Shown here piece by piece: positions 1 through 64,000 of a stretch of DNA of 64,000 nucleotides. A program made the position numbers and the translations under genes. Under the pieces are notes generated by a model that ran no database searches, was not told where the DNA came from, and was given only the letters and a program-made list of their open reading frames with translations. The DNA comes from Prorocentrum cordatum (lineage: Eukaryota), in the NCBI GenBank assembly GCA_963575745.1, contig CAUYUJ010000145.1:1-64000 (forward strand), read 5' to 3'. Each line of letters opens with the position of its first letter. The stretch's first letter is position 1.

Positions 1-53
<53 letters not shown>

Positions 54-815
54 GCATCAGCATCATCATCATCATCATCATCATCATCAGCATCAGCATC
101 AACATCAGCATCATAATCCACCGCTTTCTCCACATCCTCCTCCTCCTCCTACTCCTCCTCCCCCTTCTCCTCCTCGTCCTCATCTTCCTCCTCCTCCTCC
201 TCCTTCGCCTCCACCTCGTCCTCCTCCTCCCCCTTCTCCTCCTCCTCCTCCTCCTGCTCCTCATCCTCCACCTCCTCCTCCTCATCATCCTCCTCCTCCT
301 CCTCATCCCCCTCCTCCTCCTTCTCTGTGTACGTTGGTTCTATGTGCTGGAGTTCTAGAAATGACGTTCGGACACGATTCAAGATCGCCAAGACGCAACA
401 GTCAGATCGATCCGTGGTCTTGAAATCCTGAGAACTATGTGTTGGCACACTTCAGGGTCTTCAAACGAGTGTTTTTCAACGAGGCAGTTTGAACTGCTGT
501 AGGGGCCTTTGAAGAGGGAGTTTGGAGGGAAGGTTTACTCCAACATCGTCGATGACTCTTAGGATGCCACTGGTCCTCCTCCTCCTCCTCCTCCTCATCC
601 TCCTCCTCCTTCTCCTCCTTCTCCTCCTCCGCTTCCGCCACCGCCTCCCCCAGCCCATCGCCCTCTCCTCCTCCTCTCCTCCTCCTCCTCCTCCTCCTCC
701 TCCACCTCCTCCTTCCTCCTCCCTTCTGCTGCTGGTTGCTGCGCCTCCTCCTCCTTCCCCTCCTCCACCTCCTCCTTCCTTCCCTCCCTCCTCCTCCTCC
801 TCCTCCCCTCCTCCT
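1..815. repeat. (CAT)n then (CCT)n microsatellites, with a unique island at ~325-573
   Basis: Trinucleotide tracts directly visible. Confidence 0.95.
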
Positions 816-829
816 CATTTTGGCTCAAG
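816..829 (+). other. Dinoflagellate spliced-leader (DinoSL) relic
   Basis: CATTTTGGCTCAAG is the exact 3' 14 nt of DinoSL (DCCGTAGCCATTTTGGCTCAAG). It lies 7 nt before the ATG at 837. Confidence 0.85.
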
Positions 830-836
830 CGTTCGC

Positions 837-1559
837 ATGCCTGGTGCGCGCCCCGCCGTCCCCGCGATGGCCGCGCGTCGGGCTAGAGGGGCTCTGGATC
901 CCGCGACGGCTGCCCGCCTCGTCGAGGCGGCCGTGCGCGGGGCGCTCGGGGCGCCGCGGCGCACGGTGGCGGCGGTGGCTCGCTCGGCGGTCTCGGCGGC
1001 GGCGTTCGCCGTCTCGGGATCGCCACTGCCCGCCGATGCCCATGGCACCGACCTGGATCAAGGTGCTCGCCCTGAAGCTGACCCTACTGCGCGCGCTGCG
1101 CGGCGGCGCCGCCGCCGCCAGCGCCGAGCGGCGAGGCGCGCGGCTGCCAGGCTGGACACCGAGACAAACGAGGCGAAGGAGGGCGCTGGGGCGGCCGCTG
1201 GGGCGGACAGCGCGGGCCTCGCGCTCGTGCAGGTGGCTGGGGCTGCTGCCGACGCGCCCGACATCGACGCCGAGCTGGACGACTCCTGGGCTGATGGACT
1301 GCTACGCGGGGGGCCTGCCGTCGCCGCCGCTGGCGGCGCTGCAGGGCTGAGCGGGCGGCGCCGCGGCTGGGAGGTGGGGCAGGCCGTGTCTTCGACGGAG
1401 CCTGCTGCGCCGTGCGGGCCTGGGGCTGCTGTTGCTGGTGCGGCGGAGGCGACGGGCATAGAGGTGCGGCAGTTCGTGCCGTGGGAGTCCTGTGGGCCTG
1501 CGAAGGAGGACGTGCGGTTGCGGGCCAGGCGGGCCCTCGGCATGCCGCTCTCTTCCTGA
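837..1559 (+). CDS. Intronless Ala/Arg-rich protein (240 aa), SL-derived retrocopy, function unknown
   Basis: ORF MPGARPAVP...GMPLSS starts right after the SL relic. It is followed by ~220 nt of putative 3'UTR and A-rich TAAACAAAA before (CCT)n resumes at ~1790. Confidence 0.6.
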   Translation: MPGARPAVPAMAARRARGALDPATAARLVEAAVRGALGAPRRTVAAVARSAVSAAAFAVSGSPLPADAHGTDLDQGARPEADPTARAARRRRRRQRRAARRAAARLDTETNEAKEGAGAAAGADSAGLALVQVAGAAADAPDIDAELDDSWADGLLRGGPAVAAAGGAAGLSGRRRGWEVGQAVSSTEPAAPCGPGAAVAGAAEATGIEVRQFVPWESCGPAKEDVRLRARRALGMPLSS

Positions 1560-1789
1560 TGCTCGAGGAGGCCCTGGTGTGGTTCCTCGTGCTCGCGGTC
1601 GTGGAGCTTGCCCTCCTCGGCTCGCCGGCGTGGTGCGTCGACTACGCCTTCCGCGTCTTCTTCGGCAGCGCGGCCGGGGGGTCCAGGTCTGGTCAGGTCC
1701 AGGCCTGGCCCCCCGCTGACCCAGTGGGACCTCTGAGGGTTTCGCCGCCCCTCAGTTGTATCGTGGCTGCACGGTGAATGTAAACAAAA

Positions 1790-2148
1790 TCCTCCTCCTC
1801 CTCCTTCTCCTCCTCCTCCTCCTCCTGCTCCTCCTCCTCCTCCTCCTCCTCCTCCTCCTCCTCTTCTTCCTCCTCCTCCTCCTCGTCCGCCTCCTCCTCC
1901 TCCTCCCTTGGGCTCCGCCCCCGTTCCCTCCTCCTTGCTCCTCCTTCCTCCTACAATTCCTCCTCCTCGTCTCCTCCTCCGTCCACCTCATCAGCAGTAT
2001 CAGCATCAGCAACAGCCTCAACACCACATCCACAATCAGCCATCAGCATCAGCAGCATCATCAAAATTCATCATAATCACACATCGTCATCATCAGCATC
2101 AGCATCAGCACAGCTTCAGCATACCATCATATCATCATCATCATCATC

Positions 2149-2219
<71 letters not shown>

Positions 2220-2642
2220 TGCATCATCATCATCATCATCATAATCATCATCATCGTCATCATCCATCATCAGCATCATCAGCATCATCATCACCATCAG
2301 CATCATCATCATCATCATCAGCATCATCGTCATCATCATCATCACCAGCAGCAACATGGTCAGCATCAGCATCACCATCACAACCAGCATCGTCCGCATC
2401 CGTACAAGCATCATCAGTAACAACACAACCATCAGTATCAGCAGCATCCCCAACAGCAGCATGAACATCTGCTTCATCACCAGCATCAGCATCATCACCA
2501 TACTCGTCATCATCAGCTGCATCATCATAATCAGCATCATCACCATCAGCATCAGCATCATCTCCGTGATCTTCCGCCTCATCCTCCTCATCCTCCTTCT
2601 CCTCCAACTCCCCCTCCTCCTCCTCCTCCTCCTCCTCCTCCC

Positions 2643-2692
<50 letters not shown>

Positions 2693-4500
2693 GCTTCATC
2701 ATCAGCAGCAGCATCATCATCAGCATCCGTAGCATCATCAGCATCACCAGCATCATCAGTATCACCAGCATCATCATCGTTAGCATCAACATCAGCATCA
2801 GCATAACCATCAGCACCATCATCATCAGCATCATCAGCATCATCAGCATCATCAGCATCATCAACATCAGCATCGTCAGCGTCATCGTCATCATCAACAT
2901 CATCATCAACAACATCATCAACATCATCCGTGTCCCTTCTCTTTCATCCGTCCTCATCCCTACATCCTCCGTCATCCGTCTCCATTCCTTATTCCGCCTT
3001 CCTCATGCCTCCTCCTCATCCTCCTCATCCTCATCATCCTCACCACCATCATCATCATCGTCAGCAGCAGCATCATCATCATCAACAACCTCATCTTCAT
3101 CAACAGCATCATCATCACCATCATCATCATCAGCAGCAGCATCATCATCATCAGCATCATCATCCTCATCATCATCATCATCATCATCAGCATCAGCATC
3201 GGCATCATCGTGAGCAGCATCAGCATCATCAGCATCATCTTCATCAGCATCCCCATCCCCCTCCTCCTCCTCCTCCTCCTCCTCCTCCTCCCCCGTCATC
3301 GTCCTTCTCCTCCTCCTCCTCCTCCTCCTCCTCCTCTTCATCGTGCTCCTTCTCTTCCTCCTCCTCCTCCTCTTTCGGATTTTCACCAATCCAGCCCTCA
3401 CCGGTTCTTCACCTGTTCTTGGCCGATGGGGCCCTCCTCCTCCATGAGTTATCTTTCGCTACAGTACACTGCCCGTGGTCCCCTATAACCGTCTCGTCGG
3501 CACCTCCTCCTCCTCCTCCTACTCTCCTCCTCCTCCTCAGCTTGCCGCCTCCTCTTCCTCTCTCCCATCCTCTTCCTCCTCCTCCTCCTCCTCCTCCTCC
3601 CCATCACCGTTATCCTCCTCCTCCTCATTCTCCTCCTCCTCCTCCTCCTCCTCCCCTCCTCCTCCTCCCTCCTCCATCCTCCTCCTCCTCCCCTCCTCCT
3701 CCCCCCCTTCCCCCGCCCCCTCCTTCCCTCCTCCTCCTCCTCCTCTCCCTCCTCCTCCCTCCTCCTCACTCCTCCTCCTCCACCTCCTCCTACCCGTCCC
3801 TCCCGTCCTCCTCCTCCTCCTCTCATCCCTACTCCTTCCCCCCCTTCATCCGCCTCCTCGGCCTCCTCCGCCCTCCTTCTCACTCCTCTCCTCCGTCCTC
3901 ATCCTCCGCTCTCCTCCTCCTCCCATCCTCCTCCTCCTCTCCTCTGCTCTACCCTCCTCCTCCTCCTCTTTCTCCTTCCCCCCCTTCCTCCTCCTTCTCC
4001 TCCTCCTCCTCCTCCTCCTCCTCCTCCTCGTATTAGTATGATTATTCTTTTCTTAGTATTATAGTTCGTGTGATTATTCTTATCATGCTCATTAGTATTC
4101 GTCTTCTTATTATTAGTATTATTAGTTTGTATGAGTGTGTTTATTATCATGCTGGTTATTATTAGTAGTAGTATCAGCATCATTATTGTTGGTATTTTTA
4201 GTAGTAGTATTAGTAGGTTTAGTATTAGTTATAGTATTAGTAGTAGTCGTTGTAGTAGTATGCTTATTATTGATGTTAGTAGTATTAGTTTTGTTGTTAT
4301 TATTGTTGTTGTTGTTATTATTATTATCATTATTAGTATTAGTATTATTATTAGTAGTAGTATTATTATTATTACGACGGTGGTGGCTCTTCTTGTTATT
4401 ATGATTCATGCTATTATTATTATTCGTCTTATTATTCGCTTTCTTCTTCGTATTTGTATCACTAGTAATATTCTTAGTGTTCGTATTAGTATTGTTTTTC
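1790..4500. repeat. Compound microsatellite (CCT)n/(CAT,CAG)n/(CCT)n/(TAT,TAG)n
   Basis: Directly visible. Confidence 0.95.
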
Positions 4501-4550
4501 GTCTTCTCAGGAGGCGCAAAGGGAGGGCCTCTCAGTCCTCTGAGGAGAAG

Positions 4551-4747
4551 CGGGCCGGGCGGAAGGGGGGGATAGGAAAGGGGGGGTTTGAGAATCAGCT
4601 CACGTGGCTGATGTTCGAGGCGCCTCCCGGCGCCAGAGCAGGCCATGTAAAGAGGAGTGGGCCCCTCGCGGCGGGGCCGAATCCAGCTGCGTGCAGCAGA
4701 TTTCGTACCCCCCCCTTTCCCTATCCCCCCATTTTCCGTTCGGCCCG
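4551..4747. mobile_element. MITE family A, copy 1 (~35-bp imperfect TIRs)
   Basis: CGGGCCGGGCGGAAGGGGGGGATAGGAAAGGGGGGG ... CCCCCCCTTTCCCTATCCCCCCATTTTCCGTTCGGCCCG. A homologous copy lies at 13323-13516. Confidence 0.8.
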
Positions 4748-5422
4748 AGAGAAGCGTTCTGAGACTGCGTTCTCTCAGAGGGGCGCAGGGCTTCCGAGGA
4801 GCTCCGCCGCCTCCCAAAGGGAAGCCTGCCCCCTCTCGCTTCCCCCCTTGGGCGCACCGCCGACTGCAGGGGCAGGACGAGGAGCTGTAGGAGAGGAGGG
4901 AGGGGGAAGCAGGGAGGGCATGGCAGGAGAGGAGAGGAGGGAGGAGGGAGGAGAGGAGGAGAGGAGCTGGAGGAAAGGAGGGAGGTGGAGGGTGCTGGGA
5001 TGCACGAGCATCGGCGGCGCAAGCAACCGGGCTGAGATGAGGCATGAGGATGACACAAGCCGGCGACATGCGAGGGGAGCTGAGGAGGAGAGGGACAGGG
5101 AGAGAGAAAGAGAAAGAGTAAGAGAGAGAAAGCAACACATAACTGACATCAGCAAACACATACCCACACACACACAAACACACACACACGCAAAAACACA
5201 TACCACACACACAAACACACATACCCCCACACAAACACACACACACAGGGCAAACAGTATGATGATATGACACCCTCCCCAAATTTGTCGGCTCCCTCCT
5301 GGCCTGCCCGGTCAGCGTCTGGCGATGCGACGAGGGAGTGGCTCATAGAGAGGAGAGGCGAGGAGAGAAGAGGAACATCAGGGCAAGGAAGGTCGGAGAG
5401 AATGAGGTGGGGCAGGCAGAGC

Positions 5423-5557
5423 CTTCGCGCGGTCACGGCAGTCCCTGAGTGTACCCTCGACGGTGGGGTTGGCGCAGTCCTGATCGTAGCACCACCCCCC
5501 GCCCTCGAGGTAGACCTGGAAGTGGGTCGAGCTCCCCTCGCGGAGGTAGTAGCCCGC
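5423..5557 (-). CDS. Exon 5 of pectin acetylesterase/Notum-family gene
   Basis: AGYYLREGSSTHFQVYLEGGGWCYDQDC...RDRAK carries the family motif GYY...LEGGGWC. CAG|G acceptor, AG|GC donor, 45 codons. Confidence 0.88.
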
Positions 5558-5596
5558 CTGGCCAATCGACGCAAGTACCCATTTGGCAAAAGCTTT

Positions 5597-5656
5597 TGAG
5601 CAGGGACTGGCCGATCCCAGTCTTCCTGTAGCCATACCACGACATGTTTTCAGAAC
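5597..5656 (+). repeat. Dispersed repeat, also at ~63867-63926
   Basis: TTGAGCAGGGAC...TACCACGACATGTT.T.AGAAC shared by both sites. Confidence 0.65.
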
Positions 5657-5946
5657 GGACGAATGCCCAACAAAACCAAAACTGTTACAGCAGCACGCAG
5701 CAAACGTATTTATTAAACAAGACTCTCACAGCCAGACATGTTATTGGAATATTTCGCGCATACCATCGCAGGACCTTCTAACATTGCTTGCTGGGCACAT
5801 CAGCAATCCAGGACGCTTCGCCACTGCTTGACACTTTGGGGCGGCACGCAGACACCCCCCGGGAGTAGCTCCGACCGGCATCGACGAGCGTTCCATATAA
5901 TTCAGGGCGGTCTCGGCAACTAGGATGAGGCTAGCACGATGATAAA

Positions 5947-6103
5947 TCCGCTCCAAAGCTAGCGCTCTGGAACGCTCTCAGAGCCTTCCGGAGCGCTCTG
6001 AGACAGACTGCGACGCCCGATGCGTCCCCCACAGAGCCGCCAGATCTCAGAGACTCGCGAGTCCTCCCGAGATCCGAGCTCGTCCTCGTCCTGGCCTCGT
6101 CTT
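5947..6103 (+). repeat. Dispersed repeat with an inverted copy at ~11785-11932
   Basis: GGAGCGCTC, GATCTCAGAGA and GTCCTCGTCCTGGC blocks are reverse-complemented in the second copy. Confidence 0.6.
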
Positions 6104-6560
6104 GGCAGCCCCCGGGGCTCCAATCGCCCTGGAGAGAGCGCCCCCACGTGCGGCACCGGCGGCCGAGGCCGTGCCTGGGCGACCGGCCGAGGCCAGCCGA
6201 GGCCGGCTGGGGCCACGTCCGGGGCGGCCGCCCGTCGATCCCGACGCCGCGAGGGCGGCGCGCAGAGGGGGGTGCAGCGGGGCCCAGGCCAGAAGAACGC
6301 CCCTCGGGAACACGAGGCCCTCCGCCGGCCCAAACACGCAGGGTGTCCAAGGGTACCCTGCCTAGGAAGCACAGGGCACCCAACAAGCACGAAGCACACG
6401 AGGGGGCCCTCCCCGAGCCAACCTCGAGCTTACACCCTCGGTCCGACTGTAGGGGGGAGGGGGAAAGGCTTTTTCGGTGGAGGCTGCTTCTTTTTTTGTT
6501 TGTTTTATTATTATACTTACAATATTGTTTTGTAAGAAAAGTTGTACATATAGATAGATC

Positions 6561-6594
<34 letters not shown>

Positions 6595-7067
6595 TAGATA
6601 GATAGATATATAGATAGATATATTAGATAGATAGATATGTTTATGTTTATTCGATGGAGGCTGCTTCTTGGAAGGCGCCGGCCCTGCGTCTGCTGGCAAG
6701 GCCAGCGCCTTCTAAGAAGCAGGGTGCTTCTGGGAAGCCTTCCCCCCCTCCCCCTACCGCCCTCTGCGCGAGGCCGACCATGCGGGGCGGCCCTGGCCTT
6801 CCAACCCGGACCCGAACGGCCAGCTCACGAGGGAAGAACGCACGTATCCGCATGCCCGCCCTCGCGGTCTCGATCCCAGGGCGCGCCCCCGCGGACGCGC
6901 GGTGGCACGGACACGCTCCGCGCGGGGCAGCCGCGAGGCCGCGCCGCGCATGCGCGGGGCCACGGGCCACGAAGCCCAGTCGGCGTGGCCGCGGATGCGG
7001 ATCTGCTTCTCGCCCGCGGCAGCGGCGGAGTGCTGGGCGGGGGCGCCCCGATGCGGTCGTCGGCCGC

Positions 7068-7223
7068 CTGGCTCCCGTCCAGGCACCTGGCCTCTGGGTA
7101 GTCGCTCTCCGGCAGCAGCCTCAGCGCCGCGGTGCCCGCAGGCTTGGGCGCTGGGCCCCCGCACTCCTTGCAGCCGGTGCAATCGCAGCCCCACCGCTCC
7201 TCCAGGCTCTGGCACGTGTACTC
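7068..7223 (-). CDS. Exon 4 of PAE/Notum-like gene (Cys-rich module + start of catalytic domain)
   Basis: EYTCQSLEERWGCDCTGCKEC...YPEARCLDGSQ. Its CLDGS joins AGYY of exon 5 to give the canonical CLDGSxxGYY motif. Confidence 0.88.
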
Positions 7224-7540
7224 CTGGGGCGACGGCGCCGGAGCACCTCCACTGCTCCCTGGCCAGGTCTCTCCTGAGCACCCAGCAGCGGTGCAGACGC
7301 CACGCTCTCCGGGCTTGGCCGGGACGGCGCCTGCACAGCTCCCGGGTTGAGGACGGGCCTGGCCAGGGAGCAGTGGACATGAATACCCAGACAGGCGACG
7401 TCCTGTTTTTCCCAACCATCCTGTGGTGTTGGGTCCTCGTTTTGAAGAGACGGTGGCCCGCGTCTCCTCTCCTCTCCTCTCCTCCTCCTCCTCTCCTCCT
7501 CCCCTCTCCTCCCTGCGTTTCACCCACCCAGTGCAGCGTT

Positions 7541-8804
7541 TCGTGGCCCCATAGGGAGCTCCACCGAAGGCCCCAGTGGCCGCGTTCGCATGGCGGCCCC
7601 GCCGCATTTTGGCGCACCCCTCACGAGGATCGTGGCCCCATAGGGAGCTCCACCGAAGGCCCCAGTGGCCGCGTTCGCATGGCGGCCCCGCCCCATTCCG
7701 GCATACCCCTCACGAGGATCGTGGCCCCATAGGGAGCTCCACCGAAGGCCCCAGTGGCCGCGTTCGCATGGCGGCCCCGCCCCATTTCGGCATACCCATC
7801 ACGAGGATCGTGGCCCCATAGGAGCTCCACCGAAGGCCCCAGTGGCCGCGTTCGCATGGCGGCCCCGCCCCATTCCAGCATACCCCTCACGAGGATCGTG
7901 GCCCCATAGGGAGCTCCACCGAAGGCCCCAGTGGCCGCGTTCGCATGGCGGCCCCGCCATTTCGGCATACCCCTCACGAGGATCGTGGCCCCATAGGGAG
8001 CTCCACCGAAGGCCCCAGTGGCCGTTCGCATTCGCATGGCGGCCCCGCCCATTTCGCATGGCATACCCCTCACGAGGATCGTGGCCCCATAGGGAGCTCC
8101 ACCGAAGGCCCCAGTGGCCGCGTTCGCATGGCGGCCCCGCCCCATTCCGGCATACCCCTCACGAGGATCGTGGCCCCATAGGGAGCTCCACCGAAGGCCC
8201 CAGTGGCCGCGTTCGCATGGCGGCCCCGCCCCATTTCGGCATACCTCTCACGAGGATCGTGGCCCCATAGGGAGCTCCACCGAAGGCCCCAGTGGCCGCG
8301 TTCGCATGGCGGCCCCGCCCCATTTCGGCATACCCCTCACGAGGATCGTGGCCCCATAGGGAGCTCCACCGAAGGCCCCAGTGGCAGCGTTCGCATAGTG
8401 GCCCCGCCCCATTTTGGCGCGCCCCTCACGAGGAGCGTGGCCCCATAGGGAGCTCCAGCGAAGGCCCCAGTGGCAGCGTTCGCATGGCGGCCCCGCCCCA
8501 TTTTGGCGCACCCCTCACACGGTTCGCGGCCCCATAGGGAGCTCCACCGAAGGCCCCAGTGGCAGCGTTCACATGGCGGCCCCGCCCCATTTCGGCACAC
8601 CCCTCACGAGGATCGTGGCCCCATAGGAGCTCCAGCGAAGGCCCCGGTGGCCGCGTTCGCATGGCGGCCCCGCCCCATTTAGGCATACCCCTCACGAGGA
8701 TCGTGGCCCCATAAGGGAGCTCCAAGGATGGCGCCAGTGGCAGCGTTCGCATGGCGGCCTCGGGCCATTTCGGCACACCTCTCACGAGGATCGTGGCCCC
8801 ATAG
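7541..8804 (+). repeat. 89-bp tandem satellite, ~14 copies, in PAE intron 3
   Basis: Unit TCGTGGCCCCATAGGGAGCTCCACCGAAGGCCCCAGTGGCCGCGTTCGCATGGCGGCCCCGCCCCATT.CGGCATACCCCTCACGAGGA. Confidence 0.97.
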
Positions 8805-8881
8805 AGAATTCCTCTTGCTTCGTCCTACCTGCCCTGCGGTATTCACGTTTGCATATGGTTGGGTCCTTCGCCAGGATAGTT

Positions 8882-9014
8882 TTCAATACGGGATCCCTGG
8901 AAGTCCCGACCCTTTCCCAGGGGCCAGTCTCCCATCCTGAGCCGCTTTCTGACGCTCCCGAGGCCCGGCGCGGGCCCCCCGAGGCCGAGAGTGGCCCAAC
9001 ACCTCCCATCCTGA
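8882..9014 (+). repeat. Dispersed repeat (~135 bp), second copy at ~26964-27098
   Basis: TCAATACGGG..CCCTGGAAGTCCCGACCCTTTCCC...GAGGCCCGGCG.GGGCCCCCCGAGGCC shared by both sites. Confidence 0.8.
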
Positions 9015-9070
9015 GCTCTTGTGTACGACGCGACCCTGCCTGGGCAGAGACGTCGTCGCCCAATATGCTC

Positions 9071-9208
9071 CGACGGCTTCCACCGGATCCACTCGTCGCA
9101 CGAGTAGTCGCCGCACCTGCCGCCGACGCGGGGGCACGACCCACCGCCGCCCCCGCCGCCGCCACACACGGCGGCGTAGTCGGCGCAGCAGCCCCACAGC
9201 CAGTTGTC
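9071..9208 (-). CDS. Exon 3 of PAE/Notum-like gene (end of somatomedin-B domain)
   Basis: DNWLWGCCADYAAVC...CGDYSCDEWIRWKPS. CCxDYxxxC is the SMB C-terminal signature. CAG|GAC acceptor, GA donor, 46 codons. Confidence 0.82.
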
Positions 9209-9246
9209 CTGCGCAGCAGGCGGCCCGGGGGGTCTGAACTGGTGCT

Positions 9247-9454
9247 TGGACGCTGGAAGTGGGCACGGAAACCATGGGCACGATGCCCAACAGCAAATGC
9301 TGTCCCGAACCAACAGCGGCCGCTGTTTGGCAGGCGGCCTTCTGTCTCGAATGGACACAATCCGCGGCGACGCCGACAGCGAATCCCGTTCAAAATGAAC
9401 AAGAACTGCTGTCGGTCTTTGTACCGATTCTTTCCGTACCCATGTCGGTCGTCC
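9247..9454. mobile_element. MITE family B, copy 1 (degenerate)
   Basis: Colinear with the TIR element at 32381-32589. Confidence 0.75.
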
Positions 9455-9837
9455 CGATGGTCGGGACCCCAGAAATTGACGACCGAACAGCACACACACA
9501 CACCCATACCCATAGGGGGGTCGTTGGGAGGAAGACTGGCTATGGGTGTGGGTGCGGGTTGTCGACCCTGGGGTACTCTCCCGTTCGAGCGCGGGACCCC
9601 CATCCGACAACACGCACCCATAGCCCTCTCCGACCCCCCTAAGGGTATTGGTGTGTGTCGTTGGTTCGTTCAGGAAAAAAGTATCCCGGCAAAGCAACCT
9701 AACAGCGATGTGTAGGAGCATATCTGGAAGCATTCCCATTAAGATTCAGATGATAATCCAGTTGTAGACTTCTGCTGTTCTCGCAGTCGTAGTCGCATTC
9801 GCGATGACAGTCGCAGTGGCAACGGCAGTCGCAATCA

Positions 9838-11127
9838 CAGCCTCAGACTCAGCCTGCCTCAGCCTCAGCCTCAGCCTGCCTCAGCCTCAGCCTGCCTCAG
9901 CCTCAGCCTCAGCCTCAGCATCAGTCTGCCTCAGCCTCAGCCTCAGCCTGCCTCAGCCTCACCCTGCATCAGCCTCAGCCTCAGCCTCAGCCTGCCTCAG
10001 CATCAGCCTGCCTTAGCCTCAGCCTCAGCCTGCCTCAGCCTCAGCCTCAGCCTGCTTCAGCCTCAGTCTGCCGTCGGCCTCGGCCTCAGCCTCAGCCTGC
10101 CTCAGCCTCAGCCTGCATCAGCCTCAGCCTCAGCCTCAGCATGCCTCAGCATCAGCCTGCCTCAGCCTCAGCCTCAGCCTCAGCCTCAGCCTCAGCCTCA
10201 GCCTGCTCAGCCTCAGCCTGCCTCAGCCTCAGCCTGCAGCCTGCCTCAGCCTCAGCCTCAGCCTGCTGCCTCAGCCTCAGCCTCAGCCTCAGCCTCAGCC
10301 TGCCTCAGCCTCAGCCTGCACCTCAGCCTCAGCCTCAGCCTCAGCCTCAGCCTGCCTCAGCCTCAGCCTCAGCCTGCAGCCTCAGCCTCAGCCTGCCTCA
10401 GCCTCAGCCTCAGCCTCAGCCTCAGCCTCAGCCTCAGCCTCAGCCTCAGCCTCAGCCTCAGTCCTTCAGCCTCAGCCTCAGCCTCAGCCTCAGCTGCCTC
10501 AGCCTCGGCCTCAGCCTCAGCCTGCCTCAGCCTCAGCCTGCATCAGCCTCAGCCTCAGCCTCAGCCTGCCTCAGCATCAGCCTGCCTCAGCCTCAGCCTC
10601 AGCCTGCCTCAGCCTCAGCCTCAGCCTGCTTCAGCCTCAGCCTCAGTCTGCCTTCAGCCTCGGCCTCAGCCTCAGCCTGCCTCAGCCTCAGCCTGCATCA
10701 GCCTCAGCCTCAGCCTCAGCCTCAGCCTCAGCCTCAGCCTCAGCCTCAGCCTGCTCAGCCTCAGCCTCAGTCTGCCTTCAGCCTCGGCCTCAGCCTCAGC
10801 CTGCCTCAGCCTCAGCCTGCATCAGCCTCAGCCTCAGCCTGCCTCAGCCTCAGCCTCAGCCTGCCTCAGCCTCAGCCTGCCTCAGCCTCAGCCTCAGCCT
10901 GCTTCAGCCTCAGCCTCAGTCTGCCTTCAGCCTCGGCCTCAGCCTCAGCCTCAGCCTCAGCCTCAGCCTCAGCCTCAGCATCAGCCTGCCTCAGCCTCAG
11001 CCTCAGCCTGCCTCAGCCTCAGCCTCAGCCTGCTTCAGCCTCAGCCTCAGTCTGCCTTCAGCCTCGGCCTCAGCCTCAGCCTGCCTCAGCCTCAGCCTGC
11101 CTCAGCCTCAGCATCAGCCTGCCTCAG
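9838..11127 (+). repeat. (CCTCAG)n hexamer array with interspersed CCTG
   Basis: Directly visible. Confidence 0.97.
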
Positions 11128-11482
11128 CATTCAAAATGTGGCCCGGGAATGGAGTTCTGGGAACTCGAAGAACACGAAGTGGCCTACAGTTGGCTCCGGG
11201 CAATCACAATCATGCCCAGGAATGGAGTTCTGGGAACTCGAAGAGCACGAAGTGGCCTACAGTTGGCTCCGGGCATTCAAAATGTGGCCCGGGAATCGAG
11301 TTCTTGGTACTCGAAGAGCACGAAGTGGCCTACAGTTGGCTCCGGGCATTCAGAATGTGTCCCGGGAATGGAGTTCTGGGAACTCGAAGAGCACGAAGTG
11401 GCCTACAGTTGGCTCCGGGCATTCAGAATGTGTCCCGGGAATGGAGTTCTGGGACCTCGAAGACCACGAAGTGTGCAACTGT
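11127..11482 (+). repeat. 73-bp tandem repeat, ~4.8 copies
   Basis: Units start at 11127, 11200, 11273, 11346 and 11419 (GCATTCA.AATGTG.CCCGGGAATGGAGTTCTGGGAACTCGAAGAGCACGAAGTGGCCTACAGTTGGCTCCGG). Confidence 0.95.
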
Positions 11483-12649
11483 TTGCTCAAAACGACTTCC
11501 GCGGCTTCTCCCCGGCACCCGCCCAGACCCCCCTGGGGAGTCAAGATGCTCTTTTGACACTACTAGAAACCCATCAGTCTTCGCTGTTAGGCTTTTTTTT
11601 TACACACAAAAACAGAAACTGGTGGCGCTCTGCGCGCATTTCTTGGATCCGCGCTGGGCCCCTATCCCTGGCGCGCGGAGCGCGCGAGGGGCGGCGCCGG
11701 AGGCGCCGCCAGGGGGGCCCAGGCGGCGATCCAGGGAATCCGCGCGGAGCGCCACAAGCTTATGTTTATCTTTCGAAGAAAAAAAACGAAGCCAGGACGA
11801 GGACAAATTCCAATGAGGACGGATCGAGAATCTCTGAGATCAAGCGGCTCTGGAGGACGTGTCCAGCGCCGCGGCCTTCTCGGAGCGCTCCAGAACGCTC
11901 TATAAAAGCGTTCCGGAACGCTCTGGAGCGGACGCCCGAGAAAATCTGTCAGGAGGGGGGATGAAGCCAAACCCAGTCAAGATCGGGCCCAAGCCCCTCC
12001 CAGAGTCCATCTCATGAAGCTCCTCCTCCCCGATGCGTGCATCTCGGTCCCAGGGCCCGAAAACGGCCCCCCGAGGCCGGGAAAGCGAAAAAGCACCTTC
12101 CCGAGCCCAGAGCCTCGAGCCCGCCAGCCTTCCGCGCTCGCCGGAGCCAGTACTGGGCGGCCTCGGGCCCCCAGCGGGCTCCAGGTCTCACTGCACCGAC
12201 CATGCAGACGTGCTGCACCGGATGTTTGGCGTGGACATCTCAGTGCCAGACCCTGAAGCGGCGAGCGAAGAACGACGTGAATTTCGCGTCAGCTGGTTCC
12301 AGTGGTCATCCCTGGCCAAGACACAAATCCGCACGAACTGCACCTCGAAATCCGGAACGAGATTCTCCAGGACCCTCTGGTCCCATCCGATTGACTTCCG
12401 AACGAAATCCGCTCTGCGCTGTTGGCGCCATGACTTATGTTGCTCCCATCGTACTTAAGGACCACATCCCAGAAATACTTTCGAGCACCCGGAAGAGTGT
12501 CGAAAGAGTGTCGAAACAGTGTCGGACGAGTGTCTCCCAGGGCCCGACACGTGAATACCCTAAAGTGTTTGGGTACTTTTCTGGTACTCGAAATTCTTTC
12601 TGGCGATCAAGACTAAAGTAGGTTGGAACATTATAAGCCATGACAAGTC

Positions 12650-12772
12650 CTGCTGGTCGCATTTCTCGTTGCACCAGCAGCTCTCCGCCCACGAGCCGCA
12701 GTGGTCCACGCAGGACTCCTCGGGGGGCAGCGCGGCGCCCTCGCCGCCGCCGTCGGCCCAGCACGGCGCAAC
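12650..12772 (-). CDS. Exon 2 of PAE/Notum-like gene (somatomedin-B domain N-half)
   Basis: VAPCWADG...ESCVDHCGSWAESCWCNEKCDQQ fits the SMB pattern SCxxxC...CxCxxxC. AG|G acceptor, GA donor, 41 codons. Confidence 0.8.
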
Positions 12773-12801
12773 CTTGAGGCGCACGGTTTCCCCCGGGGCC
12801 G

Positions 12802-12948
12802 TAGGCGACCCGAGGAGGAGGAGGAGGAGGAGGAGGAGGAGGAGGAGGAGGAGGAGGAGGAGGTGGAGGGGGAGGGGGAGGAGGAGATGGAGATGGAGGA
12901 GGAGGGAGGAGCAGGAGGAGGAGGAGGAGGAGGAGGACGGGTCGCCTA
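12802..12948. mobile_element. TIR-bounded (GGA)n mini-element
   Basis: TAGGCGACCCG (12802-12812) and CGGGTCGCCTA (12938-12948) form a perfect inverted repeat around a GGA tract. Confidence 0.6.
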
Positions 12949-13103
12949 AGCCCTTCGGAGCAACCCTCCAGGGAGGGGTGGGGAAGATACAGGGCACGAC
13001 TGCGCAATAAGAAACACCCTGAACATACGTGGCACGATTCAAGATGCGACCATCTCTCCTGGCCCCCCGTCTCCCCACCCGATAAGAATCGTCTTTCTGA
13101 AGC

Positions 13104-13145
13104 CTGCGCCACGATCAGGGCTGCCGCGGCCGCCCTGCGCCCCAT
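13104..13145 (-). CDS. Probable exon 1 of PAE/Notum-like gene (signal peptide)
   Basis: MGRRAAAAALIVAQ plus VAPCWA of exon 2 forms a plausible signal peptide. AG|GC donor, phase 0. Confidence 0.6.
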
Positions 13146-13322
13146 CGGTCGCCAAGTGGGCGGGAGAAAGAAACGGGGTCCTCCGCGCGGTGACGTAGCG
13201 ACCCCACGTGGTGGCTTGCGCGGGGCGCCGGCGCGGCACGCCGCGTTGGCAACGAGAGCGTTGGCGTGCGACCTTGCGCGGGCACCTGACGCGCGAATGC
13301 TGGTACGGATGAACCCGCTTGT

Positions 13323-13516
13323 CGGGTCGGGCGAAAGGGGGGGATAGCAGAGGGGGGGTTTGAGAATCAGCTCACGTAGCTGACTTTCCCAGCGCCTCCC
13401 GGCGCCGGAGGCGGCCATGTATCGAGGAATGGGCCCCTCGGTGAGGCCGAAACCAGCTGCATGCAGCAAATTTCGTACCCCCCCCCTTTCCCAATCCCCC
13501 CATTTCGTCCGGCCCG
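13323..13516. mobile_element. MITE family A, copy 2
   Basis: Same TIRs and internal GAGAATCAGCTCACGT / TTTCGTACCCCCC as 4551-4747. Confidence 0.8.
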
Positions 13517-14901
13517 AGCTTCTCTACGTGGCTCCAGTGCCGCGGCCGGAGGCCGCGTCGGCTGAGGCCGGGGTTGCTGCTCGAGCGCGGGGATGGGAAG
13601 CAGAGCCGCAGCATGGCGGGGGGGCCCGAGTGCGCACCTGGCCGTCCGACGTCCCGGGCGCGCGGTGCAGCATCGGGAACTGGGCGAACTACCCGTTGCG
13701 AGGATGCACGCATAAGTGTGCCCGTGCTACAGGCCTCGGAACAAATTAGCGAACACTCATGCCACATTCATCTGTCAACGCCTCCCCCTCCCCCCGATGT
13801 TCATCAAAGTTGGCGGTGGGTCTGATGATATACACTTCGACCGCAGTCTCCCCCGCGCGTGCCAGCGTTGAGTTTTGGGGGGACGGGGAGTGTTCAGTAA
13901 TTGTTTCCCTCTAACGTATGGCCCAAATTCGCTCGAAGCAAAAACTGAAATCCCCCCTTGCATAGCTTGTGCAGACATGTCGCTGCGAAGCGCAATACAT
14001 CTGCTCGAGAATGTACCTCGAGGCTTGCCTGGCAAAACAAATGACTATAACCATCGCGCTCGGATCGCGCGCGCTCAAATCCAGCTTGCGATGGGGCCCA
14101 ACGTATAGCGCGCCAGAGGGGCCACGTCCGGATGATGGGTCATTGGCTTGGAAGCCCACGCGTTGGTGTTTGAAATCGCACTTGGGCTTGGTATTCGTGG
14201 CAGTCCTCGCGCATCCTTGGGCACTATTGGGGATCTAGTAAGCCTCCGAAGCCTCTCTGGAGCCACTGGCAACACATGAAAAAAAACGTCAAAGGAAGGA
14301 GGATCCAGGAGTGTGGAGGGAAAAGAGAGGGAGGAGGGAGGAGAGAGGGGGAGGAGGAGGAGGGGGGGGAAGAGGGAGAGGAGTTTTTGGAGAAGAAGAG
14401 AAGAAGGATTCCATCGTAAATTCGTTCCTGGTAGCCGTCATGCCAGCTCCAAATTGCACGCGCTGCTGAGCATCGCACGCCAGCGAAAGAGATTGCCCCC
14501 TCTGTTGGGCGAGGCCCGCGCTCCCACGGAGGCTTTTTTTTTCCTTCCACGGCTGAAGGACGAACGGGGGCTTCGAATCCACATGTCCTCTTCCAGCTCC
14601 GCCCTCGATGGCCCTACTGAACGCAGGGAGGCCGCTTGGTTCCAGACAGGCCAGCCCTTTTTGCAAGGGAGGAGGAGGAGGCGCAGGGAGGAGGAGGATG
14701 CGCGGGAGGACCCTTTTGGGGCTTCGCAGCCCGGCTCACGGACCTGCGCCATGCAAGCCGCTAACCGCAGGGCGCGTGCGGCCGGCCCGGTCACTCCAGC
14801 CTTCGGCGCTTGGCGGCGTCGTCGCCCTTGCGGGGCCGAATCCGCGCGTGGATGACTTCCTCCGCCTCTTCCGCCGCCTCCTCTTGCGACTTCTATCCAC
14901 G

Positions 14902-15058
<157 letters not shown>

Positions 15059-15059
15059 G

Positions 15060-15146
<87 letters not shown>

Positions 15147-15167
15147 ACGACTACTACTACGTCTACG

Positions 15168-15208
<41 letters not shown>

Positions 15209-15227
15209 GACTACTACGACTACTACG

Positions 15228-15286
<59 letters not shown>

Positions 15287-15323
15287 GACTACGACTACTA
15301 CGACTACTACTACTACTACTACG

Positions 15324-15358
<35 letters not shown>

Positions 15359-15383
15359 TTCTACTACGACTACTACTACTACT

Positions 15384-15415
<32 letters not shown>

Positions 15416-15465
15416 CAATACTACTACTACCACTACTACTACTACTAATACCACTACTGCTTCTT

Positions 15466-15511
<46 letters not shown>

Positions 15512-15634
15512 GACTACTACGACTACTACTACAACTACGACTACGACTACGACTACAACTACGACTACGACTACGACTATACTACGACTACGACTACGGC
15601 TACGGCTACGACTACGACTACGGCTGCGTTTACG

Positions 15635-15687
<53 letters not shown>

Positions 15688-15715
15688 TTCTACTACGACT
15701 ACTACTTTTACCACT

Positions 15716-15750
<35 letters not shown>

Positions 15751-15827
15751 GACGACTACTACTACTTCTGCTACTACTACTACTACTACTACTACTAGTA
15801 GTCCTACGACCACTATGTCAACTACCA

Positions 15828-15869
<42 letters not shown>

Positions 15870-15902
15870 TTACTACTACTACTACTACTGCTACTACTAC
15901 TC

Positions 15903-15960
<58 letters not shown>

Positions 15961-15991
15961 GACTTCCATTCATACTATGACTGCGGCCGCG

Positions 15992-16025
<34 letters not shown>

Positions 16026-16324
16026 GAACTACTACTAGTACTAGTACAAGTACTACTATTAATAATAATAATAATACGACTCTCACGAAGACTACTACTA
16101 CTATTACGACGACGATGAGTACTACTACAACTAATATAAGATATTTTGCTATTACAACTACTACTCCAACTAGATCAACCAGTACTTCCATTACTACGAC
16201 TACTACGACTACGACAACGACGACGACGACTACTACTATTACTACCACTGCTACTACTACTACTACTACTACTGCTACGACTACGACGGCCACTGTTACG
16301 ATCACGACTAAGACTACGACTACG

Positions 16325-16356
<32 letters not shown>

Positions 16357-16424
16357 GACTACTGCCACTAATACTACGATTAGTACTACTGCTGCTGCTG
16401 CTGCTACTACTGCTACTACTACTA

Positions 16425-16470
<46 letters not shown>

Positions 16471-16471
16471 G

Positions 16472-16505
<34 letters not shown>

Positions 16506-16622
16506 TTACTACTACGACTACTACTACTACTACTACTACTACGACTACTACGTGTACGACTACTACTAGTACGACGCCTACTGGCACAACTGCTTCGACG
16601 ACCACTACTACTACGACTACTA

Positions 16623-16659
<37 letters not shown>

Positions 16660-16660
16660 G

Positions 16661-16712
<52 letters not shown>

Positions 16713-17822
16713 CGTAACTACTGACTACTACTACTACTACAACTACTACTACTACGACATAACAAAGTACTACTAAGTGCTACGACTACGACTACGACTG
16801 CAACTCGACCTACGACTACTACTACAACTACTACTACTAACTACTACTACTATACCAACAAACTACTACAACTAACTACTACACCACTACTACTACGACA
16901 ACGAGTAGGACTACGACAACTACTACTACTACCTACAACTACAACTACCACACGACGATACTACAGCGACATTGCGACTGCTACTACTACGCGACTACTA
17001 CTACTACTACTAATACTACAACTACACTGCTACTACAACAACAACTACTACAACTACAACAATTACTACTACGATAACTACAACTACTACTACTACGACT
17101 ACTACTACTACTACTACAACAAACTACAACAACAACAACTAAGACTACACTCGCTACAACTACGACTACTGCTACTACTACAAATACTACTACTACCACT
17201 GCTACTACTACTAACTACTATTACTAACTACGATTACAACTACTACTACTACTACTACTACTACTACTGCTACTACTCCTACTACTACTACTACTACTAC
17301 TACTACTAAGACTACGACTACGACTACTACTACGACTACTACTACGACTACTGCTACTACTGCTACGTGTACTGCAACTGCAAATGCTGAGGCCATTACT
17401 AGTGCCACTGCTGCCACTACTACGACTACAGCTACAAATACTTCTACCACTCACAATTATACGACTACGCCTCTTGCTACTGGCACGACTTCACCTACTA
17501 CTACTACTACTACTACTACGACTACTACGACTACTACTACTACTGCTATAACTACTACTACTACTACTACTACTATTAATACTACTACTACTACTACGAC
17601 TACTACTACTACTACTACTACTACTACAGACGACGACTACTCCTCCTACTACCCCTAGTAAGACTACGGCTACCACGACTACCACTACTACTACAAGTGC
17701 GACCACGACTACGAATACGACTACTAATACTAGTACGACAAATAACACGAGGACTGTGATGCTACAACTACTGATGCTACTGCAGCTACGAAACTACGAC
17801 CAATACAACTACTACTGCGACG

Positions 17823-17935
<113 letters not shown>

Positions 17936-18055
17936 GACTACTACGACTACTACGACTACTACTACTACTACTACTACTACTGCTACTACTATTGCTACTA
18001 CTGCTACGGTTGCCACTATCACTACTACTACATGTACAACTATCATTACTTCTGT

Positions 18056-18121
<66 letters not shown>

Positions 18122-18148
18122 GGCGACGAGTACTATCACTACTACGAG

Positions 18149-18162
18149 GCATTTGGATCAAG
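18149..18162 (+). other. Degenerate spliced-leader relic
   Basis: GCATTTGGATCAAG vs SL 3' end GCCATTTTGGCTCAAG. It lies exactly at the microsatellite/unique-sequence junction, 40 nt before an ATG. Confidence 0.6.
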
Positions 18163-18202
18163 CTGCTGTGGTGCAGGTCTCGCCTCCCCTCTGCTGACGC
18201 CG

Positions 18203-18886
18203 ATGCCGAAGTCTGATGGGCGCTCCCAGTGCCTCGAGGCGGCCCGCGCCGCCGCGATGCCTGCGCACTCCGCGGCTGGGCTGGCCACAGCTGCGGGGCT
18301 TCGCGAGGCTGCTCGCCTCCTCCGCTCCAGCGAGGCCATGGCGAAGGCGGCGGCGGCGGTGCTGGCGTCGAGCACTCCGGGACCCACAACTTCGCGGCCG
18401 GCCGGCCAGGCCGATGACGCGACTGCTGGCGCTGCTCCAGTTCTGGCCAGGGCGCGCCGGCGTGGCAAGAAGAAGCAGCTGATGCAAATCGCGGCGGCCG
18501 TGGAGTGCAACGATGCAGCGGAGGTGTCAATCGTGGGCGGTGGCCCCGTTGCCTCTTCTGCACTGCTCTCGGCCGACGCGCTGGAGTTCAAGCCCGCCCG
18601 CGTGCTGAAGCCCCAGACGTCCCGTGAACGCTCTCCTCGGCGCGGCCCGGTCGTTGCTCCTGCTTCTCCGCCTTCTGCGACCGCCGCTGGTTCTGCTTCA
18701 GGTACCGCGCGCTTCGATGTCAACCAGCCTGTTGTCCTTGGAGGTTTGGTCTCGCGACCAGGCCTCGAGGGCATGCGTGCCACCGTCCTGTCGTTCGACG
18801 TGGCGGCGGAGCGCTACGCGGTGCAGGTCGACACCACCAACGAACGCGTGCGCGTGCGCGGGGCCAACCTGCGCGCGTGCGGCTGA
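18203..18886 (+). CDS. Intronless Ala-rich protein (227 aa) with a C-terminal small beta-barrel (SH3/KOW-like) domain; SL-derived retrocopy
   Basis: MPKSDGRSQ...VVLGGLVSRPGLEGMRATVLSFDVAAERYAVQV...VRVRGANL resembles a GLxxxPxLxGxxxxVxxxD...RYxV...xNL module I recall from protist proteins. A-rich AAAAAGAA at ~18990. Confidence 0.62.
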   Translation: MPKSDGRSQCLEAARAAAMPAHSAAGLATAAGLREAARLLRSSEAMAKAAAAVLASSTPGPTTSRPAGQADDATAGAAPVLARARRRGKKKQLMQIAAAVECNDAAEVSIVGGGPVASSALLSADALEFKPARVLKPQTSRERSPRRGPVVAPASPPSATAAGSASGTARFDVNQPVVLGGLVSRPGLEGMRATVLSFDVAAERYAVQVDTTNERVRVRGANLRACG

Positions 18887-19202
18887 CGGTCGCCCTTGGC
18901 GTTTGTCGGCATGTGAATTCACGTGTGCAGATGGGCACCCTATCCCGGTAGGTGCTGCGTCCAGATGCTCTCTGCATCACGCTCGGAGGAAAAAGAACTA
19001 TCACTACTACGACCACTGCTACGGCTAATTCCACCACTGCTTCTACTACTGCTGCTACGACTACTTCGACTACGACTACAACTACGACGACTACTACGAA
19101 TGCCGCCACGACGAATGAACTACGAGGGCACTCACTAGTGATACATCTGCGACTGCTACTGCTACTGCTACTGGTGCTAGGACTACGACTGCGACTACTA
19201 CG

Positions 19203-19234
<32 letters not shown>

Positions 19235-19244
19235 GACTACTACG

Positions 19245-19294
<50 letters not shown>

Positions 19295-19295
19295 G

Positions 19296-19333
<38 letters not shown>

Positions 19334-19440
19334 GACGACGACTACTACGACTACTACGACTATTACGACTACGACTACTACCACTACTACTGCTGCTACG
19401 ACTACTGCATTTACTAGTGCCACTACTTCAACGACTACTC

Positions 19441-19490
<50 letters not shown>

Positions 19491-19650
19491 GCTACTACTA
19501 CTAGTGCTACTACTCCTACTCCTACTCCTACTCCTACTACTACTGCTACTACTACTAGTTCTTTCATTAGTACCACGACTACGACTGCACCTACTACAAC
19601 TAGTACTGCTGCTACGACTACTACGCTTACTACTACTACTACTACTACTG

Positions 19651-19693
<43 letters not shown>

Positions 19694-19792
19694 GAATACG
19701 ACTACTACGAATCCGATTACTACTATTACTGCTACGTCTACCACTCATAGGATTACTACGGCTACAACTGCTAATACTACTTTTACGACTCT

Positions 19793-19834
<42 letters not shown>

Positions 19835-19979
19835 CACTTCTAGTACTACTACTGCTACTACTACTACTACTACTACTACTACTAGTACTACTACTACTAC
19901 TACTACTACTACGACTACTACTACTACTACTACTACTGCTGCCACTACTGCGACTACCGCTACTACTCTTATTACTACG

Positions 19980-20065
<86 letters not shown>

Positions 20066-20069
20066 CACG

Positions 20070-20121
<52 letters not shown>

Positions 20122-20468
20122 TTAATACTACTACTACTACTACTAATACTACTACTACGACGAGTACTAGTTTCACGACAATGACTATCACTGCTACTAC
20201 GACAACCGCTACTACTACTACTACTACTAAGACTACTGCGACTGATGCTGATGCAATTACTACTGCTATGACTACGCCTTTGAAAAAAATACGTGTTCGA
20301 CGACTCCTACCACTACCACTACTACTACTGAAACTACGGCCACGACAACTACCACCACCACTGCCACGACTACTACTACTAAACGACTACGGCTACGACT
20401 ACGACTACGACTCCGACAACTACTACTGCAGCCGCAACTGCTACTGCGACTGCTACTACTACCTCTAT

Positions 20469-20550
<82 letters not shown>

Positions 20551-20588
20551 GCTACTACTACTACTACTACTACTACTGCTACTACTAT

Positions 20589-20638
<50 letters not shown>

Positions 20639-20736
20639 GTACTACTACTACGACTACGACCAGTACGACCACGACTACGACTACCACCACCACCACTACT
20701 GCTTCGACTAATACTTCAAGTACTACTACGACTAGA

Positions 20737-20770
<34 letters not shown>

Positions 20771-20804
20771 ATACTACTACTAATACTACTACTACTAATA
20801 CTAC

Positions 20805-20870
<66 letters not shown>

Positions 20871-21129
20871 CTTCACCACGACTACGACTAAGATTACGAC
20901 GACTTCGGCTGCGACTGCGACTACTACTACTACAACTGCTACGACGAATACTGCTACTACGATTGCTACTACGACTAATACTGCTACTTGTGCTACGACT
21001 ATTACTACGACAACGGGTACTAATACTTCAACTGCTAACCTGGCTCGTGAGACTACCACGCCTGATATAACGACTACTACTACTACAACTACTACTATTG
21101 GTTCTAAGACTACTATCACGGCGACGACG

Positions 21130-21218
<89 letters not shown>

Positions 21219-21543
21219 GACTACTACGACTACTACGGCTACGACTAAGACTGCGACTACGGCGACTACAACTACTACCCCTACTACTGCGACTACCAAT
21301 ACGACTGCTACGACTACGACTACTACGACTACTCCTACTACTACTGGTACCACTGCTACTACGACTACGGCTACGACTACAACTACTACCTCGACTACTA
21401 CTCCTCCTACTGCTACTATCACTTGGGCTGCAGCACTACCAGTAATACCACGACTTCTACGAAAACTGCTACTACTAAGACGAGCATTACTGCTACCACT
21501 GCTGCTACCACTGCGCCCACTACGAATAAGAATATGCCAAAAA

Positions 21544-21585
<42 letters not shown>

Positions 21586-21730
21586 GACCACCACTACTGC
21601 TACTACTGCGCCTACAAGTACGACGGCTACTACAAGTACTACGACTACGACTACCACTGCTACTACTACGACTACTACTACGACTACGACTACTTAGGAC
21701 TACTACTATCACGACTACCAGTACTACTAT

Positions 21731-21775
<45 letters not shown>

Positions 21776-21836
21776 GACTACTACTACTACTACTACTACT
21801 ACTACAACTACTACGACTACTACTACGACAACACGA

Positions 21837-21894
<58 letters not shown>

Positions 21895-21982
21895 GATTAT
21901 TACTACGACGGCTACGTCTACTACTACCACGACGGCGACGACGACTACTATTACTACTCCGACTACAACAACTACTACTACA

Positions 21983-22014
<32 letters not shown>

Positions 22015-22061
22015 GACTACTACTACTACTACTACTACTACTACGACTACTACGACGACTA

Positions 22062-22184
<123 letters not shown>

Positions 22185-22187
22185 ACG

Positions 22188-22245
<58 letters not shown>

Positions 22246-22246
22246 T

Positions 22247-22413
<167 letters not shown>

Positions 22414-22613
22414 GACTACTACTACCGACCTGCCTAGATGCCTACCTACCGACCTCCTAGCTACCTAGCTACCTAGCTACCTAGCTACCTAGCTACCTAG
22501 CTACCTACCTACCTACCTGCCTACCTGCCTACCTGCCTACCTACCTACCTACCTACCTACCTTCCTTCCTTCCTTCCTTCCTACCTACTACTACTACTAC
22601 TACTACTACTACG

Positions 22614-22674
<61 letters not shown>

Positions 22675-22847
22675 GCACGACTACTACGACTACTACGACA
22701 ACTACGACTACTACGACGACTACGACTACGACTACGACTACGATTACGACTACGACTACGACTACGACTACGACTACGACTACGACTACGACTACGACTA
22801 CGACTACGACTACTACTACTACTACTATTACTACTACTACTACTACG

Positions 22848-22900
<53 letters not shown>

Positions 22901-23115
22901 GAATACGAATACGAATACGAATAGGAATACGAATAGGAAGGCGACGACGACTGCTACGATGACGACGAAGGAGGTGATCCCCCTCCGATCCCCCTCCTCC
23001 GCGGGCACCACTGGGAACCCTGCGCGGGCGCCTCCGGCTCCGCGCTGGCCTCCCCGCGGCCCGCGCCCGCCGCGGGCCCCACGCGTGGGCCGCCGGGCAG
23101 CTGCAGGGGCGCCTG

Positions 23116-23158
<43 letters not shown>

Positions 23159-26100
23159 GGTCGTCTTCGTCGTCGTGGTCGTCGTCGTCGTCGTCGTGGT
23201 CGCCGTCGTCGTCGCCGTCGTCGTCGTCGTCGTCGTGATCACCGTCGTCGTCGTCGCCGTCGTCGGCGCCGTCGTGGTCGGTGTCGTCGGCGGCAGAAAG
23301 GCGGAGAGGCGGAGGGGGGGGGGGGGCACGGCGGGGGCCATGGCCCCCTCCTCGGCGATTCGTACGTGATCGGCAGCGAGCTCGCGGGAGGAGGAGGAGG
23401 ACGAGGAGGAGGAGGAGGGGGAGGAGGAGGAGGAGGAGGAGAAGGACGAGCTCGCGGGCAGGAGGGGGACGGGCGAAAAAAAACATGCCCGCATCCGCGA
23501 CCTCGCGGGCCGGGCCCCTGGGCCGCGGCCCTGCGGATAGTGAGCGTTTTCCGATTCGGCATTTCGACACTGCGCGGAAGGGAGGAGGGAGGGGGGGGGC
23601 CTGGCTCCGGACCTCTGCTTGCTGCGACTGTTTGCAAACAGTGCGTCCTGTGGGAGACCCCACCTGCTCGAAACAGGCACCAAAAACAGCCCAGATCTAA
23701 ACCAGGGGGGGAGGAGGGTCCGAGGGCCCGCGCCGAGCGGCAAAACCATGACCAAGAAAACCATCGCGATACAGGGCGGTGTTTTTCACGGATGTGCAGC
23801 GCGGAATGTACCCGCGCGGTCGCGTATCCGCAGGAGCGCGCCCCGGAAATCCACACCGCGGGGGCGCGCACATGGGTGCGCGCGCCCCTCTCTTCCCCCT
23901 GGCGGCGGTGAGCCCAGGGGAGGAGGGTCAGAGGGGGCGGGCCGTCTCTTTGAAGGCTCGGAGGGCCTCCGGCCGTCTGGACAGTCTTTTTAGGCCTTCT
24001 CCGAGGACACACGAAAACTACTTCTCAGAAGGCCAATGAAAATGTGAGAAGCCCTGGCGCCTTCTGAGAAGGCCTTCTCCTTCTCACTTCCCCCCAGGCG
24101 CGCCACCGATATTAGAGGCCTTGTAGGTGGGTTCCGAATCTATGGGTTCGGGGGATCGCGCCGCATCGCCGATGCATCGGCGATGCGGCTCGATGTGGAG
24201 CCCGACTTTCTCCATGCTGGCGTCGCAGATGCATCGCAAACGTCGCCGATGCATCGATGCATTGGCGATGCAGCGCGACTCTCAGACCCCGTACACACGA
24301 ATCCCATAATTATGAAAGGCCTACAACCACGGGACCCTAACCCCGACATCTGCCAGTTTCTGTTGTTTCTGCCCCTGCTCTGGGAGTCATTCGCTGTGTT
24401 CGGCAATTTCCCAGCCGCTGTGCAAGATCACGGCGAAGGTTTGTCAAAGATTTCGGCCTCCTGGGGGCCTCACGGGGACCCGGAACTACCAAAAGACGAG
24501 CCAGGACGAAAAGCTAGCCATCGGGAGTGGATCGCGATTTCCAGGGACCCCTGAATTTGTTCACTCGCCCGGAGAGACACCCAACCACACGCAACTGTGA
24601 CTACCGTCGTTGCATCGATTTCGGTGGATCTCCTCACGGGGCCACAGAGCGTGCCAAGCGCGCGCCGCAATGGGGCGCGGCCGCCACGCGTGCGCTGCCA
24701 CTGGGGCTATAACCCCGTGATGTTGATGTGGACGAGCCACACGGCCGATCAATCACACTGAACAATCCCCCGCGTCGCCCAGAGCACACGGTGGACCAAG
24801 GCAAAAAACAATCCAACGAAATAAGCAAAACAAACAAGGGCCGACGCAACGGTCGATCGCGAAAAAAATCACGAACCCCCCAAAAAACATGTTCTTGTTC
24901 ATGCCACGCGGCGCATCAGTAATTAGCCGTAGCGTGCGCTCGCGCTCTGGAGTTTGAAGGTTCGGCCGTCGTCGCAGCGGCTCTCTTGAAACCCTGGCAC
25001 TCCAAGCGAAGAGGCCCCTGGAACGCGAACCAAACAACGATCGGAACCGCAAGGATGACGACAGGTCGGCGGAACGCCCCGCGCGCGGATCGCGCCCAAC
25101 AGGGCGAACCAGCATTAGCCCCAATAATCATGCTTGGACGAGGCATCGATTCAGGTCGCCACGCCCCTCACGCAGATCTGGCACACAAAAAAAAGTCGAC
25201 TACAACCACTCTGATGCAGACCTGGGACGTCCGAGCGACGAGTCGGCACCCCTCACGCGGATGGCGCTGCAGAGGGAGACCCAGCCGCGGGAGCGTGCTT
25301 TTGTAGAGAAAAAAAACAAAAAAAACAAAAAACACACAAAAAAAGGGACGGAGGGGGAGGTGGTTGGAGGAGAAAACAAGAATGATAATGAACAACGTGG
25401 AGACTTGAAAGAGGGGGGCAGGGCCAAGGAGCGACGGAAGACGCAGGCCAAGTATCCGCAGAGTGGCGAACGAAGAACAAAGAGGTAGAATAAGGAGGAG
25501 GACATGAGAGGCGAGAGAGGGGGCGGGGCAAGCAGGAAATAGAAACGATACAAGAACACCAAGAAAATCAAGACGTGCGCGGGCGCCCCGGGCGGCCCTG
25601 TCGCCAGCTAGCCCATAGCCCACCGCGAACAATGGGGGGGGGAAAGAAGCGGCGGGGATTGCACTTCGAAGCGACTGCCGACTCAAATTGGGAGTGGGGT
25701 AGGGGGGTTATTGATGAAACGGAGGTCGCGGCAGAAAGTGGCCCAGGAGCCCAAACAGGAAACTCGAGAATGATGTAAAAAAGACATGGGGGCATGGGGG
25801 AACCGCTCTAGTCGGCGATTGGCTCGAATGAAGGATCCTCCTCTCGCACTGCTCCCCGTCACCATACCTTCTTCTACTTATCGCCCTCCTCATGTCCTCC
25901 CGCATCACCCTGTCATCCCCGTGCGTTGCTCTCATTCTTCGCCCCTCGCTATCCTTTCACCCCTCCTCCCACCCTCAGGTTGTCATCAGTATTCTTACCC
26001 CTCCTCATCCCCATTGGCATCCTCATCCTTTACCCGCCGCATCCTCTCACCGCAGCCACACTCATCACTTGCAATCATCACCGTCGTTCCTTATCCTCAT

Positions 26101-27143
26101 TCCTCATGCTCCGCCTCCTCCGCTTCCAGTTCCCAGTCTGACGGCAGCTCTCTGAACGAAATCGCGCCCCCTGGCGGCCCCTAGGGGGGGCGTGGGCAGA
26201 AGAGTGGGCAGGCGAAGGAGTTCGCACTTTCAATACTGACCATTCTGGGACCACGCAGGCCACGTCGGTTCGGCGCCAGCGCGCCCCGCGGGCGACGTCA
26301 TCTCCGTCGCCCGATAAACGCAAAATGTGCCACGTGCAGGGCACAACTGCCATGGCGAGGCAGATACTACAGTGCCTGCAGCATGTCCGCAAGTCACAGA
26401 CGACACGTAGAAACAAGCCTTTGAGATCAAACCCGCCCTGCCCACCCCAGGGGTCAAGGCCGCTTGGAACCATATTGAATCTACCCGGGACCTTCTCTGC
26501 TCCCCGCCCCCTTACCTGGCCCTCCGGGTCATATGAGGCAAATCTATGGCTATCCGAGGCCATCCCAAGGCTACTTCAGACTATCGGAGGAGGCTCCCAG
26601 GCCGTTCGGGAGAAGCCAGTAAACACAAAGTAGAGAGGCGACTGAAGAACAATGGGTTTGGCCCGCCCCCAGAAAGGGAAGGCACAAAGAAGCCGCCTGT
26701 GACTACCTACCAAGCCACGCCAACCCAACCGAAGTGACAGTAAGGCTCGTCGATTTCTGGTGGGGGGGCACTCAAGAACATTGAAAGAACACGGTAGAAG
26801 CCACACACACACAAACCCCAAACCGAAATTTGGGGGTGGTCTAGGGCCTTCGGGTTGGGTAGGGGTGGCCTGGTACGCAGTGCACTTCGATTGTTGAGTG
26901 AGCAGGCGCTGGAAGTGGACTGGGATCTAGGCTTGCAGACCCAGACATGAGACGTCCTGAATTTCTCAATACGGGGCCCCTGGAAGTCCCGACCCTTTCC
27001 CTGGGACGGGTTTCTCATCCTGCGTCGTTTTTGGACGGTCCTGAGGCCCGGCGAGGGCCCCCCGAGGCCTCAAATGGCCCAAAACCTGCCGTCCTGACTT
27101 TTCTTATGACGGCGCGATCATGTCTGGGACCTCATCATCCTGT

Positions 27144-27305
27144 TCAACCTCCTCCCCATCCTGCTCGACCTCCCGTCTCTCCGCGCCCGGGCTCCACGGG
27201 GCCCGGAAAGGCCTCGCGGGCGGCACCCGGCGCCCCCAGGCGGCGGTAGACCACCATGCGCACGCTAGCCGGGAAGGCGCCAGTGGCTTTCTCCGCGATG
27301 GCCTC
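27144..27305 (-). CDS. Last recognisable exon of ubiquitin-specific protease (3' limit uncertain)
   Basis: EAIAEKATGAFPASVRMVVYRRLG matches the USP terminal strand (AYxLxYxR). GAG|GAG acceptor. Reads to TGA at 27146-27144 unless spliced earlier. Confidence 0.65.
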   Translation of the reverse strand, partial: EAIAEKATGAFPASVRMVVYRRLGAPGAAREAFPGPVEPGRGETGGRAGWGGG

Positions 27306-27481
27306 CTCGGAGGAGCACCAAGAACAGGTAAGCTCAGGTCGGGCATGTCCCCCGACAGGCGGATTTTCGACAAAATAATACCCAAAGAATCAGAGTGAGG
27401 GGCCGAGCGGTCATTCGTTGTCCCTGGGTGCGTGGCTGAATGAGGAATTCGTGGTGGGAGATCTGCTTGTTGCGTTGTTGG

Positions 27482-27513
<32 letters not shown>

Positions 27514-28537
27514 GTGCTATTGAACTCTCTGAAGAATATTTATCGCTGATCCCCTTCACCGGTGCATGCCATTTTTCTCAATCAAAGTGTGCCTCTCGAC
27601 GCTTGCACTTTGTTTTTTTGACAGTGAAAATCTTGATGCTCAAATTGCGCCCCTGGCCCCCGGATTACAACAGCAACGGCTCCCGCTTCAGACTTCCTCA
27701 CAATTTACCTCGGACCCCCGCTTCCGCCCGAGACTTCCTCGCATTTTATTTAGGGATCGCGCTCTCGCTTGGGACTTCCTTGCATTTTATTCAGGAGTCA
27801 GGAGTCGCTTTCCCGGGGCTGTGGAGTCGCGCTCTCGCTGGAGACTTGCTTGCAATTTATTGAATAATGCCCTTGTTTTCGAATGTCCTGCAAATTTGCT
27901 GGAGCGCCGCGCTCCCGACACCCAGGCACGCAGGAGTCGCGCCCGTTGTGGCCCAATGTGCATGCCCTTCATGGCCCCGCTTTCGCTGTTTGTGGCCCCC
28001 TCACTGTCCTACGTGGCCCAGTTGCTACCCTCAGTGGCCCTATCGTTGCCGTCCGTGGCCCCGCATTATCTGCCCTTCGTGGCCCCCGCTCGTTCGCGCT
28101 CTTCGTGGCCCCATACGCATTCCCTTCGTGTCCCCGCTGTCGCCCTTCGTGGCCTACTTCGTGTCCTTCGTGGCCATGCTGTCGTTCTCTCTCGCTCTCG
28201 CTTTCGCTCGTCGTCGCCGTCGTCGTCGTCGCCGTCGTCGACGTCGTCGTCGTGGTCGGTCCCCCGTCCGTCCCTGTTGGGGTCGGGTGGACGGTCCGCG
28301 GCCGCCCCGCCGATCAGCGCTGCCGCTGGCCAGGCTGACGGTCCGCGGTCGCCCCGCCGCTTGCCGGGGCCCAGCCGGCAGGGAAGAAAGGTATACCCCC
28401 CAAAAAAGGGGTTCGATCGAAGACGAAGAGGGCGGGTATCGAGGGTTTTGGGAAATACGCTTTATTGGACACTCGAGCAGATAAGGGCGAACAGACTTAA
28501 AATGATTGTTGTGGTCGTCGTTGTTGTTTGTCGTCGC

Positions 28538-29042
28538 CCCACCCGCGCCCCACCCGCGACCCACCCGCGACCCACCCCGCGACCCAACAGCGACCCACCC
28601 GCGACAAAACCCGCGACCCACCCGAAACCCACCCCGCGACCCACCCGCGACCCACCCGCGACCCACCCCGCGACCCACCTGCGACCCAACCCGCGACCCA
28701 TCCGTGACCCATCCGCGACCCATCAGCGACCCACCCCGCGACCCACAAGCGACCCACCCCGCGACCCACCCTCAAGGGAGGAAAAACACCCGGACCCGAC
28801 AATTGACGTTTACTAAAGTGGCCCTGGGCGTTGACTAAACAGCCCTGCCCTGTTCGATTCATTCCTTGTGTGCGTTTACTAAACGGCTTCGCTTGTCGGG
28901 GTGATTCTTATGGGGTGGAATTTCTGCCCTCTACATCCGCGACCCACCCGCGACCCAACCCCGCGACCCAACAGCGACCCACCCGCGACAAAACCCGCGA
29001 CCCACCCGAAACCCACCCCGCGACCCACCCGCGACCTACCCA
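28538..29042 (+). repeat. (CCCACCCGCGA)n 11-12-bp minisatellite split by a dispersed repeat at ~28772-28905
   Basis: Directly visible. The insert is the reverse complement of ~51830-51963 and ~61843-61979. Confidence 0.85.
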
Positions 29043-29352
29043 CACTGGTTTAACGAAAAAATCGGCGTCTGCGGCGGGCTCGTTGTATAATTTGTGAAAC
29101 GTTGGCACCTGCTGCGGGCTTCTCCAGAATCTCGCAAATTGCCAACGTCCCCACCGCCCCCTCACTCTTTATCCGCATCTGCGGGGTGCCACGTAGAACA
29201 AAAATGCTCCAAAATAGTCACAATGAACGTCCCCCGACTGCTTTTTATAATTTTTGAACAGTCCTCCTGTAGAGGGACAGGCCCGACTTCACGGTAAGCA
29301 GGCGCACGGCCACAGATATGCAAGATGTTGCAGGGCCCCGCGGATCGCGTGG

Positions 29353-29991
29353 GTCGGCGCTGGACCCCAGCCCCTGCACACAAACCCTATGGCGCCGCCC
29401 TCGGAGCCGCGCACAGCGTGCAACGCGCGCCAGGCAGGGTGTGTGTGAGTGGGCGTGTGTGATGTGTGTTGTGTGTGAATTGTGTGTGTATGTCTGTTGT
29501 GTGTGCATGTGTGTGTTGTGTGTTGTGTGTGGGTTGTGCATTGTGTGCGTTGTGTGTGTATGTTTGGATATGTGTATGTGTTTGTGCTTGTGCTTGTGTG
29601 TGAATGTGTTTGTGCTTGTGTTTGTGCTTGTGTTGGTGCTTGTGGTTGTGGCTGTGTTTGTGTTCGTGCTCGTGTCGGCGTTTGTGTTTGTATGTGTTTC
29701 TGTGTGCGTGTTTATGTGCTTGTGTTCGGGTTTGTGTCTGTGCTTGTGCGTGTGCGTGTGCGTGCGCGTGTGCGTGTGGTTGTGCTTGTGTTTGTGTTTG
29801 TGTGCCTGGGGCTGTGTTTGTGTTATGTTTGTGCCTGTGCTTGTGCTTGTGTTTGTGTTTGTGTTTGTGCGTGCTTGTGTTTGTGTTTGGGTTTGTGTTT
29901 GTGTGTGCGTGCGTGCCTAAGTTGTGTTTTGTATGTGTGGTGTGTGTGTGTGTGTGTGCTGTGTTTGTGTGTGTGTGTGTCCAGCGCCGAC
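29353..29991. mobile_element. (TG)-rich tract bounded by 13-bp inverted repeats
   Basis: GTCGGCGCTGGAC (29353) ... GTCCAGCGCCGAC (29979). Confidence 0.5.
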
Positions 29992-30048
29992 TAGAATTCC
30001 ACGCGGATCTACACATCCGCATGCTTGTTCATGTGTAGCCTTCGGATC

Positions 30049-30666
30049 CTGCACGGCAGCGGTCGAGGAGAACTCGTTCACGAACTGATCATCAAAGCAC
30101 AGCCAGCTCGCGTCCTCCTGGCGCGCGAACGACACGTAGTGGCCGAACCCGCCGAAGCCCTGGTATATGATGAGGGCATGCGCCACGTACGTGTGCTGCT
30201 CTTGCCTCCAGCTGCAGAGCTTCTGGTGAATGCCCTCCACGTCCTCGGAGGTCAAGTGGCCACCCTGGACCAGCTGCTCCAGGGTATCGTTCGGAGTGTC
30301 CATGCCCCCGTCGAACACTAGGTCTGCGAGCTTCTGTGCGGTGTCGGCACCCAGCAGACCACACACGACAGTCTCTAGCTTCTCATCGTCCAGCGCGCCC
30401 CTCAGGAGCTCTGCGATGGGCACCTCCTTGACTGTCGCGTCGCTGCTGCATGCTGGATCTGAACTCGCACGTCCGTTCGAGGTGGCATCTGCCCCACTGG
30501 GCCCCCCTGGCGGCTGCGACGCCATGGCGAGCTCCAGGCCGGCGAGGAGCGCCTCGGGCGTCAGCTGCGCCGTGAAGGGCGCGAGGCTGAGGCACTCCTC
30601 CCAGTTCAGCTGCGTGACCTCGCGCACGGCGAAGCAGAGGAACGGCGGAAGCACGCGAAAGCGCTC
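30049..30666 (-). CDS. USP exon containing the His box
   Basis: ERFRVLPPFLCFAVRE...YVAHALIIYQGFGGFGHYVSFARQEDASWLCFDDQFV: the peptidase C19 GHY...WxxFDDxxV motif. Confidence 0.9.
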
Positions 30667-30858
30667 CTGATGGGCCTGTCTTCCACCACCACCACCATAA
30701 GTTGGAGGGGGGAAGGAGGTGGAGGACGTGGTGGAGGAGGACGAAGAGGAGGAGGAGGAGGAGGAGGAGGAGGAGGAGGAGGAGGAGAAGGGGGGGGAGG
30801 AGGAAGACCCCCTCCCCCTCCAACTCATGGTGGTGGTGGTGGAAAACAAGCCCATCAG
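30667..30858. mobile_element. Introner: 192-bp TIR element with a (GGA)n core that forms a complete intron
   Basis: ~45-bp TIRs CTGATGGGC(C/T)TGT(C/T)TTCCACCACCACCACCAT(A/G)AGTTGGAGGGGG. 3-bp TSD CTC at 30664-30666 and 30859-30861. Confidence 0.88.
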
Positions 30859-30861
30859 CTC

Positions 30862-30984
30862 CCGCGTCCACAGCAGCTCTTTGCCCCCAGTGCGCGTCCA
30901 GCCCGTGAAGTCCCGCAACGCCTGGGCCAGCGTCCGGTTGCCCCGCTGCACCGGGATGCAGAGGAACTGCCTGTCGGAGCAGTC
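30862..30984 (-). CDS. USP exon
   Basis: DCSDRQFLCIPVQRGNRTLAQALRDFTGW...WTR (FxxLxV...TLxxALxxF). CAG|GAC acceptor, 41 codons. Confidence 0.8.
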
Positions 30985-31824
30985 CTGGCGGCCGGCCGCG
31001 GGGCTGCTTTTTGTTTTTGAAGATGGCCCCGGGTGGCTCCCTCCAGCACGGCCCTAGATAGCCCAAAAGAGCCCCGAAGATCGCGAAAGGTGGTCCAGCT
31101 CCGTCCAAGGCGGCCTGTAGCGTGCCTCCAAGAGGCACCAAGGACGGCCCCTGAGGTTGCCACGTAGCCTCCCCAAGGATAATTACCCCCGAGAGGTCAA
31201 CACTGGCCATGGGCATGGTGTTTTGTTGACATGATGTGTGCCTTTTCGCTTTCGACGGGCATCCGAGGCCTCAAGATGGGCTCCACCAGGGATGGATGAG
31301 CAGCAGCAGAAGGAGCAGGAGATGAGGGAGGCGGGGCAGCAGCAGGAGGGAGGGGAAGGTGAGGCGACGCCAGCGACGACAAGGCCGACGACCACGGCGA
31401 CGCAACGATGACGCCAGCTATGACCAGAGCGACGTCGACGTGGACGACGACGCTGGAGCGACGCTAGCGACGCCGAAGGTGACGGCAGCAACGACCCTCG
31501 GTGACGGCCCGTGGTAACGGCGACGATGGCGTCGGCGACGATTCGGCGGCGTCCGAGAGGCGTCCGAGAGGGGGGCTCGCAAATCCTCGCCCGAAGCGTG
31601 TTGACGGCGGCGACGACGACGGCGGCGGCAACCGCGACGGCCCCCCGCCGCGCCTGGGGGCACCAAGGGGTACCGATACCGCTGTTGCCCGGACCTCTCC
31701 TGGGGGGGGCGCGTTCTGCCCAGGCTTGCGAGGCGAATCCAGCGGTGGCGACGAGGGCCTCCCAGGAGGCCGAAAAAAGAGGAAACCGGGGCGAAGGGCA
31801 GCGGTATGGGTACCTTCTCCTTCT

Positions 31825-32180
31825 CTGCTGGGCCTGTTTTCCACCACCACCACCATAAGTTGGATGGGGCAAGGAGGAGGAGGAGGAGGCGGAGGAGGAG
31901 GAGGAGGAGGAGGAGGAGGAGGTGGGGGAGGAGGGGAGGAGGAGGAGGAGGAGGAGGAGGAGAGAGGAGGAGGAGGAGGAGGAGGGAGGAGGAGGAGAGG
32001 AGGAGGAGGAGGAGGAGGAGAGGAAGAGGAGGAGGAGGAGGAGGAGGAGGAGAAAGAGGAGGAGAAAGAGGAGGAGAAAGAGGAGGAGGAAGAGGAGGAG
32101 GAGGAGGTGGGGGACGAGGACGAGGACCCCCTCCCCCTCCAGCTTGTGGTGGTGCCCGTGGCGGAAGACAGGCCCCTCCT
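31825..32180. mobile_element. Second, older copy of the introner family, inside an intron
   Basis: CTGCTGGGCCTGTTTTCCACCACCACCACCATAAGTTGG ... CCAGCTTGTGGTGGTGCCCGTGGCGGAAGACAGGCCC, with a longer GGA core. Confidence 0.8.
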
Positions 32181-32196
32181 TCTCGGAGGGCCGGTC

Positions 32197-32326
32197 CTCG
32201 GAGAGCGGGTAGCCGACGACGCTGGCGCCGTCGGCCGTCCGCGCGAGGGGCTCGAAGGCGGGCGCGGCGTCGCCGCCGGGGGCGGCGCAGCGCGCGTGCA
32301 CCTCGTAGGTGCGCCCCGAGAAGAGC
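32197..32326 (-). CDS. USP exon
   Basis: (R)LFSGRTYEVHARC...GYPLSE has the LFxG motif. Its phase-2 start is compatible with the upstream exon. Confidence 0.75.
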
Positions 32327-32380
32327 CTGGGCGGCGGCGGCGGCGGGGTCGAGGACGATACTTTGTGGTCTGCGGGTCTT

Positions 32381-32589
32381 TGGACGCCCGAAATGGGTAC
32401 GGAAAGAATGGGCACAATGCCCAACAACAAATGTTGTCCCAAACCAACAGCGGCCGCTGTTGGGCAGGCGGCCTTCTGTCTCAAATGAACACAGGCCGCG
32501 GCGGCGTGGACAGCGAATCCGGTTCAAAATGAACAGGAACTGCTGTTGGGCATTGTACCCATTCTTTCCGTGCCCATTTCGGGCGTCCA
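32381..32589. mobile_element. MITE family B, copy 2 (~49-bp TIRs)
   Basis: TGGACGCCCGAAATGGGTACGGAAAGAATGGGCACAATGCCCAACAACA ... TGCTGTTGGGCATTGTACCCATTCTTTCCGTGCCCATTTCGGGCGTCCA. Confidence 0.85.
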
Positions 32590-32774
32590 GAGGGTCGAGA
32601 GCGAGCCTCTTCCGGTTCAGAGCTAGGCGGGCCGCGCAAAGCACTAATTGGGGAGGCAGAGCGCAGGCGGGCGGGGCCTCAGGTGGCCGGAGGGCGCGGG
32701 GTGTAGGCGGTGCTAAGGAGCTTGTCAAGGACGACACACCGGGCGTTGTTAAAGGCAGACCTGGCCCAGGGTTC

Positions 32775-32923
32775 AGTCGGGCATGTCCTCCCACAGGCGG
32801 ATTCGGGGGGGAAAAAGCTGACCAAAATATTGAAAGATTGTCAAGAATGGTCGAGAAGTCGTCCCCCTGACTATGTTTCGACTATTTTGGGATACTCCTC
32901 CTGTAGAGGGACAGGCCCGACTT
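32775..32923. mobile_element. MITE family C (other ends at ~27337, ~29262-29289, ~33599)
   Basis: AGTCGGGCATGTCCTCCCACAGGCGGA ... TCCTCCTGTAGAGGGACAGGCCCGACT. Confidence 0.7.
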
Positions 32924-33721
32924 AAGCCCAAGGTGTTCCCAGTTGTCCTCACCATTTGGGAGCCCCATCAGGCCCCCCCTCAGTGCTCTCTGGAGGCCAT
33001 CCGGGCCTCCCCTGGGAAAGCTGGGGTCACATTTGTGCCAGGGCCACTTCTGGAAATACCAGAAACGAGGATGACGGCGAGTACCTGGATCAGCTAGAAG
33101 AGCGAACGAGATCGACAACGACGATCACGCCGAAACGGACGACGACGACAGTATCGAAGGAGGTCTCCAGAGGCCTCTGAAAATTTCACGAGACCTCCAC
33201 CTCGGAAAAGACACTTTCTGTGGTCGCTTGTAGGATCCCCCCGGGGTTGGCCATGTCGGGGCAATCCCAACCAACTGGTACTTCGGTACTTCTTCCAACC
33301 AACACGAAAAGCCAAACCAGCCAAATAACCTCACTGTATGATTATCACCGTGAGGAGATGACAGTTTACATACAAAAACCAAATAAACTGCTTATGCGTG
33401 CGCCTGTTATACCAACAACTAACATGACTGCCCAGGTTGTCACAAAACGGCTTGCGAAGATGTGGAACTCAAGATGTAGATGTGGATGGCGGTGCTAATG
33501 AATAGGCACTCTTATCCCCTCGAACAAAACCAGAATAGAATCCCCATTCAAACCGCTTAAGGGTTCACATGGGGTCTTTACAAGTTAAGGGCTTGTTAGG
33601 TCGGGCATGTCCCCCTACAGGCGGATGTTGGACGGAACCTTAAAAAAAAACATGCCCAAACATCATCAAACAATCATTGAAACATCGTCTCATGACTATG
33701 GTTTGACCATGTGTGAATATT

Positions 33722-34146
33722 CCTAAAGCTAAGGGCTTAAGCTAAAGGGCATAAAAGGTTTAAGAGCTTAACGGTTTAAGGACTTAAGTGTTCAAGGGGT
33801 AGAATGTTCAGTGGTTAAGGGCTTAGAGGTTTAAGGGAGTAAGGGTTTAAGGGCTTCAAGGTTTACACGCTTCAACGTTTAAGGACTTGACGGCTTATGA
33901 GCGTAGGATCTTCAAGGTTTACGGGTTGTCTGGGTTTTCACTTTAAGGGTATAAGGCTTCCAGCGTTTAAAACGAACCGGCTTGACGGATCAAGGGCTTA
34001 ACGGTTTAACAGTTTACGAGTTAAGGGTGTAAGTGCTTAAGGGTTACGGATTGAAGGGCAGAATTAAGGGTTTGAGAAATTAGGGGCTTGGGGGTTTGAG
34101 GATTGAACGGTTTGAGGGCTTAGGGTGTAAAGGGCTTAAGGGCTTG
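33722..34146 (+). repeat. Degenerate AT-rich (TTAAGGG[C/T])n array
   Basis: Recurrent TTAAGGG/TTTAAGG units. Confidence 0.7.
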
Positions 34147-34169
34147 ATTCATGCTCTGGGGAATTGAGA

Positions 34170-34335
34170 CACCTCTCAGAGCCACCTGTAAGACGCTTGT
34201 CAGAGACGCCTCTCAGAGACGCCTGTAAGACGCTTCTCAGAGACGCCTGAAAGACCCCTCTCAGAGACGCCTGTAAAACGCCGCTCAGAGACGCATCTCA
34301 AAGACGCCTCTCAGAGACGACTGTGAGATGCCTCG
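34170..34335 (+). repeat. Short tandem repeat TCTCAGAGACGCC/TGTAAGACGC
   Basis: Directly visible. Confidence 0.8.
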
Positions 34336-34419
34336 CAGGGGCGCTCCAAAAATGGTTCGAATTATGCTAAAGTGCTTGCAATTTGTTTTCGTTGTCTGTA
34401 ACTTGTCCCATACCTAGGG

Positions 34420-35000
34420 GGCGACGACGACGGCGCCGTGCTCGTCGTCGTCGTCGCCGTCCTCGTCGTCGCCGGCGTCGGCGTCGTGCTCGGCGTGGTT
34501 ATCGGCGTCGGCGTCGTCATCGCCGCAGTCGTCATCGGCGGCGTCGGCGTCGGCATCATCGTTGTCGTCGTCGTCGTCGACGTCAGCGTCGGCCTCGGTG
34601 TCGGAGTCGTCGCCAACTTCGGACTCGGCGTCGGTATCGGTGTCGGCACCAGGCGTCGTCGTCGGCATCGGCGTCTGCATCGGCGACGGCGTCGGCGCTA
34701 GCGTCGGCGTCGTTGTCGGCGTCGTGCTCGGCGGCGTGCTCGGCGTGCGTCGGCGTCGGCGTCGACATCGGCGTCGGCGTCGTTGTCGGCGACGTCGGCG
34801 AAGTGCTTGGCATCGTGCTCGGCGTGGTCGTCATCATTGGAGTCGTCGTCGGTGTCGGCGTCGACGTCGGCGTCGGCGTCGTCGACGTCGAGCTCTGCGT
34901 CGTGCTCGGCGTCGTGCTCGGCGTCGTCGTCGTCGTCGTCATCGCCGGCGTCGGAGTCGGCGTCGGCGTCGTGCTCGGCGTCGTAGTTGGCGTCGGCGTA

Positions 35001-35073
<73 letters not shown>

Positions 35074-35621
35074 GCGTCGGCGTCGTCGTCGGCGTCGTCA
35101 TCGTCGACGTCGGCATCGGCGTCGTGCTCGGCGTCATGCTCGGCATCGTCGTCATTGTCGGGGTCGTGCTCGGCGTCGTGCTCGGCGTCGACGTCGGTAT
35201 CGGCGTCGGCGTCGTCGGCATCGTGCTCGGCGTTGTGTCGGTATCGTGCTCGGCATCGACGCCGTCGTCGTCGTCGCCGGCGTGAGCATCGGCGTCGGCG
35301 TCGGCGTCATGCTCGGCGTCGTTGACGGCGTCGGTGCGTCGTCGTCGTCGTGGGCGTGAGCGTCGGCGTCGGCGACAGCGTAATCGTCGCCGTCGATGTC
35401 GGCGTCGGCGTAGTGCTCGGCGTCGTGCTCTCCATCGGCGGCGTCATCGTCGTCGTCGGCGTCGGCGCCGGCGGAGGCGTCGTTGTTGGTGTCGTGCTCG
35501 GCGTCGTGCTCGGCGTCGTCAAAGGAGTCTGCATCGGCCATCGGCGTCGGCGTCGGCGTCGCTGGCGGCGTCGTCGTCGGCATCGTGCTCGGCGTCGTCC
35601 TCGTCGTCGGCGGCTTTGGTG

Positions 35622-35685
<64 letters not shown>

Positions 35686-35686
35686 T

Positions 35687-35720
<34 letters not shown>

Positions 35721-35827
35721 TCGTCGTCGTCGTTGGCGCGTCCTCGTCGCCTTTGTTGTCTTCGCTATCGGCGCCGCCGCTGTCGTGTCGTCGTCGTCGT
35801 CGTCCTGATCGTCGTCGTCGTCATCGT
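34420..35827. repeat. (GTC)n/(GGCGTC)n/(GTGCTCGGCGTC)n CpG-rich microsatellite
   Basis: Directly visible. Confidence 0.95.
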
Positions 35828-36494
35828 TGCCTTCCCCCCCCCCCGAGTTCGAATCCTCGGGGGGTGGGGTTCACCCCCCTTCCCCCCCTGTTCCGAGGAG
35901 GGCGGATTCCGGGCCCACCCCCCGCCTCCCAGGTTCGAAGCCAGGGGGGGAAGAGTTTATCCCCCCCTCCCCGGGTTTCCGGGGGGGGGCAGTTTTGTCC
36001 AAGCAAACGCCCGCGAAAGGCGCTCTCTCCCACCTCGAGGTCTTCGGAGGCCTCTGGGAGGAAACACGAGATAGAGGACGTCCACGGGAAACTCGAGCCG
36101 CGAACCTCAATCCTCTGGCCTCGATCCTGCGACCCCTCCCGGGACCGGCAATTGGACCATCCACAACCCGAACCGGGCCACCAGAGGCCGAAGCCGAGTC
36201 GACCCTTCGACGACGTCGACGACGACGGCGCTGGCGGCGGGGGCAAAGGGAGCGAAAGCGGCGGCGGCGACGACCGCGGCCCCCCCTGCGCGCCGATCGA
36301 TCCTCGAGCGATCGATCGATCAAGCGATCGATCCTCGATCGAGCGATCGATCCAGCGGCGGCGACTGCGACGGCCAGGCCCAGGACGGCGAAGGCGGCGC
36401 GGAGGGCGGCGCCGGAGGCGCCGACGCCGACGCCGAGGACGGCCGCCGGTCGAGCCTCGGACGGCCGATCTCCGTCGAGCGGCCCGGGCGGCGC

Positions 36495-36583
36495 CTGCCG
36501 AAGAGGTCGCCGACGGCGCCGGGGGCGCCCCCGAGGTCGCCCTGGAGCAGCGCGGAGACGCGGTGGAGCAGCTCGTCGCTGTC
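36495..36583 (-). CDS. USP exon (Asp box, second half)
   Basis: DSDELLHRVSALLQ...DLFG completes QQDxxE(F/L)L. GC donor, phase 2. Confidence 0.82.
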
Positions 36584-37789
36584 CTGCGGGGTGCCCGAGG
36601 GGGGCGAGCCCGTCGGCCCTCCTCGCCCCGAGGGGGGGGGGGGGTTGGGCAGCAGCGGCGGCCTGGCCACGGAAAGGCGCAGATCGCCGCCCTCCGTTCC
36701 CCCGCCCCCGCGCCGCCGCATCGGCGGGCGCTGCGGAGGAGGAGGAGGAGGAGGAGGAGGAGGACCAGGAGGAGGAGTGGGAGGTGGAGGGGGAGGAGGA
36801 GCAGCGAGTGGGGCAGCAGGAAGTAAGAGTGGGGAGGAGGAAGCAAGGAGAAGAAGGAACGTGGAGGAGGAGGAGGAGGAACTGGAGGAGGAGGAAGAGG
36901 AGGAGGAGGGAAAAATGAAGGATGAGGAGGCAGGGGAGAAAGAGCGGGTAGCAACGAATAAGGAGGAGAAAGAAGTTGGGGAGGACAAGAAACAGGAGAA
37001 GGAAGAGCAGAAAAGAGGACAAGGAATGAGCGGAAATGGATCGAAAGGAGCGGGGTGGAATGGGGAGGAAGAAGAAGAGGAGGGGGAGGAGGAGGGGAGG
37101 AGGAGGAGGAGGAGGAGGAGGAGGAGACAGGAAGGAGGTAGCAGGAGGTGTGGAACAGAAGCAGGGATGAGGAGTGAGGACGACGAGGAAGAGACAGAAA
37201 CTGGATCATATCACGCAGTAGCTCTGATACTCCTCAACGAAGCGGCCACATCGCACTTCCTAGGGGGTAAAGAGCAGTGGGACTACACGGGTAAACGCTA
37301 AGGCATGCTTACATGACTTACGAAAGCCGCAGAATCCAGCAATCTGACGGAGGGCGAACGACGGGACGGGGACGACCAAGATGTGCGAGAGAGGCCACGG
37401 AACCAGAAGTAACCAATGACATCGGAGACCCCACCCACCTTTAAAATAATCTGGGGCCCGTTCGGCAAATCACGTCTCGGACCGAGTCCGCGCGCAGTGC
37501 GCGGTGCACGCCCGCACGGACGCCAACCAGACAGTGCGCTGACTGCTCGGATCAGGAGGGGCAAGGTCGCAGCGCAGAGAAGCGAGGCCGAGTAGGGGAT
37601 CGGCTACATACTTGATTTCCCCAATAGTGTTTTCTTCGTCGGATCTGCGGGCAAAGACGTCGGAATGTTCCGCGGACCAACGGAACAGCATACGCGCTGT
37701 TTCGTGAAGCCGACGAGACACACAACGATGAGGTAGCTCAACTCTGCAGTCCATCTCCTGCTCGACGAGGGGAGCACCTGGCCCTGACA

Positions 37790-38050
37790 ACAGAGCAAAA
37801 CAACAGGCAACGCGAGGCGCCACACCGCGGCAGCCCCTGCCGGGAACGCGCGCCACCCGTGCAGAGCCCCGCCCAGCCCGTCGGGAGGCCAACGAGAGGC
37901 GGCGTGCTTCTCACGAGCTGTAACAAAGCAAAACAACGGACAACGCGAAGCGCCAAACCGCGGCAGCCCTTGCCGGAACGCGCGCCACCCGTGCAGCACC
38001 CCGCCCAGCCCGTCGGGAGACCAGCGAGAGGCGGCGTGCCTCTCACGAGC
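37790..38050 (+). repeat. Two tandem copies of a ~131-bp unit
   Basis: GGAACGCGCGCCACCCGTGCAG..CCCCGCCCAGCCCGTCGGGAG...TCTCACGAGC occurs twice. Confidence 0.85.
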
Positions 38051-38634
38051 CGTCTCTCGTCGCCTCTGGATCGGCGGTGGCCAGAAGGTGCCACTGGCCC
38101 AAGGTGCCCCCAGCTTTCCGCTCCAACCGTGGAGACCCCCTGCGGCCCCCCCTGGGTGTCGTGGGGGGTGCTCCTTGGCGGCCGCGGGGGCCTCCTCGGG
38201 CATCCTGGGGGCACCCTGGGCCAGGGGCACTCCTGGCAACACCCGACTGGAGCGAGTCGCTGTTGGTAGCCCCAGGGTCCTATATAACACCGCCCCCAGA
38301 AGCCGACAGTTTGCGCACGAAGGCCGCCTCGAGCAGGGCTGAACCTACACGGTGTTTTTCGTTTTCGTTTTGTTCTCGTTTTCCCTCGTGTTGTCTTCAA
38401 CCCGCCTGTACCGCAAAACGTAATCAAACCGAAAACGGCCCACGAAATCGCCCAAACTCCGTTTAGGTCCAGCCCTGGCCGACAATTTGCGCAGGAAGGC
38501 CGCCTCGAGGTCTGTCAAGACGCCGGAGATCTCGGGTCGTCGGTCCTCGGTGCCTCCAGGCCCACCCTGGCCACTCTTCGGGCGGCGTCAAGCCGTGGCG
38601 ATGGAAACCCCCAGGGAATCCCGAAACCCTCCGA

Positions 38635-38682
<48 letters not shown>

Positions 38683-38971
38683 CTCCTCTGGGGAGGGGCG
38701 ACGAAGGGGGGGCCAGCTCCAGGCGACGGGCCCCCGATGGCGAGTCCGGCCAGTCCTGGGTCCTGGGCGGGGGGGGGCTGTCGGGCCCCGCGCCGGCGAA
38801 CTCTTGGGGGACGGGTGGTCGGCGCCTCCCCCCGCCCCCCCGAGCCCGTCGGCACGAGGCGCACGGGGGGCGCGGGGGCGACGGGAAGCACAGAGGGAGG
38901 GCAGACAGGACGACGGGCCCTTCGCTCACAGGTGGGCCTGTTGGAGGCGCCCTCCTTTCACAGGGGGGCCC

Positions 38972-39003
<32 letters not shown>

Positions 39004-39592
39004 CACATCTCGCCCGTCGTGCACAGAGGGGCCAACTTGTCACCTGAACTCGGCGTTTTGGATTCGCCTTCCCCCTCTTGATCTCGGGCCATAGCTCGGC
39101 TCTCTGGCAGCGCACGGGGCGATCCGGGCCCTCCCAGAAAAAAAACGCCCTGGGCGCGGCGCGGCACCTGCCTGGAGGGCACCCCCGGGGCTGGCGGAGC
39201 CGAGGAGAGAGTCGACGAGAATGCACCCCCACGACTTTCCCCCCTGACATTGTCCCTGAGCCCCTCCTCATCCGCCTCCTCCTCCTTCTCCTCCTCCTCC
39301 TCCTCCTCCTCCTCCTCCTCCTCCTCCTCTCCTCCTCTCCTCCCTCCTCCTTCTCCTCCTCCTCCTCCTCTCTCTCCCTGCTCCTGCTCCTGCTCCTGCT
39401 CCTCCTCTGCTCCTGCTCCTCCTCCTCCTCCCTCCTCCTCCTCCTCCCCTCCTCCTCCTCCTCCCTCCTCCTCCTCCCCCGTTTCCTTCTCCTCCTCCTC
39501 CTCGTCCTCCTCGTCCTCCTCGTCCTCCTCGTCGTCGTCGTCCTCCTCCTCCTCCTCCACCTGCCCCTTGCCCCCCCTCGCTCGGTGCTGTC

Positions 39593-39637
39593 CTGCTGCT
39601 CACCCAGCTCGCCCCCGTACAGCACGGCCGCCACGTC
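39593..39637 (-). CDS. USP micro-exon (45 nt)
   Basis: DVAAVLYGGELGEQQ joins DSDELL to give GEQQDSDE. Confidence 0.78.
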
Positions 39638-40814
39638 CTCGCGCTGGCGACAGCCGAAGGCCCCCCCTGGGCCGCTGAGGGGCTTCGGAACGCAGCAAGC
39701 TGCGCGAAGCCGACTTGCGGTCCTCGTGTTACCATGAGAAGCACCGAAGAAGCAACGAACGGAGCTTTTGTGGCGACGGCGAGCCTTGAACAAGGGCAGG
39801 TTTTCCGACCGAGATTGGAAGGAGCGGCCCGACAACCATAGCCCCTCCTGATCCCCTAAGTGGTCCTTACTTTAGCGTCTTCCCGCATTCATCCTCATTC
39901 ATCATCCCCACCCCAGTCCCATCTCGTCCTGGCTCCTCCACCCCTCCCCACCTCCTCCTCTCCCTATCCCCCCCTCCGCGATTGCACAGTATGAATATTA
40001 CTCTCCTCTCTCCCCTGGTGACGTCCGGGAAATGTTCGGCCCCCCTCCACGCACTTGTTTTTTTATTACACACAAGACTCCTGGTAGTTGGGTTTTCGCT
40101 TGGGCTCTTGTTCGAAATGCGACTCTCGCTGAAGCGCTGGCCTCATTTTCGGGCTACCGCTCGTTCCGAATCGTGCTTCCGCTGCAGCGCTGGCCTCATT
40201 TCCGCGCTTCCGCTGATTCCGAATCGTGCTCCCGCTGCAGCGCTGGCGTCATTATTTCCAGCGCCATGCCACGGCATGGTTTTCGGTCCTGCCAAATATG
40301 CCACCTTCGGTGTCGATTCGTTGATTTGTTGGGCTATGCTATGTAAGACTACGCGTTGATATTCAACACCATGCTATGCCATATAATGCTACGCCCTGCT
40401 ACGACATCCGACTGTGCGAATAAAGACGAGATCTACGCCATGGTGAGGGATGGGAGGGAGGGGCAGGACGTCAGATACGACGCGAGCGCACCTAGCTTGT
40501 CCCCCCCCCCCTCCACCTCCCTCCTCCTCCCTCCTCCCTCCTGCCTCCTCCCTCCGCCCTCCGCCCTCCTCCTTCCTCCCTCCTCCCGCCTCCTCGCTCT
40601 CCTGCCTCCTCCTCCTACTCCTCCTACTCCTCCTCCTCGGGATCCTCCTCCTCCTCCTCGGGATCCTCCTCCTCCTCCTCCTCCTCCTCCTCCTCCTCCT
40701 CCTCCTCGAGATCCTCCTCCCTCCTCCCTCCTCCTCGCTCTCCCCCCCACGGCCGCCCCGGCCCATGCCGCCGCCACCCCCCCGCCCGTGGCCGCCCCCC
40801 CCCAAGCCGCCGTC

Positions 40815-40887
40815 CCGCACGGAGGCGGACTTCCGCCCCGGCTCGGACATCTGCGCGAAGAGGGCGCGCAGGCGGGCGACCAGCTGC
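40815..40887 (-). CDS. USP exon
   Basis: (R)QLVARLRALFAQMSEPGRKSASVR fits the LxxLFxxM helix. Phases match both neighbouring exons. Confidence 0.75.
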
Positions 40888-41494
40888 CTGCGGCGCCCGC
40901 ACCCCCCGCCCTCGAGGCGCCGCCGCCGGCTCGGCGACGGGCACTGCTCGGGGCCTCCAGCCCGACCCTGGCCCCAGGGGGGGGGACACCATCCACCCAG
41001 CGGCAGGAGAGACGGCCCCCGGGATGTGGTGTTCCTCCCCCCTCCTCCTCCTCCTCCTCCTGCTCCTCCTCCTCCTCCTCCTCCTCCTCCTCCCTCCTCC
41101 TCCTCCTCCTCCTCCTCCTCCTCTGCTCCTCCACCTCCTCTCCTCCTCCTCCTCCTCCTCCTCCTCCTCCTCCTCCTCCTCCTCCTCCTCCTCCTCCTCC
41201 CTCCTCCTCCTCCTTTTTCCTCCTCCTGCTCCTGGTCCTGTCCCTCCTCCTCCTCCTCCTCCTCCTCCTCCTCCTCCTCCTCCTCCTCCTCCTGCTCCTC
41301 CCTCCCTCTCCTCCCTCCCTCCCGCCCTCCTCCCTCCTCTCCTCCTCCTCCTCCCTCCTCCTCCTCCTCCTCCTCCTCCTCCTCCTCCTCCTCCTCCTCC
41401 TCCTCCTCTCCTCCTCTGCTCCTCCTCCTCCTGTTCCTCCTCCTCGTCCTCCTCCACCTCCTCCTCCTCCTCCTGCGCCTGCACCTCCTCCTCT

Positions 41495-41528
<34 letters not shown>

Positions 41529-42395
41529 CCTCCTCCTCTCCTCCTCCTCCTCCTCCTCTTCCTCCTCCTCCTCCTCCTGCTCCTCCTCCTCCTCCTCCTC
41601 CTCCTCGCTAGCTATGAGGCAGAAAGGTGCCACCTCATTCGACATGCACAGAGCGGGAAAAGCCCAGGACGAGGGGGGCGTCGGGCGCCGCCAAAAACAG
41701 GCGCAGGGCCGTCATGGCCCGTCGGGGAGAAGCTCATCCTCCTCCACGTTTCCTCCTCCTCCTCCTCCTCCTCCTCCTCCTCCTCCTCCTCCTCCTCCTC
41801 CTCCTCCTCCTCCATCTCCACCTCCTCCTCCTTCTTCTCCTCCTCCGCCTCCTCCTCCTCGTCCTCCTCCTCCTCATCCCCATCATCCTCCTCCTCCTCC
41901 CCCTGCTCCTCCTCCCCCTCCTCCTTCGCCTGCTGCTCCTCCTCCTGGTCCGAGCCGAGGTGTGTTGCTGGAGGGCGGTCGAGGTTGAGTGCTTGGGCTC
42001 CTTTGGTGTCAGAAGCTGGGGCCGATGCTCCCTCGGCAGGATTTGCTATTCGAAGAAGCGTGCCTCGAGGTGGATCGGGCAGCCTCGAGAGGTCGGGCCA
42101 GGGCGAGGACGTCAGGGCCCAGGGTCGACTCAGCGCATCGTCCCCTGCCCCCATCCCTCTGCTCTCAACGGGCCACAGGCCCTCGTCCCATGGGTCGCGC
42201 TGAGCCGCGGGAGGGGTGAAGGGGCAATCTCGACGGCGCGCTGGCTCAGTCCCCTCCATTCTCCCTCCCCTCCTCCCCTGCTGATGCCGGTGCGCTGCTC
42301 CCCCCCCTCCCTCTCCGCAGCCGCTCTCTCTACAGTCTCCCGCATCCCCTCCGGACGCCCAGAAGCCAGCGTGGTCCGCCTCGGATTAGATCGCC

Positions 42396-44105
42396 ATGGC
42401 CGGGGAGCAGCTGAAGCAGGAAGATGTTCTCAAGTACTGGATGGACCACAAGCCGTCCCTGAAGGCAACCCTCCGGGCAGCGGCGACCAGTGAGTCCAAA
42501 CACCCAGGCGCGTGCTGCTCGAAGACCCTGTACGGGCGGGCCGTAAAGCGCCAGTGGGAACTCATGAACCCCGAGCAGCAGGAGTCCTGGCGAGCCGCGG
42601 CGGCCGCTGGGGGCCCCCCCCCGTCGCAGCCCGCCCTCGCGTTCCCGGTCTGCCAGGGCGGCTCGCCCCCGGAAGGCCAGGGAGGTGCGGAGTCCCGGAG
42701 CGCCGCTCCAGCGCCGGAGGCCAGGGACCAGGCGGGCGCTTGCCCTGGGGCCGGCCAGAGCCAGGACTCGAGCTCTTTCCCGTCGTGGTGCGCCTGGTGC
42801 GGCAGGGCCCCCCTGTCTCCCTTCCAGCTCAAAGAGGGGCAGGGCCCCTTCCAGCACAAGTTCTTCTGCGGCGGGTGTTGGGACGCCTGGGAAGCGGAGC
42901 CAGCAACGCCCCCAGGGTGTCCCCCCGACCTGGGCCAGGAACAGGCGCCCCAGCAGCACGCGGAGGCCCCGGAGTCGGCTGTTCTGCCCGAGGGGGCTGC
43001 GGCCCAGGAGCAGGAGGCCAAAGGGCAGGCCACCACCGGCGGCGGAGGGCCTCAGCCCGCGCGCGGCGCCCTAGCGGCACAGACCGGTCCTGGGACGCAG
43101 GAGGCCGTGGGGCTCCCAACCTCCGGAGCAGGGTGGGCGCCCGAGCAAGGTCTCCTGCATGTGCAGTGCGTGGAGTGCGGCGTTGTGGGCGGTCCGGTCA
43201 AGGCGGGCTACTGCGAGTACTGCTGGACCACCTGGGAAGCAACGAACACTTCTCTGGCCGCCGGCGCCGCGCAGCAGTTCACGGGAGCAGCAGGGCACTC
43301 CGAGCCAGGTCAGCAGCCCCCAGCCAAGCGGGCCAAGTTCACGGGGCTGGAGCCGGACCCCTGGACAGGCCGTGGCGTCGGCGGGGCTGAGCCCGGGCAG
43401 GGTTCGGGTGACACGGCGGCCCTTGCCTGCATGGGATGTGGGCAGCTTGTGTACGCTCTTGTGGCAACCAAAGGGCCTTCGGGGTTGCGGCTCCTGTGCG
43501 GGGCCTGCGGGCCAGCAGCCAGCCCTGCCGCCGGTAACGGGGCGCCCCCCTCGCACGCTCTGCCCCCAGCGGGTCGGGGGGGTGACGCCCAGGGCTGGGG
43601 CGCCCCGCCAGCAACCGCCGCTCCGAAGCCAAGGGCCTGCGACCCGCTCTTCCCGGAGTTCGGGCGCGTCCAGGGCCCGCCGGCTGCAGAGGCAGACAAG
43701 CACAACGTGGACAGGTGGGTACGGAGGCTCCCAGACGGGAGCCTCCCGACGGACCGGATCGTGCTGTACTGGGCCTACACTCACCCGGTGAGCGGCCCCC
43801 TCATGGCCACTGGCAAGTGGTGCCACGTCCCCAAGCGGGATCCCGTGCCGAAGGGCGTGCTCCTGCAGTTCGGGCACAAAAAGGGAGCAGCCCATGTCTG
43901 GCTCCGCAAAGGAGGCCACGTGCACGTGTCTGCCAGCAAGAAGAACGGCGTCCAGGAGGCGATCTTGGCCAAGCTCGAGGCCTGGACCGAGCCCTGGAAC
44001 AATGGCACCCCGCCAGCCCCCCAGCGGATTGGCGGCCCGCAGGCGCTCCCGCCTCTGCCGCCCCTGCCGCCAGCAGCATGGTCGCCGCCCCCGGCGTCCG
44101 ATTGA
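42396..44105 (+). CDS. 569-aa protein with an HMG-box-like N-terminus and three CxxC...CxxC modules; probable LINE ORF1
   Basis: Long non-repetitive intronless ORF. AVKRQWELMNPEQQESWR; CAWC..CGGC, CVEC..CEYC, CMGC..CGAC. It precedes ORF2 on the same strand. Confidence 0.6.
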   Translation: MAGEQLKQEDVLKYWMDHKPSLKATLRAAATSESKHPGACCSKTLYGRAVKRQWELMNPEQQESWRAAAAAGGPPPSQPALAFPVCQGGSPPEGQGGAESRSAAPAPEARDQAGACPGAGQSQDSSSFPSWCAWCGRAPLSPFQLKEGQGPFQHKFFCGGCWDAWEAEPATPPGCPPDLGQEQAPQQHAEAPESAVLPEGAAAQEQEAKGQATTGGGGPQPARGALAAQTGPGTQEAVGLPTSGAGWAPEQGLLHVQCVECGVVGGPVKAGYCEYCWTTWEATNTSLAAGAAQQFTGAAGHSEPGQQPPAKRAKFTGLEPDPWTGRGVGGAEPGQGSGDTAALACMGCGQLVYALVATKGPSGLRLLCGACGPAASPAAGNGAPPSHALPPAGRGGDAQGWGAPPATAAPKPRACDPLFPEFGRVQGPPAAEADKHNVDRWVRRLPDGSLPTDRIVLYWAYTHPVSGPLMATGKWCHVPKRDPVPKGVLLQFGHKKGAAHVWLRKGGHVHVSASKKNGVQEAILAKLEAWTEPWNNGTPPAPQRIGGPQALPPLPPLPPAAWSPPPASD

Positions 44106-44858
44106 CCAGGCAGCCTAGCCTCGCGGTAAGACTTCTCGGGGGAGCCTCTACCCCTTGCGCTCTTTTTTCTCCTCCGCCCCCCTCCCTCTTCCACGCTCTA
44201 GGTAGGGCCCCCGTGCGCCCGGGGAGCGGCAGGCAGATGCTGTGCAGCCTCTGTAGAGGAACCGAATCAGAACCCTTTTGTTTCAAGTCCGCACAGGTAG
44301 TTTTGATGTTTCCTGCGTCTCCTCCTCCTCCTCCTCCTCCTTTTCCTCCTTCTCCCCCCTCCAGCCTTCTGCCCAGCAGGCAGTGCATCTCCTGTGAGGA
44401 TTGTGTGACGGACAGCGCATCAGTTGCAAAACAGAGCATAGGTAGAAAAAAAGGGGTGGAGGGGGTGGGTGGTGGGGGGGTTCTGTCTCTCCGCGCCGTC
44501 GGCCTCAGGAGGCCGTTTTTCGGGCCCCGGGGGGTCGCCTCGTCCCCTCTCCCTCCCGTCCTCCCGCTCCGCAGGGCCGGGCCGGGCGGGTCGGGTCTGC
44601 CGGGGCCAGGCCGCCCTCCCCTCCTCCTCCTCCTCCTCCTCCTCCTCCTCCTCCTCCTCCTCCTCCTCCTCCTCCTCCTCCTCCTCCTCCTCCTCCTCCT
44701 CCTCCTCCTCCTCCTCCTCCTCCTCCTCCTCCTCCTCCTCCTCCTCCTCCTCGGTCCCTTCCCAGCCTTCGCTCTTCCCTCCCTGTCGTCGTGCCGCTGC
44801 CGCCGCTTTCGCTGCCGTCGGCCGCCGCGTGTCGTCGTCGTCGTCGTCGTCGTCGTCG

Positions 44859-44901
<43 letters not shown>

Positions 44902-45104
44902 GCGTCGGCGTCGTCGTCGTCGTCGTCGTCGTCGGGGTCGCCGCCGCTGCCGCTGGTGGCCTCCGCGTGGCCTCGTGCCGCCGCGTGGGGGAGAGCTGGC
45001 AAGCTGGCCCAGGAGCGTGCTCCTTGGGAGAGTGCGAAGCCCAGCCCTCGGAGGCATGCCGGCCGCGGCAGCCCCTCCGAGGCCAGTTGGGGTGCCCTCT
45101 CCCC

Positions 45105-45158
<54 letters not shown>

Positions 45159-45159
45159 C

Positions 45160-45280
<121 letters not shown>

Positions 45281-45705
45281 GGGTCGCCGCTGCCGCCGCA
45301 GGGGGCTGCCGCGTGCCCTCGTGCCGCCGCGTGAGGGAGAGCTGGCAAGCAGGCCCTGGAGCGCGCATCGGGGCGCCGAGGCCGCTGCCATCGGCCGCCG
45401 GGAGTCCTCGAGTCGCCGTGGGGGCAGGCCGTTGGGGGTCCTGGAGGTCCTTTCGAGCCTTCGGAGGCCCTGGGTGTTCCGTCGGGGGTCCTGATCGCGT
45501 CCCCGTTCCTCGGCTCTTGGGGTTTCCCTTGTCGCCGTCTCCGGTGGCAGCTCTGAAAACTTGTGCCTTCGGTCCTGGGGGTCTCTGCCCTTCCCCTTTC
45601 CCGCCTCCCTCCTTGCCCTCGTGTGCTGGCTTCTCTTCCTCCCTCCTCCCCGGCTCTAGTGAGAGGAGTGGCCAAGGGCTACATCTCAGCGTCCCTGGGG
45701 CAGCC

Positions 45706-48700
45706 ATGGACAGCCTGCTGGGTGCTATCTGGGACGCTTTCCCGCATGAAAGGGGCTTCGGGCCTCAAGGAGACCAGGCGGCGGACGCTCTACTGCAGTT
45801 CAGGTGGCAGCAACTCCAGGAGGAGGCGCACAGGCTTATGTCCATGGCTAGGCGTGGGGAGTGCCCCCCGTTTTCTCAGTCCCTCTCCGAGCTGCTTGCG
45901 TCCCTGAGGTGGGCGTTGGGGGTCCAGGTCCTCGGTTCACCCAGCGACAGAGCCTCGCCCGTGCTGGAGGGGGTGGGAGCGAGCACCCCCTCAGAAGTGA
46001 GGATTGGCGTAGGTTCGCCGAGTACCTTGGGATGCCTCTCCATTGATGGCTCCAGGGTGCGATGGGGTGTTTTCACAGATCGCAAAGCAGGCATCTTGGA
46101 AGCGTTCAGCCGGCTCAATCTCGTCGTGTTGGGGCTGCCAGGCGCACGCCTCACTGAAGGGGTCGTCATCCCGGGGCATGCCGACATAGGCATAGAGGCG
46201 CAGGGCGGCCCCTCCTACGCCAGTGTCGCTGTCATTTGGGACAAGGTCCGGCTCCCTTCGGCCAGCAAGGTAGCAAAGGTAGGTTCCAATCGTCGGCTGT
46301 GGCTGAGTACTCTCGATGCGCATGGGCTCTCGTGGTATTTCTGCACGGTCTACCTTCCACCTGCGCCCAAAAGGGGTCCAGACCATGAGTGGTTTCTCGA
46401 AGTAGACGGGCTTCACGAGGACGTGGAGGCACTTCTGGGGCCAGCACCTCTTCCAGACAGCGCTCGTGTGGTTGTCATGGGGGACATCAACATGCAGCCG
46501 GAGGAGATTCACGGGGCTCGGGAGCCATCGCGAGCCCGTGCAATCCGCTGGTCACGTTTTGTCGCCACGTGGGGCTTCTCACTCATCAACCCTCCGTCCG
46601 GCCAGGGGCCTGCCTCCAAAGTGTGTCTGCCCCTCCGGGGCCGGAGCCTCGACCTCAGACCAGGGGGCACCCATCACGGTGGGAACAGCGCGCGATGCAT
46701 CGATGTAGTGATTGTTTCCCGGGCGGCCCACGGTGTAGCTCGAGTGCACAACGGACTATCCTGTCGAGGGGAGGGGGGGTGCAGCTGGGAAGAATGCGTG
46801 GAGTACACGTACGGGGACCATTTCCTCATCGACTTCACTGTCCCCCTTCCTCTTCCGCCGGTGTGCGACGGTCCAGGGGCCCCATTCGCATGCCGCGGTG
46901 GTGGAACTCTGAGGCTGCATGGGCCGAGGGGCTCGCCGTGGCCCGCCCAGTCCTGCAAGCGCATGCGGGCATTCTGCGGCATTACTGCGAGGATGAAGAG
47001 GGCAGCTCCCATACGAGGAAACTAGGTCTGAGAGCGGCGCAGTGGTTGGCGGACGTGGCCGCCTGGCTGCTGCATCTCATTCTGGGTCTCGTCCTGGCGG
47101 GTTGGGTGGTGCCTCAGGCGGCTGCCTGCCCCCGTAGGCGCACTGGGACCCCAGCCCTGCGGGGCAAGGTGCGGTCGGCCATCGAAGGGCCGGGCACAGC
47201 TCAGGAACGTGCAGTAAAATGCATGCGGCTCCTACGCCCGAGGGAGCCCAGGCCAGCACCCCGTCTGAGGGGACATGCTGGGGAGACCCTGTCTCTAGAA
47301 GCCTCGCGGGAGTCCTTGTGCCAACAGTTACGGGACCAGTCACAGTGGCCAGGTCCGTGGGACCTGGACTTCCATGCACATGTGCAGGGCACTCTGCCCG
47401 GGGTTCAAGGCCAAGCACGTGCCTACCGTGGGCGCGGGTCGCACGATGCCCCGGTAGAGCTGTGGGAAGTCGAAGTTTCTCGGTCCACCATGGGCAGCAC
47501 AGGGGCCACGACGCCAGACCTGGTGCCGCGTCGCGCCCTTAAGCTGGGTGACACGGTTCTGCTGACGGCTGTCTGGTCGGCCCTGCGTCTGACGGGCCCC
47601 GGGTGCCTCGCTCTTCGACCAGCGGCCTGGAGGGGCAGCTGCGCCGTCCCTCTGCACAAGGAGGGCCCGCTGGACAAGGGGGCCTCTTTCCGGCTCATCA
47701 TGGTAAAATCACAGATGGGCCTGCTGCAGGAGATGCTGCTCCACCAGAGGCTCGCGCAGCAACTCCGCGCGTCCATTTTCCCAGGCCAAAGCGGCTACGT
47801 GCGAGACGTGGGAGACGCCCACCTTGTCCTCCACGAGCTCGCGGCAGGGGCGAAGGGAGCAGGCCGGCCTCTTTGGGCGGTTTTCGGGGACCTTCAAAAG
47901 GCCTTTCCCCGGACCTGGACGGAGGTGCTCCTCTTACGTCTTCATGAAAAGGCCGGTGTGCGTGGTGGCATCTTCTCGCTTCTGGCGAGCATGCTCGCTT
48001 CGGACACGATCCATGTCAACTTCAACGGAGTCTCCACTGTTTCCATTGACCAAGGGATTGCCGAAGGGGGAACGGTGGGTCCCCTGACCTTTCCTGTATA
48101 CATGGACTCTCTCCCAGAAGCCTTACACAAGGCAGGCTGCGGAATCGGAGTAGGAGTCCGCGTTCCGTGCGCCTGGGTCGGCTGCTCGTGGCGGGGCACA
48201 GGCATGCCCGATCCTGTCCAGACCGCCGAGCTCACCAGAGCACTCCGCGAGGGCACGCAGCTCCCTCGGGCAGCGGATCTAGAAGCCGATCTTACGCTGG
48301 AAGCCTCTGCTCTGGCCGCACTGGATGCCACCGCGCCATTTGGCCTCGCTGCAATTCTACACGCGGACGACCCGGTTCTGCTCTCTTCCACTCGGGGAGG
48401 AGCGCAGCTCGCGCAGAATGCTCTAGCCGAGTGGGCTTTTGCTCACAAAGCCAGTCCGCATACCAAGCCCTCCAAACACGCTGTTGTAGTGCATGGCTCC
48501 CCGGAGTCCCGGAGGGCAGGGGCGGCAGCAGCTCCCCTTGTGCTACCGCTCCGGGGAGGGGCGCCTATTGAACTAGGGCTCAAAGACACACACCAGTGGC
48601 TCGGGCTACTCTGGTCTGGTGACCTCGACTTCTCGAAACTGCTCGATGCAAGGCTGGGCACCGCTTCCGCACAGTGCGCCTCCCTCGCGGGGCATGTTGC

Positions 48701-49664
48701 TGCCGGAGTCCTTCCGCTCGCTGTGGCGGTTCGCATCTTCGAGACCCAGATCGAAGGCGCACTGCGCTTCGGGCGCTGGATGTGGGCAGTTGCGGAGGGG
48801 GCGTCGGACAAGCTTGAACAGAGCTATGGAGCGTGGGCGCGCGCCTTTCTGGGCTGTCCGCCCTGGCGAGGGCAGGCCCTCGCTCCCTTGGAGTTGGGCT
48901 GGGCTCTCTCCGGGCCTGCCAGGGCCGTGTACGAGGTGGCCTCCCGGCGGGCCGGTCTCTGGAGGCTCCCCGACGCAGATCTCTACAAACGGGTTTTCCT
49001 GCAGGCCCACGGGTCAGAGGGCCGCACCTGGGCGCAGCTGTCGCTTGCCCTCCTCGAGGCTTGGTCCATCCCGGATTGGCCTGCTTGGGAGGGCATGTAT
49101 GGAGGGTCGTCCCTGCACGCATACAAGGTCCACGTCCGGGCCCTCCTGAAGGCGCGGTGCGGGGAGGAACTGCGGAGGCAGGCGGGCGTGCTCCAGAGGC
49201 CGCTTCCGGTCCTTGCTCTCGGCCCAGTCCCCAGGACGGACCTGGCCGGGGCCCTCAAGCTAGGGTTCCCTTTCGAAGTGCTACTGGGCCAGCGCTCGCT
49301 CAGCAGGCTTCGGGGGCGGTTGGTCGCCCTAGGGCACTCTTCTGGTTCCCTCTCTTCGGCACGGAGGCAAATGTGTGTGCTCTGCGGGGAGCAGTTTCTG
49401 AGTCCAACCTTCCATGTTCTCGGGAGCTGTGGCAGTACGGAGTTCCCCAGGCGCGCTTTCTGGGAGGCCCGAGGGTGCACAGCTCCCTCCTCCAGAGAGG
49501 CTGCGGCCACGGCGATTCTGTCGGCTGCCCCGGCAGACGCGGGGTACAAGGAGGCGGCGCTGCTTGCGCTCCACGTGGAGAGGGAGGCGGATCGCTTCTG
49601 GGCATCCGCAGGCAACAATTACCTCCCCCCTCCCGCCCTCCCTCCCCTCTGCCCGGGGCACTGA
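45706..49664 (+). CDS. LINE ORF2 (endonuclease-RT-CCHC) with one frameshift near 46880
   Basis: EN motifs TVYLPP, VMGDIN, IDVVIV, GDHFLI. RT motifs QSGY, DLQKAF, GIAEGGTVGPLTF, HADD, WLG. C-terminal CVLC-x9-H-x4-C. Confidence 0.9.
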
Positions 49665-50771
49665 GGGGGTTGTTTCCTGGTCTGCTGCTCGTTTTTGGGG
49701 TCTCTTCGTGGTCACGGCAGGATTCGCCTGGAAATTCTGGTCTGGTGTTGGAGGCTTCGGCTTCGGCATCTTTCGCCCCCCAGTCTCCTGGCAGGCGGGT
49801 CGGGTCGGGCTGGGTCCTCCCCTCCCTGGGGTGGCTTCCTCTCCCTCCTCCTGTCACCGTCCCGTACCTGCGGGGTACGTCGACCAGGCAGCGTGGGGGG
49901 ATCGGACGAGCCCCAGGCAGGTGCTCCCTGCCTGGCCCCCCCCCACATATGGCGGGGAGTCTCTGAGTTGCCTCTTCTGCTTCGCCCTGGCCGGGGTTTC
50001 GGGCGGAGGTCCTTGTTGGAACTGTGGGAACTTTCAAAGGCTTGCACGGTTTTCCAGGGTCGGTTCTGTGCGCCGCCCTCTTGACTCCGCGCAGGTCTTG
50101 GAAAGTGCACAGCTCTTACCAACCCTCCCCTCGACCCCTTCAGAGCTGGCGATCTGTCTTCCAGAGCCGTCGCAGCAAGGTCGCTTCCGAACCCTCCCCG
50201 GGTCGTGGCCCCTTGCTAAAAGGAAGTCTCGTCCGAAGCTTCCGCCGCCAGCTCAAAGGGAGCACACCATCCATCCATCCTCTCAATCCTCCTCCTCCTC
50301 CTCCTCCTCCTCCTCCTCCTTCTCCTGCTGCTCCTCCTCCTCCTCCTGCTCCTCCTCCTCGTCCTCCTCCACCTCCTCCTCCTGCTCCTGCACCTCCTCC
50401 TCCTGCTCCTGCTCCTGCTCCTCCTCCTCCTCCTCCTCCTCCTCCTCTTCCTCCTCCTCCTCCTGCTCCTCCTCCTCCTCCTGCTCCTCCTCCTCCTCCT
50501 CCTCCTCCTCGCTAGCTATGCGGCAGAAAGGTGCCACCTCATTCGACATGCACAGAGCGGGAAAAGCCCAGGACGCGAGGGGGGCGTCGGGCGCCGCCAA
50601 AAACAGGCGCAGGGCCGTCATGGCCCGTCGGGGAGAAGCTCATCCTCCTCCACGTTTCCTCCTCCTCCTCCTCCTCCTCCTCCTCCTCCTCCTCCTCCTC
50701 CATCTCCACCTCCTCCTCCTTCTTCTTCTCCTCCTCCGCCTCCTCCTCCTCGTCCTCCTCCCCATCATCCT

Positions 50772-51003
50772 AGGACAGTTCTGACAGCCCATGAAACAAG
50801 CTCTGGAGCCAGGGACCACGTGCATATGCGACAACCCGCAGCCCAGGCTCCACAATGCGTTTGGAGGACACACCACCCAATCTTTGGTTTAGTGTTCTGA
50901 AAGGCCCGGATCAGTTGCCACCTGAGAGCGAGACCCCTTGGGGTTAGACGGCCTGGAAGCAACTTATTCAACATGATACGCAAGGTGTCGTAGAAGTTAT
51001 CAG
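50772..51003 (-). pseudogene. Fragment of the C-terminus of another LINE ORF2
   Basis: VLQTHCGAW, then after a frameshift MHVVPGSRACFMGC. Resembles the AW..R...CxFGC segment that precedes the zinc knuckle. Confidence 0.45.
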
Positions 51004-52649
51004 GAGGGAGGAGGAAGAAGGAAGAGGAGGAGGATAACACCCGCCTCCTCCCCAGTTTCCCGGCGAATTCTTATTTTCGGATCTCGGGGGCGAATTCCTC
51101 AGACCTCCCGAACCTTTCCCTGAGACTGTTGCTTCATCCTGGGTCGCTATTCTTCAAGAGTTCGGAGGTCCAGGGGTTCCACTGTCCCTGCTTCCCGTGA
51201 CCAGGACACTCGGCCCGAAGGTGTGCTCTGAAGCTCTGACCGATACTTAGAAGGCAATCCAGCCCTAGCGGCGAGAAAGAGCTTGCACTTCCATCCGTCG
51301 GCGGCGCGCCCAAAGGGTCAATGAGAGGGGGGCGAGTCTTCTCGGCAGGCGACGGGGTTTTTCAGAGGCCACCGGGCCTTCCGAGAGGCCTTGCCTTCGG
51401 ACAGTGCGATCGCACCAGCGTGCGGTTGGCCACCGAGGCCCTCCACGCGGAGCCGAGTGGGGTAAAGACATGCGTGGGCGAAGGCGCGTCCTATGGATCA
51501 TCGGAAGGAGGAGGAAGAGGACAAGGAGCAGGGGGAGGAGGAAAATAGGAGGAGGAGGGGGAGGAGGAGTATTAGGAGGAGCAGAAGGACGACGAGGACT
51601 GGGAGGAGGAGTGAGCCTCCTGAAAGGGCCTGCCCCCTCAGCCTTCCGCCCAGGGCGGCGCCTGCGGCGTGGCCTCCGACGGGCAGAGTTGGAGCCTGGA
51701 GCATGGTAGTCCCCAAACGTGGTGGTGTCAACACCCAGCGGTGAGCCTCGGGCGACCTGGTGTCACCACTTGGTTGTGGGGACTGGTGTGGTCTTTCCCA
51801 GGAGGGCAAAAATGCCGCCCCCGAACTGACCACCCCGGCAAGCAAGGCCGTTTAGCAAACGCACCCAAAGAAGGAATCGAACAAGGCAGGGCTGGTTACT
51901 CAACACCAAAAACCGCTTAGTAAACGACAGTGTTAGGGTCCGGGTGGATTCTTCCTCCCTTGATTTCCAGGATGTCCCAAACGCTGGTGGGTCCAGGGCT
52001 CACAAAACCGGGCGGTGACCCCACATCCCAAAACCCAGCGGTGATTTGAGTGGGGGGATTCGGGGTCACCACCTGATAACGTGATGCTGATGATGACGAC
52101 GATGACGATGACAACGAAGATGAATATGAAGATTATGATGATGAGGCTGGTGATGATGATGATGGTGCCAGGTTGGGTCTAACATCATTTTTCGAAAAGC
52201 TGACGGTGGCGCTGACTGTGGCGATGGCAGGAACGATGCCTCGGCTCCGAGAGTAGTAGTGTACACTTGCAGACAGCACAGAGGCAATGTACCGATGATA
52301 AGCCCCTCGAGCGAGGGCGGGTGGGTTGGGAGGTTGAGCACAGACGGTAGCGGTCGTGCGGCCACTCTTTCCCTTCATCAGCACATTCCACACTAAAGTT
52401 GTTGGCGTGCCAGATTGGGTCGCCGTGGCCAGAACATTCTTTTTCGAGAAGCTGACCTGTGGCGATGGCAGGAGCGATGCCTCGGCTCCGAGAAAGGCAA
52501 TGTACACTCGCAGACAGCACAGACGAACATTGAAAAACATGGCATCAACGCCAAAGGCCGGCAAGAAAAAACACCATACAACGATTCAAATCTTCCGTCG
52601 CTGCATTTACGACGAGTTCGGCAGCTCTGACGGGAAAGCGCGCAGCCCT

Positions 52650-53290
52650 GTGTCTGCAAGCTACGCCTCTCGCCGCGTGGCCATCGAACTGCAACTGGGA
52701 CCGCCCCGAAAAAGAAGCACACGCGGCCGAACGGTTCACGCGCTGAACGACGGGGCTGGCGATGGGGGCAAATCCAGCTCCAAACGCGCGCGGCAGAACG
52801 CGTGGTGGATCCAAACTGACACAGGTCCAAGTCGACTTCGCCAAAACTGTCTCAACGAGTTCAGGCTCTCAACCCAGGCACATCCCACGCCAGACTAGAT
52901 CCAGGGCGCTCAATGCAGGCAGGCACATCATGTTTGATACAAGCACGATGGCAGCGCGCAGCTCGTCATTACATGGCACAAAACACTGCAGTTATGACAG
53001 CGCTAAGCCTCGGGAAGGACGGCCCCAAGGTCCGGCCCGAGTGCGAGCGGGGGTAGACCCAGACTCAATCCAGGCCCCCCGCTGTACAGACAGCCGGAGC
53101 GCGCCGACCGCCGACGATCTGACCCAACCCAGGACTCGATCGACGACGACCTGCTCCGAGAGACGGACCGCAACATTCCGCCCTGCCCCCAGCCGAGGAC
53201 ATCCAGCACGCGACCGCGAAGGCGCTTTGCAAATGGTGGCCCCACGGGGCCCCGGCACTGACAAAACGAAGCGGCGGCGGCGGGGCTCCA
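52650..53290 (-). pseudogene. Cytosine-5 methyltransferase-like remnant in the YR element
   Basis: VLGWVRSSAV, CIERPGSSLAWDVP (ENP-type motif VI) and DLCQFG (before motif VIII). Frameshifted. Confidence 0.55.
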
Positions 53291-53519
53291 CAGCATGAGC
53301 CCGCGGCCAAAACATGCCCCATGCGGGCCGCCAACGCCTGGCCAGAACGGGCGCCCGCCACGCGGGGCGCGGGGCGCTGGCCAATGCCTGCAGCGGCATG
53401 CGCAATGGGACAGAGCCCGCCACGTTCTTCGCCTCGATGAGCTCCACCAGACGGCTGAAGACCCGCTCGACGAAATGCGCCGCGGCGGGCGGCAGGTCCA
53501 CGATCCGCTGCTGCATCCT

Positions 53520-54340
53520 CGTCACCTCGCCGCGCCTCCTCAATGACTGGCCCGAGACCCAGCGACCCCTCTCCTTCACCTCCGCGATCGCTCTCGAGCC
53601 CGGCAGCAAGTCGCGCGAGCCACCCCCCTCTGGCAGAGGGCGCGCAAGGACGCGGACCCCTTTCTGCAACTCGAGCCGCCCAAGCCCCCGCGCCAACATG
53701 GCTCGCGCACCCGCGAAGCTCGAGCCCGCGGCGGCGCCGAGCGTCAGCGCGCGCAGCGCGGGCCACAGCTCGGGAACGTCGATCAGAGCTGACTCGTAGG
53801 TGACTTCCGTCTTTCCAGGCCGCCCCGACTTCGCATCGGTCACAGGCCCCAGGCGTTGCAACTCGAATCCTAGATCGGGCGGACGAGCGACCCCGCCCGC
53901 AGCCGATAGGCCTCCGACGGCATCAAGTACGCGTGGTACACCAACGCTACGAACACGGCCGTGCTGGGCAGGTTGTTCGCGAACATCCACCCCACAACGG
54001 CCGCGGCAGCGGCCCTCGGCAGCGGCGACCGCGTCCGAGGCGGCGCGAGTCTGTGCCACCAGCCCACAGCTCGAGCAGCTCGAGGTAACGGACGCTTGCC
54101 CCCAGCAAACGCTGCAGGCGGCGCCTGAGCGCCGCCGCCGCCATCCCGCCCGTCGCCGCGCCGACGCCGCCCAGCGCCAGGTCGGTCAGGAAGCTGGTCA
54201 CCACTGCGCCCAGCTGGCCAGCGGCGCCGATGTCGCGCTCGCGCCAGCTGGGCCACTCCAGGAAGCGCGGCGCGCGTCCCCGACACCGATCTCCGGTCGC
54301 GTCCGTGACCGCCGAAATTTTCAAGAAACGGATCACCCCC
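53520..54340 (-). pseudogene. Tyrosine recombinase remnant
   Basis: HAYLMPSE (YLRPxE), GKT...SALID, GGGSRD...EVKERGRWVSGQSLRR. Confidence 0.78.
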
Positions 54341-54469
54341 TCCGTCGCCCCCGGGGGCTGCGGACACTCTATCTCCCGGGCCGCCATGACCGTCATGGCC
54401 AGCTGTTTCCAGGATGCTTCGGCAGTCCGCGGCACCGATCGCCCGCGAAAGCTACCGTGGAAGAAGCCA

Positions 54470-56542
54470 TGGCGAGAAGGCCAGTCGGCTACATTCAGCT
54501 CTGGCGGCAACCAGCGCACATAGCATCGAATGTTGACGGCAAATGAGAGGGAGGCCACCTTCCGCAGAGGTCTCCGAGGGGTGGGCTTCCGCCCTCTACA
54601 CTTCCCAGCTGCAAGAGCCAGAGGTAGATTGTCGACGAGGAACAGATGACGGTGATGATGAGGAAACACGCGGCGCGAAGCGTGCCGTAATGCATCAGAT
54701 AGGACGCCCCCTTCGCGCTCCAAGATGTTCTCGCCGGGGCCCCGGCGCCTTCCGGAGATCACCGTGGCCCGAGAGGAGGCCTGCATGATGTCGCCAGGAA
54801 CCTGATTGAAGCTCACGTCGATGAAGGGGGCCTCGCCCTCGAAGCCGGGCGCCTCGACCCCGCCCCTTCCGACCGCCCCCGGGGCGCCCGCGATGTCGGG
54901 GGCCCGTCCAGGCACAGGGCGCTGGCCCGCGCCGATATAGCTGACGCACACCTGCACCTCCACCTCTCTGCCCGACGCGACGAATGCACGCGCCTATGCC
55001 GATGCGAGAAGCATCGGAAACCGAGGAACGCAAGCCCCGCGGAAAGTTCAGGCACGAGGTCCAGAGATGCAACGTACTAGCCACACACCAGAGCCCGAAC
55101 CTCACCGAGCTCCACAAGGGACTCACCCCAGGATCTCTCTGAGACTCGAAGGCGCGCGCGGAGGAAAGAATGGAGAGAGCCCCCCTTCTAACAAACCATC
55201 GCCCGAGCGCCGTGGCCCAGCAGCGCGTCGAGCATGCGAGGCGACGCAGCCCCTCGCCGCGAGACCGCGGGCCGCTGGTCGGCTTCGCCCTCGCGGTGCC
55301 CATCTCACCGTTGACCTCGAGACCCGCGAAGATGCAGACAGACGAAGCCCCATCGATAGCGCGCGCGGGCAGGCCCCAGTCCTCCAGGGTGCGAATAAAC
55401 ATGTCCTGCTTCTCGGCGACGATGGCCGCGTTGCTTCCCGCGACTGCGAAGTTGTAGAAGTAGCCCGATGCAGCCACGCAGCTCCGAGAGAGAGGCCCAG
55501 GACTCGGTCGACCATCCTCTATCAGGCACCCAGCACTGAAACCGTTCTGGGCGTGGGCCATCCGAAGAATGCATTGCCAGAAGAATAGAGACAAACTCGA
55601 GCCCATGGGAAGCACGCGAACCACCGGTTGCAGGGTGAAGTCGCTGGCCAGCGACCCCCCTCGAGCTGCCTGATTCCCGGCAGTCGATTGGAGATGGTCG
55701 GAAGCGCGAAGTACTCCCCCATGCCCGGAGGCACCAGCGCGTGGAAGAACTCGCACTGGATGTCGCCCTGCGCCATCACCACGGGGTGCTCCGACTCCTT
55801 ATGGCGGCCCAAGCTGCGGCCGTAGGTAAAGTGGTCTTGGGCGGCGGTTGCAGCCCTCCTTCGCCACCCGCGCGTCGAACGCCGGCCTCGGCGCAAGAAA
55901 AATGACAAACTGCATGGATCAACAGCCTGCGCAACACGGAAGCTGATCATGACACCCTGCAGCAACTTCCCCGCGAAACCAGCGCTAGCCATAGGGCAGT
56001 TGGCCCAAACCGGCTCGACGCACGGTCGCTGCGGCGCGTTTGCCGCCCCCGGGGCTGAAGCTGAGCGCGGTCCGCCCCCACCCCGACAAACATTCGCGCT
56101 CGGCCTGGTCGACGAGATCCATGGCGCTCACAGGGGCCGACGACGCATCAGGCCAGGACACCAGGTCCTTGTCGCAGGGCTTGACGCGCTGGGAGCCAGC
56201 GGAGAACCCAGGCGCCGAAGCGAGCAGCTCTGCCAGGGCTGCTTCGCCAGAACGAAAATCCTCGCGATAATCAGGAGGACGCTGGAAACGCTTGAACTGG
56301 GCGATGTGAGTCATCGCGCTCTCCTTGGCCGCGGACGCCGTCAGGCCTGGCGGGGGAGCAGGCGATGACGCGCGGCCGCTCAGCTGGTTCAAGGCATCAA
56401 TCCCGTCGTTAGCCCATCGCCCCCAAGCAGCTCCGCGCAGCGCCCGCTGCCGACCGCGACGACTATGACAAGCCTCCGCCCGCGCGCCCACCGCCAGGCC
56501 AGGCAAGTGGAAGATGTCGCGCTGACGGACTCCAAGCTCCAT
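54470..56542 (-). pseudogene. RT/RNase H remnant of the YR element
   Basis: GDIQCEFF, YFALP, LPMGSSLSLFFWQ, GYFYNF (decayed YxDN), SDAS, LVDN, WLPPELNVADWPSR. Several frameshifts. Confidence 0.85.
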
Positions 56543-56543
56543 G

Positions 56544-57861
56544 TCAAAACTGATGGCCGTCGAAACTGCCGCGACATTGCAGGGGCTCGCCCAGGCAACG
56601 CCGAAGCGCCTGCACCTCCCTGGGAGAAGCTTCCGAGGGCCTCTGCGCGCGCCGCCCGCTGGCTTTGCGCCGTTCCTTGGCCACTGCAGCCTCCGCCTTC
56701 AGCTGCTCCGCGATGAACTCCGTCAGAGCAGGAGAGATGCACGAGTTCCCCTTGCTCGACGACGTACCCATGTAATGGTCGGCCTCTGCGGACAACAGCG
56801 CGTCGCTGGCAATGGCGGCCTTCGCCTTGTCCTTCTTCTTTTCGGCCGCCACCTGCGCCGACACCAACTCCTCGTAGTGCCTCTCCTCGATGAGATAGGT
56901 CTGGCGACTGACCAGCTCGAATGCCGCCAACTCGAACGCGCTGAGCTGGTCGTAGCAGCAGGCCATCTCCAGCAGGCGGCAATTCATCTCGTGCTGCTGG
57001 CAGATCGCATCCGAATCCCGCAGTCGAGCCTCTGCCTTCCACTTCGACTGCCACGCGAGGGGGCCGCCAGCATTCCTCCGCATGTGATCAAGGCACCACT
57101 GGATAGTCCGAGGGCCGTTGATCGCCCAGTCATCCATCGGCGTCGCGGTGGCCTCCCTCGCGGCGATCACGAAGTCCAGCTGGCGACGGCCCGCGCTGTC
57201 GGTCGCGATGGCGCGGGCCCTCCTGTCGACGATGGCGGGCGGAGCCCCCCCCCCAGTGGGGCAGCCGCAGCAGCGACGGGGCCTCCGCCTCCTCCCAGCG
57301 GAACCGCCGCGGGGCCCCCCGCCGCGGGCAGCGGCACGCTGAGCGCAGCAGCCAGTGCGCCCGCGCCCGCGAGCCCCCGCGCCCGCGGCAGCAGCCCCCG
57401 CGCCCGCCCCGCCCGCACCAGCGTCACCCAGGGCGGCCCCGCCCGAGGGCACCACGGCGGCGGCGGCAGCGGCGGGGTTGTCCAGCCGCACTGCCCGCGG
57501 TACCCAGGCGGCGCCCGGCCCGACCCCGCCCGCCAGGACAAACGGCGAAGGCGGCAAGGCGGCGCCCACCAGCAGCCCAGCCGTGCGAAGATGACCCCAC
57601 ATGTCGGCCGCCGACGGCGCAGCCCTGAACCGGTACACGCTCGCCTCCGCCACGCCGTAGGAGAGGAGTGCCGAGCCCGCGCATGAGCCTGATCTCCTCG
57701 CAATCGGCGTCCACAGCCACAGTCTCCACATGTACATCACCATCCACTGTCAGGATAGCAGCCTCGGAGGGCGGCACGTCGAATAGCGTCACACGCTCGT
57801 GATACACTGCAGAACCTCCGAATCGATGTCGAATGGCATGAACATCACCTGGTTGCGGCAT
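56544..57861 (-). pseudogene. gag-like ORF1 of the YR element (frameshifted near 57690)
   Basis: YHERV...ILTVDGDVHVE; GPRTIQW...HE...YDQL...SPAL...KERRKA. Located 5' of pol. Confidence 0.7.
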
Positions 57862-58879
57862 TCTGAATGGCAGTCTTTGCCAGTCGCGAAGCGATCAGAC
57901 AAAGCTCCCCCGCCGAACTTAGAGGCTCAGGCGAAGACGCCTGCGCCAATCTGTCCCGTCGTCGGCACAACAACACACGCGTCAAAGACCTCAAGCTCCA
58001 TATTCCTGGCACCACAACTGATCCCAGAAGCAGGCCGAAGATGAATACCACGGAGTGACTGCACCACGCGCTGATCAGACACAGGACACGTTGTACGTGG
58101 GCGAGCACTCACAAGCACACGGAGGGCAAGCAGGAGTGGCCGCCGAAATGGCTGACCAAACTACCAGGGCCTGTGAGGCGCCACGCGAGAGGTCCGAAAG
58201 GAATCGCGAGACGGCACCGTGCATTCCCCTCAAAAGCTTGAGCACAGACGGTAGCGGTCGTGCGGCCACTCTTCCCCTTCCCCGGCACATTCCACACTAA
58301 AAATGTTGCTATGATGATGGTGACGATGATAATGACGATGATGATGATGATGACGATGATGATGCTGATGATGCTGATGCTGACGATGATGATGATGATG
58401 TTCATGATGATCATGCTGTCGATGATGATGATGATGGTGATGATGATGGTGATGATGATGATGGTGATGATGGTGAAGATGATGATGATGATGATTTTTC
58501 CTCGACGTCAGGACCACCATCTGATATCAGGATATGGTGTACAATGAAACCAGATTTAAAGTGATCCGTCGCAGAGAGCCGACTGTCTCGCGTCGCCCCG
58601 CTTGGGCCCGACTGCCAGGGTGCTGCTCGGAGGGGCCTCCTGCGCTGCGCGTGCCAAGCAGCGTCGCAATGCTAGCTGAGATATTCGGCCGCCTCTTCTT
58701 CGGCGGTTGCATCATGCTCAGGTGCCCCCCCCCCCCCCTCACACTGCCCCTCTGGATGCGCCGGCACGGCCGGGGGGGGGGGGGGGGGGGGGGGGGCGCG
58801 CGACGGAGGAGGGAGGGCATGTGGCCGCCCGTGACCGTGCCGCTGCTGGCAGGGAGGTCATTGCTTCGAACGAAATTGA

Positions 58880-60747
58880 AGCGGCGTTGAATCGCCTCCT
58901 CTCCGCTGTGGCCTGCGCTGTGGCCTGCAGGCTCGCTCTGGCAGAAAAAGACGGGTTCACTGCTCGAGCGTCTCTAGCCTCCTCCTCGAGCCAGCCCACT
59001 GGGCCCACGTCTCGGCGGCGGACCGCCTGGCCTTCGGCCTCGAGGGCGCGGCTGATCAGGATTTGGCCCTCCCACATGGGCGCGCCTAGCGCGCCGATCA
59101 CCAGCTTCGTCTTGTCGTGTCGTAGCACTTTTCCAGGCGCACGAAGTTGATGGCGTCGAGGATATCTTCCTTGCTGATCTCCGTCTCCGCCTCGATGTCC
59201 TCGATGGCACCCTTCATGGAGCCGCCCACGTCGCACTTGTACAGTCCTTCTAGGGCCGTCAGCGCGCGGGACGGAGCTGGCGACCCTATCCCCCGCAGGC
59301 ATTTCTTGTCCTCTGGGGGGGCCGCTCTTCCTGAGGGGGTCCATAATGTGCTCGTAGCTTTCGCGCTCCTGCGCGATGGCATCTACCTGATTGCCACGCT
59401 CGTCGTACATGTCTAACGGCATGATCTTGATGTTCCGTTCGGCCTTCTTCGTGGCCCCGTGAATGCCCAGTGAGGCCAGGGTGTCCTGCTTACCGATGTT
59501 CTGTGCGTGTTGAGTTCCATTATGTATGAGTTCTATCCTCAGATACACTCGCCATATATGGTCGAAACAGTGAGATAAACGCACGCATGCATGAATGTCC
59601 TGAATCACGTTGCCAGTGGGGCTTTTTACTTGTTTGCCGATGTCGAAAGTCTGGATGATGGTGGACCTGACGTCGTGATCGATCTCGGGCTTCCGTCGAC
59701 TGGGGTGATAGACACGCTCAGCGAGCGGGCCCGCGCATTGATAATCTGCAGTGTCATGTCCCATTCCTGCCTTTTGAACACCAGTGCGCATCGGGTGCTG
59801 TAGGGCGAGGAGCATGATGGTGAGTTCGATGGGCCTTGAAGAGAAGTGGGTGGGTCGTCGGACTGGAAATTGAAGATCAGGGCGCTCGTCACCAGGGTCA
59901 CGTTCACGTCGACCTTTAAATCCAGGTGGCAACTCAAGTCCAGCGTGCAGTTGTTCCACTGGTGGCGGTTCAGGTGCACCGTGGTGTAGTCCTGCACGTA
60001 CTGGCCCTCTGTGTCCGTGAAGGCGTTGAAATTGAAGTTCATCGTCCAGTCGTCCAGGGTCAGCGTGTCGTACTCCTGCATGTGCTGGCCCTCTACGTCC
60101 GTGAAAAAATTGGAATTGACGCTCAGCGTCCAGTAGTCCTTCGCGAGCTGGGCGTGTAGGTAGTGGTCCAGCGTCCAGTAGTTCGGGGTCAGCGTGTCGT
60201 AGTCCTTCATGTGCTGGCCCTCTGTGTTCATGGAGATGTAGCTCAGCGTCCAATCCCGCACGTACTGGCCATCTGTGTTCGTGAAGATGTTGAAATTGAC
60301 GTTCAGCGTCCAGTCGTTCAGGGTCCGCGCGTCGTAATCCTGCATGTGCTGGCCCTGTATGTTCGTGATGATGTTGGGATTGATGCTCAGCGTCCAGTAG
60401 TCCTTCGCAGTGTGGGTGTGGGGGTAGTAGTCCAAGTGGCAAGTCACGTTCAGCGTGCAATTGTTCCACTGGTGGCAACTCATGGGCCGCATGGTGTGGT
60501 CCTGCCTGTGCTGGCCCTCTGTATTCGTGAGAATGTTGTTGTTGAAGCTCAGCGTCCAGTGGTTCAGGGTCAGCGTGTCGTAATACTTCAGCATCGGCAT
60601 CGTCGTCTGGCTGGTGGTCAGGTGCTTGGGCCATGCGCTCGTCCATGTTCCTGATGTCAGCGAGCGAGTCCTGTGCTTAGCAGGTGCGCGGCGCCCGCGC
60701 TCCGGAGCACGTCCATGGCGGCATGGCGGTGTGCGGGGTATCGTCAA
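58880..60747 (-). pseudogene. Frameshifted intronless ORF set with tandem ubiquitin-like fragment repeats
   Basis: ~7 repeats of WTL...TEGQH/Y(M/V)QDYDTL. GQYVQDYTTV...Q...TLDL aligns with ubiquitin GKQLEDGRTL...Q...TLHL. Downstream QVKSPTG...DTLASLGI. Confidence 0.45.
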
Positions 60748-61000
60748 GAGGCCCCCTGCCTTTCGGGCAGGGCGAGGGGGCGGTGACTGGAGGCCGCTGC
60801 TCCATCAATGGCCTGAGCGCGCGGCGGCCTTTGATGATGACGATGATGATGATGATGATGATGATGATGATAATAATGATGATGATGATGATGATGATGA
60901 TGACGATGATGATGATGATGATGGTGATGGCATCTCACCACCTGATCTTGGGGTTCCCAAGGAGCCGGAGCCGCGCCGCCCCCCCCCTGGGAGAGGCTGC

Positions 61001-61089
61001 CTCCCGCCGAGGGCCGCACCCAGACCCTGCTCGGCAAACGTGGTGTCCGCAAGGACCGCCTCCCGGAAGCCCCCCGCGGAGAAGAGCAC
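61001..61089 (-). CDS. USP exon directly after the Cys box
   Basis: VLFSAGGFREAVLA matches (LQ)xLFxxxxFRxxxL. The AG|GCAGC phase-2 donor matches the AG|GCAGC acceptor at 40888. Confidence 0.72.
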
Positions 61090-64000
61090 CTTGCCAGGGG
61101 GGAGGGGGAGGAGGAAGAGGAGGAGGAGGAGGAGGAGGAGGAGGAGTGAGGGGGAGAGAGGAGGAGAGGAAGGAGGAGGAGGAGGAGGAGAAAGGGAGAG
61201 AGGAGGAAGAGGATAAAGGAGGAGGAGGGGAGGAGAAGAGGAGGTGGAGGAGGGGGAGGAGGAGGAGGAGGAGAGGAGGAGAGGAGGAGGGAGGAGGAGG
61301 AGGAGGAGGAGGAGGGGAGGAAAGGAGGAGCTGAGGAGGTGCAGGAGCAGGAGGAGGAGGAGGCTGAGGAGCAGGAGGAGGAGGAGGAAGAGGCTGAGGA
61401 GGAGGAGGCGAAAACAAAGGAGGAGAAAACAGAGGAGGAGGAGGAGGAGGAGGAGGAGGAGGCGAACAAAACAGACAAGAACAGACCGACCCTGGGGCGT
61501 CTGTGTCGATGTCGAACAGCATCTACCCCAAAAAGTTGGCACCTGAGTGGCCTCAGAAGGCAGCTTCGCTCAGCTCCCCGCCTCCGCTGGCACTGGGACG
61601 CACACAGACACATACTAATACTACACGTCCTCCCTGGAGGCGCACGTCCGACCCGAACAGATCGTATACCCATCTTGTAGCATATCGTTTCCCGAGCGGT
61701 GTGGCCAGGAAGCGCCCGCCACGATGCATATACCATAAGACTTCTCGGTGCGCGCGTCGCCCCTGGGGGGGCGGCGCACACATAGTATTAGTATGTTGGG
61801 GTGATGCCGGTCCAATAGAAATCAAACAATCCACCCCCAGAATCACCAACTCGACACGCGAAGTCGTTTAGTAGACGCGCCCAAAGAAGGAATCGAACAG
61901 GGCAGGGCTGTTTAGTAAACGCCAAGGGCCGTTTAGTAACCGCCGATTGTCCGGTCCGGGTGGTTTTTCCTCCCGTGACTCAAGGCTCCCAACAAATATG
62001 ACCCTCGAGGTTTTGCGTTGGCCTTCCTCTTCGGAACCCTACGCCCCTGGGCAACAAGTCTGCGCGCGGCCCCCTCGAGACCTTCAACAAGGGCCTGGCT
62101 CCCCGAGGAGGGTCCCATGGGCACGTGGGGGGGAGGCCCGGGAGCAGAGGAGGAGGCAGCAGCAGCAGCTTCAACGAGGACGAAGGAGGAGAGAGGACCC
62201 CCCTAGGCCCTAGCCGAAGGGTCCCTACAGTCATCGGCCTGACCTAACGAACGATGCATATGGAACCAAGCCCCTTGCCTTGAACGCATAAGGAGCGATA
62301 GATAATGCATAACGCATCGGGAACGAGAAATAACGCAGGCAAGCCTGCGGAACGACCGAGCCCCTTTTGAAAAGCAAGTTTCTTCGCACTCACGCCGCTC
62401 GCTGTGAGCCGAACCGATCCTGCGAGCACGGGGGCACGCGAGACCCCTGACGCCACCTGGGCCACGGCGCGGGCACGTGCAGTGTAGCCTGGGCTCCGCG
62501 CTCAAAGGCGCCCAGCCCCTCCCCCTCCCCGCCCACCGTCCGAGCCCCCCCCCCCCACTTCCGCCGCTCTGCGCGGCACGTCTGCCCCACACACTGCTTG
62601 GAGACCCTCCCCGGCAACTGGGCCGCGCCCCTCTCCGAGGCCCCCCCAGAGGGGCCGCACCGGCCTTCTCCTCTCCGCCCTCCGCCGCCAGATGTCGAGT
62701 CGGGGCCCGCTCGAGCTGCAAGAGCTTCGCGTCGACCGCGCACGCGAAACGACACTTCTCCGGCTTCGACTCCTGCCTGCGAGCCCCTCGGACACGCCGT
62801 GCCCGGACCTCCCGCGCAAGGGCTCGAGCGAGCGGCGCGGCCGAGAACGACGGCATTCCAGTGCTGCTCGAGACACCGCTTGCAGTCCTCGGGGCACGCT
62901 GGATCCGCCGCGGCCGCACGGATGAGTGCCGCCTGCTCCTGTAGGAACGGCGGCCTTAGATTCTCCGTCGACTCGTCCGCCTCTTTGCGGCGCTGCGCCC
63001 CGTCGCGATGCGCAGCGCCTGCCTTCGTGGCCGCGGCCGCAGCCACCTGCTCAGGGAATGAAGAAGCGCACGGAAGACTACGCCGCAGATGCCCCATCAG
63101 CTCGGTCGCATTCGTGAGCGAGAGCTCCGTTAGACGAATCACGAATCACGAGCCGACGAAGAACGCCCCCTCCCCCCTTGCCCTGTGCCGCCCGCTGCGC
63201 CTGCTCCACCGCACCCCCCTGTTTCGCCCCACGCCCCCCCCTGGGCTCCTGCAGCTGCCGGCGGGGCGAGTATCCGAGCGGGGCGCCTGTCCGCGGCTGC
63301 CGTGGAGACGGAGCCAGGGCGGACGTGGCTAAGGGCAAGGATCAGGGTGAGCACGCAAGTGGGCGTGGACCTGCAAAGCCTCGAAGCTGCTACCACGGAA
63401 AGCCCATAGCGGACATCGATACGAACTGGGCCCCGCGGCCTCAGATCCGCCATCGCGCAGCGGCGGGCCGTGCGGGCCGAGGAGGCCCAGCTGCCCTTGG
63501 GCCCCAAGTGCAGGGCATGGATCTCGCACGTGGACTTCATCACCCACCTCTTCCTCATCCCCCCTTCTCTCCTCCCAGTCCTTCGTACTGTGCTTCTCCT
63601 ACTGTCGATGGATCTGTTCCGCGCGAGGCATCCGCAAACGAGCGTCCGGTATCCTCATCGCGGTCGCGGCCCGAGGGCTCGGCCCGCGAGGCCGTGGATA
63701 CGGGAATGTTCCCCGCCTACGAGTCGCCGAGCCCCTCAGAACACCTCCCGCGGGCGCAAGTGGTGACGCTGCCGGGCCCCTCCCTCCCCCGGAACGGCCG
63801 TCATCGCCAGGGAACGAACAGAAGCTGGCTCTTGTGGGCGCGCAGCAGAAGCCATCAGGGGGGGGCTTGAGCAGGGACCGACCATCCCCGCATTCCTATA
63901 GGCCTACCACGACATGTTCTTAGAACCTAAAGTGTTGCTTAACAACAAGCACAATATTCTTAGAACATAAACCTGATGTGCTAAAACAGGACAGTCTCAG

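Follow-up and report, generated by a model that had tools for sequence, protein, structure and literature searches.

A 192-bp inverted-repeat element removed as an intron from a deubiquitinase gene of Prorocentrum cordatum

The host gene and the anatomy of the element

The locus lies in a gene for a USP/UCH deubiquitinase on the minus strand of the window, by which we mean the whole 64,000-nt stretch of Prorocentrum cordatum DNA that was analysed. The annotated protein P0001 (source name 'unnamed protein product, partial [Prorocentrum cordatum]'; 669 residues) maps to the minus strand of the window between 61089 and 14794, in exons separated by 9 introns of 195 to 20,113 nt. The exon downstream of the 195-nt intron is 100% identical to P0001 and matches the UCH domain PF00443 (E 1.9e-5). 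The G+C content of the window is mostly 0.55-0.70, in agreement with the high G+C that Dougan et al. 2023 (PMC10666404) report for P. cordatum (59.7% genome, 65.9% coding). Simple repeats and low-complexity open frames are abundant on both strands of the window. One of them, a (CA)n / (ACAC)-rich microsatellite at 29250-29990, begins about 50 nt past the exon that ends near 30047. The features of the locus are as follows.

31825..32175, minus strand: second copy of the element (sister copy B), oriented like copy A, right arm intact and left arm degraded
30985..32196, minus strand: neighbouring intron of the gene, GA...AG, 1212 nt, with its joint found in 4/4 runs; houses sister copy B
30862..30984, minus strand: upstream USP exon (...FLCIPVQRGNRTLAQALRDFTGWTRTGGKELLWTR), supported by RNA contigs
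30667..30861, minus strand: spliceosomal intron, 195 nt, GA...AG, phase 0, made up of the upstream GAG and the entire 192-bp element
30859..30861, minus strand: upstream copy of the putative target-site duplication, GAG, with GA read from the sequence as the 5' splice site
30667-30858, minus strand (gene strand): the element (copy A), 192 bp, bordered by GAG on each side and built of an (AGG/TCC)30 core between terminal inverted repeats of 45 nt
30814..30858, minus strand: left terminal inverted repeat, CTGATGGGCTTG..., the 5' arm in the transcript
30712..30813, minus strand: core, a sense-strand (TCC)n microsatellite, 89% pyrimidine by composition
30667..30711, minus strand: right terminal inverted repeat, whose terminal CAG (30669..30667) is the 3' splice site
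30664..30666, minus strand: downstream copy of the putative target-site duplication, GAG, kept in the mRNA as a Glu codon
30049..30666, minus strand: downstream USP exon (ERFRVLPPFLCF..., through the His-box region), supported by Pfam UCH, P0001 and RNA contigs

Read on the minus strand from 30870 to 30658, the sequence runs ...TGG ACG CGG / GAG CTGATGGG...(TCC)n...CCCATCAG / GAG CGC TTT. The two arms are 45 nt each and 93% complementary across a spacer of 102 nt, and they are the only inverted pair that the repeat finder gave. Three of the 45 arm positions are mismatched. Within the spacer, Tandem Repeats Finder reports (AGG)30.3 at 30714-30804. The 24-nt end motif occurs at three places in the 64-kb window, namely both arms of copy A and one arm of copy B at 31825, against 0.00 expected from 100 shuffles. 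No Pfam domain falls in the element, and the open frames that cross it are low-complexity. Copy A is thus short and non-coding, has inverted ends and a flanking duplication, and is present in multiple copies, which are the features of a MITE.

The length of the duplication depends on where the element is taken to end. Assigning the terminal C/G of each arm to the flank gives a direct repeat of 5 nt (GGAGC); otherwise the repeat is GAG. We favour a 3-bp duplication over one of 5 bp, judging from one intact copy, because the loose ends of RNA contigs from elsewhere (see below) stop at the CTG/CAG ends and because copy B has the same outer C.

A short direct repeat could be attributed to the gene rather than to an insertion. 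In all 9 introns between 14794 and 61089 (minus strand), the two boundaries share 3-10 identical letters; at the 3009-nt intron, for instance, these are GCAGGACAGC. A transposon in this gene therefore cannot be recognised by a short direct repeat only, and a target duplication is convincing only together with an abutting inverted repeat. For each intron, the first 80 bases were locally aligned with the last 80 after reverse complementation, and shuffled sequences were treated likewise. Only one of the 9 introns has inverted ends. The 195-nt intron scores 37.5 against a shuffle maximum of 10.5, while the other eight score 5-11.5, near their own shuffle ranges. The repeated borders of the USP introns fit the 'identically repeated intron boundaries' of dinoflagellates.

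Removal of the element from the mRNA

RNA contigs of four runs, one from each of four studies, were aligned to 29950-33400. Run X14 is recorded as polyA RNA, and for X1, X7 and X8 the type of run is unrecorded. Three of the run labels are organism codes and the fourth is marine metagenome. All four are Logan contigs, which show which forms of a transcript exist and carry no abundance of each form. Stretches of the aligned region that lacked RNA cover were excluded as evidence. Contigs that bridge an exon–element boundary, if any, may be among 608 pieces outside those listed.

In each of the four runs one contig, of 959 to 2857 nt, skips exactly 195 nt and exactly 1212 nt. The aligned blocks are 30047-30662, 30858-30981 and 32194-32329 (to 32288 in X14), with 0 mismatches over 835-876 aligned bases per run. 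The absence of the 1212-nt intron from these very contigs marks them as mRNA-derived. At both joints, 5 letters could belong to either side. The 195-nt skip accordingly has six equivalent placements, and only one of these, 30861..30667, starts with G and ends with AG; it reads GA...AG with G as the next base. The element is therefore removed from the mRNA as a spliceosomal intron, and the intron is the element itself, as expected of an introner: the inverted repeat spans intron base 4 to the last base.

The borders are those in use in this species. Dougan et al. 2023 (PMC10666404) give P. cordatum donors as 24.7% GT, 51.4% GC and 23.8% GA, and AGG acceptors as 79.7%. The 9 introns of the USP gene have 5 GC donors, 4 GA donors and no GT donor.

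Much of this had been foreseen in the first-pass annotation, made from the sequence alone. Its layout of the minus strand and its coordinates, 30664..30861, are correct. The junction that it predicted, 30862/30666, is present in the RNA contigs of all four runs and in the public gene model (LLWTRE|RFRVLPP). It had also proposed that one copy of the duplication plus the element makes up the intron, so that splicing exactly restores the coding sequence, and the GA...AG placement, the sole one of the six with an AG acceptor, bears this out. Finally, it had described the intron as in frame, stop-free and 65 amino acids long when read through. The 195-nt segment is indeed open in the gene frame (within an ORF at 29917..31053), yet 4 of the 6 frames are open across the element. 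We therefore reject the open frame as a sign of selection.

Protein comparison places the same 195 nt outside the coding sequence. P0001 lacks the 65 residues and reads ...GKELLWTRE|RFRVLPPFLCF... at this point. Three homologues, P0002 (84% identity), P0003 (39%) and P0004 (40%), were compared with it. Against the read-through translation, P0001 and all three homologues show a clean gap of 65 residues, which falls within the conserved block W-x-x-E-x-F-R-x-x-P-P-F-L. The gap in all four proteins means that the element is not coding sequence in any known relative.

The other end of the downstream exon differs slightly between RNA and annotation. The match to RNA contigs breaks off at 30047 in 4/4 runs, and the annotated protein extends to 30040 (AAVQDPK|EAIAEK). 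A GA donor at 30048 is probably used in the RNA; the product would then read AAVQ|EAIAEK, like P0002. Possibly the public model has 3 residues too many; alternatively, a second donor may be in use near 30039-30049.

An empty insertion site and the spliced product are identical letter for letter, by construction. The same joint could thus come from cells or alleles that lack the insertion, in which case the 195-nt skip would reflect absence from the DNA and not splicing. The search for runs gave no DNA run holding the whole stretch for comparison: 20 runs matched part of 29950-32350, and none of them had half or more of its words. That the cells which supplied the RNA carry the element in their DNA is instead indicated by the 0-mismatch identity of the contigs and by the public gene model. 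We regard such a polymorphism as very unlikely, because the same joint occurs in all four runs from four studies with 0 mismatches, because the public gene model of this very assembly also skips those 195 nt, and because the boundaries obey the GA...AG|G rule of P. cordatum.

The transcript strand of the element is predicted to fold into a 45-bp stem. Shuffled sequences average -71.0 kcal/mol in minimum free energy, the element -109.6 (z = -9.1); none of 200 shuffles was as stable. The donor lies 3 nt outside the stem, beside the acceptor in the last pairs of the stem. Each of the three arm mismatches becomes G.U in sense RNA but A.C in antisense RNA, so the stem is perfect only when the element is transcribed in sense. 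This bias involves three sites and, given that all are transitions, would arise by chance about 1 time in 8; it is at best a hint. The hairpin may aid splicing, as may the pyrimidine core, which possibly serves as a polypyrimidine tract.

Stable hairpins between direct repeats are also the classic setting for template switching. The reverse transcriptase or the assembler could have jumped over the hairpin between the 5-nt repeats, with the real mRNA keeping the 65 codons. The strength of the 45-bp stem, the GGAGC on each side and the open frame would all suit such an artefact. Several observations weigh heavily against it. In 4/4 runs the contigs cross the joint without branching, which would be unexpected were a retained form abundant. 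Retention would interrupt a conserved USP-domain block with 65 residues that all three homologues lack. Boundaries are repeated in the remaining 8 introns as well, yet none of these has a hairpin. Taken together, these make a jump artefact highly improbable.

Copies of the element and its proposed origin

The first-pass annotation had noted a sister copy about 1 kb away inside an intron, and copy B is indeed housed in the 1212-nt intron. Its right arm, at 31829-31869, is 95% identical to copy A, and its left arm, at 32133-32175, is 86% identical and misses the outer 5 bases. The core of copy B is a 263-nt pyrimidine tract, (TCC)n. The good arms of the two copies differ at 3-4 of 45 positions. 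The first-pass annotation had inferred that the family works in either orientation. The two copies lend this no support: both have the same orientation relative to the USP gene, and only one of the two, copy A, is an intron by itself.

We considered and rejected copy B as the source of the 1212-nt intron. Copy B is set back 21 nt from the donor and 840 nt from the acceptor, and the intron lacks inverted ends. On both sides copy B is flanked by GAGAAGGAG (31815-31824 and 32176-32184), a 9-nt repeat in place of the 3 nt of copy A. This flank repeat could be a coincidence within purine repeats or the result of a microhomology deletion.

Other repeated units lie close by. A 146-bp unit at 31669-31814, bounded by a 16-nt inverted pair (94%), adjoins copy B via AGAAGGAGAA only. 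It has the top RNA-contig depth of the aligned stretch, 3355 in X1. A second MITE-like element of about 212 bp, with inverted ends of about 40 nt, occupies 32381-32592 within the 4168-nt intron, and a copy of it, 87% identical, lies 23 kb away at 9247-9457. RNA-contig depth over this element is hundreds to thousands, in many variants. Farther off, ORFs at 44446-49661 on the plus strand match Exo_endo_phos (E 7.3e-4) and RVT_1 (E 2e-6), both weakly, which suggests a LINE-like retrotransposon lying antisense within the 20-kb USP intron.

Copies A and B are the only two DNA copies seen in the window. Both belong to one gene, share an orientation and are separated by 1 kb, and this is what would be expected if no transposon were involved and a local inverted duplication had formed around a microsatellite, been copied once nearby and happened to be spliceable. 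The RNA contigs speak against this. Among the pieces listed, contigs leave the arms for unrelated sequence at 30666 (X1, 2 records), 30668 (X7, 3 records) and 30858 (X1, 1 record), exactly at the ends of the element. The arm bins of X1 reach summed depths of 949 and 418, which is 35- to 80-fold the 11.8 of the USP gene. Arm contigs with unrelated flanks, together with this depth, mean that other transcribed copies exist and that similarity between copies ends at the CTG/CAG ends. The element also has defined ends and a flanking duplication. A purely local duplication thus seems a poor account of the locus, and we give it very little weight.

Searches for further copies were less productive. 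The 13-nt end motif, with up to 2 mismatches allowed, matches 7 times in the window against 3.05 expected by chance; three matches are known arms and the remaining 4 each have 2 mismatches. The first-pass annotation had proposed a search for a transposase with the same terminal repeats, and within the window neither the end motif nor Pfam brought one to light. The 75 long ORFs of the window (34 + 41) contain no transposase domain by Pfam, giving weak low-complexity matches only, plus the LINE-like reverse transcriptase and endonuclease. A 21-nt arm pattern matched at least 120 loci in a metagenome scan; these are chance matches, of which the best among those listed agreed with the arm at 30/45 positions and none was two-armed. 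A 27-nt arm pattern gave 0 matches in a scan of viral contigs. A protein search for exonised copies, in which longer proteins were compared with the read-through of the element in one frame, scored 8000 candidates and found none at E <= 0.1, a weak negative. An Rfam scan of 29900-33000 gave 7 matches with E of 0.1-0.8, all far below gathering scores, and hence no known RNA family. Among the transposase groups that make 3-bp duplications are PIF/Harbinger and CACTA.

We think it very probable that copy A is a MITE that inserted into a coding exon of the USP gene and is now spliced as a 195-nt intron by means of its duplicated target and the end of its inverted repeat. A non-autonomous DNA transposon, a 192-bp MITE with 45-nt ends (CTG...CAG) and a TCC core, would have inserted at a GAG triplet inside the exon and duplicated it. 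The spliceosome of P. cordatum, which takes GA donors as well as GC and GT, would then excise the upstream GAG with the whole element as a phase-0 intron of 195 nt. The duplicated target would supply GA as donor, and the terminal three bases of the inverted repeat, CAG, would serve as acceptor. The next base, G from the second GAG, would complete AG|G, the motif preferred by dinoflagellates, and the reading frame that preceded the insertion would be exactly restored. In the transcript the arms could pair as a 45-bp stem that sets both splice sites side by side.

Relation to described introners

By this reading of its parts, with the duplication supplying the donor and the element end supplying the acceptor, copy A is an introner of a known dinoflagellate type. 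The closest parallel for the arrangement is the ILE of Symbiodinium (Roy; for S. microadriaticum family 1, Gozashti 2022, PMC9860276). For S. microadriaticum introners, Gozashti et al. 2022 (PMC9860276) describe 4-bp duplications, inverted ends that contain the 3' site and a 5' site co-opted from the duplication. In the Symbiodinium ILE, as in copy A, the 3' splice site lies at the end of the inverted repeats, direct repeats flank the element with the upstream copy forming the 5' splice site, and the element runs CT...AG. GA donors are there typical of recently gained introns, among which Roy et al. (bioRxiv 10.1101/2020.10.14.339549) report them as commoner. The two differ in detail. The Symbiodinium ILE has a 4-nt duplication with CT at +5/+6, whereas copy A has 3 nt (or 5) and CT at +4/+5, which sets it outside that definition. 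Copy A also differs in its 45-nt arms, its microsatellite core and its host genus, Prorocentrum.

In Polarella glacialis, Roy et al. (bioRxiv 10.1101/2020.10.14.339549) describe 15 classes whose duplications measure between 3 and 8 nt, a 3-nt class among them. Judged by their published descriptions, copy A resembles three of these. In ILE classes 4/5 (duplication GHNN, one orientation) and 9 (3-nt duplication), as in copy A, the donor is taken from the 5' end of the duplication, G-H-N, and the acceptor from the end of the element. Class 9 shares the 3-nt duplication, but its introns occur in four frames relative to the element, and a single frame has been seen for copy A. Median tip lengths for the P. 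glacialis classes are given as 0.9-3.8% in the same preprint. The first-pass description of copy A as young, caught in the act, is not supported: judged by the divergence of its arms, copy A does not appear obviously younger than these classes.

Introner elements have been counted in P. cordatum itself. The survey of Dougan et al. 2023 (PMC10666404) is pattern-based and finds them in 2.4% of introns. It defines IE+ introns by inverted repeats of 8-20 nt with direct repeats of 3-5 nt, at most 30 bases from the intron ends. The 195-nt intron, from the same species, falls under this definition (Dougan 2023 / Farhat 2021). The survey text (PMC10666404) treats such introns without families, end sequences, duplication length or splice geometry. 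In the introner elements of Amoebophrya (Farhat et al. 2021, PMC7789003), inverted repeats and 3-5-nt direct repeats likewise lie over the exon/intron borders, and a predicted hairpin joins the exon ends. Those introns have mostly non-canonical, variable borders and repeats of 8-20 nt, whereas copy A has GA-AG|G borders and 45-nt arms.

The first-pass annotation had suggested that the family may be undescribed, which overstates the case. The mechanism, the link to GA donors and the existence of introner elements in P. cordatum are already published; only the sequence family was not found in print. Our literature search found no sequence-level description of the copy A family, including its end motifs. 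In Gozashti et al. 2025, the name 'Prorocentrum' is absent from the main text and from the supplementary files that were searched, 12 of 14. The catalogue of Gozashti et al. 2022 (PMC9860276) excluded low-complexity families by filtering.

A bolder reading is that copy A belongs to an abundant, still mobile introner family of Prorocentrum, with a 3-bp duplication and CTG...CAG ends, of which this would be the first sequence-level sighting. Such a family might be adapted to splicing, through a polypyrimidine tract in the core, used in the sense orientation, and arms maintained as a perfect RNA stem that joins donor and acceptor, and might have been hidden by the low-complexity filters of the catalogues. 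We put this forward tentatively and consider it rather unlikely as a whole. Outside the dinoflagellates, the introners of Aureococcus anophagefferens, reportedly described by Huff, Zilberman and Roy in 2016, are said to have a stramenopile host, GT-AG borders and a longer duplication than copy A.

The locus offers what is probably a clean, RNA-supported case, at a single site, of a DNA transposon becoming an intron at insertion. It does so in P. cordatum, a GC-rich, bloom-forming species in which such elements have so far been counted by pattern search only. If the family proves large, its 3-bp duplication, microsatellite core and perfect sense hairpin would add a class to the diversity of dinoflagellate introners, and it would provide a handle on whether the structure of an element aids its splicing.
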